From positions 2,304,001 to 2,368,000 of the forward strand of contig CBDCFN010000016.1 of the NCBI GenBank assembly GCA_965216315.1: a stretch of DNA of 64,000 nucleotides, read 5' to 3'. This document shows, piece after piece, positions 1 through 64,000 of this stretch. Made by a program: the position numbers and the translations under genes. Every line of letters begins with the position of its first letter. Within the stretch, counting starts at the first letter, position 1. The DNA is from a bacterium (lineage in GTDB: Bacteria; UBA10199; 2-02-FULL-50-16; JAJFLM01). Below the pieces are notes generated by a model. It ran no database searches, was not told where the DNA came from, and saw only the letters and a list, made by a program, of their open reading frames with translations.

Positions 1-428
1 GAAAAGGTCAGGGTCTGGCCCTGGTAACGAACGGTTGCCACATTGGAGTCGCTTAGATTCGGTACCGTACCCGGCTGACCGACTCCGCCGCGAGCCATCG
101 TTCCCTGCGAGCGCGCGATGATCGCATCGACAGGACTAAACAGGTTGGCGGGTTGCCGCGTCGTGCCGCTATCCGGCGCTTGAGTGGCGCGTGCCACTAT
201 CGGATTAGCAGGCGGGGGCGTCGGTTCGGGCAAACTCGCCAACAGATCCTCAGCTGGGTCCGCAGGGGCTGTTTGGCCGTGAGCTCGATCGTAAGTTGCA
301 AGCGCTTCATCTACCGACTGCGTAATAGGATCTGCCGATGCTGTCGGGCTGGCTTGGCCGTGAGCTCGATCGTAAGATTGAAGGGCCGCGTCAACGACGG
401 CCCCGATATCGATTGTATTTCCACCCAT
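1..428 (-). CDS. Hypothetical Ala/Pro/Thr-rich protein, partial (runs off window edge); paralog of 1598-2146
   Basis: Not in ORF track; translated by hand from ATG at 428 with AGGAGA SD: MGGNTIDIGAVVDAALQSYDRAHGQ...VDEALATYDRAHGQ...MARGG...; open to base 1. Confidence 0.7.
   Translation of the reverse strand, partial: MGGNTIDIGAVVDAALQSYDRAHGQASPTASADPITQSVDEALATYDRAHGQTAPADPAEDLLASLPEPTPPPANPIVARATQAPDSGTTRQPANLFSPVDAIIARSQGTMARGGVGQPGTVPNLSDSNVATVRYQGQTLTF
273..376. repeat. 23-bp direct repeat TTGGCCGTGAGCTCGATCGTAAG (273-295, 354-376), encoding duplicated YDRAHGQ on minus strand
   Basis: Exact match seen in sequence. Confidence 0.85.
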
Positions 429-535
429 GATAAGTCTCCTTGTTTTATACGGTTTTGGTTAAATCCTTCATTGGACACAACGTTTCGCGTTCGGCTTCGA
501 TAAGGGTCGCGTCATGGGAATCAGACACTATTGTT

Positions 536-1633
536 ATGCCTGGATTCCAAAATCTCACGACCGTGGCCCGACGTCTGCGCGTCCATCTGCAGCAGCATCA
601 CGGGCCGAATGACCCCGCGCTTGATCGCGGGATTCCTCTGCGCCGTTGGGCTGCCCCTTCTTCTTCCGGTCTCAGTTCCCAAGCCCCACAGCTTGTCCCG
701 GGTCAGGCCGATACTCTGGTCAGCGTCCCGGAAATCTTTCAAGAAAGTCTGCGTCGTCTAGAACAAATTCGTTTTGGCTCGACTTCCTTTGCCAGGGAGG
801 TGGCTTCAACCAACCCGACCGCCACTGACTTCTATAATGACTACCGCCGCGACGCGGCTTACTTTCCCCCCTGGCTCATCGATGATGGCAACCCCATCAA
901 CTTGGCGGATCATGCCTTGCGGGCCCGTATCGATTCCGTCGTTCAGACAGCTCAGCGGGAAGCACAACGCAGGGGCCACCGACGGGGATCGGTCCCCTAC
1001 AATGACCTGGTTTTGACGCGGCTGTTGCAATCGCTCCGCCAGGCTCAAAGTGCCGGCGGTTTTGGCCTGAGCTACGTCTTCAGTGCCGGCAACCGCCATC
1101 GGCGCCGTAATGCCATCGAGGCCTTCGCCGCCCATCAAGGTGACTGCAATGCCTTCTCGTTTCTCTTCTACGCCTTGGCACGACGTGCGGGACTCAATCC
1201 CCGCTTCATCAGTATTCCGGGGGAGCGCCAAAGCTACACGGGACCGTTTCGGGCGATCTATCACGTCGGCGTCGCCGTCGAAGTTCGTCCCGGCGCCTTA
1301 CGGCCCTGTGATCCGAGTCGCGGGGTCCGTGTCGATGAAGGGCGTTATCAATGGTATCCGCTGACCAACCTCGAAATGCTGGCCAGTTTCCTGCGGGATG
1401 TCGGCCTCTACAATGTAAGTCGACCCGCAGAACAAGAGCAGATCTTGCTCCAGGCCTATCGACTGGCTCCGAACAGCTTCGACATCGCTCACGACGTCAG
1501 CTGGTTTTATCGGAACATCCGGCACAGCCCCCGAAGGGCTGCGCCCTACGTGCGTAGGGCGCAGCAGATTAATCCTTCGATGCAGCCGATCTGGGAATCA
1601 GTCCAGCGTCAGCGGGCCGGGCGTCCGAAGTAA
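536..1633 (+). CDS. Transglutaminase-like (Cys-His-Asp) protein with C-terminal TPR-like helices
   Basis: GDCNAFSFLFYALARRAGL, YHVGVAV, CDP motifs; C-terminal 'AYRLAPNS...RRAQQINP'. Start at ATG 536 inferred from upstream promoter-like motif (track start 440). Confidence 0.65.
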   Translation: MPGFQNLTTVARRLRVHLQQHHGPNDPALDRGIPLRRWAAPSSSGLSSQAPQLVPGQADTLVSVPEIFQESLRRLEQIRFGSTSFAREVASTNPTATDFYNDYRRDAAYFPPWLIDDGNPINLADHALRARIDSVVQTAQREAQRRGHRRGSVPYNDLVLTRLLQSLRQAQSAGGFGLSYVFSAGNRHRRRNAIEAFAAHQGDCNAFSFLFYALARRAGLNPRFISIPGERQSYTGPFRAIYHVGVAVEVRPGALRPCDPSRGVRVDEGRYQWYPLTNLEMLASFLRDVGLYNVSRPAEQEQILLQAYRLAPNSFDIAHDVSWFYRNIRHSPRRAAPYVRRAQQINPSMQPIWESVQRQRAGRPK

Positions 1634-2146
1634 CGCCGCACGGTCATTGGGACGGGCCCAAAGAGTCTGACCGCCGTGGCTGCGAACCGCGACAAAACCT
1701 TCGCTGGGCGCGCTGGCGCCAGCAGACGTCACGATGACCGGATGACCTTGGATGGTGCCGGTGCGAACACTCGGCGTTCCGCTCCCACCACGGGCCATTG
1801 GCGTATCCGAGGTTACAGGAGCGTCAATAGGACGCTCGGTTACAGGTCTCGGCTGACTAAAACGAGCGGCACTGCGTGCCACTGCGCCAGCAGTAGGAGC
1901 ACTACCGCTCGTCGATCCATTGTGGTTGGCATCATAAGAAGCGAGTGCACTATTCACCTGCGGTTCAACAGCGTTGTTATCATAGGAGTCTAACGCAGCA
2001 TCGACGATGGCGACCGTTTGGCGCGCCTCAGGTGTGGTTGCGGGAGCATCAGACAGCGGCACGGAATCGAGTAATTCCGTATTCGGTTCAGGCGCGGCCT
2101 GTTGCATGAGAGTTTCAAGACTTGGTCTAATAGTATTATCCCCCAT
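1598..2146 (-). CDS. Hypothetical low-complexity protein, paralog of <1-428
   Basis: ATG 2146 with AGGAGGT SD; shared MGxNTI, VDAALxSYD and MARGG motifs. Confidence 0.7.
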   Translation of the reverse strand: MGDNTIRPSLETLMQQAAPEPNTELLDSVPLSDAPATTPEARQTVAIVDAALDSYDNNAVEPQVNSALASYDANHNGSTSGSAPTAGAVARSAARFSQPRPVTERPIDAPVTSDTPMARGGSGTPSVRTGTIQGHPVIVTSAGASAPSEGFVAVRSHGGQTLWARPNDRAALLRTPGPLTLD

Positions 2147-2194
2147 TGTATTTACCTCCTCAAGTAAAAGGGTGAATTGTTTGAGCACTACTAG

Positions 2195-2210
2195 AGCAAA
2201 GAGTGTGCCA
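2195..2210 (-). promoter_or_regulatory. Sigma54 -24/-12 promoter
   Basis: TGGCAC-ACTCT-TTGCT on minus strand, ~50 nt upstream of ATG 2146. Confidence 0.8.
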
Positions 2211-2297
2211 GCAGAGGCATTTAGGAATAAAAGTTATAACACTATGAAAGTATTATGAGTATCGTACGTGAGGTGGGAGGTCGCCAGGACCTAAAAC

Positions 2298-2334
2298 GTG
2301 AACAACGTGAACATATATTGTTTACGTTGTTCAC
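2298..2334. promoter_or_regulatory. Inverted repeat, candidate enhancer (UAS) for the sigma54 promoter
   Basis: GTGAACAACGTGAACA-TATAT-TGTTTACGTTGTTCAC, ~90-125 nt upstream of the -24 box. Confidence 0.55.
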
Positions 2335-2392
2335 ACTATTGTGGGCTCAAAAGGAAATTGCACCTCTGCCCGGAATGGCATAGAGCTGCTGC

Positions 2393-2896
2393 ATGGCGAC
2401 CAAGATCTTCATCGACGGCTACAATCTCCTCTGGGCCTCCGACACCCATCGCCCCGAGGCGATTCGCAACTTCGAGCACTCACGCGAAGAGTTGATCCAA
2501 CGCCTCGCCGGCAGTCCGCGGCTCGCGCGCCATCAAGTCACAATTGTTTTTGACGCGCACAAAACGGACGCCTACGACCTGAGTTCAGAAACCATCGATG
2601 GGATTGAGGTCCAGTTTACCAGGCAGGGCCAATCCGCCGACAGCGTGCTCAAAAAGCTGGCGCGTCAACATGGCAGTGCGGCCGTCATCATTAGTTCGGA
2701 TCGAGAAGTCGCGCGTTATGCGGAAAAAAGGGGTTGCGGCGTATTAGGCTCTCATGAATTTGACCTCCTCTTGGATAGTCCACCGGCCAGTGAGGATGAC
2801 GCCTTCGAGGACGCCGACGAGATCAGTTATAGCAAAAAAGGACCCGCGCGCCGTGACCCCAAAGCACGGCGTCGCGCCCTCGCGCGGCTGCGCTAG
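2393..2896 (+). CDS. NYN-domain (YacP/Rae1-like) ribonuclease
   Basis: IFIDGYNL, IVFDA, SADS, ISSDRE acidic PIN/NYN motifs. Confidence 0.85.
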   Translation: MATKIFIDGYNLLWASDTHRPEAIRNFEHSREELIQRLAGSPRLARHQVTIVFDAHKTDAYDLSSETIDGIEVQFTRQGQSADSVLKKLARQHGSAAVIISSDREVARYAEKRGCGVLGSHEFDLLLDSPPASEDDAFEDADEISYSKKGPARRDPKARRRALARLR

Positions 2897-2910
2897 GCCT
2901 ATTCCCTCAC

Positions 2911-3249
2911 TTAATGAACCTGCTGGGCAACGGGAATCGCTAATTGACGCCGCCCGATCGCCAAGGCCGTGACGAGGCCGCCCTCAAAGTAGGCCCCGAT
3001 CTGCGCCTCCAAACGTTGTTTGATGAAGCGAAAGGGACCGGGCTCACAACTGAGCGGTTCCGCGTAAATATCCGCGCGAACATTGGTCATCCGGCCCTCG
3101 CCGGTCACTGTATAAGTAAATCGAACCAGCCCATTAAATGAGTAAGGGACTCGAGAGACGATTCTCTGTACCCCGCGTACCAGCTCCGCTTGGGTCCACT
3201 CCGGTTCGGCAGACTCTATCCTCAGTGTGGAATCGATATGGTGTGACAT
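2911..3249 (-). CDS. Hypothetical protein, possibly TonB-C/AgmX-like fold
   Basis: SD GGAGGG; 'GLVRFTYTVTGEGRMTNV' resembles TonB-C strands (weak). Confidence 0.55.
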   Translation of the reverse strand: MSHHIDSTLRIESAEPEWTQAELVRGVQRIVSRVPYSFNGLVRFTYTVTGEGRMTNVRADIYAEPLSCEPGPFRFIKQRLEAQIGAYFEGGLVTALAIGRRQLAIPVAQQVH

Positions 3250-3277
3250 GCTTACCCTCCTTAATGCCCACTAACGT

Positions 3278-3293
3278 AGCAAGTACCATGCCA
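3278..3293 (-). promoter_or_regulatory. Sigma54 -24/-12 promoter
   Basis: TGGCAT-GGTAC-TTGCT on minus strand upstream of 3249. Confidence 0.75.
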
Positions 3294-3354
3294 AAAAAAT
3301 CGCGTTCATTTTTTGGACCCAGTTGAAATCATTCAGTAAAGTTATCAACAGATT

Positions 3355-3386
3355 TTCTCATTTTGATAACGTTATCAAAATGAGAA
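3355..3386. promoter_or_regulatory. Perfect 32-bp palindrome, candidate activator site
   Basis: TTCTCATTTTGATAAC/GTTATCAAAATGAGAA upstream of sigma54 box. Confidence 0.6.
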
Positions 3387-3502
3387 TGTGGAAACGGGTC
3401 ATCGCAAATATCCTTTTATTTTATCGATAGTTCGCAGCGATATCTGGAGTGAGCTAGGCGCAGGAGTGACCTAGGGTGCCGAAATTGTGAGCGAAGCAAT
3501 TG

Positions 3503-3576
3503 TCGGGGAGACAGGATTTGAACCTGCGACCCCTGCGTCCCGAACGCAGTGCTCTACCAGGCTGAGCTACTCCCCG
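3503..3576 (-). tRNA. tRNA-Pro(CGG)
   Basis: CGGGGAGTAGCTCAGCCTGGTAGAGC..., anticodon arm CTGCG-TTCGGGA-CGCAG, GTTCAAATCC; no encoded CCA. Confidence 0.95.
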
Positions 3577-3784
3577 TAATAATGGGGGTGTGTGCTTCGC
3601 CAAGCTAGCTTGGAACACACCCTTCTTACTATCGCGCCGTTTGCCTCGTGCCCTCCGCGGCACGAGTTTACCGGCTTGATCCCCCAAACCCCCGCTCCTC
3701 GATAAGCAAAGCTTTCTCGGAACGACGGCTCGACCGAAGCGAATGATGTCCTAAATTTCTGCGGAAAAAGCAAAGGAATATCCT

Positions 3785-4759
3785 TTAGGACCCTGACATC
3801 ACGACACCGCGAGGCGGGGTAAAGGTCAAGTGCCCGCGTCCCGCCTGGGTAAAGGCCATCGAGCGCAAGATTTCATGAGGGGTCGAGGTTGCGTCATCCA
3901 CGGTCGCCAAGAGAACGTAGCCACAACCGGCGTGATACGCCGACCCCTTTTTATAAGGGACGGGATGGTATTCGGTGCCCTCAATGACGTACGGATCCCC
4001 TCCCTCGCCGGCTTGGGGAATGCCTGCCTGACCCACGGGGGCTATCATGACATTGTCGAAGGTCCGCGTATAGGTCACACCCTCCGCCGTGCGTCCCGTC
4101 ACTCCCAGCTGTCCTGCCACCGGGTTAAAAGGGCCCTGGAGAGGAAGACGAATCGAATCACTGGAAAGATGGGACGTCCCGCCAAAACGAATGTCGCTGG
4201 CCAGATAAACCTGAGCCCCGTCGCTACCTTCCACCGTCTTACCGGCGATCGAGACGAGGAGCCCCTCGAGCTCCGTCGATTGACTCAAGGCCGTCTGAAT
4301 ATCACGGACCAGTGCCTGCTCCTGGCTGTCACTAAGATCCAATCCCGAGGCGAAGACCTGCACGCGGTCCAGAGACGCCATGGTCAGCCCCTCGGTATTC
4401 GCAACCGTCGCATCGAGATAAATCATCAAGGATCCGGTATCGAGACGGGTGTAGCGATCGCCCAAGGCTCCGGTCAGGGTCTCTCCCACGATTCGATTGA
4501 CCTCCGGATTGGAGAGGCGATGGCCGGGGTCCGACATGGGCGGCGTCGACGCTGAAGAGGCCGGGAGGGTCCGTGCCATCACGGATGTACCGCCGTTGGC
4601 ACCTGAAGACCCCGCCATCGCTTGAAACGAACGGCTTACCTCGGCCTCCGTCATAGTTGGCTCGGCCGCTACGGCGGTATCACTGGATACAAATTGTGCT
4701 GTATTGATATCGGCCATGGTGCGAACCATGGCGCTTCCTTGAATAATTGTTTCAGACAT
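3785..4759 (-). CDS. Hypothetical protein
   Basis: ATG 4759 with GGAGGT SD; ~324 aa; Ser/Thr/Ala-rich N-terminus; no recognised domain. Confidence 0.7.
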   Translation of the reverse strand: MSETIIQGSAMVRTMADINTAQFVSSDTAVAAEPTMTEAEVSRSFQAMAGSSGANGGTSVMARTLPASSASTPPMSDPGHRLSNPEVNRIVGETLTGALGDRYTRLDTGSLMIYLDATVANTEGLTMASLDRVQVFASGLDLSDSQEQALVRDIQTALSQSTELEGLLVSIAGKTVEGSDGAQVYLASDIRFGGTSHLSSDSIRLPLQGPFNPVAGQLGVTGRTAEGVTYTRTFDNVMIAPVGQAGIPQAGEGGDPYVIEGTEYHPVPYKKGSAYHAGCGYVLLATVDDATSTPHEILRSMAFTQAGRGHLTFTPPRGVVMSGS

Positions 4760-5000
4760 TACACACCTCCATGCCTTATTTATTTTCGTCACAATACTCA
4801 GGGCAGTTGTGAATGGCGCCGAGATTCAGTGTACTCTCAGTACACGATATTATATGTTATAACTATTTGTTTTTATTTATTATTCTATCTATTCTATTTT
4901 TTATGTGATTATATATGAAGGAGTTAAAAGTACACGAGGCGAGAACGCAGCAACTTAGAATTAATGCCGTCGATAAGACCTCGACTCAAGTGAGGGAGGC

Positions 5001-5912
5001 TTGTGTGGTGTGAGTGGAAACTTCTGTAAACCCTTAAAAGATCAAGATCCGACCGCTCATGCGCTCTGTAACCAACTGCGTCATGCCGGCGTCACGAGGG
5101 ACACACTCGACCAAGGTTCGACTCGCCCTGACTACCAGAACTTCGGCCGTCACCAACTCGAGGTCACCGACACGTCCGGTTTCTCAATGGCGCACAATGG
5201 CGTCCTTGAAATCGCAGAAATTTATGACGCGGCCCTAGCCGCTGCGAGCCTGGCCTGGCAGCAACCCAGCCGGTACCACGTCGACCCTCGGTCGCAACTA
5301 GCCATCCCTTGGCTCCCATCGACCGGCAGTGGTGACACCTCAGTGGATCGCCAACTAGAAGCCTTGATCCAAAATCCAGCCGCGGCCCTGCCCACCCATG
5401 AACCTCCGGGTAGCCCGGCCGCCCATCGTCAGCTGGCCCAACTCCTTTATACAATCTTGTTACCGGCACTGAACCCAGGGACAGACCTTGACGCCTACCT
5501 CTATGCTTCCTACTGCCGCAAACTCGGCATTGTCGCCCAACCGATAGAGTTGACCCTGTCCGATCGCGTACTGATCGGACTCCAGCTCGATCCCCAGTGG
5601 CCCAACCACCTGACATTTGTCGACTTTACGAGAGGGCCGCGCGGTTTTGACGTGACCCTCTTTGCCGGCGATTGGGTCGCCATCTCCGAGCGAGAGCTGC
5701 TCGCCTATCATTATCTCCAGCAAGCGGCCCAACCCCAGGGACTCCAGCGGGCCCTCATGATCGCCCCGCAGAACTACCGCGTCATTGCCGCCGAGGCCCG
5801 CTTCTTAATGGAAAACGGTTCGCGTGATCAGGCCTGCCAGCGGCTCCGCGAGAGCCTCCGCCTCAACGCCGTCTTCGCCGGCGCCAGTCAGATGTACGCC
5901 CATGACTGCTAA
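5001..5912 (+). CDS. Hypothetical protein, degenerate transglutaminase/TPR-like relative of 536-1633
   Basis: GGGAGG SD; 'YLYASYCRKLGI...FVDFT...WVAISERELLAYHY...ALMIAPQN...SLRLN' parallels the layout of 536-1633. Confidence 0.55.
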   Translation: MCGVSGNFCKPLKDQDPTAHALCNQLRHAGVTRDTLDQGSTRPDYQNFGRHQLEVTDTSGFSMAHNGVLEIAEIYDAALAAASLAWQQPSRYHVDPRSQLAIPWLPSTGSGDTSVDRQLEALIQNPAAALPTHEPPGSPAAHRQLAQLLYTILLPALNPGTDLDAYLYASYCRKLGIVAQPIELTLSDRVLIGLQLDPQWPNHLTFVDFTRGPRGFDVTLFAGDWVAISERELLAYHYLQQAAQPQGLQRALMIAPQNYRVIAAEARFLMENGSRDQACQRLRESLRLNAVFAGASQMYAHDC

Positions 5913-5959
5913 CACACGCGCACCGTGACAAAGTTGCAGGGCTCTGTTAGGCCCAAGGC

Positions 5960-8035
<2,076 letters not shown>

Positions 8036-8047
8036 GAAATAGACACT

Positions 8048-8608
8048 ATGCTGTTAGACATCGTTAAATACCCGAACCCGGAACTCACGAAGGCCTGTGC
8101 CCCCGTTGACGCCGTTAATCAGGACATCCGTCAACTCGTGACCGATATGTTCGAAACCATGTACGCCAATCAGGGCGTCGGGTTGGCGGCCCCCCAGGTA
8201 GGCGTCCCTCTCGACCTACTCGTTATCGACGTCGGGCGGCTCGAAAATGAAGAGACTAAGCCGGACCCGATTGCCTTGATCAATCCTCAACTTAAGAGCC
8301 AAGAAGGCAAAATTATCTGGGAAGAAGGCTGCCTTTCGTTGCCTGAGCTCATCGTCCCGGTCGAGCGTTCCGCCAAGGTCGTCGTGACGGCCCTCAATCC
8401 GGATGGAAAGGAAATTACCCTCCTCGGGGAAGAACTACTGGCCGTTGCCCTCCAGCACGAGATCGACCACCTCAACGGCATCCTCCTCGTCGACAAGGTC
8501 TCGCGGCTCAAGCGTGACCTCTATCGCAAAAAATTGGCTAAGCATGAGGTCATCGAGGAATCGATCGAGGCCCCCGCCGTAGCCAGTCGAAAACCTTATC
8601 TGGGGTAG
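8048..8608 (+). CDS. def: Peptide deformylase
   Basis: GVGLAAPQ, EGCLS, QHEIDHLNG. Confidence 0.97.
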   Translation: MLLDIVKYPNPELTKACAPVDAVNQDIRQLVTDMFETMYANQGVGLAAPQVGVPLDLLVIDVGRLENEETKPDPIALINPQLKSQEGKIIWEEGCLSLPELIVPVERSAKVVVTALNPDGKEITLLGEELLAVALQHEIDHLNGILLVDKVSRLKRDLYRKKLAKHEVIEESIEAPAVASRKPYLG

Positions 8609-8613
8609 AAGCG

Positions 8614-9615
8614 ATGACGTCACCCCTTCGCATCCTCTTTATGGGTAGTCCCGCCGCTGCGGTCCCCTGTCTCGATTATCTCCATGAATCAGAACATGAG
8701 CTGGTCGCCGTCGTCACGCAACCGGATCGTCCGGTGGGGCGCGGCCGCCACCTGACTCCTTGTGCCGTCGCGGCGCGCGCCCGCGAATTGGATCTGCCCC
8801 TCTATCAGCCCGACAAATTGACACAACCTCCCTTCAGCGACACCCTCAAGCCGCTCGCGATCGACCTCGCCATCGTCGTCGCCTACGGCAAGCTGTTGAG
8901 ACCTGATATACTGCAAGCCCCCCGCTATGGCTGTTGGAATGTCCACTTCTCGCTCCTGCCCAAGTATCGCGGGGCGGCCCCCTGTCAATGGGCCCTCATC
9001 AATGGCGAAGCTGAGACGGGCATCAGTATCATTCGCCTGGTTGAGGCGCTGGACGCCGGCCCGATTCTCAACCAGGCCCGCACTCCCATCGATGCCAACG
9101 AAACGGCGGGTGAGCTACTGACGCGACTCGCCGCACAAAGCCCGGCGCTCCTTGCGAAGACCCTCAAGGAGCTCCAAATGGATCGCCTCAATGAAACGGT
9201 CCAGGATGACGCAGCGGCCAGCCTCGCCCCCATCCTCAAAAAGGAGGATGGCCACTTGGATTGGACGCAGAACGCGCTTCAGCTCAAGAACCGAATTCGG
9301 GGACTCAACCCCTGGCCCGGGGCCTATAGTTATTTGCCCCATGAGATAGGCTCGGCGCCATCACACAGGGGACCCTCCGTTGACAAGATCCGGCTGAAAA
9401 TCTACAGTGCCCAAACCGTCACATCACCGGGCCCTGAAGCTAACAAGGCAAGCCCGGGAACAATACTCCAGGCGGACATCAAAGCGGGACTCTGGGTGGC
9501 CTGTGGCGACGGCGCCCTGCAAATCGACGAACTCCAGTCCCCTGGGAAGAAACGCATGCGTGCCGCCGATTTTTTACGGGGGCACCCGCTCAATGAGGAG
9601 TCACAGCTCTTATGA
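8614..9615 (+). CDS. fmt: Methionyl-tRNA formyltransferase
   Basis: FMGSP, VTQPDRP, NVHFSLLPKYRGAAP, LDAGP. Confidence 0.97.
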   Translation: MTSPLRILFMGSPAAAVPCLDYLHESEHELVAVVTQPDRPVGRGRHLTPCAVAARARELDLPLYQPDKLTQPPFSDTLKPLAIDLAIVVAYGKLLRPDILQAPRYGCWNVHFSLLPKYRGAAPCQWALINGEAETGISIIRLVEALDAGPILNQARTPIDANETAGELLTRLAAQSPALLAKTLKELQMDRLNETVQDDAAASLAPILKKEDGHLDWTQNALQLKNRIRGLNPWPGAYSYLPHEIGSAPSHRGPSVDKIRLKIYSAQTVTSPGPEANKASPGTILQADIKAGLWVACGDGALQIDELQSPGKKRMRAADFLRGHPLNEESQLL

Positions 9616-10265
9616 AACTCATCGCTCCTTCCATCCTTTCGGCCGATTTTGCGAACCTCGGCACTGAAATCCAGGCGGTCGAGCAGGCCGGCGCCGACTG
9701 GATCCACTGCGACGTCATGGACGGCCATTTCGTCCCGGCCCTGACGATAGGACCCATGCTGGTCGAAGCCGCGGCACGCAGCACGAGCCTCCCGCTCGAC
9801 GTCCACCTGATGATTGAAAATCCGGACGACTACATCCCCGAATTTGCAAAGGCGGGGGCCCAGTATATCACCGTCCATCAGGAGGCCTGCCCCCACCTGC
9901 ATCGGACGATACAGCTCATTAGAGACAACGGCGCCAAACCAGGCGTCTCGCTGAATCCATCGACCCCCGTCAGCACACTTGAGGACATTCTCGAAGACGT
10001 GGACCTCGTACTGATCATGACCGTCAATCCGGGTTTTGGGGGCCAGGAGTTTATCGAAGGCTGCCTGCCCAAGATCTCCAAGCTGCGTCAAATGATCGAT
10101 GCGGGCACGCACCCCGTCCTCCTCGAGGTCGATGGCGGCGTCAAGGCCCACAACATCGCCCGCCTCTCCGAAGCGGGGGCCGATGTCTTCGTCGCCGGGT
10201 CTGCCATCTTTGGCAGCGACGACTATGCTAGCACCATCGCAGCCTTTCGCAAGGCCATCGCCTAG
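9612..10265 (+). CDS. rpe: Ribulose-phosphate 3-epimerase
   Basis: IAPSILSADF, HCDVMDGHFVP, MTVNPGFGGQ, VDGG. Confidence 0.97.
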   Translation: MKLIAPSILSADFANLGTEIQAVEQAGADWIHCDVMDGHFVPALTIGPMLVEAAARSTSLPLDVHLMIENPDDYIPEFAKAGAQYITVHQEACPHLHRTIQLIRDNGAKPGVSLNPSTPVSTLEDILEDVDLVLIMTVNPGFGGQEFIEGCLPKISKLRQMIDAGTHPVLLEVDGGVKAHNIARLSEAGADVFVAGSAIFGSDDYASTIAAFRKAIA

Positions 10266-10298
10266 ACCTGATCTGCGTCATTTCATAGCGAACAAAGT

Positions 10299-10355
10299 GA
10301 GCGAGAGGGGGAGGCTCCAGGAGCTTTGCTTCTGGAGGGGGCGACGCAAGCCCCT
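10299..10355 (+). repeat. REP-like palindromic element; second copy in opposite orientation at 37745-37802
   Basis: GAGCGAGAGGGGGAGRCTCCRG..GCTTTGC..YGGAGGGGGCGACG..AGCCCCT at both loci. Confidence 0.8.
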
Positions 10356-10418
10356 ACGACGTCCTGGTGCGTCATAAATCCTGGACAATGCGTCATTGGA
10401 TATGTAAGCATAGGATGT

Positions 10419-10628
10419 ATGGAGCTCGAAATCTATCGTGCCGCAATCGGAGGACTCGGACCGTGGGAACTGGTCATCATTCTCGCAGTCGTCTTAGTCG
10501 TGTTTGGTGCCGGCAAGCTCCCGAAGGTGGGATCATCAATCGGTGAGGCCCTCAAGAATTTTAAAAAATCAGTCAGTAGTGACGATGACGATCAAAATAA
10601 GAAACCGGATGGAGGGGATGCATCATGA
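10419..10628 (+). CDS. tatA: Twin-arginine translocase TatA/E subunit
   Basis: GGLGPWELVIILAVVLVVFGAGKLP...GEALKNFKK; start uncertain. Confidence 0.9.
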   Translation: MELEIYRAAIGGLGPWELVIILAVVLVVFGAGKLPKVGSSIGEALKNFKKSVSSDDDDQNKKPDGGDAS

Positions 10629-11143
10629 CGGCCAAAAAGGAACGGATAATTAAGCGCTATCAAAACCGTAAGCTCTATGACACGAGCCAAAGCCGGTACG
10701 TAACGCTCAACGATATCGCCGACATGATCAAGAACGGTGAAGACGTCAAGATTATTGATAACCAGTCCAAAGAGGATCTGACCTCGCTGACTTTGACGCA
10801 GATTATCTTTGAACAAGAAAAGAAGAAAAAAAGCCTCCTCCCGCTTCCAGCGCTGCGGGACATCATTCGCAGTGGACCGAGCCAAGTCGTCGATTTTGTC
10901 GCCAGTAAGGCCGACGAGGTCGTGCACTCCATTACCCATGCCCGCGATGAGGTGGAAGACTATCTGGATAAAATGATCAAAAAAGGCGATCTCTCGCTCG
11001 AAGATATGCGCCAGCTCCTCCGCTCCTTCGTCGACAATAAGATCAAGCCGAAGATCGGTGTCCCCGGCTTCCAGTCCGAAGTCCATCAGATGCGCAAGAA
11101 GATCGACGATCTGGAGAAGAAGCTTCAGCAGTATGAAAAGTAG
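10625..11143 (+). CDS. PhaR-type (PHA synthesis regulator DNA-binding domain) protein
   Basis: IIKRYQNRKLYDTSQSRYVTL N-terminus; phasin-like coiled C-terminus. Confidence 0.85.
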   Translation: MTAKKERIIKRYQNRKLYDTSQSRYVTLNDIADMIKNGEDVKIIDNQSKEDLTSLTLTQIIFEQEKKKKSLLPLPALRDIIRSGPSQVVDFVASKADEVVHSITHARDEVEDYLDKMIKKGDLSLEDMRQLLRSFVDNKIKPKIGVPGFQSEVHQMRKKIDDLEKKLQQYEK

Positions 11144-12066
11144 TGTTCGCAGACCTGTCTCGAAAAAAGCTCATCCTCGTCTCCGGTAAAGGGGGCGTCG
11201 GCAAAACGACGATCAGCGCGGCGCTCGCCTGGCACTTAAGCCAGGCTGGCCGCAAGGTCCTGCTCGCTACGATCGATTGCGAGGACCAAATCCCCTCCCT
11301 CTTTGACCGCAAGCCGATGGGCTATGAACCGAGTCCACTCCGCCCCCAACTCTCCGGCATCAACATTACCGCCCGTAAGGCTTTTGAAGAATATGTCGTC
11401 CGACAGATCATGTTTCACTCGATCTATTCAGCCGTCTTCGACAATAAATACGTGCGCGCTTTTATTGAGGGCACCCCGGGCATGGCGGAGCTCATGTGCA
11501 TCGGTAAGGTCTACGACATGGTCGATGAATACGACACGATCGTGCTCGATGCCCCCGCAACCGGACATGGTAAGTCGCTCCTCCAAGTCCCGACGGTTGT
11601 TGCCGAAGCCGTCCGGGTTGGTCCTCTGAAGACAAATTCCGAGAAAATTGAAGCCCTTCTTAAGGACTCAACAAAAACCGGCCTGCTCATCGTCAGTCTT
11701 GCCGAGGAAATGCCGGTTGAGGAGACCCTCGAACTGCGGGAATGGATCCAAAGCCATCTCGGCATTGAGCCAACCGGGGTTATCATTAACGGCCTGTTTA
11801 CACCGTTGTTCCCCCACCACTCCGATCAAGAACGATGTGAGACTTTTTTCCGCGAACACAACTCCAACCCCGTCATGGAAGGCTTACGTCATAGCTATTA
11901 TATGCGCATGAAACGCTCGGAGCTCCATGCGCACTACACGCAACAGCTGCAAGAACAACTTAAAGGGCTCCCAACCGTAGAAATCCCGTTTTATTTTTGC
12001 GAATCTATTGGGACAACTGAGCTCAAAGACATTGGAGAACGCATCGAAAGCCATGAATCAACGTAA
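11143..12066 (+). CDS. ArsA/Get3-like SIMIBI ATPase (subunit A)
   Basis: GKGGVGKTT, DAPATGH, LAEEMPVEE. Confidence 0.85.
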   Translation: MFADLSRKKLILVSGKGGVGKTTISAALAWHLSQAGRKVLLATIDCEDQIPSLFDRKPMGYEPSPLRPQLSGINITARKAFEEYVVRQIMFHSIYSAVFDNKYVRAFIEGTPGMAELMCIGKVYDMVDEYDTIVLDAPATGHGKSLLQVPTVVAEAVRVGPLKTNSEKIEALLKDSTKTGLLIVSLAEEMPVEETLELREWIQSHLGIEPTGVIINGLFTPLFPHHSDQERCETFFREHNSNPVMEGLRHSYYMRMKRSELHAHYTQQLQEQLKGLPTVEIPFYFCESIGTTELKDIGERIESHEST

Positions 12067-13183
12067 AGGCAAACCCAAACTCTCCGCACTGATCCAATCC
12101 CAGGAGATTCTCGTCGTCTGTGGCAGCGGTGGCGTCGGCAAAACAACCTCGGCGGCCGCCATCGCAATGCAAGCGGCCATGATCGGCAAACGAGCTATCG
12201 TCCTCACGATTGATCCCGCCAAGAGATTGGCTTCTTCAATGGGTCTCGAGGCCCTCACGGATGAACCGATGCAAATACAGGACGATTATTTTCCGAGCCC
12301 GCCTAAGGGATCGCTCCATGCCATGATGCTCGATACCAAACGGACCTTTGATCGTATCATCGAAAAATATGCCCCCTCGGTGGAGGCACGACAGGCCATC
12401 TTGGAGAACCGTCTCTATCAACAAATGTCCAATATGCTCGCCGGCTCGCATGAGTACATGGCCATGGAACGACTGTATGAAATCCACCATGATGGTAATT
12501 TCGATCTGGTCGTCCTGGATACGCCACCGACGCGTAACGCCCTTAATTTTCTCGACTCACCTAAAAAAATGGTCGACCTGACGCGCCACTCCGTCATCAA
12601 GTGGTTTCTTAAACCAGGGGTCTTTGCCGGCAAAGTCAGCTTTGGGCTCTTCCAAAAAACAGCGGAAAAAGTCCTCAATGTCTTCGATCAACTTGCCGGT
12701 TTTAGTTTTCTCCATGAGCTAGCGGAAATGATTAGCGGCATGGCCGATATGTTGGGGGGGTTTGGTGAACGCGCCGAAAAGATTTATGAGCTGCTACGCT
12801 CGTCAAAAGTCAGTTTCATCTTAGTCGCTACTCCTGAAAAAATGGCATTGCAAGACGCACGCTACTTTCATGAGCAGATCGGCGAATATGAATTACCTCT
12901 CGCCGGTTTTGTATTTAACCGGGTCTATCCGAATTACATTCCATCGGAGGAAGCGATTGAAGAGGCCAGGGCCCAACTCAAATCACTCCCCAACAACGTC
13001 GAAATCGGCTTGATCAAGAATCTTGAGGACTTTTTTATGCTGCAAAAGAGACATGAATTGAGCATCAAGGAATTCAAAAAGGCATGTGGCTCCAAGACCT
13101 TCTACACGTCCGTCCCTTTTTTAGAGACGGACGTGCATGACATGGAAGGACTTGCCGAAATTAATCGGTATTTATTCGCTTAA
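12053..13183 (+). CDS. ArsA/Get3-like SIMIBI ATPase (subunit B)
   Basis: GSGGVGKTT, TIDPAKRLA, DTPPTRNAL. Confidence 0.85.
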   Translation: MNQRKGKPKLSALIQSQEILVVCGSGGVGKTTSAAAIAMQAAMIGKRAIVLTIDPAKRLASSMGLEALTDEPMQIQDDYFPSPPKGSLHAMMLDTKRTFDRIIEKYAPSVEARQAILENRLYQQMSNMLAGSHEYMAMERLYEIHHDGNFDLVVLDTPPTRNALNFLDSPKKMVDLTRHSVIKWFLKPGVFAGKVSFGLFQKTAEKVLNVFDQLAGFSFLHELAEMISGMADMLGGFGERAEKIYELLRSSKVSFILVATPEKMALQDARYFHEQIGEYELPLAGFVFNRVYPNYIPSEEAIEEARAQLKSLPNNVEIGLIKNLEDFFMLQKRHELSIKEFKKACGSKTFYTSVPFLETDVHDMEGLAEINRYLFA

Positions 13184-13184
13184 A

Positions 13185-13769
13185 CTATCCGAAGTATTCT
13201 TTGAGGCCTTCACTGTTCGGCTTCATCGACTTCTCACCCTCTTGCCAGTTGGCCGGGCAAACTTCGCCGTGTTTCTCATGAAACTGCAGGGCCTCCACCA
13301 TGCGAAGGGCCTCATCCACGCTGCGGCCTAATGGCAGATCATTGACCACTTGATGACGCACTTTACCATCCTTATCGATCAAGAAGAGACCACGATAGGC
13401 AATACCCGCACCTGGAACAAGCACGTCATAATCAGCGGCAATCGACTTACTCAGATCGGATACCAACGGATACGTCACGCCTTCGATACCACCGACTTTC
13501 TTAGGTGTATTGACCCACGCCAGATGAGAGAAATGTGAATCAACTGAACATCCAATAACTTGAACATCCTTGGCTTCAAATTCGGCCAGCTTCTCTTGAA
13601 AGGCATGGATTTCAGTCGGACATACAAAAGTAAAATCGAGGGGATAGAAAAAAAGTACGACATACTTCTTCCCCTTGAATTGCGACAAGGTAAATCCATC
13701 TTGGATATCGCCATTGACAACCGCGTTAGCTTTAAAATCTGGAGCCGGTTTTCCGACTAGTACACTCAT
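13185..13769 (-). CDS. ahpC: 2-Cys peroxiredoxin (AhpC/TsaA)
   Basis: FYPLDFTFVCPTE and GEVCPANW. Confidence 0.93.
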   Translation of the reverse strand: MSVLVGKPAPDFKANAVVNGDIQDGFTLSQFKGKKYVVLFFYPLDFTFVCPTEIHAFQEKLAEFEAKDVQVIGCSVDSHFSHLAWVNTPKKVGGIEGVTYPLVSDLSKSIAADYDVLVPGAGIAYRGLFLIDKDGKVRHQVVNDLPLGRSVDEALRMVEALQFHEKHGEVCPANWQEGEKSMKPNSEGLKEYFG

Positions 13770-13796
13770 GATTCACTCCTTTTTATCATCTTGTGA

Positions 13797-14213
13797 TTAC
13801 GTTGTTGCTATACAATCTTGACAAATCCCCGTGAGAACAACTGAGACAGAGTCGACACGATTGTTTGTCCTTTTTTCAAAATCTTTAAAAGTAGGCAGCC
13901 CACCCTCATCGGGAATATCTAAAATCGCGTGGCATTCCGAACAACAGAAATGGTGATGAGGCTTTGTCTCCGGGTCGAAACTGACCTGATCTTCGTAAAA
14001 CTTATATTTTCGGACCAAGCCCAATTCACTCAACATGTTGAGCGTATTATAAACAGTGGCCATGCTCATCGTCGGGTAGGCCGGCTTGAGATCTTCGTAA
14101 ACCCGCGCCGCAGTGGGATGGGACCTGTTGCCCTCCATATAATCGACGATCGAGAGGCGCTGCGGGGTAAGCTTGAAACCTGATTCCTTCAATTTTTCAG
14201 TGAGTTGGCTCAT
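13797..14213 (-). CDS. perR: Fur-family regulator, PerR-like
   Basis: TPQR, HPTA, ATVYNTL, HHHFCCSEC, CQDC; upstream of peroxiredoxin. Confidence 0.8.
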   Translation of the reverse strand: MSQLTEKLKESGFKLTPQRLSIVDYMEGNRSHPTAARVYEDLKPAYPTMSMATVYNTLNMLSELGLVRKYKFYEDQVSFDPETKPHHHFCCSECHAILDIPDEGGLPTFKDFEKRTNNRVDSVSVVLTGICQDCIATT

Positions 14214-14217
14214 TACT

Positions 14218-14252
14218 AATTAAGAATAATTCTTAATTTAGAATTATTATAA
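14218..14252. promoter_or_regulatory. Tandem Per/Fur-box-like 7-1-7 inverted repeats
   Basis: AATTAAGAAT-A-ATTCTTAATT and TTAGAAT-T-ATTATAA immediately upstream of perR. Confidence 0.7.
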
Positions 14253-14276
14253 CTTAGAACAAGGAAGTCAAGGGGC

Positions 14277-14615
14277 CTATTCAGCCGTGTACGCCACGAT
14301 GGCCTCATGGTCCGTGGAGCCAAGGTCGATAAAACGGATCCCGAGTCCGGAGACACCAGGATAAGTAGGGGCCAGCTTTTCGAGCCGAACCACCTCGCCG
14401 GTCGTACGAATCGGCGCCTCCGTCGGCCCCAATGAAAAAGAAAGAAACATCTTCGTACCTAATTTGAGTGGAATTTCCGACTCGATAAACAGGCCACCCA
14501 AACTAATATCCGTTGTATAGAAGTAAATAAATCCTTCTCCGAATTCATCTTCGAGAACAACTTGAGTTCTCAAAGTCTTGCGCGGATGAATGCGTTTTTC
14601 AGATGCGTCTGCCAT
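14277..14615 (-). CDS. PilZ domain protein
   Basis: EKRIHPR and DISLGG c-di-GMP-binding motifs. Confidence 0.9.
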   Translation of the reverse strand: MADASEKRIHPRKTLRTQVVLEDEFGEGFIYFYTTDISLGGLFIESEIPLKLGTKMFLSFSLGPTEAPIRTTGEVVRLEKLAPTYPGVSGLGIRFIDLGSTDHEAIVAYTAE

Positions 14616-15049
14616 TAGCCTTTGGCACTCCTTTTAAGTCGCCGTTTCTTAGGGGCCGGCGCCGGTTCTGTCGAACCACTGAGCGGATGAAATTTAGAAG
14701 CCACTCGATTGATGACGGTGATCAAGTCGTAAGGATAAAACGGCTTCGGCACGAGCTCGACCTTGTCTTCTTCGCGAGCCAACTCTTTGAGATCCATCCG
14801 TTGCGGGCCACTGATCAACACCGTCGGATATTCATCGATAAAGGCCGGCCGGCCTTCCTGCTCGATCGCATTGCCATTAATGAGAATCACGTGAGGTTTC
14901 GCTCGGCGTTGGCGGGCATCCAGACCGTCTGCACTCTCGGCAAATTCAATCCGATAACCGGGCAGATCCCTGAAGAGCAGCCCATACATATTCTTGGCTA
15001 ATTCCGAGCGATCAATGATCAAAAGACGCAAAGTAGAGGTGCGACGCAT
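14615..15049 (-). CDS. Degenerate receiver-domain-like protein
   Basis: LLIIDRS...VILIN...KPF; phosphoacceptor Asp appears replaced by Asn. Confidence 0.6.
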   Translation of the reverse strand: MRRTSTLRLLIIDRSELAKNMYGLLFRDLPGYRIEFAESADGLDARQRRAKPHVILINGNAIEQEGRPAFIDEYPTVLISGPQRMDLKELAREEDKVELVPKPFYPYDLITVINRVASKFHPLSGSTEPAPAPKKRRLKRSAKG

Positions 15050-15237
15050 GGGAGAGAACCTACTTCAATAGGACGCGGATGACAAGCCTTACGAAAAAGG
15101 CGTCATAGGTGGGCCAGGGGTGGGATTTGCTCGCTACGCTCACCGCAATCTAAGGAATTACATCCTGGTCTTCGCCTTCGGCGAAGCGGATTGTCGAACC
15201 CACTGCCTGTGGCAGGGGCTTCTCATCCTCCACTACA

Positions 15238-15276
15238 AATAAAAATAAGGACCCCAGTTAGGGTCCTTATTTTTAT
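15238..15276 (-). terminator. Hairpin terminator after tRNA-Ser(GCT)
   Basis: ATAAAAATAAGGACCC-CAGTTA-GGGTCCTTATTTTTAT. Confidence 0.7.
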
Positions 15277-15277
15277 G

Positions 15278-15364
15278 CGGAGAGGGTGGGATTCGAACCC
15301 ACGGTGCAGTTTCCCGCACACTTCCTTAGCAGGGAAGCGCCTTCAGCCACTCGGCCACCTCTCC
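15278..15364 (-). tRNA. tRNA-Ser(GCT)
   Basis: GGAGAGGTGGCCGAGTGG..., CTTCC-CTGCTAA-GGAAG, long variable arm. Confidence 0.95.
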
Positions 15365-15611
15365 GATCCGAAAACGAAAGCGCAGCTTCCGCTTTCTTTA
15401 GTTAAGGGGAAGATACTGCTCTCCCCCTTAACTATCCCTCATCTGTCATAATCGCCTCAATTTCAAGATATTTTCTAAGGAGGGGGTACCAGCGAGCGCA
15501 GCGAGTGTCCGTAGGGGGAACCTGGGTTCCCCCTCGGAAATATTCGAAAGTGACAATTGGATTCAATCTATGAGCTTCGTTTTAGCGAAGCCCTCTAGGT
15601 CACTACAGATG

Positions 15612-15696
15612 CGGAGGGGGTGGGATTCGAACCCACGGTACCTTGCGGCACGGCGGTTTTCAAGACCGCTGCCTTCAACCACTCGGCCACCCCTCC
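15612..15696 (-). tRNA. tRNA-Ser(TGA)
   Basis: GGAGGGGTGGCCGAGTGG..., GCGGT-CTTGAAA-ACCGC, long variable arm. Confidence 0.95.
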
Positions 15697-15855
15697 AATT
15701 CGCCAGCGAAAGCATGAGCTTTCACTGGCCTTAGTTAAGGGGGGAGATAAGGGCCTCCCCCCCTAACAATTCCCCTCTGTCTTGTTCAGACGGGGGTACG
15801 GAGAAGTGTCACATCCTAGCGACGTTGAAGTATGTTGGCAAGTCAGGTGTTCATT

Positions 15856-15896
15856 TACACACCCAAAAAGCCCCTCGCGGGGCTCTTGGGGTGTGT
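15856..15896. terminator. Long hairpin downstream of 15926-16471
   Basis: TACACACCCAAAAAGCCCC-TCGC-GGGGCTCTTGGGGTGTGTA. Confidence 0.5.
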
Positions 15897-15925
15897 ATTG
15901 GGTGATGTAAAGAAAAACTTTCAAC

Positions 15926-16471
15926 TTATTTTGCGTCAGCCACGACTCCAGTATCCAAATTAAGGTAGTGACGGTGTCTTCCCGTCGCATCTGTATAGAC
16001 AAGCTTAACTTCATGGTCGTTACGCCCTGCCGTAATACGGACATTCCGCTTAATGTAATTGAAGCCATTTAGGTCGCGATCAAATTTTCCAATAGTTGAA
16101 CCAATCAATCGATACTGACCATCCGACATCAACGCAGACGTTTCTTCCCAGCCAGAACCGTCACCCCAATACCGTGTATTATCATCTCTACGGGTTAGGG
16201 ATACGAAATGACGGTCCAAAGTTTTTTGGGCTCTTTTGCTGGTCTTGTAGCGTGTGTCATGATCGAGTCGATTTTTACATAGATCATCCAGTGCCCTCCG
16301 AGGATCGATTGAGCGCTCGACTCCATCGATTGTTTGGCAAAACGCATCCCCTTCATCGACAACCCCATTCTCATTGAGATCACGAACTCTCATGCCAGCG
16401 GGATTATTAGAATTGTACTCGTCGACAGATACCTGTTTAAATAACTTCGGATTCTTTATTTCCGCCATCAC
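15926..16471 (-). CDS. Hypothetical protein with one EF-hand-like loop
   Basis: GGAGGT SD; DLNENGVVDEGD. Confidence 0.65.
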   Translation of the reverse strand: MMAEIKNPKLFKQVSVDEYNSNNPAGMRVRDLNENGVVDEGDAFCQTIDGVERSIDPRRALDDLCKNRLDHDTRYKTSKRAQKTLDRHFVSLTRRDDNTRYWGDGSGWEETSALMSDGQYRLIGSTIGKFDRDLNGFNYIKRNVRITAGRNDHEVKLVYTDATGRHRHYLNLDTGVVADAK

Positions 16472-16631
16472 ACACCTCCATGCTTTTCAAATTTTCGTCA
16501 GTATTGACACGAGAGTTGCTACAAGAGAGGTATTTCCGTGTACTCTAAGTACACGCTCATAATGCCATATAGCCCTTTTTAAACACTAAATAAGTAGGAT
16601 ATTGTCCTTAATATAGACGGAAATTTCGGGT

Positions 16632-17486
16632 ATGATAGTACACGTGACCCCAGTCAAGCTCTTCGAATACCTCGATTACCGCGAATACCTCAAAGCTTGG
16701 TTTGAGGCAGCCAAACAGACACGGGCGGGGATGTCGTACCGGCTCTTTTCCAAGCGGGCCGGGCTCAAATCGACTAACTTCATCATGCTCGTCATGCAGG
16801 GCAAACGGAACTTGAGTGACAAAGCGGCCAAAATGGTCGCGAAAGGGCTCAAGCTGTCCAAGGAAGAGTCGGAGTTCTTCCGCTATCTCGTCCTCTTTAA
16901 CCAGGCCGAGGCCCATAACGATAAGGCCCTGTATTATGAGCAGATGCTGCAATTTCGACAGTACCGCAAGCACCGGCCGATTAGCCAGGAAGAGTATGCA
17001 TACTGCTCTCAATGGTATCATGCGGCCATTCGCGAGCTGATCCTTGATCCTGATTTTGATGGCAAGCCCACCTGGATCGCGGAACGGCTTGGCAATCGAA
17101 TTAGCCGCGAGGAGGCTGCAGAATCGCTGAAGTTACTGCAAAAACTGAACTTTGTGCAGCGCACCCCATCAGGTCGCTGGCAGCAACAGGATGTGACGCT
17201 GACGGCGGGATCTCGGGTTGTATCTCTCGAGTTATTCAATTATCATTTAAGTATGATGGCGCTGTCCCCCCAGTTACTTGAAAGCCTGCCCGGGCAGCGT
17301 CGCGATATGAGCGCGGTCACGATGGGTATCGCAGCAGGACGTTTGCCTGAGCTCAAAAAGAAACTCCAGAAATTCCGTAAGAGTCTCCTCAAATTTTCCG
17401 CTGAAGCGGCCGACCCCGAGGAAGTGGTGCAGGTCAATCTCTACATGTTCCCCTTAACCGTCCCGAAAGGGTGCAAAGACTCATGA
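16632..17486 (+). CDS. TIGR02147/DUF4423-like protein (predicted HTH)
   Basis: FEYLDYREYL, SYRLFSKRAG, GKRNLS, WYHAAIRE, RDMSAVT, QVNLYMFPL. Confidence 0.85.
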   Translation: MIVHVTPVKLFEYLDYREYLKAWFEAAKQTRAGMSYRLFSKRAGLKSTNFIMLVMQGKRNLSDKAAKMVAKGLKLSKEESEFFRYLVLFNQAEAHNDKALYYEQMLQFRQYRKHRPISQEEYAYCSQWYHAAIRELILDPDFDGKPTWIAERLGNRISREEAAESLKLLQKLNFVQRTPSGRWQQQDVTLTAGSRVVSLELFNYHLSMMALSPQLLESLPGQRRDMSAVTMGIAAGRLPELKKKLQKFRKSLLKFSAEAADPEEVVQVNLYMFPLTVPKGCKDS

Positions 17487-18124
17487 AATTCATATTACTA
17501 GGAACTCTGCTCTTCTTATTAAGTGCCTGCGCACCGGGGATGTCTCCCCTTAGCAGCAGTCCTACTTCAATGGATGCGGAAACGGCAGGTGGTGAGACTG
17601 CAGCTCCCGACGACGTCGACGCCGGGAGCCCCCAAGTTGGGGGGACTGAATTTGAAAATCCCGAAGCCGGCGGCGCGCCTCCCGATGTACCGGGAGAAGA
17701 TATCCCCGTCAGCGACGAAGATGATGACCCTAAAGGAAACCCTGCGGACACCGTACAAAACAATACGACACGTATTGTCGTAGGCCACTTACAAACCGAA
17801 GGGGGAGATAACGATGGCGCGGCCAACCCTCACGTCACGGTTCTCGGCTATGTGAACTCGAGTTGTCCCGCGGACGATCTTATCATCGTTGACCCGAACG
17901 CGAAGGAACAATCGGTCAAGATTGGTCCGAAATGTCTCTTTCAATTCAGTGCCCTAACAGGTCTTCATTACCAGGTACGCTTCCTAAAAGACGGCGAAAT
18001 GGTCGCTAAATTTCCCACGCCCCTACTGGTCAAACAGGGGAACCCCCCCCTCGACCTGGGGAAAATTCGATTTCAGGATGGGCTGGCAATCCGGACCGCT
18101 ATAGAAAAGAAACTCTCTCCCTGA
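17483..18124 (+). CDS. Lipoprotein, unknown function
   Basis: LLSAC lipobox; ATGA overlap with upstream gene; acidic Pro-rich linker. Confidence 0.75.
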   Translation: MKFILLGTLLFLLSACAPGMSPLSSSPTSMDAETAGGETAAPDDVDAGSPQVGGTEFENPEAGGAPPDVPGEDIPVSDEDDDPKGNPADTVQNNTTRIVVGHLQTEGGDNDGAANPHVTVLGYVNSSCPADDLIIVDPNAKEQSVKIGPKCLFQFSALTGLHYQVRFLKDGEMVAKFPTPLLVKQGNPPLDLGKIRFQDGLAIRTAIEKKLSP

Positions 18125-18130
18125 CAAATA

Positions 18131-18430
18131 TTAGCGATACTTTTCGGCCTTGTGGTGGTTATGCACCTTGATTTCTTTGGGAATCTCAACGTCCCGAAAG
18201 ATCATCTTACAACGATAGCAGACGAGTTGAGTCGGTACGACCAGAAAAAGGACACCATCAATGATAATAGCGCCGATCCACGAGAGATTATAGGTCCAAA
18301 AACTCGTCACCGCAGCCACCAGAATCACCGCAATCCCTAACTTTTTAGGAAAGCGCTTTTCCTTATAGACATCCGGGCATTGACATTCTGGACATATAAA
18401 AGGGCTTGTCTGTGCAGCTGCTTCCATCAC
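18131..18430 (-). CDS. Small membrane protein with two CxxC motifs (LITAF-like layout)
   Basis: CPEC - hydrophobic hairpin - CYRC. Confidence 0.7.
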   Translation of the reverse strand: MMEAAAQTSPFICPECQCPDVYKEKRFPKKLGIAVILVAAVTSFWTYNLSWIGAIIIDGVLFLVVPTQLVCYRCKMIFRDVEIPKEIKVHNHHKAEKYR

Positions 18431-18440
18431 TCATTCCTCG

Positions 18441-19258
18441 TTATGACGGCACGGAAGAAAATGCGAAGATAAACTGCGAAATCAGTTCGCCAATGATAAT
18501 AAATACAAAACCGATATACATAAAGGCGGTTGCTGACTGATTGGACCCGATGCGTGACGTCGACCAAATCATGTAGGCTAGAATGGCCGGGATCCCGAGA
18601 CCCACACAGATCCGCAACCAGAAGAAGATTCCATAGCCTTGAAAGGACGTCAGCAAGGCGACAATGGTCTTCATTTCGCCCGTTGGATTCATCAACAACC
18701 AAGTCGCCCCGACCGCCAGAATTTTAAGGGTGATTGTAATAATGACGATTGCCGCCATACGGTTAAGCAATTTTTTTGGCATATCCGTACCAACTAAATA
18801 CCAATGACCAAAAAGCATTCCGCCCAAAAAGGCTCCCAGCAGCCAGCTGGTCGTCAGGAAATGAGTCGTGACCAGAAATCCCGGCAAACCTAATGTGGGT
18901 CGAGCCCCCATGAAAAGGAGGCTATCAACGATAATTGCCGCAATGGCCAACAATCCGGTTAACTTCAAAAAAATCTTGTACGTATCCTTGAGGGTTAAAT
19001 AGATAATGCCCCAGCCTAGCAATGCCATCGCCGCAACCACACCGTACAAAACATTTGCATAGACAGTCAGGCTACTGGCTGGCACATCGCCATAGTGCCA
19101 ACGCAGCAATAATCCACCGATGATGAACAGAAAGGAGAGCAAATTAATCCACTTGAAAAAATTCGCATCTATTTCGTCTTGTTGAAGGAATAAGCAAAGC
19201 GCCAGCATTCCGCAGCCCATCTGCAACAGAAATAAGTTGAAAATAATAGTGACGCTCA

Positions 19259-19259
<1 letters not shown>
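18441..19259 (-). CDS. Polytopic membrane protein
   Basis: ~8 hydrophobic segments; MLFGHWYL and SNQSAT motifs; coupled to serS. Confidence 0.75.
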
Positions 19260-20536
<1,277 letters not shown>

Positions 20537-21574
20537 TTAGTTAGCCCTCGACAATTCGTCATCAATGACCTCTTTGAATGCCGGAAATGGGCGCGCACCG
20601 GAAAGCATGCGACCATTAATAAAAAATGCCGGCGTTCCCGAAACCCCAACGGACTGCCCGTAACGAAGTGAATCTTGCACTAACTTGGCATATTTATCGG
20701 AAGACAGGCAGCTCTCAAAGTCCGCTTGCTTCAGCTTGAGCTCTTTTGCGTATTTCTTGAGGGCATCTTCACTCAAGGCTTTTTGGGATTTAAAGAGCCT
20801 GTCATTATATTCCCAGTACTTGCCCTGTTCACGTGCGCAATGAGCGGCCTCGTGAGCCTTCTGCGCCTCCTTGTGAAAGGAGAGCGGGAAGTCTCTAAAA
20901 ACATAATGCACCTTCTCACCATACTCAGTAATAATCTGATTCACCGTCTCGCGAGCTCGTCCGCAAAAAGGACACTGGTAATCTGAAAACTCAATAATTT
21001 TGACAGGGGCGCCTTCCGGACCTTTGCCCGGATGATCGCCGCCAGCAACTTCCACTCGCGGCGGCGTAATCAAAAACTTAATATCCGCGTCTTTGCGCAG
21101 CTTGGCAATTAGCGCCCCACGAGCCTCACGAAATTTCTGTTGATACATGTAACCGCGAATCAGCCCCTTGACCTCATCAAACTTCTTTCCTTGAAACCGC
21201 GCTTTGCGTTGATTGTAATAGTCTTCAATGACGTCATCCGTGATACTGATTTTTCCGCTGATTTCTCTCTTGTTAAGTTCTTCAATAGAAATGCCCTGCT
21301 TAGCCGCTTCGGCTTCGATAAGTTTCTGATTGATAATCTGATCCACGCCACTCTTTTGGGCCGCATACATATCCATGCGCGCCTGCCGTAATTGTCCCGA
21401 CGCAATTTGCTCGATATCCGCCTCTGTCACTGCCTTGCCATTGACCGTTGCCAACACAACGTTGTCCGTATCGCCTTGCGCAGTTGATGAAGACGTCGCT
21501 GACTTCGGCCCGCCTTGATTACAGGCTAACAATAAACTCACTAAGGCAATCAGGGGAATGGATCTCTTGAACAT
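20537..21574 (-). CDS. Lipoprotein with SurA-N-like region and DsbA/thioredoxin domain
   Basis: LLLAC lipobox; EFSDYQCPFC; GTPAFFING. Confidence 0.88.
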   Translation of the reverse strand: MFKRSIPLIALVSLLLACNQGGPKSATSSSTAQGDTDNVVLATVNGKAVTEADIEQIASGQLRQARMDMYAAQKSGVDQIINQKLIEAEAAKQGISIEELNKREISGKISITDDVIEDYYNQRKARFQGKKFDEVKGLIRGYMYQQKFREARGALIAKLRKDADIKFLITPPRVEVAGGDHPGKGPEGAPVKIIEFSDYQCPFCGRARETVNQIITEYGEKVHYVFRDFPLSFHKEAQKAHEAAHCAREQGKYWEYNDRLFKSQKALSEDALKKYAKELKLKQADFESCLSSDKYAKLVQDSLRYGQSVGVSGTPAFFINGRMLSGARPFPAFKEVIDDELSRAN

Positions 21575-21604
21575 GATGAACTCCTTAGGCATGAAATATA
21601 ACAA

Positions 21605-21635
21605 AGTAGGGGCGACCAGACCGGCCGCCCCTACT
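21605..21635. repeat. GTAG-type REP-like hairpin / terminator after glnA
   Basis: AGTAGGGGCG-ACCAGACCGGC-CGCCCCTACT. Confidence 0.6.
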
Positions 21636-21645
21636 GAATTGTTAT

Positions 21646-23058
21646 CTATATATCATAATACAGAGAAAACTCAAAAGGAACCGGACGCAGTTTCATCGGG
21701 TTCACTTCTTCATTTGTCTTGTAATCAATCCACATCTGGATCACGTCTTCGGTAAAGACATCACCCTTGAGCAAGAAGCCATGGTCTTCCTTGAGGGCTT
21801 CCAACGCTTCTTCAAGTGAGCCAGGTGTGCTCGGCACATTGGCCAACTCTTCAGGGGAGAGTGAATAGATGTCTTTATCCAACGGATCACCCGGATCAAT
21901 GCGGTTCTGAATTCCATCCAGGCCCGCCATCAACATGCAAGCAAAGGCCAGATAGCCGTTACAGGATGGATCCGGAAAGCGGCACTCAAGGCGCTTGGCC
22001 TTGGGTGAGTTGGAATACATGGGAATACGTATTGCCGCAGAACGGTTGCGACTTGAGTAGGCCAGATTAACCGGCGCTTCAAATCCAGGCACCAAACGAC
22101 GATAAGAATTAGTCGTCGCGTTACTGAAAGCACAGATTGAACGGGCATGTTTAAGAATGCCGCCCATATAATGGAGGGCCGTTTCCGACAAACCACCGTA
22201 CTTGTCACCGGCAAAAGTCGGGTCCCCACCCTTCCAAATGGATTGGTGGACGTGCATGCCGCTGCCATTATCTTCAAAAATCGGCTTCGGCATAAAAGTA
22301 ACGGTCTTATTGTGACGACGTGCTACGTTCTTGACGATATATTTAAACCACATCAGCTTGTCAGCCATTCGCGTCAATTCGTCAAAACGCATGTCGATCT
22401 CAGCCTGGCCGGCTGTTGCCACTTCATGATGTTGGCATTCAACATGAATCCCAATTCTTTCCATTTCCAAGACCATTTCAGAACGAATATCCTGAAAGCT
22501 GTCCGTAGGAGGCACTGGAAAATACCCTTCTTTGTAGCGAGGTTTATAACCAAGATTCGGATTTTCATCACGTCCGGTGTTCCAACGACCTTCCTTGGAA
22601 TCAACATAGTAAAAACCATGTTGTTGTGATTGGTCGAAACGAACATCATCAAAGATGAAAAATTCTGCTTCAGGACCAAAAAAGACTTTGTCACCGATAC
22701 CTGTTGACTTCAGATACTCTTCAGCCTTCTGAGCAACATTGCGAGGATCGCGCGTATACTTTTCTTTAGTGATCGGATCCATGATATTACAAATCAACGA
22801 CAACGTCGGAACTTGCATGAAAGGATCCATCATAGCCGTAGCGGGATCAGGCATCACCAGCATGTCAGATGCGTGAATTGCCTGCCATCCGCGAATAGAT
22901 GATCCATCGAATCCATAACCATCTTCAAACGAAGATTCATCTAACTCACTCATGGGGATCGTAAAATGCTGCCACACGCCAGGAAAGTCGATGAACTTCA
23001 GATCGACCATCTTGGCATTATTTTCTTTGGCATAGGCCAGTGCTTCTTTAGGCTTCAT
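21646..23058 (-). CDS. glnA: Glutamine synthetase type I
   Basis: [30 protein letters not shown]; adenylylation-site Tyr (DKDIY). Confidence 0.98.
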
Positions 23059-23083
23059 TGCAAAACTCCTTCTCTAATATAGT

Positions 23084-23443
<360 letters not shown>

Positions 23444-23525
23444 CTATCGTCTTAGTCGATTCCGATAAGGCCTGTCTAGGGGGAAATTGGCTTAGGGAAA
23501 TGTTGTTAAATTACTAAAGCTTACC

Positions 23526-23559
23526 CTGTCAGTGCCGTCAAAAGAACGACACTGACAGG
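23526..23559. promoter_or_regulatory. Inverted repeat upstream of glnB (regulator site or terminator)
   Basis: CCTGTCAGTG...CACTGACAGG. Confidence 0.45.
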
Positions 23560-23610
23560 CGACAAAAATGTCATTGGCCGACAATTTTATGCGGTTACAG
23601 GGGCCCCACG

Positions 23611-24303
23611 TCAGGCCGATGGCCCGGATGAAACTGTAAAGGCGTCATAGTCACAGGCCGACGGGGCCCGGACCTTATCCGCATTGCCGTCGGTCAGGAT
23701 ACCAAAGCCGGTCGGACTCTTTTGGATCTCTTCACCAAAGTTGGCTTTGTAGTCCTCCGGAATATTAACGGACACGGTCTGCCAAGCCCCCGGATCCGCC
23801 GGAGGGCCGGAGTTCTTGATGATCATATGAAACTTATTGGGTTTCTTCCGAATCACCGTACCGACCGGAACGGAGGTCGACCAGGTATATTTCAAGGCCT
23901 TGCCGCTATACTTCCCAAAGACAATGTAGATCCCACAGGCCGAATCGTTGGTGTTCTTGAAGTCACGTTCGTCGGCACCCTTCGGCAACGTCCGTGCCCG
24001 CCATTTCCAACTGATCCAAGGATGCTTTTTAACATCCCACAGAAACTGACGCATCACCTGAACCGAGAGATTCTTGTCATCTTTAGCGCGCAAAAACTTA
24101 TTTCCGCCTTCTTCGGCAACAACGTACACTTCCTGGGCTTTGCCGCGTTGAAACGGATAGGTGCGCAAGCGCTTGGGAAACTTCCCTACTTTATAATCGG
24201 AAAATGATTCGATGACTCTGGAATCTGCATGCGTAGCATTCACACTGCTTGTGACAAAAAAACCGGCTGCAATAAACATGAGAAACAATTTTAATAGGCT
24301 CAT
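23611..24303 (-). CDS. Exported protein, DUF3047-like
   Basis: Signal peptide; WKWRA, LKYTWS, DY..FGE, GILTDGN. Confidence 0.75.
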   Translation of the reverse strand: MSLLKLFLMFIAAGFFVTSSVNATHADSRVIESFSDYKVGKFPKRLRTYPFQRGKAQEVYVVAEEGGNKFLRAKDDKNLSVQVMRQFLWDVKKHPWISWKWRARTLPKGADERDFKNTNDSACGIYIVFGKYSGKALKYTWSTSVPVGTVIRKKPNKFHMIIKNSGPPADPGAWQTVSVNIPEDYKANFGEEIQKSPTGFGILTDGNADKVRAPSACDYDAFTVSSGPSA

Positions 24304-25178
24304 AGCTGTACATTCTCCTTTATGAAATCTCGTAATCCCTCGCCGATATCTGGATGAGCGAGGCCATAGGCCAAACTAGCTGTCGCGTAACCCAATGGGT
24401 TGCCCGCATCATAATGTTCACCACTAAATTCATAACCAATCAAACCTTCGGCTTGCGCTAATTCTTGCAAGGCATCTGTCAATTGAATCTCGCCAACGGC
24501 TCCCGGCGTAAGGCGTTCTAACGAATCAAATATCTTTGATGGTAACAGATAACGGCCCACAATGGCTAGATCTGATGGAGCGTCGCTAATAGCCGGTTTT
24601 TCAACAACTGTTTTCACTTGATGCACCCTATCCTGCGTGGCCGTAACATCAACGATACCGTAACGCGTTACTTGTTCCGTTGGAACGCGACGAAGCGCGA
24701 CACAGGCCAATTTTTCCTTGTCCCATACGGACATCATCTGCTGCAAACAGGGGACTTCCGAGCGCACCAAATCATCGGGAAGCAGCACCGCAAAGGACTC
24801 ATCACCAACGGCCTCTCGTGCCATCAACACAGCATGTCCCAGGCCGAGTGCCTCTTCTTGAATCACTTCCGTCACTTTGATGCCTTGTTGAATTTGTTGG
24901 AGAACAGCCAACAGGTCGGCCTGACCCTTCTTTTCGAGGTGCCTCATTAAATCAGTGTCCGGCTCAAAGTAATCCATCAAGGCATACTTGCGGGGGCTGA
25001 CGACTAAGATCACCTCCTCGATCCCGGAAGCCACAACTTCATCGATATTCAACTGGAGCAACGGACGGTCCACAATTGGGAACAGCTCTTTGGGCGTCAC
25101 TTTAGAGGCCGGCAAAAAGCGGGTACCCAGACCTGCAGCCGGGATGACGACCTTACGTATCGAAGATGCTTTTGTCAT
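24300..25178 (-). CDS. galU: UTP-glucose-1-phosphate uridylyltransferase
   Basis: VIPAAGLGTRFLP, GLGHAV, VEKP, GEIQLTDAL. Confidence 0.95.
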   Translation of the reverse strand: MTKASSIRKVVIPAAGLGTRFLPASKVTPKELFPIVDRPLLQLNIDEVVASGIEEVILVVSPRKYALMDYFEPDTDLMRHLEKKGQADLLAVLQQIQQGIKVTEVIQEEALGLGHAVLMAREAVGDESFAVLLPDDLVRSEVPCLQQMMSVWDKEKLACVALRRVPTEQVTRYGIVDVTATQDRVHQVKTVVEKPAISDAPSDLAIVGRYLLPSKIFDSLERLTPGAVGEIQLTDALQELAQAEGLIGYEFSGEHYDAGNPLGYATASLAYGLAHPDIGEGLRDFIKENVQL

Positions 25179-25180
25179 GA

Positions 25181-26278
25181 TTAGGGTTTTGCAACGACCT
25201 TTAAAGGAGTGACATTAACCGGTGGCGTACGACTTTTACTAACAGCTACTTTATCGTGTTCTTTGAGCCAACTCAATATTTGCGGATAGACTTCCTTGGG
25301 CGCATTAATTCCGAGCACGAGATCCAAATGGCCATAATCACTTTTGTATCCGAACTCTTTGCCGAACACGATGAATTTTTTCTTACGTGATTTCACGCGA
25401 TCATAACCATAATAAACATCGGGAAGCGGTGTCAGCCCATCCACGGAACCGGCCAACACCATCCAAGGGGCCTTAATGGAATGCAAACTATGATGATAGC
25501 TAAAGCGTCTATCTAGGGTATCAAAGTGATTTTCTTGATACCAACGATGGAGCTGCAAAAAAAGTGGTACGGAAATATTTTCGACCGCAACGCGAGAAGC
25601 AATACGAAGCGTCTTCTTATCAATATTATCGAGACAGTAATAAAAATTATCCAGTAATGGCGCCGCTAAGCCAACCGCGGGAAAAGCCAGCGATGAAAGA
25701 TATTTGCCGGGAATAACCGGGACCCATTTCAATAAGCGATCCTCAATCTTGATCAGCAGTTGAGCAAAACCAGGCTTGGCATGGGCGTTCATCGCCGAAG
25801 CGATGGCAACAGCACTGCGGCAGATCTTATTTCCCATCGTCTGCACCACTGCATAGATTAAGGCTCCCCCCAAACTGTGCCCTACCCAATGAAAAGATTT
25901 GTGGCCGGTTTCTTTTTTGATGTGATCAATAAACTTCGGAATATCCGTAAAGACGTGGTCATCAAAGGTCCAATCCGGACGGATCAACGATTGCACCCGC
26001 TTCATCGGCGAGAGGGCCTGGCTCTTGCCTGCCCCGCGCAGTTCTAAAATCCAGACATCAAAGCCCCTGCGATAGAGGTATTTCGCCAACGAAATATTCT
26101 CGTCAGGAAAGTCGACGTCATAGCGATTCGTCCCCAGCCCGTGGATGAGCAACACCGGTGCCCGTTGGGTCTTGCGCCCATAGCGGTAGGCCGCAAGACG
26201 CCACCCATCTTGGGTCTCAATGAAATATTCGATCGGTTCGAGCCTTCGCTTGGCCATACTACTCCACAAATTCTCCAT
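25181..26278 (-). CDS. Alpha/beta hydrolase (lipase/PhaC-like fold)
   Basis: HGLG, GHSLGG nucleophile elbow, D(GLTP), YGHLDL. Confidence 0.85.
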   Translation of the reverse strand: MENLWSSMAKRRLEPIEYFIETQDGWRLAAYRYGRKTQRAPVLLIHGLGTNRYDVDFPDENISLAKYLYRRGFDVWILELRGAGKSQALSPMKRVQSLIRPDWTFDDHVFTDIPKFIDHIKKETGHKSFHWVGHSLGGALIYAVVQTMGNKICRSAVAIASAMNAHAKPGFAQLLIKIEDRLLKWVPVIPGKYLSSLAFPAVGLAAPLLDNFYYCLDNIDKKTLRIASRVAVENISVPLFLQLHRWYQENHFDTLDRRFSYHHSLHSIKAPWMVLAGSVDGLTPLPDVYYGYDRVKSRKKKFIVFGKEFGYKSDYGHLDLVLGINAPKEVYPQILSWLKEHDKVAVSKSRTPPVNVTPLKVVAKP

Positions 26279-26471
26279 TATTATTACGAATTTGTTTCGC
26301 GCCGCAGGAGAACATCTGACTTGAGCATAGAGGGAAAATAGGGGTCCTGTCTAGGGGATTAGCAAAGACGCCGAGAGTACTTAATGAACTGAAATAATTG
26401 CTTTTTTCAGCTGATGTGGCTCTATAAGCCAAATCACGCAAACCACATGAATGAACCCAGAGGAGCCAATC

Positions 26472-26696
26472 ATGACTGAAAAAGCCGAACGCGATATCGA
26501 AAAAGGCTATAGCACGTCCGAATTTGTCGCTAAATTACGCCGCTTAGCGGACTCGCTTGAAAATGGTGAGAAATTTGAGATCCAGATCGCCAATGAACGG
26601 ATCTACATCCCCGTGCGCGCCGAATTTAATATTGAGCACGAGCGTGAAGGCGATGAGGAAGAGATCGAGTTTCAGATCAAATGGAAGAACGATTGA
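26472..26696 (+). CDS. Amphi-Trp domain protein
   Basis: KLRRLADSLENG...EEIEFQIKW; AGGAG SD. Confidence 0.8.
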   Translation: MTEKAERDIEKGYSTSEFVAKLRRLADSLENGEKFEIQIANERIYIPVRAEFNIEHEREGDEEEIEFQIKWKND

Positions 26697-26711
26697 TTAT
26701 TTCCTTGCTAT

Positions 26712-26727
26712 TTGAACGATCGTTCAA
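26712..26727. promoter_or_regulatory. SOS-box-like operator GAAC-N4-GTTC in promoter spacer
   Basis: TTGAACGATCGTTCAA between TTGCTA (26705) and TAGACT (26728), 17-nt spacing. Confidence 0.75.
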
Positions 26728-26740
26728 TAGACTCTTTTGA

Positions 26741-27328
26741 GTGCCAACTCGAAACCCTAATAGCCTCGAATCTACCATGACGCCCCTGAGACGCTTCTAT
26801 CGCGTCCAGGGGCGCATGCCTAGCTACGAGGAGATGAAGGAGCTGTATGGCTATGCCTCCAAGAATGCCGCTTATTACCTGGCGAATAAGCTGATCGAGG
26901 CGGGATATATTATTAAAGATGCTACCGGACGCTTGTTGCCAGCGGGGAAGCACTTTGGTCTGCCTGTCCTAGGCTATGTGCAGGCCGGCTTCCCCAGCCC
27001 GGCGGAAGAGGAACTCATCGATACCCTGAGCCTGGACGAGTACCTGATCGAGAGCCCGGAGATGAGCTTTATGCTCAAGGTCACGGGAGACTCGATGATT
27101 GAGGCGGGGATCCATCCGGAAGACCTCGTCATCGTCGAACGAGGCCAACAACCGAAGAACGGCAACATCGTCTTGGCTCAAGTGGATGGGGAATGGACTC
27201 TCAAGTATTATCAAAAAAAGAAGAACCAACTCTTCCTCGTCCCCGCCAATCATAAGTATCCGATTATCCGACCCGAACGCGAATTGAGGGTCGAGGGAAT
27301 TATTCGCGCCGTTATTCGAAAATATTGA
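26741..27328 (+). CDS. LexA-like repressor with UmuD-like S24 domain
   Basis: N-terminal PSYEEM...LIEAGYI wHTH; AGFPSP cleavage site, GDSM Ser, TLK Lys. Confidence 0.88.
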   Translation: MPTRNPNSLESTMTPLRRFYRVQGRMPSYEEMKELYGYASKNAAYYLANKLIEAGYIIKDATGRLLPAGKHFGLPVLGYVQAGFPSPAEEELIDTLSLDEYLIESPEMSFMLKVTGDSMIEAGIHPEDLVIVERGQQPKNGNIVLAQVDGEWTLKYYQKKKNQLFLVPANHKYPIIRPERELRVEGIIRAVIRKY

Positions 27329-27350
27329 CCACAATTGATTTATAAGTGGA

Positions 27351-27430
27351 CGCCGGGTGGTTCGAGCTGCCTTCGGACCGTCTGCGTTTTGAGACGCAGC
27401 CGAAGGTCTGCGAAGAATCAGGACCCGGCG
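27351..27430. repeat. Intergenic copy of the palindromic element found in priA
   Basis: CGCCGGGT...CCTTCGGACCGTC...GACGCAGCCGAAGG...CAGGACCCGGCG. Confidence 0.8.
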
Positions 27431-27443
27431 CAATTGAAATAAA

Positions 27444-28745
27444 ATGAACCCGATCACAATTCGTTCTTGGCCCAGTGCGATCGCGCACGTGGATGCCGAT
27501 GCCTTTTTTGCAAGCGTGGAACAGGCCCTCCATCCCGAATACCGTGGTAAACCCATCATTACCGGCGCTGAACGTGGCATTGTCGCGTGTGCCAGTTACG
27601 AGGCCAAGGCCCTCGGCATCCGACGGGCCGTGAGCCTCAAAGAAGCCAAGGCCATCTGCCCGCAGCTTATTATCGTCCCTAGCGACTATGAGACTTACAG
27701 TCTGTTTTCCAAACGCATCTTCGCAATTCTCCGCCGTTTCTCTCCCCAGGTCGAAGAGTACTCCATCGACGAAGCCTTCGTAGACCTCAAAGGACTGCGC
27801 CGCGTCCATCATTGCTCTTACCCTCAGATTGCTGAAAAGATGAAAACCGCGATTGAGAGTGAGCTGGGCATTACCGTCTCGGTAGGTCTCAGCCTTTCCA
27901 AGAGCTTAGCAAAACTCTGTTCTAAACGAGATAAACCCGATGGTTTTACGGCAATCCCGGGTCGAGAGATCCACCAACTCTTACAAACCACACCACTCCA
28001 AGAGGTTTGGGGCTTCGGACCTAACACCACGGCCCTGCTCCAAAAAAACGGGCTCCGTAGCGCTTGGGATTATCTACAGTTGCCGATTGATTTTATTAAG
28101 AAGCGTCTCGGCAAAGTGGGATTGGAACTCTACTATGAACTCAGAGGCGAATCACTTTACAAAGTCGACCGCGTCCTCAAATCGACTTATGCGAGTATTT
28201 CCAAATTCAAAACCTTTGCCCCGGCTTCACGTGACCGATCGATGGTTTATGCTCGGGCCTTACGTAACCTCGAATCCGCTTGTATCAAGGCCCGCCGCTA
28301 TCAACTCCAGACCAAGCGACTTGTCTTGATATTGCGTGCCCAGGACTTTTCCAGTCGTGCGCAAGAAGTCCGGCTCTCTCGACCTAGCGCCTATCCACTC
28401 GAACTTCAAACCGCACTCCAACAACTCTTTGCTAATCTGTTTGAGCCCAGACAACTCTACCGCGCCACCGGCATAGTCCTCACTCACCTGACCACCACTG
28501 ACGGCCAACAATTTGATCTCTTCGAAGATCCCGTTCGTGTCATCAAAATCAGCCAGCTTTATGAGTCGATTGACGAGATCAATGCGCGCTATGGCAAACA
28601 CACAGTGTTTTTAGGGAATGAAGTGGTGATTCGCGGCGCTCATTCCGGCCGCCGCGGCAAAGCCCCCACGCGCCAAAAGAATTTACTCAAAGGAGAAACG
28701 GGGCGACAAAGAATTGGAATTCCTCGACTGGAATATAAAATCTAG
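27444..28745 (+). CDS. Y-family DNA polymerase (DinB/UmuC-like)
   Basis: HVDADAFFASVE, SYEA, YSIDEAF, QFDLF clamp-binding motif. Confidence 0.92.
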   Translation: MNPITIRSWPSAIAHVDADAFFASVEQALHPEYRGKPIITGAERGIVACASYEAKALGIRRAVSLKEAKAICPQLIIVPSDYETYSLFSKRIFAILRRFSPQVEEYSIDEAFVDLKGLRRVHHCSYPQIAEKMKTAIESELGITVSVGLSLSKSLAKLCSKRDKPDGFTAIPGREIHQLLQTTPLQEVWGFGPNTTALLQKNGLRSAWDYLQLPIDFIKKRLGKVGLELYYELRGESLYKVDRVLKSTYASISKFKTFAPASRDRSMVYARALRNLESACIKARRYQLQTKRLVLILRAQDFSSRAQEVRLSRPSAYPLELQTALQQLFANLFEPRQLYRATGIVLTHLTTTDGQQFDLFEDPVRVIKISQLYESIDEINARYGKHTVFLGNEVVIRGAHSGRRGKAPTRQKNLLKGETGRQRIGIPRLEYKI

Positions 28746-29545
28746 GCATTGAGCCGATAGAGAATAAAAGTAATATCATCGGGCTTCGATGGCTTGCCGT
28801 TTTTCGGAGCCTGCATCCGCTGTTGCGCTTCAGCAACTAGATCCGACATAATACATTCAAGCTTGCCCTTGCGAATACGCTCGATCAATTCATCATTGGT
28901 GAAATTATCCGCGAGTCCATCCGAACAGACCAGTACCGTATCACGAGAGCGCAAACGACGCGGCATCCCGACCTCAATGTGCAAATCACTCGCCCCGATC
29001 ACGTTCGACACGATGTGCAAGTCATCATGAGCCAAGGCTTCCTTTTCATTCAAAACTCCCGCCTCGACCGCATAACCGACCGGCGAATGGGAAATACTCT
29101 GAGAGCGCACCTTACCTCGCTGCCCCACCGCCACGATGTGAGAATCCCCGACATGATAGTTTCGAATTAAGTCGCCCATGACACCAACGACGGAAAGAGT
29201 CGTTGCAGCCCCTGTCCCAAGATTGCGGACGGCTTTATTGGCTGCTTCAAATCCATTGAGCACATAAGGGCGCCAGGTCTTCGCCTCCAGATCAACCGTT
29301 TCAAGAGCTTTTTGTAATTTGGTAACCGCCAGCGCCGCCGCTTTGGCTCCACCGCGATGCCCACCTAAACCATCCGCGACGGCCAACACCACGCCTTTTC
29401 TTCCGATAGGAATAATCGCGGCAGCATCTTCGTTAGGGCCTTCTTTATCAGGTGCGCGTGCACTGAAAACTCCGACGACTCCCCAATCCAATAAACATAT
29501 CTCTCCGGCTTCCATCGTCGCTTCGAGATATGTTTTTACTCCCAT
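28742..29545 (-). CDS. PP2C-family Ser/Thr phosphatase
   Basis: NEDA, VADGLGG, VGDS, CSDGL, DDIT. Confidence 0.9.
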   Translation of the reverse strand: MGVKTYLEATMEAGEICLLDWGVVGVFSARAPDKEGPNEDAAAIIPIGRKGVVLAVADGLGGHRGGAKAAALAVTKLQKALETVDLEAKTWRPYVLNGFEAANKAVRNLGTGAATTLSVVGVMGDLIRNYHVGDSHIVAVGQRGKVRSQSISHSPVGYAVEAGVLNEKEALAHDDLHIVSNVIGASDLHIEVGMPRRLRSRDTVLVCSDGLADNFTNDELIERIRKGKLECIMSDLVAEAQQRMQAPKNGKPSKPDDITFILYRLNA

Positions 29546-30270
29546 TCCAGGCTCTCCAGATACTGCCGCAATTGACCTGCCGTCTTAAATTTTTTAAGGA
29601 TCATGGACCGCTTCAATCCACAACAAATGTCCTTCACCACCGCAGGCTGTTTCGCATAACGCTTGGCTCCCCCAATGATATCGTAAAAGAGCCGGATCAT
29701 ATCACAGACATCATCTTTAATATTTTGCGGCCTAGGGGCCTTCCAATGGAAAAGATCGATCAACTTCAGGTCAAATCCCAACCCATACCGTTGCACAATA
29801 ATATTATCGGTATGAAGATCCCCGTGATACTCATTGAGGGCATGAATCTCTTCCATCCCGGTAGCCAGGTCATGCAATAAACAGAGTGCTTCAAAGAAAT
29901 TAAAGCGTTTGCCCGCCTGTCGTTTTAAAAACTCACTGAGCAACTCACCTTCTACAAATTCCGATACTAGGAAAGTAACCGGCACCTTGCGGAACTGAAT
30001 CGTTTCCTGCGTATGATAATGCATGACTATAGGACAATGTCTCAGCTTATAGAGTTTTTTGGCATGAAACTTCACCATACGGTTTTGTAGATTTCTATGA
30101 GGGAAAAAGAACTTGCCCGCCTTTTCAATACCGGTTTTGAGCTCTCTCAGCAGATAGACCTCACCTTCCCAGCCTGAGCCAATCCGTTCTAGGACTTCAT
30201 ACTTACGGACAAGGATACGGCCTGCGTTAAAACCAAATGAGGTGACTCTTTTAGATGATTGGACTGCCAT
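29536..30270 (-). CDS. Small Hanks-type protein kinase
   Basis: GSGWEGEVY, AGKFF, HGDLHTDN, IDLF. Confidence 0.85.
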   Translation of the reverse strand: MAVQSSKRVTSFGFNAGRILVRKYEVLERIGSGWEGEVYLLRELKTGIEKAGKFFFPHRNLQNRMVKFHAKKLYKLRHCPIVMHYHTQETIQFRKVPVTFLVSEFVEGELLSEFLKRQAGKRFNFFEALCLLHDLATGMEEIHALNEYHGDLHTDNIIVQRYGLGFDLKLIDLFHWKAPRPQNIKDDVCDMIRLFYDIIGGAKRYAKQPAVVKDICCGLKRSMILKKFKTAGQLRQYLESLEWE

Positions 30271-30377
30271 TGTAACTCATCAAGAATATCGTGCTCAATA
30301 AATCAATTTCTGCCTTTTTAAAAGATTTTTTCGTGTCACTTGACGATTTTAAACCATATCATTATTTATTCCCCGCC

Positions 30378-30647
30378 ATGCCTATCTACGAATACATCTG
30401 CCAAAAATGTGGCCAGGAGATTGAGGCCATCCAAAAGGTCTCAGAAGCACCGCTGACTCAACATGACGACTGTGGCGGCAAACTCGAAAAAAAACTCTCT
30501 CTCTCCGCTTTTCATCTCAAGGGGGGTGGCTGGTACGCAGATGGCTATAGCCAAAAGAGCAGCAAACCTGATAAAAAAGAACCTAAAACGAGCTCAGACG
30601 ATAAAAAAACAACGTCAAAGAAAAAAGAAAAGACGCCGTCATCGTAG
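30378..30647 (+). CDS. FmdB-family zinc-ribbon protein
   Basis: MPIYEYICQKCG...FHLKGGGWY. Confidence 0.88.
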   Translation: MPIYEYICQKCGQEIEAIQKVSEAPLTQHDDCGGKLEKKLSLSAFHLKGGGWYADGYSQKSSKPDKKEPKTSSDDKKTTSKKKEKTPSS

Positions 30648-30703
30648 CATGCAGTGGCTGAACCCGTTATTTTGCCTTACAATAAGCGTAGGAACCTTAA
30701 GAA

Positions 30704-31897
30704 ATGAAAGCATTAATACTTGCGCTTAGCCTACTGAATTCTATCTTTATACTTGCTTGTTCTTCATCATCTGATGATGTCGAACACCGCGCTGTCAAAT
30801 GGGTTCTTTCCCGACCCGTCAGTTTTGACCTCAGAATCCCCCCCCAGATTTTCAAGGGTCAATTGCCGAGCGATCCTGAGCTGGCCGAATGTCATACGCA
30901 AGGCATGGAAATCGTCAATGAAAATGTCATTATCAGCTGTAGTCTGTACAATTCCCGCCAAAAAATTCGCCGGAGCTATGCGGCCGAAAGCCTACTCCTC
31001 AAAGCTCCATTAAAAGACATTACTAACACAGCCCAGAAACATCACATCGCCTGGTCAATGAAGAAAATCACTGAGACCGTTCCCGCTGCCGAACAAAAAC
31101 GAATTACTGATTCAATGATTCGCAATATTCCAAGCACCCTCGGCACTTTCATGAATTGGTTTTTGCCTTTAGATGATATTGAGCACGTCATGGGACATCC
31201 GTCGGGCCTTGCTTATGACCAGAAAGCCGGCGGGCTCTGGGTCGCAAACGCCGTCTATGGATGGGATTCTTATACTCATCTACTCCTCTTAGACCCAGAC
31301 ACGCTTGAACCTATTCCCAAGCACCAACCACTCGCCGTTCACGATCACCTTGGTTTTGTTGCGACGACAGCAGGCCCTTTTCTCTGGTCTTTCAACTGGG
31401 GAAAAGAACCGCGTATGATTATTATTGATCCAAGCACGGGAAAGACACGGTGGCGACCGCGCCCTGTTCCTAATAATATCGCGTATCAGGACTGCGACAA
31501 CCTTGATGAGCATACTATACTATGCGCAGGAGGCATGAAACTGCCTAATAGTTGGTACCCGCAACGGGATGGTGTCCTCCACATGCTGAGTGTAAGCGGT
31601 AATGAACTTGATTATTTAAAAGTCTATCACACCGAAACACTTGTATGGAGACCTAAATTCGCAGAGAAGGTATCATCAAAATTCGGCTCAAGAAGCTTTG
31701 TCAGTGTAGAAACAATCGGTGACATCGAAATGGATGAATCTAATTACTACGGGGATTACACGACACCACTACCACTCACCAATGCCGGTATGGCTGTCGG
31801 CCCAAACAAGAAATATATCTATTTCCTGCCTGATGATCTGCCCCATGCACGGTTGATAAGATTTGAGCTGAGTAAGGTTCCTGCCGGTAAGGACTAG
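30704..31897 (+). CDS. Lipoprotein, probable beta-propeller
   Basis: ILAC lipobox; [21 protein letters not shown] motifs. Confidence 0.65.
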
Positions 31898-34359
31898 TGA
31901 GTAATTGTAGCTGAATCGGATTGAGTAACATCCTTAGAAAAGATTTCTTCAGAATCTTCCGCACCACCATCATCGACGAGAGGACTCTTTTTAAATAGGC
32001 TTTCGGGATTCTCCATCCGCAATGCAATCATCAGGACATCGTCCATATTCTCAACCGGCCTGACATCAAGCTGCTTGAGAATCTTCTTAGGAATATCCTT
32101 CAGATCTTTTTCATTTTCTTTGGGGATAATAATGAGTTTGATGCCGCCTCGATGCGCTGCAAGACTCTTCTCCTTGAGCCCGCCGATAGGAAGAACGCGT
32201 CCGCGCAAGGTAATTTCACCGGTCATCGCCACATCTTTACGAACAGGTATCTTTAAAAGAGCCGAGACAATCGCTGTCGCCATCGTAATACCTGCCGACG
32301 GACCATCTTTGGGAGTGGCTCCTTCCGGAACATGTATATGAATATCGAGACGTTGATAAAAATTGCGCGGCAGTCCAAAGGCCTGTGCGCGTGAACGCAC
32401 ATAACTCATCGCCGCCTGCGCCGACTCCTGCATGACATCACCTAGTTTGCCGGTCACCGTCAATTTTCCTTTACCAGGCACGACACTGACCTCGGTTTGA
32501 AGCAGTTCACCACCAAACTCAGTCCAAGCCAAGCCTGTTGACATGCCAACTTCATCCTTTTCCTCCATCGCCCCATATCGAAACTTAGGTGGTCCTAAAT
32601 AGGTAGGAATGTTTTTAGCCGCCACACGCACGCTTTTCTCAGATCCTTCTTCCGTTAATTTGCGCGCGACTTTACGGCAAATTTTGGCAATGACTCGATC
32701 GAGGTTTCTCACCCCGGCTTCACGCGTATAACGTCGAATGATATGCTTAATCGCGCTATCCAGTACCAGCAATTTCTCACTTGTCAGCCCGTGATCCTCG
32801 AGTTGTTTTCGAACCAAATACTTTTTAGCAATATTAAGTTTTTCATCTTCCGTATACCCAGGGATACGAATCATTTCCATACGGTCAAGCAATGGATGTG
32901 GGATTGAAGACAGCGTGTTGGCTGTCGTAATAAACATAACATGGGAAAGATCGTAATCCAGATCCAGATAATGATCGTTGAAAGTTGTGTTTTGTTCCGG
33001 ATCTAGAACCTCCAGCAGGGCCGCCGACGGGTCACCACGAAAGTCCATTGACATTTTATCGACCTCATCGAGAAGGAAGACCGGATTACTGGAACCTGCC
33101 TTTTTAAGGCTTTGAATAATCTTGCCCGGTAGCGCACCGATATAGGTCCGGCGATGGCCTCGAATCTCAGCCTCATCTCGAACGCCCCCTAAAGAGCAAC
33201 GAATAAACTTGCGGCCCATCGCACGCGCAATTGAGCGCGCCAGCGATGTCTTTCCGACACCCGGAGGTCCGACCAGGCACAAGATAGGGCCCTTCATCTT
33301 CTCAACCCGACTCAGTACGGCAAGATATTCGAGAATCCGTTCTTTCGGCTCATCAAGCCCATAATGATCCTCGTCGAGTACGTTGCGAGCCACTTTGATA
33401 TCAACCTTGTCCTCTGTCATGTCATACCATGGCAGGGAAATCGCCCAATCGATATAATTACGCACGACCGTCGCTTCGGCACTCATCGGACTCATCATCT
33501 TTAACTTGCGAAATTCTTTTTGGACTTTTTTGGTCGCCTCGGCGCTCATCTTCTTGCTCTTGATTTCGTCTTCCAGTTCTTGGAGTTCGCTCCTAAACTC
33601 ATCTCTCTCTCCGAGCTCACGCTGAATGGCCTGCATTTGTTCATTGAGGTAATATTCCTTTTGCGTCTTCTCCATTTGCTTCTTGACGCGACCACGAATT
33701 TTTTTCTCAACCTGCAAGATCTCTATTTCCGACTGCAAATGACCATAGAGTTTTTCAAGGCGTTCGGCTGGAATTTCCGTTTCTAATAATTTTTGTTTAT
33801 CAGATAACTTCAATTGGAGATGAGCAACGATCGTATCGGCTAAACGCGAAGGGTCATCAATCGTCGCAACAGACGTCATCATTTCAGGCGGAATATATTT
33901 GTTCAACTTGATGTATTGCTCAAAGGTCGTCTTGACGGTACGCATGAGAGCTTCGATCTCTGTCGTCAACTCCCGATTCTCATACACTTCATCGACCTCG
34001 GCTAAAAAGAACGGCGTTTTTGCTACAAACTCTTTAATACGTGCGCGCCGTTTACCTTCTACCAGCACCTTGACAGTCCCATCGGGCAAACGCAGGAGCT
34101 GAATGATCGTCCCCAGCGTTCCCATCCTATAAATATCTTCTTCTTTGGGGTCATTCGTTTTGGCATTGACCTGTGCCGCCAGCAAAATGTCCTTCTCTTT
34201 GCTCATCGCCTCATCCAAGGCGGCTATCGATTTCTCCCGGCCAACAAAAAGGGGCACGACCATGTGGGGAAAGACAATGATGTCACGAAGCGGCAGCAGG
34301 GGAACACCGACTCCCTTAGGCCCTTTCGCTTCTTCCATATCATCCTTAACAAAACCCAT
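31894..34359 (-). CDS. lon: Lon protease
   Basis: [24 protein letters not shown]. Confidence 0.98.
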
Positions 34360-34404
34360 AGTAATTCTCTTTAACTAAAGATTGAACTGCCGCCGTATCT
34401 GCCG

Positions 34405-35658
34405 TTAAGCAGATTCGGCCTCTTTTTCATAGACGACGACCGGTTCGCCCTTCTTAACGATAACATCTTCGTTAATGATAACTTCCTTGATATCGTCGTT
34501 AGAAGGGACATCGTACATTATGTCTAACATAATGTGCTCGAGGATGGCACGCAAGCCCCGAGCCCCGGATTTTCTTTTAGCGGCCTCTCGGGCGACGGCA
34601 CGGAGCGCGCCCTCCCGGAATTTCAGCTTCACCTTCTCAAAATCGAAAAGGCGTTGATACTGCTTCACCAGGGCGTTTCTCGGCTTGGTCATTATCTCAA
34701 CCAAGGAGTTTTCATCTAACTCCCCTAAGGTCGCAATGACGGGAATACGCCCAATGAACTCTGGGATAAGCCCGAATTTCAACAGATCTTCAGTCAGTGT
34801 CTTAGGCAATAGTTGACTAACACCCATTTCCTTATGTGTCTGCAGATCTGCCCCAAAACCTAAGCTCTTAGTTCCGATGCGGCGCCGAATAATGTCCTCG
34901 AGACCAACAAACGCACCACCAACGATAAATAAAATGTTGGAGGTATCAATCGGAATAAACTCTTGCTGCGGATGCTTGCGTCCCCCTTTGGGAGGCACAT
35001 TGGCAACCGTTCCCTCAATAATTTTCAGTAATGCCTGCTGAACCCCTTCGCCTGAAACGTCGCGTGTAATGGAGGGACTATCGGCCTTGCGACTTATCTT
35101 ATCAATTTCATCGATGTAGACAATGCCCCGCTCACAGCGCGCCTTATCATAGTCCGCGGCCTGCAAGAGATTGAGAATAATATTCTCGACGTCTTCACCA
35201 ACATAACCGGCTTCGGTCAGGGTTGTAGCATCAGCAATCGTAAAAGGAACATTAAGAATTTTTGCCAACGTCTGTGCGAGCAACGTCTTACCGCAACCCG
35301 TCGGACCAATCAGTAGGATATTGCTCTTTTGGAGTTCGACATCGCTCGTTGAACCCCGTGCCTCAATCCGTTTGTAGTGGTTATAAACCGCGACAGCCAG
35401 AACCTTCTTGGCCCGTTCCTGGCCGATGACATATTCGTCTAAGATATTTTTGATTTCATGCGGCTTGGGAATACCGGTCTTAGCAGTCGATTGATCTGTC
35501 CGTGCATTCTCTTCGGCGATAATGTCATTACATAGATCAATACATTCATCGCAAATATAGACCGTGGGTCCTGCGATCAGCTTTCTAACTTCCTTTTGCG
35601 ACTTGCCACAAAAGGAACAAGAAAGATTCGTTGGGTCATCCACATAATTTCGACTCAT
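34405..35658 (-). CDS. clpX: ClpX ATPase
   Basis: CSFCGKSQ zinc finger, [18 protein letters not shown]. Confidence 0.98.
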
Positions 35659-35666
35659 TGAATCAC

Positions 35667-36308
35667 CTACTTCTTGGTGCCACTCACAACTTCCATTTTT
35701 TTATCAATATCTCGTGACCTAATCACGTCATCTACCAAGCCGTACTCAACGGCCTCCTCGCCAGACATGAAAAAATCACGCTCCGTATCGGCCTGTATCT
35801 TCTTAATCGACTGGCCCGTTGCCTTAGCTAGTATGTTATTCAGTTCCTCGCGCAATCGCAAGATTTCTCGGGCATGGATATCAATATCGGTCGCTTGGCC
35901 TTGAAATCCGCCCATTGGCTGGTGGATGAGGATGCGGGAATGCGGGAGGGCATGGCGTTTGCCTTTAGTCCCGGCAGCAAGCAGTACAGCCCCCATAGAG
36001 GCCGCCTGACCCACACAGAGAGTCGACACGTCCGGTTTTACATACCGCATCGTGTCAAGAATGGCGAGACCGGCAGTGACGGAACCGCCCGGCGAATTGA
36101 CATAGACGTAAATATCTTTTTCCGGGTCATCTGATTCCAAAAAAAGCATCTGCGCAATGATCAAATTGGCCATATCATCCCCAATGGCCGTCCCGATAAA
36201 GATAATTCGGTCTTTTAAGAGCCGAGAAAAGATGTCATAGGCCCGCTCCCCTCGGTGGGTCTGCTCAATGACCATGGGCACTAACGTCGAGGCATACGGT
36301 CCGCTCAT
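35667..36308 (-). CDS. clpP: ClpP protease
   Basis: [25 protein letters not shown]. Confidence 0.98.
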
Positions 36309-36332
36309 AATTCCCCCATTAAGTATTTAAAT

Positions 36333-37637
36333 TTATTCACTTTTTTTTGCCTGCTTTGTATCGATTTTAGCTTCAGCCAGAATAAAATCAAGGGTTTTGT
36401 CCTGCAGGATCAAGGCATCCAATTGGCGCATTCGATCCTGATTGGCTTCGTAGAACTGCCGCACATTCACTTTTTGCTGATTCGTCATGCGCGCCACTTC
36501 CTCCAACTTCGCTTCCCTATCTTCATCGTTGACCTGAATGCTTTCATCAATCCAGATTCTCTCAAAAAGCAACATGCCTTTCACGCGCAACGTCGCCTCG
36601 GCTAAATTCTTTTCGCGGAACACTTCCGGTGTAATTCCAAGGGCCTCTGCTGACTGACCCTGCATCTTTAAATTCTGAGTCAGTTGATCAAACATGCTCG
36701 CAAGTTCGCTTTCAATCATCGACTCAGGAACCTCAAACTCATTCGCTTTCACAAGTGACTCGACAACTTCCCGATGGAGTCTGCCTCTATCGGCGCGCTT
36801 TTTCTGTCCAGCCAGGTCCTCCTTGATCTGTTTTTTTAAAGCTTTCAGATCTTCCTGGCCCAAGTCTTTGGCAAACTCATCATCTAACTTGGGCAACACC
36901 TTTTGTTTCACATCCTTTAAATGCACGGAGTAATGCATTTTTTTGCCTGCAAAGTTCTTATCGGCAAAATCATCCGGTAGAGTTACGTCTATTTCCCGTT
37001 TATCACCAATTTTAGCGTCTTTGAGATTATCTTCGAATTCTTTCAGCAGGGTCCCGCTGCCAAACTCCGCCATGTAACCATCCACCTTATTGCCTTCAAA
37101 AGACTGGCCTTCTTTAAGGGCCTCATAATCAAAGGTAATCACGTCACCCTTTTTAAGCGCTCGCGGAGGATCAATAGATTCCAGCTTGGCGCGATGGTTT
37201 TGAAGTTGCGTCAACTGGTCTTTGAGCTCCTTGTCGGTTACTTTCGCGGCCTCCGGTTTCAGCTTGAGACCTTTGTATTTTTGAATTGCTCCCAACTCGG
37301 GCTTCACCTCAAAACGAGCTACATAGACGAGTTCTTTAATCGGATCGAAGCGCGTGATCTCAATCTGTGGATAGGAGAGCGGAAAAATCCCTTCCTGGGT
37401 CAGCGCCTCCGGATAGGTCTGATCCACTAAGGAGCGCATCGCCTGACTTTCAGCATCTTGCTGGTAGTGTTTTTCAAGGACATTACGCGGGACCTTGCCG
37501 GGCCGAAACCCTTTGAGCTTGGCCGTCTTCTTTATCTCATCGTAGGCGGCGTCGATATGCTCGCTCACCCGGTCCGCATCGACCTGAATCTCGACCTTCT
37601 TCTTAATGGGTGATTCTTGTTCAACTGTAACTTTCAT
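36333..37637 (-). CDS. tig: Trigger factor
   Basis: GFRPGKVP; true start ATG 37637 with GGAG SD (track start lies inside the tRNA). Confidence 0.95.
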   Translation of the reverse strand: MKVTVEQESPIKKKVEIQVDADRVSEHIDAAYDEIKKTAKLKGFRPGKVPRNVLEKHYQQDAESQAMRSLVDQTYPEALTQEGIFPLSYPQIEITRFDPIKELVYVARFEVKPELGAIQKYKGLKLKPEAAKVTDKELKDQLTQLQNHRAKLESIDPPRALKKGDVITFDYEALKEGQSFEGNKVDGYMAEFGSGTLLKEFEDNLKDAKIGDKREIDVTLPDDFADKNFAGKKMHYSVHLKDVKQKVLPKLDDEFAKDLGQEDLKALKKQIKEDLAGQKKRADRGRLHREVVESLVKANEFEVPESMIESELASMFDQLTQNLKMQGQSAEALGITPEVFREKNLAEATLRVKGMLLFERIWIDESIQVNDEDREAKLEEVARMTNQQKVNVRQFYEANQDRMRQLDALILQDKTLDFILAEAKIDTKQAKKSE

Positions 37638-37652
37638 AAGTGGCTCTCCATA

Positions 37653-37734
37653 TGCGAGCGGAGGGACTCGAACCCCCACGACTTGCGCCACTAGGTTCTA
37701 AGCCTAGCGCGTCTACCAATTCCGCCACGCTCGC
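37653..37734 (-). tRNA. tRNA-Leu(TAG)
   Basis: GCGAGCGTGGCGGAATTGGTAGACGC, CTAGG-CTTAGAA-CCTAG. Confidence 0.95.
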
Positions 37735-37744
37735 GCAGTATCAC

Positions 37745-37802
37745 AGGGGCTCACGTCGCCCCCTCCGGTCGGCAAAGCCGCCGGAGTCTCCCCCTCTCGC
37801 TC
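37745..37802 (-). repeat. REP-like element, copy of 10299-10355
   Basis: Reverse complement aligns, with compensatory CTCCGG/CCGGAG vs CTCCAG/CTGGAG. Confidence 0.8.
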
Positions 37803-38000
37803 GCTAGCGATTTCATCGCAATCGAGTACGCGATGGGGGGTTGTCAGGGGGGAGAGAGTTATCGCCCCCATGACTTTAGCACAACGGAAGCTGCGCTTTC
37901 GTTGTGCGGACAGAATACCTTGAGATTTCGGTAAGTTGCAAGAAGAAAGGCGAGGGACTCATTGACAATTGAGTCGGTATGAACGAGAAACGGCGCGAAT

Positions 38001-38073
<73 letters not shown>

Positions 38074-38089
38074 CATTTGACACCTAAGC

Positions 38090-38656
38090 TTGTTAAACCC
38101 GTCCAAAGCAATGCCGGATAACGATGATCCACTCATAAGCCAGACATGGAACGATATAGTGGAACGTGACCCCCTCGTCTCGTTCTCGTGGTATCTCTCT
38201 GGCCGGAAAAATTGCCTTCTGGAGATCGGACAGGAGGTCATTTCCACTCTCGATAATGCGTTTTCTAGCGATCTCGTAGACGGTGGTCAATTTGAGCGAG
38301 CTGAAATGCTCATGTGGTTGTGGATTCTCGGCGCCTATGAGATCACGCGAACGATGTGTCAGGCAAAGGAGTGCTTTTCACCAGCGTGCAGCTCCCGGCT
38401 TCGCTCGCTCAAGAAAGAACTGGCTCAGGCGCGTATGCCAGCAGCAAAGATGGAAAAACCTAGACAGAGGACTCCCGTCATATCGAATCGCTCTCCTGCA
38501 GAATGGGATCTGCCCAACCGAGATTTAGTCATCGGAGACCCGATGTCCTCAATGCTCTCCGCACGCAACCTATTAAAAAAATTCGAAGATGTTCTTACTT
38601 TCATCTCGCGTGATGACATTCTCAAAAAACACGAGGACTCATACAAGGAAAATTAA
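38090..38656 (+). CDS. Hypothetical helical protein
   Basis: 188-aa ORF directly after tRNA-Lys; start may be ATG 38111. Confidence 0.6.
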   Translation: MLNPSKAMPDNDDPLISQTWNDIVERDPLVSFSWYLSGRKNCLLEIGQEVISTLDNAFSSDLVDGGQFERAEMLMWLWILGAYEITRTMCQAKECFSPACSSRLRSLKKELAQARMPAAKMEKPRQRTPVISNRSPAEWDLPNRDLVIGDPMSSMLSARNLLKKFEDVLTFISRDDILKKHEDSYKEN

Positions 38657-38667
38657 CTCAAAGTCTG

Positions 38668-39966
38668 TCAATCATCTTCTATAATAACTCCCGAAAAATT
38701 TGCTAACCTAACAACACCTGAAACATCATAAATGGCTGCATTACCTTCGATTGTTTTATTGAGATAGTTTGCTTTTAAAAGTGGTCTTGCCCTATTTGTA
38801 AACTCAACTGATGATTTCAAAGAAAGCCTTTGATACTCTTTTGGACGAATTGGTCCTTCAGAAAGAATATTATTTAATATATCTTTTTCTTTTGGCTTCA
38901 AGGTATCTAAGGCAAGCTGATTTGCCATAATATTCTTTAGAAACGACAAACCTATTCCCCTCCCAATCCTAGTTACAGTGGGATTTTCCTTAAATATCGC
39001 CCTTACAATGTCATCACACGCTTTAAGAACAGCGCGAATTTCCCCATCTGAATTCTGATAAATATCTCTAATCAATTGCTCATCTATCGGCAATAAGGGA
39101 GGTGTGGAGATATTATTTATGGCATACAAACGCCTGCGAATATTGAGCACTTCAATGACTTCATCCTCACTGAGTGGTGCTAAATATGTTTCTTGTCCCG
39201 AAACTATTTCGGCGACCCTTGATGACTTTGTAGCTAGTGTCGAGTAAATACCAGGATATCCAATCAATATTGTCCAGAGGCCCTCAATTTCAAAAAGATA
39301 GTCACGCATTTGGTCCATGAGCGAGGTAAATTCAGTCTCGTCTATTATCTCCAAATTGTTAAGATTTAGAAATATTCCCTTCAGATCAAAATGCTTCTTA
39401 ACAGTTTTTATGATCGTTCTGATTTGTTCACAATAAGTTGTAGCGGGGATTTGGTCAGGTGGACGAAATTCTTTCGTACTGCTTCCCGACACTCCTAGAC
39501 CCGCCACACTGCCACCAAGAGATGTACTCGTCGTGGGCACAATTTCTGAAACCCATTGAAGTAATGGCTCTAATTCTACTGGGAAAGGAATGCCAGTTGC
39601 AGAGCTATATCCTCGAATAGAATACATTATACTTGAAATGCACTTAAACAACAGATTCCCAACCTGCTCCGAAGGCTCTATTTGCACTTTATGAAAACAT
39701 GGCAGCAAATAGGATTCATGGTACGCTAAACCATCGAATAGTGGTTCAGATTGGCTACAGGCGAATTCCATAATGTTCACAAAACTTGTTTTTCCAACAC
39801 CTCGATGCCCACTCACTACGGCCAAGGCGCGATCTTCCGAAGAAATGTCCACCATGAAACTATTGAGGTTGATGAGCCTTCCAACAAAATATTGGGCATC
39901 ATCCTTGGTGGGTCTTAGTGGCTTAGTATTGAAAATATTCTGTGAGAACCCGAAGCTATCGTACAT
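38668..39966 (-). CDS. P-loop ATPase with C-terminal wHTH-like region, AT-rich
   Basis: GHRGVGKTS; Walker-B-like FLNLNNLE; SDGEIR. Confidence 0.75.
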   Translation of the reverse strand: MYDSFGFSQNIFNTKPLRPTKDDAQYFVGRLINLNSFMVDISSEDRALAVVSGHRGVGKTSFVNIMEFACSQSEPLFDGLAYHESYLLPCFHKVQIEPSEQVGNLLFKCISSIMYSIRGYSSATGIPFPVELEPLLQWVSEIVPTTSTSLGGSVAGLGVSGSSTKEFRPPDQIPATTYCEQIRTIIKTVKKHFDLKGIFLNLNNLEIIDETEFTSLMDQMRDYLFEIEGLWTILIGYPGIYSTLATKSSRVAEIVSGQETYLAPLSEDEVIEVLNIRRRLYAINNISTPPLLPIDEQLIRDIYQNSDGEIRAVLKACDDIVRAIFKENPTVTRIGRGIGLSFLKNIMANQLALDTLKPKEKDILNNILSEGPIRPKEYQRLSLKSSVEFTNRARPLLKANYLNKTIEGNAAIYDVSGVVRLANFSGVIIEDD

Positions 39967-40102
39967 CCGTAGACCTATTGATGGACTCGGAGCTTATCTC
40001 CGAGTCATTGAAATTATTAAGGAATTTCTATTTCTGGTTAATTTTGCTGTTTTTACCCTCTGAAATGCTCATTCACAACTGCTAATTCCTGTTTGTTGAG
40101 GG

Positions 40103-41125
40103 CTATGCCTCAAAAGCCTTCTCGAAGGGGGCCTTCCGCTTGTACCCCAGGCGCTGGATAAGGCGCGTTGCCACGCGATTCTCCGTCTCGACCCACTGCT
40201 GGTCGGATGCGCCCGTTCCAACCCTGAGGGCCCCACCGGCAATCATGTCATGGCCGCCGGCCGCCCCTTTGACTTCGAGCACTTGCTTGAGCAACTGGCC
40301 CGCCTCGGACCTGACGTTGCTGGTGCGCAGCGAGATATGCAGGCGGTCACGAAAGCGGCCGGTACAGACACTCCAGGTCTTGCCGTGACAACTCAACAAA
40401 AAATCCGCCGTCTGGCTGACCAGATCGGGATTGGGAATCCGTCCCAAGTGGACCCCGATCACGCGACCACATTGAAAGGCCTGCTGAATCGCGCGTCCGA
40501 CCGTCGCAAAATACGCATCCGAACGCGGCGGATGCTCGATCCGTGCCAATGACCGCATGGAGACGTGCGGAAACAACGTCGTATACACCTTTATATCCGC
40601 CGGGCTTTCTTCGCGCCCTAGGTTTTGGGTCTCCGAACTGATCCCGTAAGCGAGCGCCGTCGCCAATTGACGCGGAATCCGCACACCGGCATCCAACAGG
40701 GCCTCGGTGATAATCGTCGACGTCGCCCCATAGTGTTCGCGCACCAAGGTATATTCGGCCTTGGTCTTTCGATGCAGCGGGTGATGGTCAATGACGATAC
40801 GAGCCAACTGCGCGGCGGGAAAGGCGTTATTGGCAAAGGGCGGCTGCGTATCCACCAAGGCCACATTGGTATCCGGCTGCAGATCACGGGAACGCAACTT
40901 TTGCAGCGGAATCTTGAGCTCCCGTTTCATCACCTGATTTTCCATCCGTCCAATGATGCCTCCATAAACCAGGCGGGAGCGAATCCCATATTTCTCGCCG
41001 GCAAGCAGCTGCAAGGCATAAGCACTCGCCATCGCGTCAGGGTCCGGGTGATCATGCGTCATAATCAAGAGGGGCGAGAGTGAATCTTGCTTGGCCTTAA
41101 GATATTCGTTGAGTTCGTGAGGCAT
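40103..41125 (-). CDS. DHH-family phosphoesterase
   Basis: HDHPDPDA, VDT, IDHH, GGH. Confidence 0.9.
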   Translation of the reverse strand: MPHELNEYLKAKQDSLSPLLIMTHDHPDPDAMASAYALQLLAGEKYGIRSRLVYGGIIGRMENQVMKRELKIPLQKLRSRDLQPDTNVALVDTQPPFANNAFPAAQLARIVIDHHPLHRKTKAEYTLVREHYGATSTIITEALLDAGVRIPRQLATALAYGISSETQNLGREESPADIKVYTTLFPHVSMRSLARIEHPPRSDAYFATVGRAIQQAFQCGRVIGVHLGRIPNPDLVSQTADFLLSCHGKTWSVCTGRFRDRLHISLRTSNVRSEAGQLLKQVLEVKGAAGGHDMIAGGALRVGTGASDQQWVETENRVATRLIQRLGYKRKAPFEKAFEA

Positions 41126-41146
41126 CGATATTAAGGATATACCTCT

Positions 41147-41770
41147 ATGGCCGCACTCGTCGCAACATTAGACTTAGAAGGTGTGTTCATCCCGGAGATT
41201 TGGATCAACGTGGCCAAAAAAACGGGAATCGAAGAACTCCGCCTCACGACCCGGGACATCCCCGATTATGACGAGCTCATGCAGCGCCGGCTGCGTATCT
41301 TGGATCAGCACAACATCACCCTCGATCAGATCCAAGAAGTGATCGGCACGCTCACTCCATTAGACGGGGCCAAAGAAATGTTGGCATGGCTCAAGGCCCA
41401 TTACCAAGTCATCATCCTTTCGGACACGTTTTATGAGTTCTCTTATCCACTGATGAAGCAATTGGATTTCCCGACCTTATTCTGTCATTCCCTCGAGGTT
41501 GATGAAACGGGAAAGGTCACGAATTACAAACTCCGCATGCCGGACCAGAAACGCGAATCCGTCAAGGCCCTCAAGGGGCTCAACTTTAGAGTCATCGCCG
41601 CCGGGGATTCCTATAATGATACAACCATGCTGATGGAAGCCGACGCGGGCATACTCTTCAGCCCACCCCAGAACGTGATCGACGAATTTCCGCAGTTTCC
41701 GGTCACGAATAATTATGTTGAATTAAAGGCCGCCTTTGAACGCGCCTCCCACCAATTATCATCGCTGTAA
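41147..41770 (+). CDS. thrH: Phosphoserine phosphatase/homoserine phosphotransferase
   Basis: LDLEGV..PEIW, LSDTFYEF, GDSYNDTTML. Confidence 0.92.
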   Translation: MAALVATLDLEGVFIPEIWINVAKKTGIEELRLTTRDIPDYDELMQRRLRILDQHNITLDQIQEVIGTLTPLDGAKEMLAWLKAHYQVIILSDTFYEFSYPLMKQLDFPTLFCHSLEVDETGKVTNYKLRMPDQKRESVKALKGLNFRVIAAGDSYNDTTMLMEADAGILFSPPQNVIDEFPQFPVTNNYVELKAAFERASHQLSSL

Positions 41771-42583
41771 TTCAGGGCAAAAAAAGGTCGCACGCTGCTG
41801 CTGCACAATGCGCCGCACCAAACCGCGGCCATCAAGTGTTGGCTGGCCTTCGCGGTCATACACTTGCAACAATTCTTTCATTTTTCCGCGATGGCCGAGG
41901 CCACTGAGGTAATCACGAAAGGTTGTGCCACCATACTGAATGCCCAGTTCCAAGCGGTCGCGCGCCGACGCCAGCAAGCGCTCCAATTCTGAATCCGAAG
42001 TTTCACCGACAACACGGCGCGGATCCAGCTCGGCGTGATAAAGCGCTTCACAAGCATAGATATTGCCCATCCCGGCCGCAATTTTTTGATTGAGCAGCAA
42101 CGTTTTCAAATTAAGTTTACGATGGTGTCGGCAACGCTGGATGAAATCAGCGGTCTTGAGGGTGGGGTCCAGATAGTCAGGGCCCAGGCGCGCTAAGAAA
42201 GGATTTCTGAGTGGGTTGTGGTCAGCCAGCGAAAGCGTTCCAAACCGGCGCGCATCGATGAAACGCAACAAACTTCCATCCTGAAAACTGAGTTCGAGAT
42301 GAGTGTGTTTCGGGCGACTGGGAATTGCTTTATCGTAAAAAAGCAAACGCCCGGACATGCCTAAATGGATCACGAGATAGCCCGATCGATCGGTCGCAAC
42401 GAGCAGATACTTACCCCAGCGAGTAATGCCCTGCAAAGTCGCGTCCAGTAAGGATTGGCGGACGGCCCCTCGTGTCGTCGTCTCAACCGGCGCCACCGCG
42501 GACAGGTAAAGTCGCGCCACGGATCGCGGAAAAAGCGGCGCCAGCTCACGACGCACCGTTTCAACTTCGGGGAGTTCAGGCAT
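41759..42583 (-). CDS. mutM: Formamidopyrimidine-DNA glycosylase
   Basis: MPELPEVET, HLGMSG, D.RRFG, GMGNIYACE. Confidence 0.93.
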   Translation of the reverse strand: MPELPEVETVRRELAPLFPRSVARLYLSAVAPVETTTRGAVRQSLLDATLQGITRWGKYLLVATDRSGYLVIHLGMSGRLLFYDKAIPSRPKHTHLELSFQDGSLLRFIDARRFGTLSLADHNPLRNPFLARLGPDYLDPTLKTADFIQRCRHHRKLNLKTLLLNQKIAAGMGNIYACEALYHAELDPRRVVGETSDSELERLLASARDRLELGIQYGGTTFRDYLSGLGHRGKMKELLQVYDREGQPTLDGRGLVRRIVQQQRATFFCPELQR

Positions 42584-42646
42584 AATTCACAGCTTTCCTA
42601 CCAAATTCTGAACCCTTCTGCTACACTCACATATCCTGCAAATTTT

Positions 42647-44356
42647 ATGGCCCATCCCATCTTTTACGATATCTTACTGATCTTTCTCTTGGCCATACCC
42701 GTCGTCCTCTTAGGGCACTTATTCCGACTTCCTTCGATTATCGGTTTTCTCGCCACCGGAGCCTTGATTGGACCTTACGGAATCGGGCTCATCCACGACA
42801 GTCACCAAATCAATATTCTGGCCGAGGTCGGCGTCACCCTCTTGCTCTTTACCGTCGGACTGGAATTCTCACTCGTCACGCTTAAAAAACTCAAATACCA
42901 GAGCCTGTTTGGCGCCTTGCTCCAGATTGGCGGAACATTCCTCGTGGGCGCCTTGATCGGCCAGCTCCTGAACTGGAGCCTGTACCAAAGCGTCTATTTT
43001 GGCTGTCTCCTCACCCTCTCGAGCACGGCCCTCGTGATAGGGATCATGCTCCATCACAAGATGCTCGATTCGGTCTCCGGACAACTCTCCACCTCTTATC
43101 TGATCATGCAAGACCTGGCCCTGATCCCGATGATTATTATTCTGCCGATCTTTGCCCTGACGCGGGCGGTGGCCGTCGAATGGACCCCCTTATTAAGTGA
43201 GGCGGGACAGGCCCTATTTGTTATCCTCCTGATTGCGATACTCGGGCGCATCCTCGCCCAGAAAATTCTCCACGTCATCTTCCGGTCCCGGAGCCGGGAA
43301 TTATTTATCGTCACGATCGTCGTCATCGCACTGGGAATGGCCTGGCTCACCCATATGTTGGGGCTTTCCCCGGCCCTCGGTGCCTTTCTCGGCGGACTGA
43401 TGATCGGCGGCACGGAATACAAATACCAGGCCCATACGGAGATCTCCTCGTTCCGCTATTGTTTTAACAGCATCTTCTTTGTCTCGATCGGCATGCTCCT
43501 CAATTTCGAATTCGTCATCGATCACTTCGGTCTCGTCCTGCTCTTCGCGATCATGATCCCGGTTATCAAACTCGTCATCACGACACTGTCCACCTGGGTC
43601 GTCGGCATCCCCCTGCGGCTTTCTATCGTGGTCGGCATCTCCTTGGCCCAGATCGGTGAATTCTCGTTTCTGCTGGCTTACACGGGCCAAAAAGTCGGGG
43701 CCATCAGTCCGGTTTTTTATGAGCTTATCGTCGCGACCGCAGTGATCTCGATGATCATCACCCCTGTCCTCGTCAATCAGGCGCCGCACGTCGCCGACTG
43801 GCTGATTCATCTACCGGGCTTTCGGCATTTTGCGCGCAGCGAACAAGAAGAGCTGGCCGCTGAAGAATCGGAAACCCTCTCGGAACATGTCATCATCTGC
43901 GGCTTCGGTCCCCTCGGCGAAACCTTTGGCAAGATTCTTAAGGAACATCGCATTCCCTACATCGTCCTCGAACTCAATCCGCAGACGATCGAAAAGATCC
44001 GCCTGAGTCAGGACCCGGTCTTCTTTGGCGATGGCGCATCCGAGGAAATCCTGTATAAATGCGGCATTGAGCGCGCCCGCATGCTGGCGATCACGGTCCC
44101 GGACTATTTAAACAGTGCGGCGATTATCCAACAGGCGCGCAAGCTCAATCCAAACATCCGCATCATCACGCGGGCAAAGTACCGCAATGAAGTCGATAAA
44201 TTGTACGATGCCGGCGCGGACATCGTCATCTCCGAAGAGCTTGAAGGGGGAGTGGAAATGGGCCGCTATGCCCTCAATGAGGTGGGCATTGACCCGGATA
44301 GCGTTACGACCTACATCAACCGCGTCCGCGAATTCGGCAGCGCCGACTTTTTCTAG
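42647..44356 (+). CDS. CPA2 (Kef-type) cation:proton antiporter with TrkA-N domain
   Basis: LFTVGLEFS, LSSTA, QDL, LAQIGEFSF, ICGFG, FGDG. Confidence 0.9.
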   Translation: MAHPIFYDILLIFLLAIPVVLLGHLFRLPSIIGFLATGALIGPYGIGLIHDSHQINILAEVGVTLLLFTVGLEFSLVTLKKLKYQSLFGALLQIGGTFLVGALIGQLLNWSLYQSVYFGCLLTLSSTALVIGIMLHHKMLDSVSGQLSTSYLIMQDLALIPMIIILPIFALTRAVAVEWTPLLSEAGQALFVILLIAILGRILAQKILHVIFRSRSRELFIVTIVVIALGMAWLTHMLGLSPALGAFLGGLMIGGTEYKYQAHTEISSFRYCFNSIFFVSIGMLLNFEFVIDHFGLVLLFAIMIPVIKLVITTLSTWVVGIPLRLSIVVGISLAQIGEFSFLLAYTGQKVGAISPVFYELIVATAVISMIITPVLVNQAPHVADWLIHLPGFRHFARSEQEELAAEESETLSEHVIICGFGPLGETFGKILKEHRIPYIVLELNPQTIEKIRLSQDPVFFGDGASEEILYKCGIERARMLAITVPDYLNSAAIIQQARKLNPNIRIITRAKYRNEVDKLYDAGADIVISEELEGGVEMGRYALNEVGIDPDSVTTYINRVREFGSADFF

Positions 44357-44360
44357 GCAC

Positions 44361-44395
44361 AAAAAAAGGGCGACCCTTAAAGGCCGCCCTTTTTT
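44361..44395. terminator. Bidirectional intrinsic terminator
   Basis: A7-GGGCGACC-CTTAAA-GGCCGCCC-T6 between convergent genes. Confidence 0.85.
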
Positions 44396-44412
44396 CATCG
44401 ATAGTCTCTTGA

Positions 44413-47400
44413 TTAGATTCGCTTGCGGGTCACCGCCAAGGCGCTCATCGCCGCGAGCATCAGCAGTAACAGTCCTGCCAAAGGTTGCTGCGAACCGTTC
44501 GGGGTCAGGGCACAGCCGCCGCCGTCGCCGACCGCTTCCTCGCCTCCTTCGCCCTCACCTTCGCCTTCACCTTCGCCTTCACCTTCACCTTCACCTTCAC
44601 CTTCGCCTTCACCTTCACCTTCGGCTTCACCGGCGCCGCCGCCGACCAACTCAAAGGCGCCGAGATCACAGTTATCCCCTTCAGGACGCGCCGTCCCGAG
44701 TTGATCTTCAACGGCGCAGGTCGCATTATTACCCGCATCGACAGCCGGGCTTCCCGCCTGCAGCGCAATCGTGAGAGTATCACCACCGTTATCCGCAAGA
44801 CCCGCAGAGTCAAAGAGTGGATCGCCGGTAATCACAAGAGCAGAGTCACCAATTATATCACATTCAAAGGTGTCACCGATAAAGTTGGCTCCTATCGCAA
44901 TCAGAATAGAATCGTCGTTATCCAGGTCAAATTCATGAAAGCAATCATCAACTCCCGTTCCGGGGCTAGCATCATTATTTCCCGCGATAATCGAATTAGC
45001 CAACGAGGCATTATCGACGTCGTCATAGACGTAAATACCCCCACCGTCACCATTGGTCAAACCACCGCTATCAGAGTCAGCGACATTGAACGCGACTGTC
45101 ACGTTATTGAGAGCGAGAGAGTAATCTTGTTGATAGATACCCCCACCGTGTCCAGATGCTTCGTTATTGGCCACGGTTGTATTGTACAGGCCGACATGCC
45201 CATAGCTCCAGATTCCGCCTCCATTACAATCATCAGCATCATCATCAAATCCAGTTGCGCGGTTTCCACTAATTGTGCTGTTCGTAATCGTAAGACCGTA
45301 TTCATTTTCGTTATGGATTCCTGCACCACCTTCACCATCATCCATGTTATCATAACACCCAACCAAGATATTATCCGCAATCGTTGAGTTATAAACCACG
45401 GTCACATACGCACGAATTCCACCTCCATTACCTTGATACACCACATTCCCCCGTATCGTCGAATTGTCCACGATAAGATAGTCATTGTCGTAAATCCCAC
45501 CACCATAATAATTGGAATCCTGGTCGTGATTGGCTATATTCTCTTCAATTAAACTGTTTTCGACGTAAAGCGTGTAATCATTGTAAATCCCACCACCGTC
45601 CTCATCGGCTTTATTTTTACTGACGGTGGAGTTAGTCAGGTAGAAGACGTCGCCATTGTTATAGATACCGCCGCCTCGATTGTCATAGGCGTAATTTTCC
45701 GAAACGAGGCAGTTATCCATGGTGGCCGAATAACCTGAATAAAGACCACCGCCGCTACCATCGGCTCGATTGTTCCGGATTTCACAATCTTCGAAGACAT
45801 GGGCTCCAGCCGACAGATAAATCCCCCCACCATCACTATGAGACCTGTTGTTAAGGACTTGGCTATTAACCAGGCTTAAGCCGCCAGAATCCACATGAAT
45901 CGCCCCACCGGAGCCACCGGCCTCATTGTTCGATAACTCACTATTGCCACTGACAATCAGGGTACCGTCACCAAGGTAAATTGCACCCCCATCGGAAGAA
46001 GCGTCATTGTGGGTGAATTGACTATTCTCAACGGTCAGGCTGCCATCACTGTCGGCATAAATGCCTCCGCCGCTTGCCGCCTCATTACCTGTGACGAGAC
46101 AGTTTATCAGCCGAAGCACGCCTGAATGACTAATGTAGATAGCCCCGCCATTTCCGGCTTGATCCCCATTCTGGAGAGTGAGCCCCGAAATCGTTACTCC
46201 GACGCCGTCATCAGTCGGATCGATTTGAAAGATGCGATCAGCGGTCGCGGGCCCGTTCCCATCAATAATACTGGTCCCATCCCCGGCCCCCTGAATCGTG
46301 ATACTCTTATCGATCAGAATCTGCCCCAACCCTGGATCGATTGCGATTGTCATATTCGCTGGGATATTGATGATGTCACCATCATCCGCCGTGACAATCG
46401 AGGTCCGTAACTGTCCTACAGCACCGGTATCGCCGTCGTTGTCAACATTAATGGTTTCAGCCTGGACCGATCCAACCGTCAAACCCAGCATTAATGCCGC
46501 CATTGAGAACGTCTTCATGACCTTACCCATATTTCGACTCCTCTTCCGAAAAATAGAGAACAACAACATCGACAGGAGCCCCAGCGCCGGCAGGGTGGCT
46601 GCTCCGTTCAAGCCGGCTTCGCCGCTTACGAGACTACAACCGCCACCGGAACCACCGTCCGAATCGCACGCATCACCGATGCCATCCCCATCCGCATCCG
46701 CTTGGTCGGCATTGGCATCATCCGGACAGTTATCCGTACCATCATCAACACCGTCTCCATCAGTATCACCGGCGTCACCACCTCCATCACCATCATCACC
46801 GTCGCCATCGGCGGCATCACCGTCGCCGAATTCGAACGCTCCCAGGTCACAAGCATCCCCTTGGGGTCGCTCGACACCCCGTTGATCCGCTCCCGGGCAG
46901 CTATCCGCACTTGCGGCATCGACCGCAGGACTCCCGGCCTGCAGAGCCAGGGTCGGCGTATCACCACCGTTGTCGCTGACTTCCGTCCCAACGAAAAGGG
47001 GATCGACATGCATCACATTCGCGTCGTCCCCGATAATTTCACAGCCAGTCGGATCCTGCACGATGTTCACACCCAGCGAACTCATATTATCACCTTCTAC
47101 GGTAAAATCGCTGTAGCAATCAGGTGCCTCGGCACCAGGACTCGCATCGATGTTCCCGGCGATGATGGTATTCTGAAAACTGACCTCATCATCATTATAA
47201 ATACCGCCGCCGTTACCGCCGCTGGTGCCGCCGCTATTGGCATCCGCGACGTTAAAAGCTATAGTAACATTCTGAAGCGTTGTGTTTTGACTATAGACGA
47301 AGATCGCTCCGCCATGACCATCCGCCTCGTTACCGACAAAGGTCGAATTGATGACGGTCAAAGGATATTCCGTCCAAATAGCCCCGCCATTGGCATCATC

Positions 47401-50400
47401 GGTCCCGTCAGTACCAAGAGCCCGGTTATTGATAAACGTGCTGTTGCGAACCACGCATGGCTCCGCCGCACAGGCAATCGCCCCACCTCCGTCTACGTCG
47501 TTTCGCGCCACGTTCTCTTCAAACAATGAATTTTCAACGACCAGTTCTTCATTGGCATAGATCCCGCCACCGCTGTTTTCGTTAGCCACGTTATTCCTGA
47601 TCGTAGAATCACTTACGACGAGATAGTATTGGTTATATATTCCGCCACCATCACTCGTTTCAGCCACATTCCCTTCAATGAGGGAATCTGTAATGACGGT
47701 CCCATAATTGTTGTAAATCGCTCCACCTTCATCTTCCGCCACGTTCTCCGTAAATGTGCAGTTACTTATATAAGTCGTATAGTAACTATATAGAGCTCCG
47801 CCGTAACTCTCACTGGAATTCTGGTGAAAGAGCGAATTAGTAATTGTTGCTGCCACCTCGTCGTCATAGATAGAAACTGCGCCACCGTAGTCACTCGCCG
47901 TATTGCCGATGAATTCCGAACCATTGATATTCAATGATCCGTCGTCTTCAAAATAAACAGCCCCACCGTAACCACCAGAAGGGTCAGCCGTATTATTACG
48001 GAATGATGCACCCTGTATATCGAGTGAACCAGCATAAAAATAAATACCGCCCCCGTTATCATCCGCATAATTATTCGTGATCTCACTCCCCGGTCCAACA
48101 ATAACGGTCGCCGTGTCGCTGACATAGATCCCACCGCCATAATCGGCTCGGTTACCATCAATCCGGCTGTTCTCCACCGTCAGTGTCCCATGGTCCTCTA
48201 TATAAACCGCCCCTCCATCGTCGCCAGCATCATCAACGTCGATGCCGGAAATGACACTATTGACGAGACGGACCGAACCGAATTCTCGGATCATGATCCC
48301 GCCGCCGTCCTCATCGACACGTCCGCCGGTTATAGCCATATCTTGGAAGGTAACCGATACGCCCTGGCCGTCGTTGCCTTCGTTGTAGTCGACCTCAAAG
48401 GCGCGATCACCGGTGCTGTCCCCATTGGAGCTGATCGCCGATTTGTCTCGGCCCTGCCCCTTAATGGTGATACTGACATCAATATCGAGGTCCGCGTCGC
48501 CGTCAGAATCCAAGGCCCCCCCTTCAGGGGTGAGCACGATCAATCCCTCGGGAAGCTCGAGGACGTCACCGTTCTGCAGGACACCGCTATTGATGATGAA
48601 ACGAATTTGGCCCGCCTCGGGGGGATCCGTATCCTCGAGACTCGTGACCTGATAGGTTGCGGCCTGGCTGACGCTCGGTAGCGCGACACCCATCAATGTG
48701 AACATCATGACAGCCATTAGTAAATTACGCATCGGTCTTTCTCCCCGTCTGAAGTAGAGCATCCCTAGAATCCCGGCCAGCAAGAGGGCCGCAAAGCCAC
48801 CCGCCTGTGAACCGGTATCAGTGCCTGCAGACAAGGAACAACCCCCACCGGAGCCACTGTCGCTATCACAGACATCTCCGATACCATCGGCATCGGCATC
48901 CGCCTGATCCGCGTTGGCATCATCGACACAGTTATCACAGACATCTCCGACGCCGTCGCCATCCGCATCCGCCTGGTCGGCATTCGCGTCACTGGGACAA
49001 TTGTCGTCGGCGTCATCAACTCCATCGCCGTCACCATCACCCGCGGCGCCGCCACCACCGCCGCCACCACCAGGAGCTGCATCGGGATCCTGGTCGGATT
49101 CGAGGGCACCCAGATCACAGGCCGCCCCGATCGGACGCGCCGTCCCGAGCTGGTCATCTGCTTCACAGGTATTGTTATCCCCGGCGTCAATCGCGGGACT
49201 TCCCGCCGCCAAGGGCAGGGTACCATCGGAGGCCAGTCCGGCCGCATCAAACAAGGGGTCCACGTTCAGGACGCTCAAGATATCTCCCGTCACTTCACAG
49301 CCAACGAGATCTTGAACAATGTTCGGGCCGGCGGAGGTCACCGTATAGTTGTCGAACTCGAAATCATTCCAGCAATCATGCGACGACGGAACCGTACTCG
49401 CATCCGTATTGCCCGCAATGATGCTATTGGAAACACTCACAAAATCTTCGTTGTAGAGACCGCCGCCATCGCCGCCGGAGGCCCCACCTTCATTGGCGTC
49501 CGCCGTATTATTCGCCAACGTGACGTTATTGAGCCTCAAGTCATCGTAGTTGACGATCCCGCCCCCATGACCATCCGCTTCATTGTTGACGATTGTCGAA
49601 TTGACGACCAGCACACTCCCATCGGCATAAAGACCACCGCCCTCAGGGTCGTCACTCGCATCGATTTCGCCCCGCGCGCTATTTCCAGTCAAAGCTGAAT
49701 TACGAATCACGGTGCTGGTGCCATCAGCAAAGATCCCACCCCCGCCATCGATATCGCCCGAAGCCACGTTATCCGTGATCGAGACCTTTTCGAAAACGGC
49801 AAATCCATTCTGATAAACGCCACCGCCATCGCCGCTCGAAGCGACGTTTTGCGCAATGCTTCCGCCGGTGACGTAGAGAAAATCCGAAGAATCATTGAAA
49901 ATACCACCACCGGAACCGCCCGCATCATCCTCATCGGCATCCGCGATATTCTTGGAAACCGTCGTCATCTCGAGCGTGACAGTCCCCTCGTTGTAGATAC
50001 CACCACCGTCACCGTCCGCTCGGTTGCCGGAAATCGTGCTATTATTGATCGTCAACAGATCTTGCGTAAAGATACCCCCACCTGCACCATTATCTAACGA
50101 TCGGTTATTATTGATCTCACAATTATCAATCGACATGGCCTGCAGATTGTGGATGCCGCCACCGCCATTGCCGCTATTGTCCGAGGAGTTCCCGGAGATG
50201 GTGCAGGAAGACAGATTGACACTGGAAGAGTTATTATAAATTCCACCCCCTTGATCGGCCTTATTGCCCGTCACCTCCGTGTTCGTTAGGGTCAGGGCAC
50301 CGGTATCGACATAAATGCCCCCACCGCCACTGCCGGCGTCGTTATCCTCGATCTTTGAATCGGAACCCACAATCACCATGCCTTCATCGGTATAAATCCC

Positions 50401-53331
50401 ACCACCACTACTCCCCGCAATGTTATGCGAGACCGTCGTGTTGCTGACGATCAAGGCACCCGAATCATCGACGTGAATCCCGCCGCCATTGGTCGACGAC
50501 TCATTCGCAAACACGATCGAATCCTTCACTTCGAGCGAACCATTACCGTTGAAATGGATCCCACCGCCGGGAAAACCGGCTATATCGCCGCGCTGAATCG
50601 TCACGCCGCTGATCACGACACTGATATCACTCCCGGCCGGATCGACGTGGAGCGCCCGACCGGAGGTCACGGCCCCATTCGCGTCGATGACGCTAAGACC
50701 CGCGCCCATGCCGCTGATCACCACGTCCTCCAAAACATCGATATCACCATCGACATTGGCATCGTCATTCGTGCTTGGAATCAACAAGGTAAAGGTACCC
50801 GCCGGCAGACTGATGACATCAATTGCAGTCGCCGTCGCTTCACCGGCCAGACACGTGTCTACAGCGGCGTTCGTATTAGCCGCCTCAATGGCCTCCCGAA
50901 GCGAACAGAACCCATTGTTCGTGCTCGGATCATCATCGAGTGTCTCCGTAACGGTAATCGTCTCTGCCCGTACCGGCAGAGGCGCCGCCACCACAGCGAG
51001 CATTGCCGCGACTGCTAAGGAACCAAACATCTTACGCATAAACCGTCTCCTCACCATTAAGGGCAGCGTCAATAGACCCAGTAAGGCCAACGCGGCCGTC
51101 GAACCCATTCCTTGAGAGGACCCAGCACTCAAGGAACAACCGCCCCCGGTATCACCGGCGTCACCGGTATCACAGACATCACCGATGCCATCGCCATCCG
51201 CGTCGGCCTGATCGGCATTCGCATCGCTGGGACAGTTGTCAGCGGCATCAGCCACGCCGTCGCCGTCGCTGTCCGCATCCGCATCACAGGCGTCGCCAGT
51301 CCCGTCTCCGTCAGAGTCGGCCTGATCCGGGTTAGAGACCCCGACGCAGTTATCGCTGGCATCGTCAATCCCGTCACCATCGGCATCCGCATCACAGACA
51401 TCTCCAATCCCATCGCTGTCGGCATCTTCTTGACCGGGGTTGGCATCGCCGGGACAGTTGTCGTCGGCGTCATCGATGCCATCATCGTCGCTGTCATCGT
51501 CTCCAAACTCGAAGGCCCCAAGATCACAATCGGCGTCTTGCGGCCGGGCCACCCCACGCTGATCGGTCGCTTCACAACTCCCTTGATCGCCCTTATTCCA
51601 CGCCGGACTCGCCGCCGTGATGGCCATCGTATCCGTTGGACCACCGTTATCGGCCAAGGCCGCGAGACCCGGATCTTCATGAATGACGCTACCGGCATCA
51701 CCGATGATGCTGCAATCCGTATCATCTTCGACCAGATTGGGACCCACGGCCGTCACATTGGTTCCCCCGTCGTAGCAGTTCGGACCCATGCCCGCCGCCG
51801 TATTATCTGCAATAATGCTATTACTAAGCGTTGTCGAATCCGTATTGGAAAAACCGCCGCCGTCGCCACCCGCTGTATTCCCAGCAATAGTGACATTGTT
51901 GAGCAACGTGTTGGCACCTATAGAAAGCGCTCCACCATCATCAGCCGCCTCATTGCCGTTAAACGTGCTGTTAACGATCACCCCGAAGTCAGAGCTAGTA
52001 TTATAGATTGCACCGCCGTCACGACCGGCCCCCAGCGCCTTATTCAACGAAAAGGTACTATTGCGCACAATGAACTCATCCGCCGAATACAGTCCTCCGC
52101 CATGCCCATCGGCGGTTTCGTTTTGTAAAATGGTTGAACTATCAATCGACGTATCGGCATTCGCGTAAACACCGGCGCCTTCCGAATCAGCCCCTTCCGT
52201 CTTATTGAGCTCGATCGTACTCGCCCGTATCACCAGCTCGCCTTCGGCATAGATTCCACCGCCTTCGCCGTTACCCGCGGCATCGCGCCCCGAGGTATTT
52301 TGCTTAATCGTACTATTATCGACAATCAGGGAGTCATTGGTCCAAACCCCCCCGCCGTCATTGGCAGCAGTGTTATTTTCAATATTCGTGTTGTCCAAAA
52401 GAATCGTCAAATCATCACTATAAATCCCGCCACCATCATCACCACTAGCGGCCTCATCGGTTTTATTCATCGCGACATCAGAGTTGGCGATGACAAGCGT
52501 TCCACTGTTAAAAATCCCACCCCCATCTCCGTTGGTCGAGGTATTGCCCATAATCTCACTATCGGTAATCAGCGTCGCGCCAGTCGCGTAGATACCACCG
52601 CCGTTTTCATCGGCCGTATTGTCTCGAACGATACTGCTATTAAGGATCTCCAGGGTGCCCCCGCTTGAGTAGATTCCTGCTCCGTACCCGCTCGAGGCGA
52701 AAGCCGCGACCGGATCTGCTTCATTGAGATCGATCACGCTGCCTGTCACGACCACATGGCCATCGGAGTTATAAATCCCGCCACCATGGTCGGCTGATGT
52801 ATTGCTTCTAACCGTGCTGCTATCGACGGTCAGATGAGCTTCACTCGCAACATAGATCCCCCCACCGTAATGATTATCACCCGTCGTTACGTTGCCGGTG
52901 ACCATCGAACTGAAAAGGTGAAGCGACCCGGAATGGTCGACATAAATACCGCCACCGTTAGCAGCAACACTCCCGTTCCGAATCGTTAGCCCGGAAATCA
53001 CGACCTGGACACCCTGATCATCATTATCGATCTCGATGACCCGATCCGTCCCGCCACCATCGATGATGCTCGTCGCAAAGTCGGCGCCCCGCAACGTAAT
53101 GCTCTCATCGATTTCGATCGGTCCCAGCAACAAGGTGATTGTCGTACTGGCCGGGATTTCAATCACATCACCGGGGTTGAGGGCCAAATTCTCCGCCAGG
53201 AAGCGAAGCTGACCCGCGCTCCCGTCATCGCCGGTATCCGTGACTGTGAAAGTCGCGGCCTGGACACTGGTACTGAGCATGGTCAAGGTTAAGATTGTGA
53301 ATAGACGTCGGCAGATGCGGGTGATCCCCAT
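44413..53331 (-). CDS. ~2970-aa four-module surface polyprotein (each module: signal peptide, beta-helix/choice-of-anchor-Q-like body, acidic stalk, GGGC-TM-basic sorting signal)
   Basis: GGGIY/GGAI repeats; LADNGG.T.T.AL..GSPA.DAG...DQ.G..RP....CDLGAFE four times; CSLREA motif in module 2; TSP3-like repeats; start ATG 53331 with AGGGGG SD. Confidence 0.88.
44546..44632 (-). repeat. Hexamer repeat encoding (Glu-Gly)n
   Basis: (CCTTC[A/G])n on + strand; [10 protein letters not shown]...GEG. Confidence 0.9.
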
Positions 53332-53638
53332 AAAAAGCCCCCTATGGTTGGTATCATTGAAAAAAAAGTGATTGTGCTGAAGTGCGCGCTTCCCTCGGTT
53401 ACCCATTCATTTCCCCCTAAAGCTAACGAGTACAACGTGCTCCGCGTCAAACGGCTGCGAAGTCTAACTGAAGTTACGTCAAAAAGTCAAAAGACTTTAT
53501 TTCCGTCAGCCGCAGACGGCCAAACTGATCCTTTTTGCCTGTAATTTCAAGTGGAAAAGCAGGAGGAACTAAAAATTCAGTGTTCTGTAGAATACGGAAG
53601 CGGAGCCAATTGGTTGTTATTCCACAGACTCTTAGCCC

Positions 53639-53836
53639 CTATTCTTCCGGTTCGGGTGGCGGAGGCGGTTGCTCCTCCTCAGCATGTTTTTCGACGAACT
53701 TTTCGATGTCGGCGATGTGTTCGAGAATCAATTGGGCCTTCTTAACCCCAAAAGTGAATGGATAACGATCCTTTTCCGTATTCTTGAGAGAAAGCACCGG
53801 ATTGCCCTTAAATTCATTTTCTTCTGCAATGGCCAT
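53639..53836 (-). CDS. Small conserved-looking hypothetical protein
   Basis: AAGGAG SD; EFKGNPVLSL...YPFTFGVKKAQLILEHI. Confidence 0.7.
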   Translation of the reverse strand: MAIAEENEFKGNPVLSLKNTEKDRYPFTFGVKKAQLILEHIADIEKFVEKHAEEEQPPPPPEPEE

Positions 53837-53984
53837 AATCTGACTCCTTATCGGCTCCGAGTGTACTGAAATAGCCTCTTTAGTCAATCTCCGCTCATTT
53901 GACATCCCCGCACCAGGGGCCTAAAAGCCTCTTAAATAAAGGCATCAGCCGTATCACAACCCAGCACCATAAAGGAGAATCACG

Positions 53985-54602
53985 ATGGCTCAGGACGCAC
54001 CGGTGAGTAAGAATATCCATTGGCACCACGGCAAATTAACGCGGGAGGACCGCCAGAAGTACTTAAAACAGAAAGGCGCCGTCGTCTGGCTGACCGGACT
54101 CTCGGGTTCGGGCAAATCAAGCGTCGCGGTTGAGGTCGAACACGCCCTCGTCGAAAACGGCATTAATGCCTACGTTCTCGACGGCGACAACATCCGCCAT
54201 GGCCTGAATAAGAATCTCGGGTTTTCCCCCGAAGATCGCACCGAAAATATCCGTCGTATCGGCGAGGTCGCCAAGCTCTTTGCCGAAGCCAACGTCGTCG
54301 TCCTGACCGCTTTCATCTCCCCTTATAAAGAGGATCGCAATACGGCCCGCGAGCTCCTCCCTCAGGGCAGCTTTTACGAAATTTATTGTGACGCTCCCTT
54401 GGAAACCTGCGAAGAACGCGACCCTAAAGGCCTCTACAAAAAAGCGCGTGCCGGCGAGATTCCCGAATTTACCGGCATCTCGGCACCCTATGAAGCCCCG
54501 GACAAGGCCGAGTTGGTATTGAAAACCAAGGACGAGAGCCTCGAGGACAGTACCCGCCGTGTGCTCGACCTGCTCGTCTCGAATGGTATTATCACACTCT
54601 GA
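53985..54602 (+). CDS. cysC: Adenylyl-sulfate kinase
   Basis: WLTGLSGSGKS, LDGDNIR, RDPKGLY. Confidence 0.96.
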   Translation: MAQDAPVSKNIHWHHGKLTREDRQKYLKQKGAVVWLTGLSGSGKSSVAVEVEHALVENGINAYVLDGDNIRHGLNKNLGFSPEDRTENIRRIGEVAKLFAEANVVVLTAFISPYKEDRNTARELLPQGSFYEIYCDAPLETCEERDPKGLYKKARAGEIPEFTGISAPYEAPDKAELVLKTKDESLEDSTRRVLDLLVSNGIITL

Positions 54603-55369
54603 TGCATGAGATTAATGAGGCACTGATCAACGAACTTGACGGCGTTGCTGCGCCGCAGGACCTCATTGCTGCAATCGTTTCCCGCTTCGGTGACCGTGCC
54701 GCCATCGGCACGAGTGGCCAATTGACCGGCATGGTGATGATAGACATGGCCATGCGGGCCAAGACCCGGCCGCGGATCTTTACGATCGATACGCTCCGTC
54801 TCTTCAACGAGACCTACGCCTACTTTGACGCGATTGAAGAGAAGTACGGTATTGAGATCGAGCGCATGCAACCCGACCCGGCCAAGCTCAATAAAATGCT
54901 CGCCCAACATGGCGAGTATCTCTTCTTCGATTCACCGGAAAAACAGGAGTTTTGCTGTCAGATCCGCAAGGTCGAACCGAATAACCGCGCCCTCGATTCC
55001 GTCGACGTCTGGCTCTCCGGACTGCGCCGGGACCAGTCCGTCTTTCGGAGTGACATGAAGCGGCTTGAAATTATCGAACACGGCCCAGAACGGCGCCCCA
55101 TCCTCAAGGTCTGCCCCTTGATCGATTGGAGTGAGGCTCAATGCCGCGCCTATCTCCAGGAAAACCAGGTGCCTATTCATCCCCTCTTGGAGTGGGAAAA
55201 TGAGGGGTGGCGCTATGAATCCCTCGGATGTCGTATCTGCTCCACCGCGATCGGTCCGAATGAACCCCGCCGTGCCGGCCGCTGGCGCTGGTTTAATAGT
55301 GGCGAGGAAAATAAGGAGTGTGGATTGCACACGTCGCACCACGACCCCGATACCAAAGACGAAGCGTAG
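54602..55369 (+). CDS. cysH: APS/PAPS reductase (Fe-S-motif type)
   Basis: CCQIRKVEP, GLRRDQ, SLGCRICS, RAGRW, ECGLH. Confidence 0.92.
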   Translation: MHEINEALINELDGVAAPQDLIAAIVSRFGDRAAIGTSGQLTGMVMIDMAMRAKTRPRIFTIDTLRLFNETYAYFDAIEEKYGIEIERMQPDPAKLNKMLAQHGEYLFFDSPEKQEFCCQIRKVEPNNRALDSVDVWLSGLRRDQSVFRSDMKRLEIIEHGPERRPILKVCPLIDWSEAQCRAYLQENQVPIHPLLEWENEGWRYESLGCRICSTAIGPNEPRRAGRWRWFNSGEENKECGLHTSHHDPDTKDEA

Positions 55370-55384
55370 CGCGACTCAAGGACC

Positions 55385-56197
55385 ATGGACACCAAGCAAC
55401 TACTCCAAACCGCACGCAGCTTAGCCGAAGAAGCCGCCGCCGAAGTGATGCGTCTCAAGGACCAGCCGCTGAATTCCGAGCGCAAAGCGGATCAGTCGCT
55501 CGTCACAACGGCTGATCTCAACGCAGATAAGATTCTTCGCGAAGGCCTGCTCGAGGCCTTTCCCGACCATGGCATTCTAAGCGAAGAGAGCGGCATCCTC
55601 GGCAATCCCAAGTCCGAATACGTCTGGCTCGTCGATCCGCTCGACGGCACCAAGGCCTATGCCAAAGGCATCCCCGGCTTTTCGGTCATGGTGGGACTCC
55701 TCCACCAGGGATGGCCTTATGTCGGCGTCGTCGTCGACCCGATCACGGGACGCACTTACGAAGCAAGCCGCGGCGGAGGAGCCTATCTGACGGAAGGTGG
55801 CTCACGGCAATCATTATGGGTCTCCAAGCGTTCGGACTATGCGGACATGCCCGTCGTCGTTTCCACGGGTTTTCCGCAAGCCTCCTTAAAAGAGCTTCAA
55901 ATCGAGCTCACGGGTCCTTTGTTAGCGCCCATCAATAGTGTCGGCATCAAAGTCGGACATGTCGTCCGCCAGGAAGCGGACGTTTACATCAACCATCACC
56001 CGGTTCATTTGTGGGACACCTGCGCCCCGCAGATTATTTTGGAAGAAGCGGGTGGCTTATTCACTCGTATCGATGGCACGCCGCTCGAGTACCAATTGGA
56101 AGCCCCCTATTCGCACCAAGCCCTCACCCTCGCAACCAATGGCACGCGGCACGGAGATCTCGTGAGCCTGATTGAAGAGGAAAAAATATTCTGCTGA
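55385..56197 (+). CDS. cysQ: 3'(2'),5'-bisphosphate nucleotidase
   Basis: VTTAD, LSEE, WLVDPLDGT, WDTCAP. Confidence 0.85.
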   Translation: MDTKQLLQTARSLAEEAAAEVMRLKDQPLNSERKADQSLVTTADLNADKILREGLLEAFPDHGILSEESGILGNPKSEYVWLVDPLDGTKAYAKGIPGFSVMVGLLHQGWPYVGVVVDPITGRTYEASRGGGAYLTEGGSRQSLWVSKRSDYADMPVVVSTGFPQASLKELQIELTGPLLAPINSVGIKVGHVVRQEADVYINHHPVHLWDTCAPQIILEEAGGLFTRIDGTPLEYQLEAPYSHQALTLATNGTRHGDLVSLIEEEKIFC

Positions 56198-56207
56198 TAG
56201 TAGGGTA

Positions 56208-57518
56208 TTAGGTACGTCCCTCACCAATAAGGTAAGCAACCAAAGGCAGTTTCTCCTTCCTAACCACGAAGGCCTGTGGACACTGATTGAGAATTTCTTG
56301 CTGTTTGGGCGTTGGATGACCGTTTGATTTGAGTTCAAAGCCACAATCATCGAAGAAGAAATCCACCTCAGCTTTAGTCGTATTGCTATACAAATAACTC
56401 ACATCTAAAGACTCTTGCCAACGATAGGTCTGGGTCAGAAATGCACATTCATCTAGGGGTAATTCAGGAATAGACATTTGATGGAGTCGTCGAATTCTCC
56501 AGCCAATAGCGGCCCAAACACGAGCGGTAAACGGATCTAGTGGGTAGATCTTCTTGAGCTTTGCGGGTAAAAACTTAAGCTTTTGAAGATCAAAACGAGG
56601 AAGTACGCGAATCGAAAAATGATCTTCTTGGATTTCGAGTAGAGTTTTAACAGTATTCGCACTTTGGATATCCGTTCCTTTTTTCAGTGTCTCAAAACTG
56701 ACTCGGCTATTGAGCGTTTCACAGAGCCGCCTGGCCAGCGCGGCCAAACTACGTTCCGAAGTTCTTAAACGGGACCAACTGCCCATGAGCCAATCCATGT
56801 ATATCTGCCAGATCCCATCGCCGATCTCTTGGAACTTATGAAGCGCCCCAACCACTTGAGGTATCCCACCGCTCCAACAATAGCTTTTCCAATAGGACTG
56901 CCAGTCGATCTTTTGGTCATTGAGCCATTGTTGATTAAAGTGCTGAATACGTGCCGACTGATACCCCTCCACCTCAGCAGGATGAAAAAAATCCATGTAT
57001 TCACGAAAACTCCAAGGACGAGCAAAGATGACTTTCCCGGCTCCGCGACGACCCGGAAGCCGCTCACCACTTTCAAGTAAGTATCGAGCCTCACTGCCCG
57101 TACACCAAATGCGGCAGGCCTTGAGCTTGTCCTCAGAATAGAGCGATCGGAGTGCCAGATGCCAATCAGGCACCGATTGCACTTCATCCAGGACGATGGT
57201 GCTCTTACCTGAAATAAGTTGATCCAGGTGCTGGTAAAGATCAGCCTTATCGAGGATAGCCGAGCAATCGGTGAAGATCAGGGTTTCGGAATCTTGGAGT
57301 TGGCTGAGAAAAAGTTTGAGAGAGGCTGTTTTGCCAATCTGCCGCGGTCCGTACAGCAGAGAAATCGAGCCAAACGGCGTATCAAATAACCGCAAATTTA
57401 TTGCGGATTTATCATATGCACCCTTCTTTCCCCAAAATTCCTGGGCTTGAAAGACAGATGGATCACTAATTAACTCATTGATATTACTTACTATTTTTTG
57501 ATTTAGGTATATCCGCAT
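56208..57518 (-). CDS. AAA_14/DUF4143-like ATP-binding protein
   Basis: GPRQIGKT, LDEVQ, TGS, LPGR, GGIP, KKIYPLDP, EVDF. Confidence 0.85.
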   Translation of the reverse strand: MRIYLNQKIVSNINELISDPSVFQAQEFWGKKGAYDKSAINLRLFDTPFGSISLLYGPRQIGKTASLKLFLSQLQDSETLIFTDCSAILDKADLYQHLDQLISGKSTIVLDEVQSVPDWHLALRSLYSEDKLKACRIWCTGSEARYLLESGERLPGRRGAGKVIFARPWSFREYMDFFHPAEVEGYQSARIQHFNQQWLNDQKIDWQSYWKSYCWSGGIPQVVGALHKFQEIGDGIWQIYMDWLMGSWSRLRTSERSLAALARRLCETLNSRVSFETLKKGTDIQSANTVKTLLEIQEDHFSIRVLPRFDLQKLKFLPAKLKKIYPLDPFTARVWAAIGWRIRRLHQMSIPELPLDECAFLTQTYRWQESLDVSYLYSNTTKAEVDFFFDDCGFELKSNGHPTPKQQEILNQCPQAFVVRKEKLPLVAYLIGEGRT

Positions 57519-57586
57519 TTCTATTGCGGATTATATAGATAATACGAGATATGTCCACCCTCAAGGGAAGGGAGGCCATCAAGGTG

Positions 57587-59428
57587 TTAAATAATTCCAT
57601 GTAAGGGAGCGCCGGAGACGCCTAAGGCATCGACTCTTTTCTCAATCGCCGGATCATCTTCTAAAGGCGGAGCATGATGGGGTTTACTTCGGGCATCAAT
57701 GACGAGCGACCCTTTGCAGCCCCAGTGCTTGTAATCGACAAAGGAATCAATGCCATAGATATCCATCGCCGGATCGGAGCGCGTGAAGGTCACCCAGACA
57801 AAGTTGTCTAGATTGCGGGCGGTAAATTCACTGTCATCGACAATGATAATCAACGGGAAATTACGAAACATCGCCTGATTTTTCATCGCGTAACAAAAGC
57901 CGCGCATTTCCGCATCCTTGACCTTCGGATCGTCGCCGGCCGGGGGGCCACTCACGGCGACGATCCCGGGCAAAACGACTTGCGGATCGGCGAAACCTTC
58001 GGGAAAGCCCAACAGCGGCAGCAGCTGCGACGGGAGCTCTCTCTGCTTAGGCCCCACGGCAGCGATGACGAGCTTAGACCCTTGATTGTAACCGCTGCCC
58101 GAGTAATCCAAAGTATCGATCGTCGTGCGGGTCTGAAAGTGCAAGTCCCGTTTCCAATCGACCCGTTCCAGCATGTGATAGAAAAAGTCGGCAATATTAT
58201 GGGCATCGAGATCGGGATCATCATAACGATTACAGATCCACAAATATTTCGCCAACGACAATTGCCCCTGACCTAGGATCGCATTGGCCTGAGTCAGTAT
58301 TTCTTGAGGACGTTCCGTCTCCACATACGGGCTGTAGCGTTCACTCCCAATCGCGAGCAACAAGGGATGGACCCCCGAGGCATCCACGGCGTGAACTTGA
58401 TGAACGCCCGGCAAGACATCGGGAATCAGCGGTCCCGTCAGTTCGTGGATGAGCTGGCCAAAAACGGTATCTTCTTGGGGCGGTCGTCCCACCGAGGTAA
58501 AGGGCCAGATCGCGTGCTCGCGGTGATAGACCTTGTCGACCTTGAGCACCGGATAGTCATGCTCCAAACTGTAATAACCCAGATGATCGCCAAACGGACC
58601 TTCCGGCAACAATTTGTCGGGGATCACCGTCCCGGTAATACAAAAATCCGCCTCCGCGGGAATCGGCAAAGCCCCTTTTGCAACGACCATCGGCAGACGC
58701 CGTCCCCCGAGTATCCCGGCAAACGCCAACTCCGTCATTCCTTCGGGCAAGGGCATAACGGCCGCCAATGTCAACGCCGGCGGACCACCCACAAAAATAT
58801 TCACCTTGAATGGCTTGCCATTTCGTATCGCCGCTTCATGGTGAACGCCGATCCCGCGATGACTTTGATAGTGGAGACCGATCTCGTCGTCCGTCTTGTA
58901 ACGCCCGCCGGATATTTGAATGCGATACATCCCGAGGTTCGACTTCGCCGGCCCCGGCTGCTCGACATGTTCCGTATAGACCTGCGGCAAGGTAATAAAG
59001 GCGCCGCCATCATCCGGCCAAGACTTGAGTTGAGGCAAATCGCGGACTCGACATTGATGTTTCATAATCGGCCCCGACGAGACTTTTTTGGGGCGTAAAT
59101 GCCAGGCCATGCGCGGGAGTTGACGGTAGCGAAACAGGTGCTTGGGGAGACGAGCCGTATCGGCCTTGAGCTCAGCGAGGCGTTGTACGGCGACCAAGGT
59201 GTCACGAAACAAATAACACGCGCGTTCGATCGTCCCGTATAAATTACCCAACATCGAAAATTTACAGCCCTTGACGTTGGTAAAGAGAATGGCGGGCCCA
59301 CCGGCCTGATAGACTCGCCGCTGAATGGCCGCCGCTTCGAGTTCGGCATCGATCTCTCGATCGATGCGGACCAGCTGCCCCTTGCGCTCCAGATCAGCCA
59401 CGCATTGTTGGAGATTAGCGTACCCCAT
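57587..59428 (-). CDS. UbiD-family decarboxylase
   Basis: DGG.FITLP, NLGMYR, EGPFGDH.GYY, VGRPPQED. Confidence 0.92.
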   Translation of the reverse strand: MGYANLQQCVADLERKGQLVRIDREIDAELEAAAIQRRVYQAGGPAILFTNVKGCKFSMLGNLYGTIERACYLFRDTLVAVQRLAELKADTARLPKHLFRYRQLPRMAWHLRPKKVSSGPIMKHQCRVRDLPQLKSWPDDGGAFITLPQVYTEHVEQPGPAKSNLGMYRIQISGGRYKTDDEIGLHYQSHRGIGVHHEAAIRNGKPFKVNIFVGGPPALTLAAVMPLPEGMTELAFAGILGGRRLPMVVAKGALPIPAEADFCITGTVIPDKLLPEGPFGDHLGYYSLEHDYPVLKVDKVYHREHAIWPFTSVGRPPQEDTVFGQLIHELTGPLIPDVLPGVHQVHAVDASGVHPLLLAIGSERYSPYVETERPQEILTQANAILGQGQLSLAKYLWICNRYDDPDLDAHNIADFFYHMLERVDWKRDLHFQTRTTIDTLDYSGSGYNQGSKLVIAAVGPKQRELPSQLLPLLGFPEGFADPQVVLPGIVAVSGPPAGDDPKVKDAEMRGFCYAMKNQAMFRNFPLIIIVDDSEFTARNLDNFVWVTFTRSDPAMDIYGIDSFVDYKHWGCKGSLVIDARSKPHHAPPLEDDPAIEKRVDALGVSGAPLHGII

Positions 59429-59501
59429 AAGGCTCCAGGTCCTAACAGGTCCCTGCAAAAATTTCACTCAACTTTTTCGGCCGCAAGACGATATCAGGGC
59501 C

Positions 59502-59900
59502 ATGAATACCGGTACCGAAAAAATCCGTCACCAGCTGACCCGGAACGGAATCCTCGTCTGCCAAACGCTGTTTATTGGCATCGCATTAAGTGCAGGCATC
59601 GCACTCTGCGGACTCCTTGACTCCTGGCTGGCGCTTCCGCTCTTAGGGGGCACCTTTATCTTCAATACCATCCAGCTCTACCTGCGTGCCCTTGAAGAAA
59701 CCCAGGCCGATCGCCCTATCACCAAAGGCACCCTGGCCCTCGTTTCCGCCGCTATCGCGGGCGCAGGCATCGCGATTTGCATCGGCATCTTCGTAAAGGA
59801 CTATGGACTCGCATTGAGACCCTTGCCCATCATTGTCCTCACCCCGGTGCTCATGACCTGGATTCAAGCCACCGATCAAGCGGCTCGCTCCAAGCAGTAA
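59502..59900 (+). CDS. Small membrane protein
   Basis: ~4 hydrophobic segments; ATG 59502 directly after promoter-like motif. Confidence 0.6.
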   Translation: MNTGTEKIRHQLTRNGILVCQTLFIGIALSAGIALCGLLDSWLALPLLGGTFIFNTIQLYLRALEETQADRPITKGTLALVSAAIAGAGIAICIGIFVKDYGLALRPLPIIVLTPVLMTWIQATDQAARSKQ

Positions 59901-59965
59901 GTTTCCTTGCTTCAGTTACCTGACTATGATTGACTAGCGTTCCACTTAAGCAAGGAGAGCAACTC

Positions 59966-60526
59966 ATGGCCATTACGACAATCATACTCATCGCGGTCCC
60001 GGCACTCATCGTGCTGTGGGTGGTCCTTTCGTACAATAAGCTGATCTATTGGCGCCAGCAGGTCAAAAATGCGTGGGCACAAATTGACGTCCAACTCAAA
60101 CGCCGTCATGACCTCATCCCTAATCTTGTCGAAACGGTTAAGGGCTATGCCAAACATGAACAAGAAACCCTGGAAAAGGTTATTCAAGCCCGCAACATGG
60201 CCATGCAAGCGCACAGTCCCAAAGAATCCGGTGAGGCCGAAAACATTCTGAGTGGGGCCTTGAAATCACTGTTTGCCCTCTCGGAAAGCTATCCCGACCT
60301 CAAGGCCAACGAGAACTTTTCGAAGCTGCAAGAAGAGCTGACCTCGACAGAAAATAAAATTTCCTTTGCGCGTCAGTTCTATAACGATACGACGACACAA
60401 TATAACATCATGATCAAAACCTTTCCGCGCAACGTCATTGCGGGAATCTTTCGCTTCAACGATGAAGAATTATTTGAGGTGGAAGTCCCCGAGGAACGTG
60501 AAGTCGTCAAGGTATCGTTCTCATAA
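59966..60526 (+). CDS. lemA: LemA family protein
   Basis: YNKL, IDVQLKRRHDLIPNLV, YPDLKAN. Confidence 0.95.
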   Translation: MAITTIILIAVPALIVLWVVLSYNKLIYWRQQVKNAWAQIDVQLKRRHDLIPNLVETVKGYAKHEQETLEKVIQARNMAMQAHSPKESGEAENILSGALKSLFALSESYPDLKANENFSKLQEELTSTENKISFARQFYNDTTTQYNIMIKTFPRNVIAGIFRFNDEELFEVEVPEEREVVKVSFS

Positions 60527-60529
60527 GCA

Positions 60530-61486
60530 ATGGCTTCGGCTCATCTCTACGAGCAAATCCGGCGCAACAAGCGTAATTCATGGCTACTCGTTGTCTCTAT
60601 TATCGTCATTCTATCGAGCCTGGGTTACGTCCTTGGATTTTACTATGGCGATCCATTGATCGGGCTCGCGATGGCCGGCGGCTTCGCTTTACTCTATACG
60701 GCGATTAGCTTGATGGCCGGTGACGGTATTGTCATGATGTCAATGCGCGCCAAGCGCGCCTCACCGGAAAGTCATACCCAGCTCTTTAATATCGTCGAAG
60801 AAATGTCGATTGCATCCGGCCTGCCGATGCCCGAGGTCTACGTCATCCCGTCGGATGCCTCCAATGCCTTTGCCACGGGACGATCTCCCGAAAAGGCTAA
60901 GATCGCGATTACGACCGGGCTCATGCAACAACTCAACCGGGAGGAACTCCAAGCCGTCATCGGGCACGAGATGGCTCATATTAAAAACTTCGACACGCGC
61001 TTTGCCATTCTCATGGCGGTCATGGTCGGGGCCATCGCCCTGCTCTGCGATGCCTTTTGGCGGATATCCCTGCGCTCACGGCGGGGCAGTTCGTCTAAAG
61101 GGGGCGGACAAGCACAACTTGTTATCTTGGTCGTCGCGATTGCCCTCGCGATACTCGCGCCTCTCGCTGCTAAACTGATCCAGTTTTCCATGTCACGCCG
61201 GCGCGAACTTTTGGCCGATAATACCGCCGCGGAACTCACGCGCAATCCGGAAGCGCTGGCCCGCGCCCTCGAAAAAATTGCAGGTGATCCCGACGAATTG
61301 GATCTCGCCAACCGCGGCACCCAACATCTGTTTGTGGTCAACCCACTCAAAGCCGCCAAGGACAACAAGCGTCGCGCCAAAGGGAAGGCTATCAGCGAAA
61401 AAGCCGGCTGGTTTGACACCCACCCGCCGATTCAAAAGCGTATCCGTCTCCTCCGCGAGATGGCACACACAATGCCCAGGACATAG
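60530..61486 (+). CDS. htpX: M48 zinc metalloprotease HtpX
   Basis: NAFATG, HEMAH, SRRRELLAD, THPP. Confidence 0.92.
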   Translation: MASAHLYEQIRRNKRNSWLLVVSIIVILSSLGYVLGFYYGDPLIGLAMAGGFALLYTAISLMAGDGIVMMSMRAKRASPESHTQLFNIVEEMSIASGLPMPEVYVIPSDASNAFATGRSPEKAKIAITTGLMQQLNREELQAVIGHEMAHIKNFDTRFAILMAVMVGAIALLCDAFWRISLRSRRGSSSKGGGQAQLVILVVAIALAILAPLAAKLIQFSMSRRRELLADNTAAELTRNPEALARALEKIAGDPDELDLANRGTQHLFVVNPLKAAKDNKRRAKGKAISEKAGWFDTHPPIQKRIRLLREMAHTMPRT

Positions 61487-61494
61487 ATAGGGGA

Positions 61495-61565
61495 GTCATC
61501 CTGAGGGCAGCGCCCGAAGGATCCAATGGCCATAACGGGATTCTTCGCCGGTGGCTCAGAATGAC
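61495..61565. repeat. REP-like GTCATCCTGAG...CTCAGAATGAC palindromic element
   Basis: Terminal inverted repeats with internal CGAAGGATCC/GGATTCTTCG. Confidence 0.7.
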
Positions 61566-61589
61566 ATCGAGTTATACAGTATCTTCACG

Positions 61590-62510
61590 TTAGCGAAATT
61601 CTTCGATGGTATATTCCATCTGGGTCGGATTCGTACCGGACGTCGGCGTCCAATGAGGATCGCGGGTCCGGTTGGCTAAGGCCAACATGAGACCTGAAAA
61701 TTCATCCCTGACCTGAGCCATGATGGCTCCCTTAAAGGCTTCGAGTCCCCAATCAGGCATGTTCGGAACAAAGTGGGTTTGATACGCCACGAGCGTCCAC
61801 ATCCCCTGACCCTTCGCCCGCGTAATCGTCCAGGAACCCTCGTTGGTTTTAAAGCCCGTATGCCCGGAAGGAACCTTATATTCGGCGCGGGGCCGCATCG
61901 TCCAATAAATCTGTTCCCCCCCGCTCAAGTATTCTTTGTGCATAACATTTTGAGTATATAACTTGCGGCCGACCGGGGTTCCAATAATGAGTTCCTGGAT
62001 ATGCGGCGACTGGAAATGAGAGGTCAGGCTGCCGGAACTTACGACTCCCGGCATCCATTCGGCCCATTGTTCTTCATTGCTTAAAGTCGCAAACAGCTGG
62101 CTGTGCAATACCGGCATGGCTGCCAAGGCATGAAAACGGGGCAACGGACTGTTGCGCACATTTTCCAGCCAGATAAAAACCTTGCCGGCCTGCAACTGAT
62201 CCCGTACGCCATAGAGATGGACAATATCTTCAACTTTTGAAGGACTGCTGGGACGACGTCCGTCCAGAAAGATATCCGTAATCACATTGCGCGCCCGACT
62301 CGTCGTTGCGGACTGACTCCCACTCGCGGTGCCACCGCCGTGTATCATCAACTGCAAGCGTTCGGAAGGATCTTCATAACCAAGATGATCCTTGGGAAGA
62401 ACGGCAAGCGGTTCAAGCAGAGCGTTCTGCGTCGGACCCAAGAAGGTTCCGTGGGCTAAGATCGGCGCAGCTGTTAATAGGCTGGTGTTGGCAAGGGACA
62501 GCACACTCAT
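61590..62510 (-). CDS. START/SRPBCC-like domain protein with N-terminal extension
   Basis: WAEWMP, IYWT, NEGSWTI, VAYQ; paralog of next gene; start uncertain (62510-62519). Confidence 0.6.
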   Translation of the reverse strand: MSVLSLANTSLLTAAPILAHGTFLGPTQNALLEPLAVLPKDHLGYEDPSERLQLMIHGGGTASGSQSATTSRARNVITDIFLDGRRPSSPSKVEDIVHLYGVRDQLQAGKVFIWLENVRNSPLPRFHALAAMPVLHSQLFATLSNEEQWAEWMPGVVSSGSLTSHFQSPHIQELIIGTPVGRKLYTQNVMHKEYLSGGEQIYWTMRPRAEYKVPSGHTGFKTNEGSWTITRAKGQGMWTLVAYQTHFVPNMPDWGLEAFKGAIMAQVRDEFSGLMLALANRTRDPHWTPTSGTNPTQMEYTIEEFR

Positions 62511-62592
62511 CACGTCCACAACTATCGCCGATCCTGATGAAAAGTTGCCAAAAAAGGTTTATAAATCAGCTTTTTGAATGAGGCTGAAATGA

Positions 62593-63393
62593 TTAGGCTT
62601 TTTTGACTTGATAAGTGCGACCGGAGGGATTCTGTCCGCTCCCCTCCGTCCAGCTGGGATCCACGGTGTGATTCGCCATCGCTGATACCACTTGGTCAAA
62701 CTCACCCAAGGTCATTCTGGTAATGATTGGCTCTAACAGTTTTAATGCCTGTTTGCCTAACCAGCCACCCTTGACCAACGCTTCAATATGAATCTGGTAA
62801 GCCATCAAGATCTCTCCGGGTTCTCCGGGCATATCCGTGAACGTCCACGATCCATCATTGATGGCTAAACCCTTCAGTTTTCGATCGGGTTCAATGCGTG
62901 ACTGGCTATCTATGGTCCAATAAATTTGGTGACCGTTGGGGACATCTCGATTGAACAAGTGCGAACGATAATGGAACGTTCCGCCTGCCCCCCCATCGAC
63001 CTTAGCCTCGTGAAATTGCTCATTTGGACGACCCGTCGGCGTTCCACGAGAAAATATGTTGCGCGGCATCCATTGATTCCAATTATCAAGATTTAACATC
63101 GCCTGATAAGCATCCCGTGCCGTCATATGTGACGGTACTCTCAGAGATGAAACGGTATCCAGGCGTGGCATGGCGGCTTTCTCAACCTTCTCAATTCTGA
63201 GAAAAATGGAACCTTGTTGTAAGGCACTAAACAGTTCGTTCTGCTGCACCGCCTGTGAAATCACTCCGGCATCGGTCGGCATGGCTCCGCGTGGAAAAAC
63301 CGTTTCGAGAGCCGCGCTCGGATTAAAACTTGAAGCTGCAAGCAGAGTCGACGAACCAAGCATCGACACCGTATTCATACCAATAATACTCAT
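62593..63393 (-). CDS. START/SRPBCC-like domain protein with N-terminal extension
   Basis: WNQWMP, IYWT, NDGSWTF, MAYQ; AAGGAG SD before ATG 63393. Confidence 0.65.
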   Translation of the reverse strand: MSIIGMNTVSMLGSSTLLAASSFNPSAALETVFPRGAMPTDAGVISQAVQQNELFSALQQGSIFLRIEKVEKAAMPRLDTVSSLRVPSHMTARDAYQAMLNLDNWNQWMPRNIFSRGTPTGRPNEQFHEAKVDGGAGGTFHYRSHLFNRDVPNGHQIYWTIDSQSRIEPDRKLKGLAINDGSWTFTDMPGEPGEILMAYQIHIEALVKGGWLGKQALKLLEPIITRMTLGEFDQVVSAMANHTVDPSWTEGSGQNPSGRTYQVKKA

Positions 63394-63562
63394 GACACTC
63401 TCCTTAGTGTTAACGTCACCCGCTAAGACTTCTATCGCCCCTGCCGATGAAAGGTTGCTCGGAAAAAACGGGAATAATTTCCAATTATTCAATTATTTCA
63501 TGCATTCAGCTGAATACGCGAAACTTGACAAGGTGCGTCGACTTACGTAGCGTGCCGCCACT

Positions 63563-64000
63563 ATGCCGCAAGATCTGCCACCGGAAATCATCCAGCTCAA
63601 AACCAAGATGTCGGGCTGGCTTGAAAATAAGAAAAAATTCATTTGGATTGGTGTCGGATTGGTCGCCCTCTTCTTCCTTAAGTCAATGTTCTTTTCTGTG
63701 GAACCGGATCAAGATGCGGTCATTCAACGGTTCGGCAAATACGATCGAACCTTAGGGCCTGGCCTTCATATGAAACTCCCGGCCGGCATCGAAAAAGTTA
63801 CTAAAGTCAGAACGCGTGCTATTCTAAAAGAAGAATTCGGGTTTGCAACGGTTAAAGCCGGCGTGCGTACTCAGTACGATGATCGCAATACGAGTTACGA
63901 GAAACAGTCCATCATGCTGACCGGTGATCTCAACGTCGCGGACGTCGAATGGATCGTGCAGTACCAAATCGCGAATCCCAAAGACTATCTTTTCAAGGTC
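63563..64000 (+). CDS. hflK: FtsH modulator HflK, partial
   Basis: Hand translation: TM, then VEPDQDAVIQRFGK...GPGLH.KLP.GIE...EEFGF...MLTGDLNVADVEWIVQY; runs off window. Confidence 0.88.
   Translation, partial: MPQDLPPEIIQLKTKMSGWLENKKKFIWIGVGLVALFFLKSMFFSVEPDQDAVIQRFGKYDRTLGPGLHMKLPAGIEKVTKVRTRAILKEEFGFATVKAGVRTQYDDRNTSYEKQSIMLTGDLNVADVEWIVQYQIANPKDYLFKV

Follow-up and report, generated by a model that had tools for sequence, protein, structure and literature searches.

In the literature we found a single precedent, a brief mention of MXAN_5598 of Myxococcus xanthus, a two-part protein with an internal MYXO-CTERM. The authors explain this arrangement by two genes having fused, suggest processing and anchoring of the N-terminal portion, and call internal MYXO-CTERM cases rare (Guo, Haft and Wall, mBio 2025, PMC11980579). 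In the passages concerned, MYXO-CTERM is cleaved in a Cys-dependent manner by MrtX, with TraA as a substrate (PMC11980579; bioRxiv 10.1101/2023.06.07.544157). According to the same passages, the Cys is so far only hypothesised to be lipidated in M. xanthus too, with Lgt as the leading candidate in the authors' view and the cognate acyltransferase not yet identified (PMC11980579). MXAN_5598 resembles the gene described here, which has four units, in carrying a Cys-type sorting tail in mid-chain. However, it is presented in one remark as a single, heterotypic two-part protein, in passages that name no signal peptide after the tail, no signal peptidase I and no repeated units, and that describe no test. 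As far as those passages go, the four-unit gene differs in its four complete homotypic units, in the full signal peptide at each junction, in a tail that fails the MYXO-CTERM model and in belonging to another phylum.

In the flavivirus structural polyprotein, a membrane anchor helix leads, through a short basic loop, into an internal signal sequence whose cleavage by signal peptidase takes place on the opposite side of the membrane, and the pattern is repeated. We use this non-homologous system as a working analogue of the four-unit gene; it is viral, depends on host ER enzymes and has neither a Cys-dependent sorting cut nor a lipid anchor. FbcH of Bradyrhizobium japonicum, a cytochrome b/c1 precursor whose internal signal peptide is believed to be the site of its cleavage, is likewise a bacterial membrane polyprotein, but it joins two unrelated respiratory subunits at one junction and has no sorting tail. 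An ArtA substrate of Haloferax volcanii, studied by Abdul Halim et al. in 2017, reportedly carries its tripartite signal away from the C-terminus and would thus be a precedent for a sorting enzyme acting on such a signal in mid-chain; it differs in being an archaeal Tat substrate, handled by an archaeosortase, with a single signal. Rhombotarget A (PDB 9cdu/9cdv), a type II secretion substrate, has a beta-helix as the units of our gene do and is a client of another C-terminal sorting system (rhombosortase), but consists of a single unit with a GlyGly-CTERM tail.

Architecture of the four-unit gene

In the window analysed, a DNA stretch of 64,000 nucleotides, the reading frame that ends with the stop codon at 44413-44415 (minus strand) is free of stops across all four units, as one translation product, over 2997 aa from an ATG at 53406 or 2972 aa from the ATG at 53331. 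The latter, 25 codons further downstream and preceded at 6 nt by a GGGGG run, is more likely to be the gene start, since the canonical signal peptide begins there. The initial annotation had described one open frame of four modules, and the units lie where it had placed them; the signal-peptide ends, junction peptides and Cys codons that it gave all match the sequence (Table 1).

Table 1. Features of the four-unit gene and its flanks (positions in the window)
Feature	Position	Strand	Evidence
Whole gene, 2972 codons + stop, four units in one frame	44413..53331	-	ORF translation
Sigma-70-like promoter match upstream of gene (TTGACT, 18 nt, TAGACT)	53461..53490	-	consensus scan only
Signal peptide 1 (SVQA/AT)	53257..53331	-	by inspection
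Unit 1 (764 aa): PMP-repeat beta-helix, choice-of-anchor Q (51505-51675), thrombospondin type 3 (TSP3) repeats, sorting tail	51040..53331	-	NF041518 78.6 bits; PF02412 E 7.5e-20; PF02415 E 1.1e-11
Tail 1: GGGCSL (Cys codon 51136-51138), linker, TM helix (~51049-51102), RRRF	51040..51147	-	TIGR03901 15.0 bits, below cut-off 20
Internal signal peptide 2 (PVRA/ET); AGGAGA 6 nt before its ATG	50965..51039	-	by inspection
Unit 2 (769 aa): CSLREA N-terminal domain, beta-helix, choice-of-anchor Q (49096-49221), TSP3-like repeats, tail	48733..51039	-	TIGR04214 29 bits (cut-off 25); PF13229 E 3e-17; NF041518 53.4 bits
Tail 2: GGGCSL (Cys 48838-48840), TM helix (~48748-48804), RRGERP	48733..48849	-	TIGR03901 16.2 bits, below cut-off 20
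Internal signal peptide 3 (VSQA/AT); GGGGAGAAAGA before its ATG	48661..48732	-	by inspection
Unit 3 (734 aa): PMP-repeat beta-helix, choice-of-anchor Q (46828-46983), tail	46531..48732	-	PF02415 E 7.6e-23; NF041518 77.3 bits
Tail 3: GGGCSL (Cys 46636-46638), TM helix (~46546-46602), RKRSRN	46531..46647	-	only weak LPXTG/JDVT CTERM matches exceed E 0.1 level
Internal signal peptide 4 (SVQA/ET); AGAGGAG 7 nt before its ATG	46459..46530	-	by inspection
Unit 4 (705 aa): PMP-repeat beta-helix, choice-of-anchor Q (44647-44805), (Gly-Glu)n linker replacing TSP3 repeats, terminal tail	44416..46530	-	PF02415 E 4.3e-18; NF041518 73.4 bits
Tail 4, sole true C-terminal tail: GGGCAL (Cys 44512-44514), TM helix (~44428-44487), RKRI, stop	44416..44523	-	JDVT-CTERM 18.2 bits (cut-off 27); MYXO-CTERM 15.3 bits (cut-off 20)
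Terminator-like hairpin + T-run, 35 nt past stop	44366..44378	-	consensus scan only

In each unit a beta-helix body lies between a signal peptide and a Cys-TM-basic tail. All four bodies passed the cut-off of the choice-of-anchor Q model NF041518 (25 bits), and the matches to PF02415 (44.1, 36.4, 78.5 and 63.9 bits in units 1 to 4, cut-off 20.6) and, in unit 2, to PF13229 (63.2 bits) were above the gathering threshold. By sequence profile, the closest solved structure was Rhombotarget A (9cdu; E 3.3e-12, profile positions 7-240).

By inspection, all four units fit the pattern of a Sec signal peptide (a basic n-region, then an h-region of some 10-17 residues, with small amino acids at -3/-1 and no lipobox Cys at +1), with VQA/A, VRA/E, SQA/A and VQA/E at the predicted sites. 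Tails 1 to 3 each continue directly, in the same frame, into the following signal peptide. The h-regions of the internal signal peptides are short and the loops are basic, with net charges of +5, +3 and +6 at the three hairpins. In a 13-residue hydropathy scan the strong hydrophobic segments were the three hairpins (two helices each) and the C-terminal helix, except for two weaker hydrophobic stretches inside unit 2. Both the scan and the basic loops agree with the topology proposed beforehand, namely membrane helix, basic loop and signal helix.

The MYXO-CTERM-type tripartite plan (Cys motif, helix of 17-20 residues, Arg-rich cluster) is present in all four tails, three of which are internal, unlike the C-terminal position required for MYXO-CTERM. 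The statement that such tails sit once, at the very C-terminus, needs correction, one internal case, MXAN_5598, being in print in the passages cited above (PMC11980579). The CTERM models suggested as a check did not recognise the tails: every curated model scored them below its cut-off, and TIGR03901 gave no match at all in tail 3. JDVT-CTERM is described, in the part of the source that deals with it, as carrying a nearly invariant Asp-Pro at a distance of nine residues past the Cys, with roughly one client in each genome and a position next to MrtJ (bioRxiv 10.1101/2023.06.07.544157). Assignment of the tails to this class (NF033191) was rejected: the best score was that of tail 4, the DP motif was found in none of them, there are 11 long terminal and 3 internal tails here as compared to about one client, and MrtJ reached 56.3 bits (cut-off 75). 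As the general Cys-type sorting signal of the genome, the same tail type also closes 10 other proteins, each with a normal stop after it.

Conservation of the junctions

Profile searches followed by inspection gave 38 stop-free tail-to-signal-peptide junctions, with varied cargo, in 21 of the 93 genomes of the phylum and in 11 of its 24 families. As far as tested, the fusion is thus not a one-off, its junctions being kept in other genera and families. In a genome of the same family but another genus (G001, 63-67% identity), junction 2 is in frame on a 1026-aa open contig; G010, from another family, has one two-unit and one four-unit gene; and further fused proteins were found in protein databases (P0122, P0134, P0137, P0240 and P0112). 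Orthology holds unit by unit between G000 and G001, and among G010, P0122, P0134 and P0240, with an SH-aLRT of 100 for each pair. In the eight homotypic junctions that could be aligned, Ala is always at -1, and position -3 is small or aliphatic. The adhesin-tail-barrel-OmpA layout of MXAN_5598, as outlined in its source, recurs in two genomes of this phylum (G087 and G029) and in P0112.

Single-unit genes match just the first or just the second half of the junction profile. Since this is so, and since the same tail ends 10 separate proteins, a junction is, by profile, an ordinary C-terminus joined to an ordinary N-terminus. In adjacent genes of G020, one junction is fused and another is not; what separates the two is a 33-nt in-frame indel containing TAG, the ribosome-binding site AAAGGAGG and ATG. 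The fused and unfused states are interchanged via a small in-frame indel.

Processing machinery and proposed maturation

The initial annotation had called for a cognate protease of the rhomboid or CPBP type. The second was found: the only CPBP protein of the genome scored 118.1 bits with the myxosortase-core model NF040914 Mrt_core (cut-off 100). The first was not, the two rhomboid-family matches to rhombosortase TIGR03902 in this genome reaching 44.7 and 33.5 bits against a cut-off of 84; the GlyGly-CTERM/rhombosortase system was rejected on this ground. The CPBP protease failed the equivalog models MrtP (175.8 bits, cut-off 250), MrtC (129.3, cut-off 195) and MrtX (106.2, cut-off 180), and is closest to MrtP of Bradymonadales. 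Its gene adjoins a second lgt and lspA. Mrt_core was above its cut-off in 80 of the 93 genomes of the phylum, and in 73 of these 80 an lgt paralogue lies 317-615 nt from the match. The genome also encodes signal peptidase I (LepB, 153 bits) and the type II secretin GspD (522.5 bits, cut-off 351). As that pathway is set out in the passages cited, a tripartite tail that has an invariant Cys, a CPBP (Rce1-like) protease containing the myxosortase core, a type II secretin and many clients per protease are common to the MYXO-CTERM/myxosortase system and to this genome, which differs in that its tails are below the TIGR03901 cut-off, its protease matches the core model only and an lgt paralogue and lspA accompany the protease gene.

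The architecture, its conservation and the presence of all the enzymes are established, and the predictions that could be examined at the level of sequence (a conserved fusion, a correct assembly and a CPBP protease) all held. We take the locus to be a real, conserved gene for a secretory polyprotein with predicted cleavages. In its full form, cuts included, the reading that we consider probable, since related bacteria keep the same design, is that of a Sec-threaded chain from which signal peptidase I and a myxosortase release four proteins, each anchored on its own. Led by signal peptide 1, the chain would reach the Sec translocon, and its unit 1 would be threaded into the periplasm, until the helix of tail 1 halts transfer, its basic loop (net +3 to +6 at the three hairpins) remaining cytoplasmic. 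The following signal peptide would then restart translocation for unit 2, and likewise for units 3 and 4. With such a stop and restart at each junction, the chain would cross the inner membrane seven further times (three hairpins and one terminal helix). Signal peptidase I would cut behind each A-x-A; the invariant Cys would be modified on the periplasmic side, probably lipidated by an Lgt-type enzyme, which we propose because the second lgt lies directly beside the protease gene; and the single CPBP protease of the myxosortase family would cut distal to the Cys. The expected outcome is four acidic beta-helix proteins, each with its own anchor and supplied in a fixed 1:1:1:1 ratio, for which the type II secretion system could provide the route to the cell surface; three hairpin peptides of some 45-50 residues would be discarded. 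In this scheme, all the cleavages, the lipidation and the surface location are carried over by analogy from the M. xanthus MYXO-CTERM model, as presented in the passages cited (PMC11980579). If the chain is cut as proposed, one bacterial gene would give four anchored surface proteins, comparable to some viral polyproteins.

Alternative readings and internal starts

Paralogous units with TSP3 and PMP repeats are hard for assemblers, and the G001 contigs do break within these repeats, so that misassembled tandem paralogues, or a dying array that recently lost three stops, had to be considered. The initial annotation had judged chance stop loss and misassembly unlikely, and its judgement is sustained by relatives that keep the fusion and by per-run contigs from four public runs, which bridge all three junctions; these runs come from one study and two samples and may include the sample behind the assembly. 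No indel or stop was found at the three junctions in these contigs, the sole difference near them being a synonymous third-position change at 46549. The junctions are moreover diverged and all in frame, the same design is present in independent assemblies of other genera and families, and the orthology runs unit by unit. An artefact or decay is therefore largely refuted already and would be highly improbable. A less drastic alternative is that the chain stays uncleaved or partly cleaved, either as a multi-pass inner-membrane protein whose hairpins permanently anchor four periplasmic beta-helix domains, or with one of the two cuts only, so that the units keep a hairpin. The topology is consistent without any cleavage, the tails fail the curated CTERM models and, according to the source passages, some uncut MYXO-CTERM protein reaches the surface in M. 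xanthus (PMC11980579). However, a plain membrane helix needs neither the invariant Ala at -1 nor the canonical c-regions seen at all eight homotypic junctions, ordinary single-unit paralogues use the same tails and signal peptides, and different final products are hard to square with G020 paralogues that differ by the indel only. In addition, eight membrane segments would prevent the chain from being handed to the type II secretin, but its units show homology to Rhombotarget A, the type II secretion substrate introduced above. We therefore regard retention of the hairpins as unlikely.

The units might instead be made mainly from their own starts, as in an operon without stop codons, the read-through chain being a minor by-product. 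A Shine-Dalgarno-like run precedes an ATG by 6-8 nt at all three junctions (Table 1), and GAGAGGAAG precedes that of the one junction in G001; of the 8 Arg codons that precede the Met in these loops, 5 are the rare AGA/AGG, as compared to 7 of 30 in terminal tails and 12.6% genome-wide (long ORFs). Nevertheless, a ribosome on unit 1 meets no stop, and the long chain would be made anyway; no promoter-like site was found by consensus scan within 200 nt upstream of any internal ATG; and internal starts would themselves yield polyproteins of units 2-4 and 3-4, for which processing would be needed in any case. Furthermore, Met is absent from 9 of 19 junctions in relatives, where separate starts are thus impossible, so internal starts are not the conserved feature, and several junctions of P0122, P0134 and P0137 lack it as well. 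We consider such an operon improbable, and the cleaved polyprotein remains the preferred reading. The Shine-Dalgarno-like runs, the ATGs and the AGA/AGG excess suggest that separate initiation may nonetheless contribute, adding to the long chain or, in this family, partly replacing it.

The gene, its four units and their junctions

The minus-strand open frame is listed at 2997 aa, and its translation resolves into four similar units. ATG 53331 was taken as the start, because a canonical signal peptide begins there and a GGGGG run lies 6 nt upstream; counted from this codon, the units measure 764, 769, 734 and 705 aa. Their boundaries coincide exactly with those of the initial annotation, and the junction peptides (where the tail of one unit runs in frame into the signal peptide of the next), the A-x-A motif closing each of the four signal peptides and the Cys codon of each tail were all found as it had described them. 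A scan of the gene found no promoter-like site before any internal ATG. Since the flanking genes are housekeeping genes, with a convergent Na+/H+ exchanger gene downstream and divergent APS kinase and PAPS reductase genes upstream, the four-unit gene stands alone. An alternative genetic code is unneeded, as the frame contains no stops to explain.

Coordinates of the features discussed in the text (G000, source genome; G020, genome of a relative; C, contigs; L, fetched loci)
Feature	Position	Strand	Remark
Open frame	53406-44413	-	ORF listing
Promoter-like site	53490-53461	-	sequence scan
Terminator-like hairpin	44378-44366	-	sequence scan
Unit 4 linker	~44524-44640	-	in the window
Second fused gene	G000:C16:1726212-1728473	+	outside the window
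Myxosortase/lgt locus	L016:1465-3213 = G000:C16:1904925-1906673		outside the window
Second lgt	G000:C16:1910237-1910962		outside the window
Tandem short-tag genes	L069 (G000:C16:2260000-2279500)		
Array with fused and unfused junctions	L054 (G020:C11:17000-31000)		

All four units contain right-handed beta-helix repeats of the Chlamydia PMP type (PF02415) and the choice-of-anchor Q domain NF041518 (53-79 bits, cut-off 25); PF13229 also matches unit 2, which has a CSLREA domain at its N-terminal start. Thrombospondin type 3 repeats precede the tail in units 1-3 (with a PF02412 match in unit 1), and partial matches to MtsC and Omp28 were obtained in the same three units. In unit 4 the place of the repeats is taken by a (Gly-Glu)n linker, about 15 dipeptides in a run, which is probably just an acidic spacer. 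The solved structure nearest to a profile of 22 units is Rhombotarget A (PDB 9cdu, E 3.3e-12), which is served by a different C-terminal sorting system.

The tails are all tripartite, with GGGC(S/A)L, a helix and a basic cluster, and none of the four reaches the cut-off of any curated CTERM model. The MYXO-CTERM model gave 15.0 bits, 16.2 bits, no match and 15.3 bits for tails 1 to 4 (cut-off 20), and the best JDVT-CTERM score was 18.2 bits (cut-off 27); membership of the latter family is excluded by score, motif and copy number. The same long tail terminates 10 other proteins of the genome. We also observed a short tag lacking the helix, GGC(S/A)L(I/L/V/M)R followed by 0-3 residues and a stop, which ends 23 ORFs of the genome; six short-tag genes stand in tandem at one locus, and six proteins with the tag gave no match to NCBIfam C-terminal models. 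This tag closes the last polyprotein unit in two other genomes (G010 and G074) and in the database proteins P0122, P0134, P0137 and P0240; every internal unit seen carries the long, helix-bearing tail. Its occurrence on last units only fits the idea that internal tails would need the helix for topology.

A 13-residue hydropathy scan placed the strong hydrophobic segments at the three junctions, two at each, and at the C-terminus; the only others are two weaker ones within unit 2. Between the helices of each pair lies a loop, presumed to be cytoplasmic; the net charges of the three loops are +5, +3 and +6. The complete protein is strongly acidic (D+E 16%, K+R 2.8%). Position -1 of the internal signal peptides is Ala in 8 of 8 aligned homotypic junctions, that is, those with the same kind of unit on both sides, and position -3 is V, S, A or G; by inspection, the h-regions are short and Pro or Gly stands before the cleavage site. 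The residues that follow the site align with the mature N-termini of unit 1 and of single-unit genes. Since a permanent membrane helix would not need such conserved features, the internal signal peptides are predicted to be cut. The hairpin of tail helix, basic loop and signal peptide would then be excised from both sides by two membrane proteases. This full mechanism, including the proteolytic release of four proteins, is the best-supported reading of the sequence, and we consider it fairly probable.

Fused junctions in relatives and across the phylum

Misassembly or chance loss of stops, which the initial annotation had judged unlikely, was examined in contigs obtained per run from four public runs over 46300-51300. 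All three junctions were bridged by single contigs, in which no substitution, indel or stop occurs at any of them; the sole nearby variant is a synonymous third-position change at 46549. All four runs belong to one study of two samples, and the assembly itself may have been made from some of them, so the stronger evidence against an artefact is given by other genomes. In the nearest other genus of the family (G001, 63-67% identity), a 3079-nt contig is open throughout, from the end of unit 2 through the tail, the loop YFRQRGSQ and a signal peptide beginning MKKLSML to the start of unit 3; unit 1 lies on a separate contig that ends within the thrombospondin type 3 repeats. In another family, G010 carries a 1491-aa two-unit gene followed by a 3089-aa four-unit frame. 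The in-frame junctions of these and further genomes contradict a one-off fusion, which had been named as an objection, and together with the intact per-run contigs they uphold the earlier judgement on misassembly. The locus is almost certainly one genuine gene that has been conserved.

A tree of 35 units was calculated (two pieces shorter than 300 aa were left out, and P0137 was over-split by the unit pattern). Units 1 and 2 of the source genome pair with their G001 counterparts, and the G010 units pair one-to-one with those of P0122, P0134 and P0240, with SH-aLRT of 100 in each case; the order of unit types differs between the source genome and G010. This indicates that the joined state is kept within lineages, whereas the arrangement is reshuffled or re-made between families.

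Homology searches were performed with residues 1440-1700 and with a 381-aa junction fragment against 1.84 billion proteins. The matches were mostly thrombospondin type 3 repeat proteins, among which the only junction carriers were P0109 (the database form of the G010 four-unit frame), P0122, P0134, P0137 and P0112; internal hairpins of tail and signal peptide, which the initial annotation had proposed to look for in databases, thus do occur there. A junction profile gave 3 matches among proteins of 215-2000 aa, and a related-locus search of genome contigs returned 5 weak actinobacterial beta-helix loci.

A profile built from 8 junctions was then run over the 93 genomes of the class, which make up the whole phylum in the collection. 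It gave 17 full-length stop-free matches in six genomes (G000, G001, G010, G074, G066 and G020), 6 full-length matches containing stops, and numerous partial ones, in which an ordinary gene aligns with either the tail half or the signal-peptide half alone. On inspection, the fetched loci contained 22 junctions in 10 genomes. With a hairpin-only profile built from 20 junctions, of which the best 150 of 404 matches were examined, 16 new stop-free rows extending from the Cys motif to the signal peptide were found among the matches listed, and all 16 proved to be tail-to-signal-peptide junctions. The total is at least 38 junctions in at least 21 of the 93 genomes and at least 11 of the 24 families.

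The cargo of the junctions is widely varied. A surface unit is joined to a barrel and an OmpA domain in G087, G029 and P0112, a layout like that of MXAN_5598; in G060 and in a second gene of the source genome, the tail is followed by a signal peptide of the lipoprotein type, complete with lipobox Cys. The latter gene spans 754 codons from stop to stop; a small acidic exported unit with a GSGCAL-helix-RRR tail runs into the lipoprotein signal peptide (LAMG/C), after which a repeat domain with FG-GAP-like motifs was recognised by eye.

Fused and unfused states, and internal starts

One gene array of G020 holds two fused junctions and one unfused. Two adjacent junctions, about 78% identical over 453 nt, read ...RRRMA-PLLGALLGATALLG...GA/ATF with no stop in the fused form and ...RRRMA-stop-RTPKGGS-MKSSIVGALLGATALLG...GA/TTF in the unfused one, and differ by a 33-nt in-frame indel containing TAG, a AAAGGAGG ribosome-binding site and ATG. 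Where the units are fused, the tail's basic cluster doubles as n-region for the signal peptide that follows. The coexistence of both states in paralogues argues that they would yield equivalent products.

Separate products might also arise by internal initiation. A Shine-Dalgarno-like run lies 6-8 nt before the internal ATG at all three junctions of the source genome and at the one G001 junction; these runs are partly made of the rare Arg codons AGA/AGG, which account for 5 of 8 Arg codons in the pre-Met loops (terminal tails, 7 of 30; long ORFs, 12.6%), all small numbers. Internal initiation is therefore possible in the family of the source genome. Met is absent from 9 of the 19 tabulated junctions, and likewise from several in P0122, P0134 and P0137, so internal starts are not the conserved feature; moreover, a ribosome translating unit 1 meets no stop at which to end.

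Sorting machinery and known systems

The source genome encodes a single CPBP (Rce1-like) protein, which scores 118.1 bits on NF040914, the model of the myxosortase core (cut-off 100), is nearest to MrtP and stays below the cut-off of every equivalog model. A cognate protease of either rhomboid or CPBP type had been proposed; the CPBP type was found, and a rhombosortase system is ruled out by the absence of any such enzyme above cut-off in this genome. Signal peptidase I and the GspD secretin are both encoded. Across the phylum, 80 of the 93 genomes have the myxosortase core above cut-off, and all 63 high-quality genomes contain a match at E<=1e-5.

Bacterial exported proteins are usually taught as one gene, one signal peptide and one product. 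To our knowledge, the principle of several envelope proteins cut from one chain has so far been associated with enveloped viruses. Flavivirus polyproteins contain anchor-plus-internal-signal hairpins whose design works alike, although they are unrelated to the gene described here. According to PMC11980579, cleavage of the TraA MYXO-CTERM by MrtX depends on the Cys and also takes place in E. coli, and the model runs from Sec export through anchoring by the tail helix, Cys lipidation and MrtX cleavage to type II secretion to the surface. The same paper calls the acyltransferase of the pathway unidentified, with Lgt as leading candidate, describes MXAN_5598 (an adhesin with MYXO-CTERM, barrel and OmpA) as a possible two-gene fusion whose N-terminal part is probably processed, and points to LPXTG and an ArtA substrate as earlier cases of tags in mid-chain. 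Beyond this source, the literature searched mentions an internal MYXO-CTERM-type tag nowhere relevant; a search for 'polyprotein' with sorting enzymes gave none among the matches listed, and one combining bacterial internal signal peptides, polyprotein and signal peptidase gave nothing related. New with respect to what is known are the four complete homotypic units in one frame, the full signal peptide behind every tail, the Met-less junctions, the presence of both a fused and an unfused junction in a single genome, the phylum-wide spread and a tail type outside the curated models.

If the chain is cut as predicted, several lipid-anchored surface proteins would be obtained from one Sec substrate by two membrane proteases acting alternately, and its four sorting and four signal-peptidase sites make it a ready test substrate for myxosortase and signal peptidase I. 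More tentatively, and with somewhat less confidence than in its negation, we propose that secretory polyproteins for envelope proteins are used throughout the phylum together with a dedicated Lgt paralogue that lipidates the tail Cys. Were this joint reading true, any two exported proteins could be joined by a hairpin of tail helix, basic loop and signal peptide, fusion and fission through small in-frame indels would be nearly neutral, units would be made in fixed ratios, and the Lgt paralogue, whose gene accompanies those of the myxosortase and LspA, would fill the place of the missing acyltransferase in the MYXO-CTERM pathway. The conserved pairing of lgt with the myxosortase gene makes the paralogue a candidate for this role. 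A possible design use of the hairpin is the display of several proteins from one reading frame. Annotation pipelines label such genes as single giant proteins, so their surface-protein topology, size and copy number are misjudged; the 3060-aa P0109, for example, is named by NCBI as a single 'choice-of-anchor Q domain-containing protein'.

As for the lgt genes, the best match to the paralogue lies 317-615 nt from the myxosortase core match in 73 of the 80 genomes with the core above cut-off; in the remaining ones it is on another contig in 4 and was not among the matches listed in 3. In the source genome, the myxosortase-family gene overlaps the second, divergent lgt, which is preceded by lspA and scores 103.3 bits, under the TIGR00544 cut-off of 118.9; a canonical lgt, scoring 157.4 bits, is located some 4.5 kb away.

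Follow-up and report, generated by a model that had tools for sequence, protein, structure and literature searches.

Putative ribosome-binding sites at the junctions of a bacterial four-module polyprotein and their possible inheritance from separate genes

In the window (the whole 64,000-nt stretch of DNA that was analysed), the longest ORF encodes 2997 aa in four fused, paralogous modules (44413–53406, minus strand), and each of its three module junctions (J1–J3) contains a Shine–Dalgarno (SD) motif at start-site spacing from an in-frame ATG. The preferred interpretation, to which we give about even chances, is that these motifs are real ribosome-binding sites inherited from once-separate, tightly packed tandem genes. 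Internal initiation at J1–J3 is plausible and would be compatible with the canonical core, the modal spacing, the use of ATG, and the full signal peptide that follows each site.

Structure of the ORF and its modules

The true start of the ORF is likely to be the ATG at 53331 (M26), which is equivalent in position to the start of the module 1 orthologue in a relative of another genus (G001). An SD-like motif, AGGGGG (53338–53343, minus strand), lies 6 nt 5' of this ATG (53331–53329), and the upstream string, CATAGGGGGCTTTTT ATG, has a duplex energy of −9.3. One promoter-like site (TTGACT-18-TAGACT; 53461–53490, minus strand; consensus scan only) was found ahead of the ORF, and one terminator-like site, a hairpin followed by a T run (44366–44378, minus strand), is located directly 3' of the stop codon (TAA at 44415–44413, minus strand); the consensus scan listed no promoter-like site directly 5' of J1–J3. 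All three junctions are spanned unchanged by independently assembled contigs (four runs from one study and two samples), and homologous fusions are also present in other assemblies; thus, the fusion is not an assembly error.

The four modules share 41–43% pairwise identity, and each consists of a Sec signal peptide (judged by eye), a Pmp-type beta-helix, a choice-of-anchor Q domain, and a Cys-containing, MYXO-CTERM-like tag. Chlam_PMP/beta-helix repeats were found in all four modules and TSP3 repeats in most, and the choice-of-anchor Q domain (NF041518) scored 78.6, 53.4, 77.3, and 73.4 bits across the four modules, above the cut-off of 25. The signal peptide of module 1 (53257–53331, minus strand) shows n-, h-, and c-regions and an AxA-type site by eye. 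Those of modules 2, 3, and 4 (50965–51039, 48661–48732, and 46459–46530, all on the minus strand and likewise identified by eye) include the in-frame ATGs of J1 (51039–51037), J2 (48732–48730), and J3 (46530–46528), respectively, and their c-regions appear to end in VRA/E, SQA/A, and VQA/E (the slash marking the cut) after 15–18 hydrophobic residues.

Internal tags 1, 2, and 3 (51040–51144, 48733–48846, and 46531–46644, minus strand) are each composed of GGCSL, a TM helix, and a basic cluster (RRRF, RRGERP, and RKRSRN, respectively), and tag 4 (44416–44520, minus strand) is terminal. As defined in PMC11980579, the MYXO-CTERM comprises a short, invariably Cys-containing motif, a TM helix, and a cytoplasmic end rich in Arg. 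All four tags have this tripartite build, but three of them are internal rather than C-terminal and run straight into the next signal peptide. Tags 1, 2, and 4 scored 15.0, 18.7, and 15.3 bits against TIGR03901, no TIGR03901 match was listed for tag 3 in the same profile scoring (cut-off, 20), and none of the four reached the curated cut-off for MYXO-CTERM (TIGR03901/TIGR03382); JDVT-CTERM scores of the tags were at most 18.2 bits (cut-off, 27). Tags of this kind (GG-C-(S/A)-L, ∼20 hydrophobic residues judged by eye to form a helix, and an R/K cluster) occur on eleven other, single-module proteins of the genome, which together with tag 4 give 12 terminal tags. Each junction resembles an ordinary tag end, extending one residue past the last basic residue and directly adjoining Met.

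The genome also encodes a cognate myxosortase. Its sole CPBP (Rce1-like) gene belongs to the myxosortase family, scoring 118.1 bits with Mrt_core (NF040914; cut-off, 100), and the best full-length model for the protein is MrtP (175.8 bits, under the cut-off of 250). No exosortase was found in the genome, and its rhomboids scored under the rhombosortase cut-off.

SD motifs and in-frame ATGs at the junctions

At J1, GAGGAG (51047–51052, minus strand) is located 7 nt from the ATG at 51039, within the codons GTG AGG AGA CGG TTT ATG. At J2, GGGGAG (48741–48746, minus strand) is located 8 nt from the ATG at 48732 (AGA CGG GGA GAA AGA CCG ATG), and at J3, GAGGAG (AAGAGGAG; 46538–46543, minus strand) is located 7 nt from the ATG at 46530 (CGG AAG AGG AGT CGA AAT ATG). 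The motifs, spacings, and ATGs are letter for letter those of the original prediction, and the terminal cluster that it had named as an internal control, CGC AAG CGA ATC TAA, indeed lacks GGAG.

The 3' end of the 16S rRNA of this genome is ...GGATCACCTCCTTTCT, a canonical anti-SD sequence, with which the motifs at J1–J3 can pair at start-site spacing to the in-frame ATG. AGGAG is ∼20-fold enriched ahead of ORF starts in the genome, where the modal GGAG–ATG spacer is 7 nt. Among the 37 in-frame ATGs of the ORF, only three, exactly the junction Mets, are preceded by GGAG at 5–9 nt, and genome-wide the same arrangement was found ahead of 206 of 9,893 internal in-frame ATGs (2.1%).

These frequencies bear on the possibility that the motifs are chance by-products of the purine-rich Arg, Lys, Gly, and Glu codons of the basic cytoplasmic loop, which would yield GGAG-like strings. 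This explanation appears improbable, as the core is found at 7–8 nt from an ATG in all three junctions compared with the 2.1% above, and as, among 363 internal ATGs that follow a basic cluster, only 3.3% pair at −7.9 or better. Nevertheless, when duplex energies were computed for the in-frame ATGs of the ORF with a 13-nt anti-SD sequence, four other ATGs (M594, M900, M1705, and M2108) equalled or surpassed the junctions through GGTGA-type pairing, which is in line with a chance origin.

Codon usage at the junctions is also non-random. AGA and AGG represent 6.7 and 5.5%, respectively, of the Arg codons in 1823 long ORFs of the genome. AGR codons account for five of the nine Arg codons at the junctions but for only four of the 55 in the remainder of the ORF, counted from M26 (Fisher, p = 0.0016), and the Arg codons right behind the junction ATGs are the common CGT. 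In terminal tag clusters, AGR accounts for 25% of the Arg codons compared with 12% genome-wide, which accords with a chance origin. GGAG/GAGG is present in three of three junctions and in only two of the 12 clusters that close the terminal tags of this genome (Fisher, p = 0.022). Under a synonymous-codon null, the motifs at J1 and J3 were unexpected (p = 0.024 and 0.027), whereas that at J2 was not (p = 0.37; product of the three, 2.4e-4); the J2 motif is due to the residues R-G-E and not to codon choice, a point in favour of the by-product explanation. A chance origin of the junction motifs is unlikely overall, p being ∼0.02 against tag-matched controls and much smaller when all internal ATGs serve as the reference. 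A terminal tag at another locus of the genome (CGG AGG AGG) contains a strong SD-like run that no start follows. A second polyprotein of the same genome, composed of two modules, carries GGAGG in its basic cluster with no start codon behind.

Some of the same features would fit selection for internal initiation, by which the sites are kept so that one 9-kb mRNA gives the full precursor together with nested 3-, 2-, and 1-module precursors; the benefit would be to offset ribosome drop-off over 3000 codons or to supply more of the later modules. This tentative explanation accords with the presence, at three of three junctions, of a canonical core, the modal spacing of the genome, and ATG rather than GTG or TTG, and with the placement of rare AGR codons exactly where the SD motif is built, followed by CGT right after the ATG. 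In-frame internal starts are, moreover, known and mappable in bacteria (Meydan et al., preprint 10.1101/520783). The local mRNA structure is weak at J2 (MFE over −30 to +30 nt of −6.2, the 5th percentile of internal ATGs) but average for internal ATGs at J1 (−12.2) and J3 (−12.5), and the dependence of the J2 motif on encoded residues, together with the missing start codon in the two-module polyprotein, also counts against selection.

Module genes and fused junctions in relatives

Single-module genes were found in three relatives (G077, G027, and G074). The true starts of module genes in relatives carry GGAG in 10 of 11 cases and AGGGGG in the remaining one, their energies ranging between −7.3 and −12.1; three of these starts read GAGGAGAC, like J1, and several unfused module genes start with GAGGAGAC-N5-8-ATG. 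Fused forms are also present, including 2- and 4-unit polyproteins of related design in G010. G001, G010, and G074 provide 12 fused junctions, of which six have the ATG and two contain GGAG/GAGG, and none reaches −7.9. Presence of the motif in two of 12 such junctions accords with a chance origin; the six junctions without ATG and the 10 without GGAG/GAGG argue against selected initiation, since the design evidently works without it. In three homologues available as protein only (P0002, P0004, and P0007), Met is missing at six of nine junctions, as judged by eye.

Conservation of the SD-forming codons in homologous junctions, proposed as a check of the original prediction, gave a divided picture. 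J2 of G001, the sole same-family orthologous junction with DNA, has retained both the ATG and, 7 nt ahead of it, a GAGG core (one of one), whereas among the 11 junctions of another family (f9), five have the ATG and six lack it, only one contains GGAG/GAGG, and all pair more weakly than the weakest junction of the window. Module 2 and its orthologue in G001 are 62% identical (63% over the aligned stretch). Judged from these sequences, the J2 fusion is older than the split of the two genera, and in both of them the ATG is still preceded by a GGAG/GAGG core at 7–8 nt. In the 18 nt ahead of the J2 ATG, 13 of 18 nucleotides are identical between the two but only one of six residues, and both tracts contain 15 purines in 18 positions (hand count). 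This similarity hints at constraint at the nucleotide level; such constraint would point to use rather than inertia of the site, and the retention of ATG and GAGG in another genus is accordingly in favour of selected initiation.

Conservation of this purine-rich tract across two genera could also reflect a programmed slow-down, in which SD-like strings or rare AGA/AGG codons pause the ribosome once the tag helix is made and before the next signal peptide, leaving time for membrane insertion of the hairpin. The clustering of rare codons at the loop is consistent with such pausing, and SD-like pause sites have reportedly been proposed in membrane-protein mRNAs. Ribosome pausing at SD-like sequences is, however, said to be disputed, and the tag helix would probably still sit in the exit tunnel at the pause. 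The exact distance of 7–8 nt to the ATG plays no role in this model, and the motif is missing from most fused junctions of relatives, so that we consider the slow-down very unlikely.

The relatives form a graded series from separate genes with SD motifs, through fused modules with SD motif and ATG, to fused modules with decayed sites. The lineage of the window has kept the sites, and that of G010 and G074 mostly has not. The module tree is of low resolution, with 12 of 35 inner branches well supported (quick search only).

Possible origin and use of the junction sites

It is this co-occurrence of separate genes, intact fused joints, and decayed fused joints among relatives that argues for inheritance of the sites from an operon. 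In the ancestral layout, the SD motif of each downstream gene would have resided at the very end of its upstream neighbour, in the codons for the Arg/Lys cluster that closes a myxosortase-type sorting tag. The stops may then have been lost through small changes, and their removal would have joined the tag, its basic cluster, and the next signal peptide into one membrane hairpin in the 2997-aa precursor. This precursor would be threaded through Sec, cut by signal peptidase I behind each signal peptide and by the myxosortase at each GGC motif, and would finally yield four individual surface proteins. With a signal peptide and a tag in every module, a start at a junction ATG would lead to the same mature products; inherited sites would therefore be harmless and could be retained in the family. 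They probably still allow some internal initiation, although the polyprotein design is independent of such initiation and the sites are dispensable to it.

The original prediction had offered two readings, nested internal initiation and relics of a former operon that has lost its stops. The latter is the better supported, given that unfused module genes of relatives show the same type of site. A pure relic would be expected to decay, and the J2 site has been kept in two genera; an unfused ancestor with an SD motif within the basic cluster of its tag was not found, and none of the 12 terminal tags of this genome leads directly into a start codon. Maintenance by selection of an operon–polyprotein hybrid, with each module made either by read-through or from its own ribosome-binding site, is less likely than not. 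If the hybrid did exist, one ORF would provide four separately sorted surface proteins without the polarity of a 3000-codon message, and relatives lacking the sites would have become pure polyproteins. The SD motifs and ATGs at junctions offer this family a readable history within one small phylum, with separate genes, fusions with live-looking sites, and fusions with decayed sites; coexistence of these three stages makes the transition from operon to polyprotein testable.

Comparison with known systems

In translationally coupled operon genes, the 3' end of the upstream gene contains the SD sequence of the next one. J1–J3 resemble this arrangement in that the final codons of the upstream unit spell the SD motif and a start codon adjoins it, but they contain no stop codon; the upstream ribosome would therefore read on, and coupling by termination and reinitiation is impossible. 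Membrane polyproteins of viruses and eukaryotes, for instance those of flaviviruses, alternate stop-transfer and internal signal sequences. The present ORF is similar in that its chain would be threaded back and forth and cut by signal peptidase into exported units, and differs in being bacterial, in the assignment of the second cut to a sorting protease, and in the presence of ribosome restart sites.

Bacterial polyproteins that alternate tags and signal peptides are barely described: literature searches on myxosortase and on secreted polyproteins gave one sentence on one two-part protein (PMC11980579, in the part concerned). This protein, MXAN_5598 of Myxococcus xanthus, has an internal MYXO-CTERM motif and is described as having probably arisen when two genes fused (Guo, Haft & Wall 2025, PMC11980579). 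It shares with the present ORF a myxosortase-type tag in mid-protein (Cys motif, TM helix, and basic cluster), a probable origin by fusion, and a proposed cut at the tag. Unlike MXAN_5598, the present ORF is built of four paralogous modules with three internal tags, each running directly into a full signal peptide that has an SD motif ahead of it, and its tags score below the MYXO-CTERM cut-off; the passages on MXAN_5598 in that account do not mention ribosome-binding sites at the junction.

Retapamulin-assisted ribosome profiling has been used to map alternative N-terminal proteoforms that arise from in-frame internal starts (Meydan et al., preprint 10.1101/520783). As at those starts, a long ORF here contains an SD-like motif at start spacing ahead of an in-frame ATG, which could give N-terminally shorter products from one mRNA. 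The sites at J1–J3 differ in being located at gene-fusion seams and in that initiation is predicted from sequence; in addition, each shorter product would carry an entire signal peptide at its N-terminus and would yield the same mature proteins as the full precursor.

Organization of the polyprotein

An ORF of 2997 codons on the minus strand (44413-53406) encodes four paralogous modules with pairwise identities of 41-43%. Every module comprises a signal-peptide-like N-terminus, repeats of the Chlam_PMP/right-handed beta-helix type and a choice-of-anchor Q domain scoring 53-79 bits (cut-off 25). Most also contain thrombospondin type 3 repeats; in module 4, a (Gly-Glu)n run takes their place (~44530-44640, minus strand). 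Each module is closed by a tag, i.e. a sorting signal consisting of a GG-C-S/A-L motif, a hydrophobic helix and an Arg/Lys cluster. Tags 1-3 are internal and contain no stop; one residue separates the basic cluster from the Met of a full signal peptide (MRKMFGSL... through ...VQA|E). M26 (ATG at 53331) is the likely true start of the ORF; AGGGGG lies upstream of it, and the module-1 orthologue of G001, a genome of the same family (f1), starts at the equivalent position. In a consensus scan, one promoter-like site was found upstream of the ORF and one terminator-like hairpin 3' of it, and no promoter-like site was found just 5' of any of the three module junctions (J1, J2 and J3).

The tags of the ORF scored 15-18.7 bits with the MYXO-CTERM model, slightly below its cut-off of 20, and 18.2 bits with JDVT-CTERM (cut-off 27). 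Their build, tripartite and with an invariant Cys, is nevertheless the one that defines the MYXO-CTERM class (PMC11980579). The genome (G000) contains 12 terminal tags of the same kind (11 on other proteins and the ORF's own), and its sole CPBP/Rce1-like gene encodes a myxosortase-family protease (Mrt_core, 118 bits; cut-off 100); no exosortase was found in this genome, nor, as a possible rhombosortase, any rhomboid above the cut-off. For these reasons, the tags are best read as myxosortase substrates, though they fall outside the curated MYXO-CTERM model. In a scheme that follows the MYXO-CTERM model (PMC11980579), module 1 would be exported through Sec, the tag helix would act as a stop-transfer sequence that leaves the basic cluster in the cytoplasm, and the next signal peptide would mediate re-entry. 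The precursor would be cleaved by signal peptidase I and, following lipidation of the Cys, by myxosortase.

All three junctions were bridged unchanged by independently assembled contigs from four public runs, which derive from two samples of one study, possibly including the source sample of the window, and thus show only that the junctions were assembled identically. Among the variants listed, none touches the SD (Shine-Dalgarno) motif or the ATG of any junction; a synonymous A>G change on the plus strand at 46549 (TTT to TTC, Phe; runs X3 and X4) lies one codon before the basic cluster of J3. The contigs of the public runs seem to be cut at the (Gly-Glu)n repeat of module 4. Assembly error, an alternative genetic code and read-through were dropped as explanations, given that the junctions are free of every type of stop codon and that the fusions recur in homologues from other assemblies.

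Shine-Dalgarno motifs at the module junctions

SD motifs precede an in-frame ATG at all three junctions (J1, 51039; J2, 48732; J3, 46530; minus strand), exactly where the original prediction had placed them as either sites of internal initiation or relics of an operon with lost stops. SD sites are in use in this genome: the 16S rRNA 3' end is the canonical anti-SD, and AGGAG occurs in the 15 nt upstream of 169/1253 long ORFs that begin with ATG, vs 67/9,893 internal ATGs, an enrichment of ~20-fold. The spacers between GGAG and ATG at J1, J2 and J3 are 7, 8 and 7 nt, respectively, and the genomic mode is 7 nt. Among the 37 in-frame ATGs of the ORF, exactly three, namely the junction Mets, have GGAG at a distance of 5-9 nt, an arrangement found at 206 of 9,893 internal ATGs across the genome. 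AGA and AGG together make up 12% of the Arg codons in 1823 long ORFs of G000; in this ORF, counted from M26, they account for 5/9 Arg codons of the junction clusters and for 4/55 at all other positions (Fisher p=0.0016). Arg residues directly following the junction Mets are encoded by the common codon CGT. GGAG or GAGG occurs at 3/3 junctions vs 2/12 terminal tags of the genome, the closest-matched control (p=0.022).

These figures make it improbable that the motifs are chance products, although the case for non-randomness is weakened by a synonymous null, which gave p values of 0.024 for J1, 0.027 for J3 and 0.37 for J2, so that the motif at J2 stems from the residues encoded. Two further measures weaken it as well. 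Duplex energy with the 13-nt anti-SD does not by itself distinguish the junctions, since four of the ORF's other in-frame ATGs equal or exceed them via GGTGA-type pairing, and local mRNA folding is not consistent across the junctions, being start-like only at J2. A role of the motifs in pausing is considered less likely still than chance.

A second polyprotein with two beta-helix modules was identified on the plus strand of the same genome (G000:C16:1082894-1086391; L060:2895-6392). Its joint consists of GGGSCGCDI, a TM helix, RFRRHKVK and a signal peptide (ASLFLVV...HVEA|A). The basic cluster contains GGAGG (CGG AGG), with no Met or other start codon behind it, and the second module stops straight after the choice-of-anchor Q-like region and has no tag.

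Fused and single modules in relatives

Relatives were sampled from the phylum-level group (93 species genomes, identical to its class), and fused homologues in the databases were sought with ORF residues 2130-2480 as the query. Close matches (E<=1e-25 with the query used) were found in 6 of the 93 species genomes, including G000. Fused homologues are present in G001 and in two genomes of family f9, G010 and G074, and five database proteins (P0002, P0003, P0004, P0007 and P0011; 2858-3060 aa) are likewise fused, sharing 31-46% identity over the J3 region. In G010, ORFs of two and four modules lie in tandem, and single genes were found in G077 and G027. In G074, one array holds both forms: at least 10 consecutive modules on C151 (L056 and L057; ~7290-28875, minus-strand coordinates) are arranged as a single gene, a 3-module ORF, a 4-module ORF and two further singles. 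Neither G001 nor G002 gave a module-4 orthologue with the query used, and J1 is not assembled in G001, where the contig breaks on either side.

In a module tree of 38 rows of >=500 aa obtained by a quick search (G001c306_m2, 317 aa, was omitted), modules 1 and 2 of G074q4 and those of G010A are each other's nearest relatives within one ORF (support 99). As some adjacent modules of one ORF are thus mutually closest, duplication or gene conversion within fused genes is suggested; the tree is poorly resolved and does not date the fusions. A profile search of genome contigs with a 10-module alignment and over-general peptide patterns yielded only three distant loci. Metagenome contigs yielded 79 loci, all with <=51% identity, and no additional junction DNA; six junction candidates among them were judged false from the printed strings, being multi-pass membrane proteins or repeats.

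The true starts of module genes in the loci of relatives all have an SD motif (11/11; GGAG in 10 and AGGGGG in one; energies -7.3 to -12.1), and three of them carry GAGGAGAC, as does J1. At the 12 fused junctions of relatives with DNA, an ATG in the n-region was found in six and GGAG or GAGG in two, and all have a less favourable energy than the weakest site in the window. Met is missing, as judged by eye, at 6 of the 9 junctions of P0002, P0004 and P0007. The one orthologous junction from family f1, J2 of G001, retains the ATG with a GAGG core 7 nt upstream; in the 18 nt before the ATG, 13 nt are identical to the window, vs 1 of 6 residues. Conservation of SD motifs in homologous junctions points both ways: the motif is kept at J2 of G001 and mostly absent in family f9, where the sites have decayed.

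Probable origin and possible use of the junction sites

Descent is the simplest account of the junction sites. The ancestral modules would have been separate, closely packed genes, with the SD motif of each in the final codons of the gene upstream, and the stops between them would later have been lost; the junctions resemble ordinary tag ends abutting a start codon. As judged from sequence comparison, relatives appear to represent the stages of such a process: separate genes with SD motifs, fused genes with SD motif and ATG (f1), and fused genes with a decayed site (f9). Translation from a junction ATG would yield the same mature products, since no module depends on another for its signal peptide or tag, and the sites would thus cost nothing. 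That the sites are inherited and at most weakly used is, in our estimate, about evenly balanced. Selection for internal initiation is possible but rather doubtful. The J2 site has persisted in two genera (62-63% protein identity), which argues for some use. In family f9 the sites have decayed, and the L060 junction of G000 lacks a start codon, which shows that the design can do without them.

Comparison with known sorting systems

Guo, Haft and Wall (PMC11980579) describe MXAN_5598 as having one internal MYXO-CTERM and deem it a probable gene fusion. In a term search, the words 'polyprotein' and 'internal' were absent from the main text of Haft's preprint, and a search on bacterial secreted polyproteins with internal signal peptides or sorting signals found no published account of start sites at tag-signal-peptide junctions.

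A divergent Lgt paralogue is located directly 5' of the myxosortase gene, on the same strand and abutting or overlapping it, in 6/6 genomes from three families (G000:C16:1904961-1906365; L061:1465-2256 and L061:2114-2965, both on the minus strand of L061; relatives L153, L154, L155, L156 and L157). It scored 78-103 bits with TIGR00544, always below the cut-off of 118.9, and a canonical lgt (157 bits) is present in G000 ~5 kb from the pair. Guo, Haft and Wall consider Lgt the foremost candidate for the still unidentified enzyme that lipidates the tag Cys (PMC11980579), an idea that a dedicated lgt-like partner of myxosortase would fit.

Most single-module genes and last modules of family f9 terminate in ...GGCSLIR and a stop (L031:6563-6583 and L031:15814-15834; also G074 C151, L056/L057, and L059), with the variants ...GGCSLIRE and ...GGCSLIPHP in G074 and ...GGCSLIAG and ...GGCSLVR in G077 (L058). 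In L031, the TAA stop is followed by a hairpin-like inverted repeat. Unlike the termini in G000, which keep full tags, these endings contain neither a TM helix nor a basic cluster. They consist of the Cys and four residues, reminiscent of a CaaX box, and the sorting protease of this lineage belongs to the CaaX-protease family.
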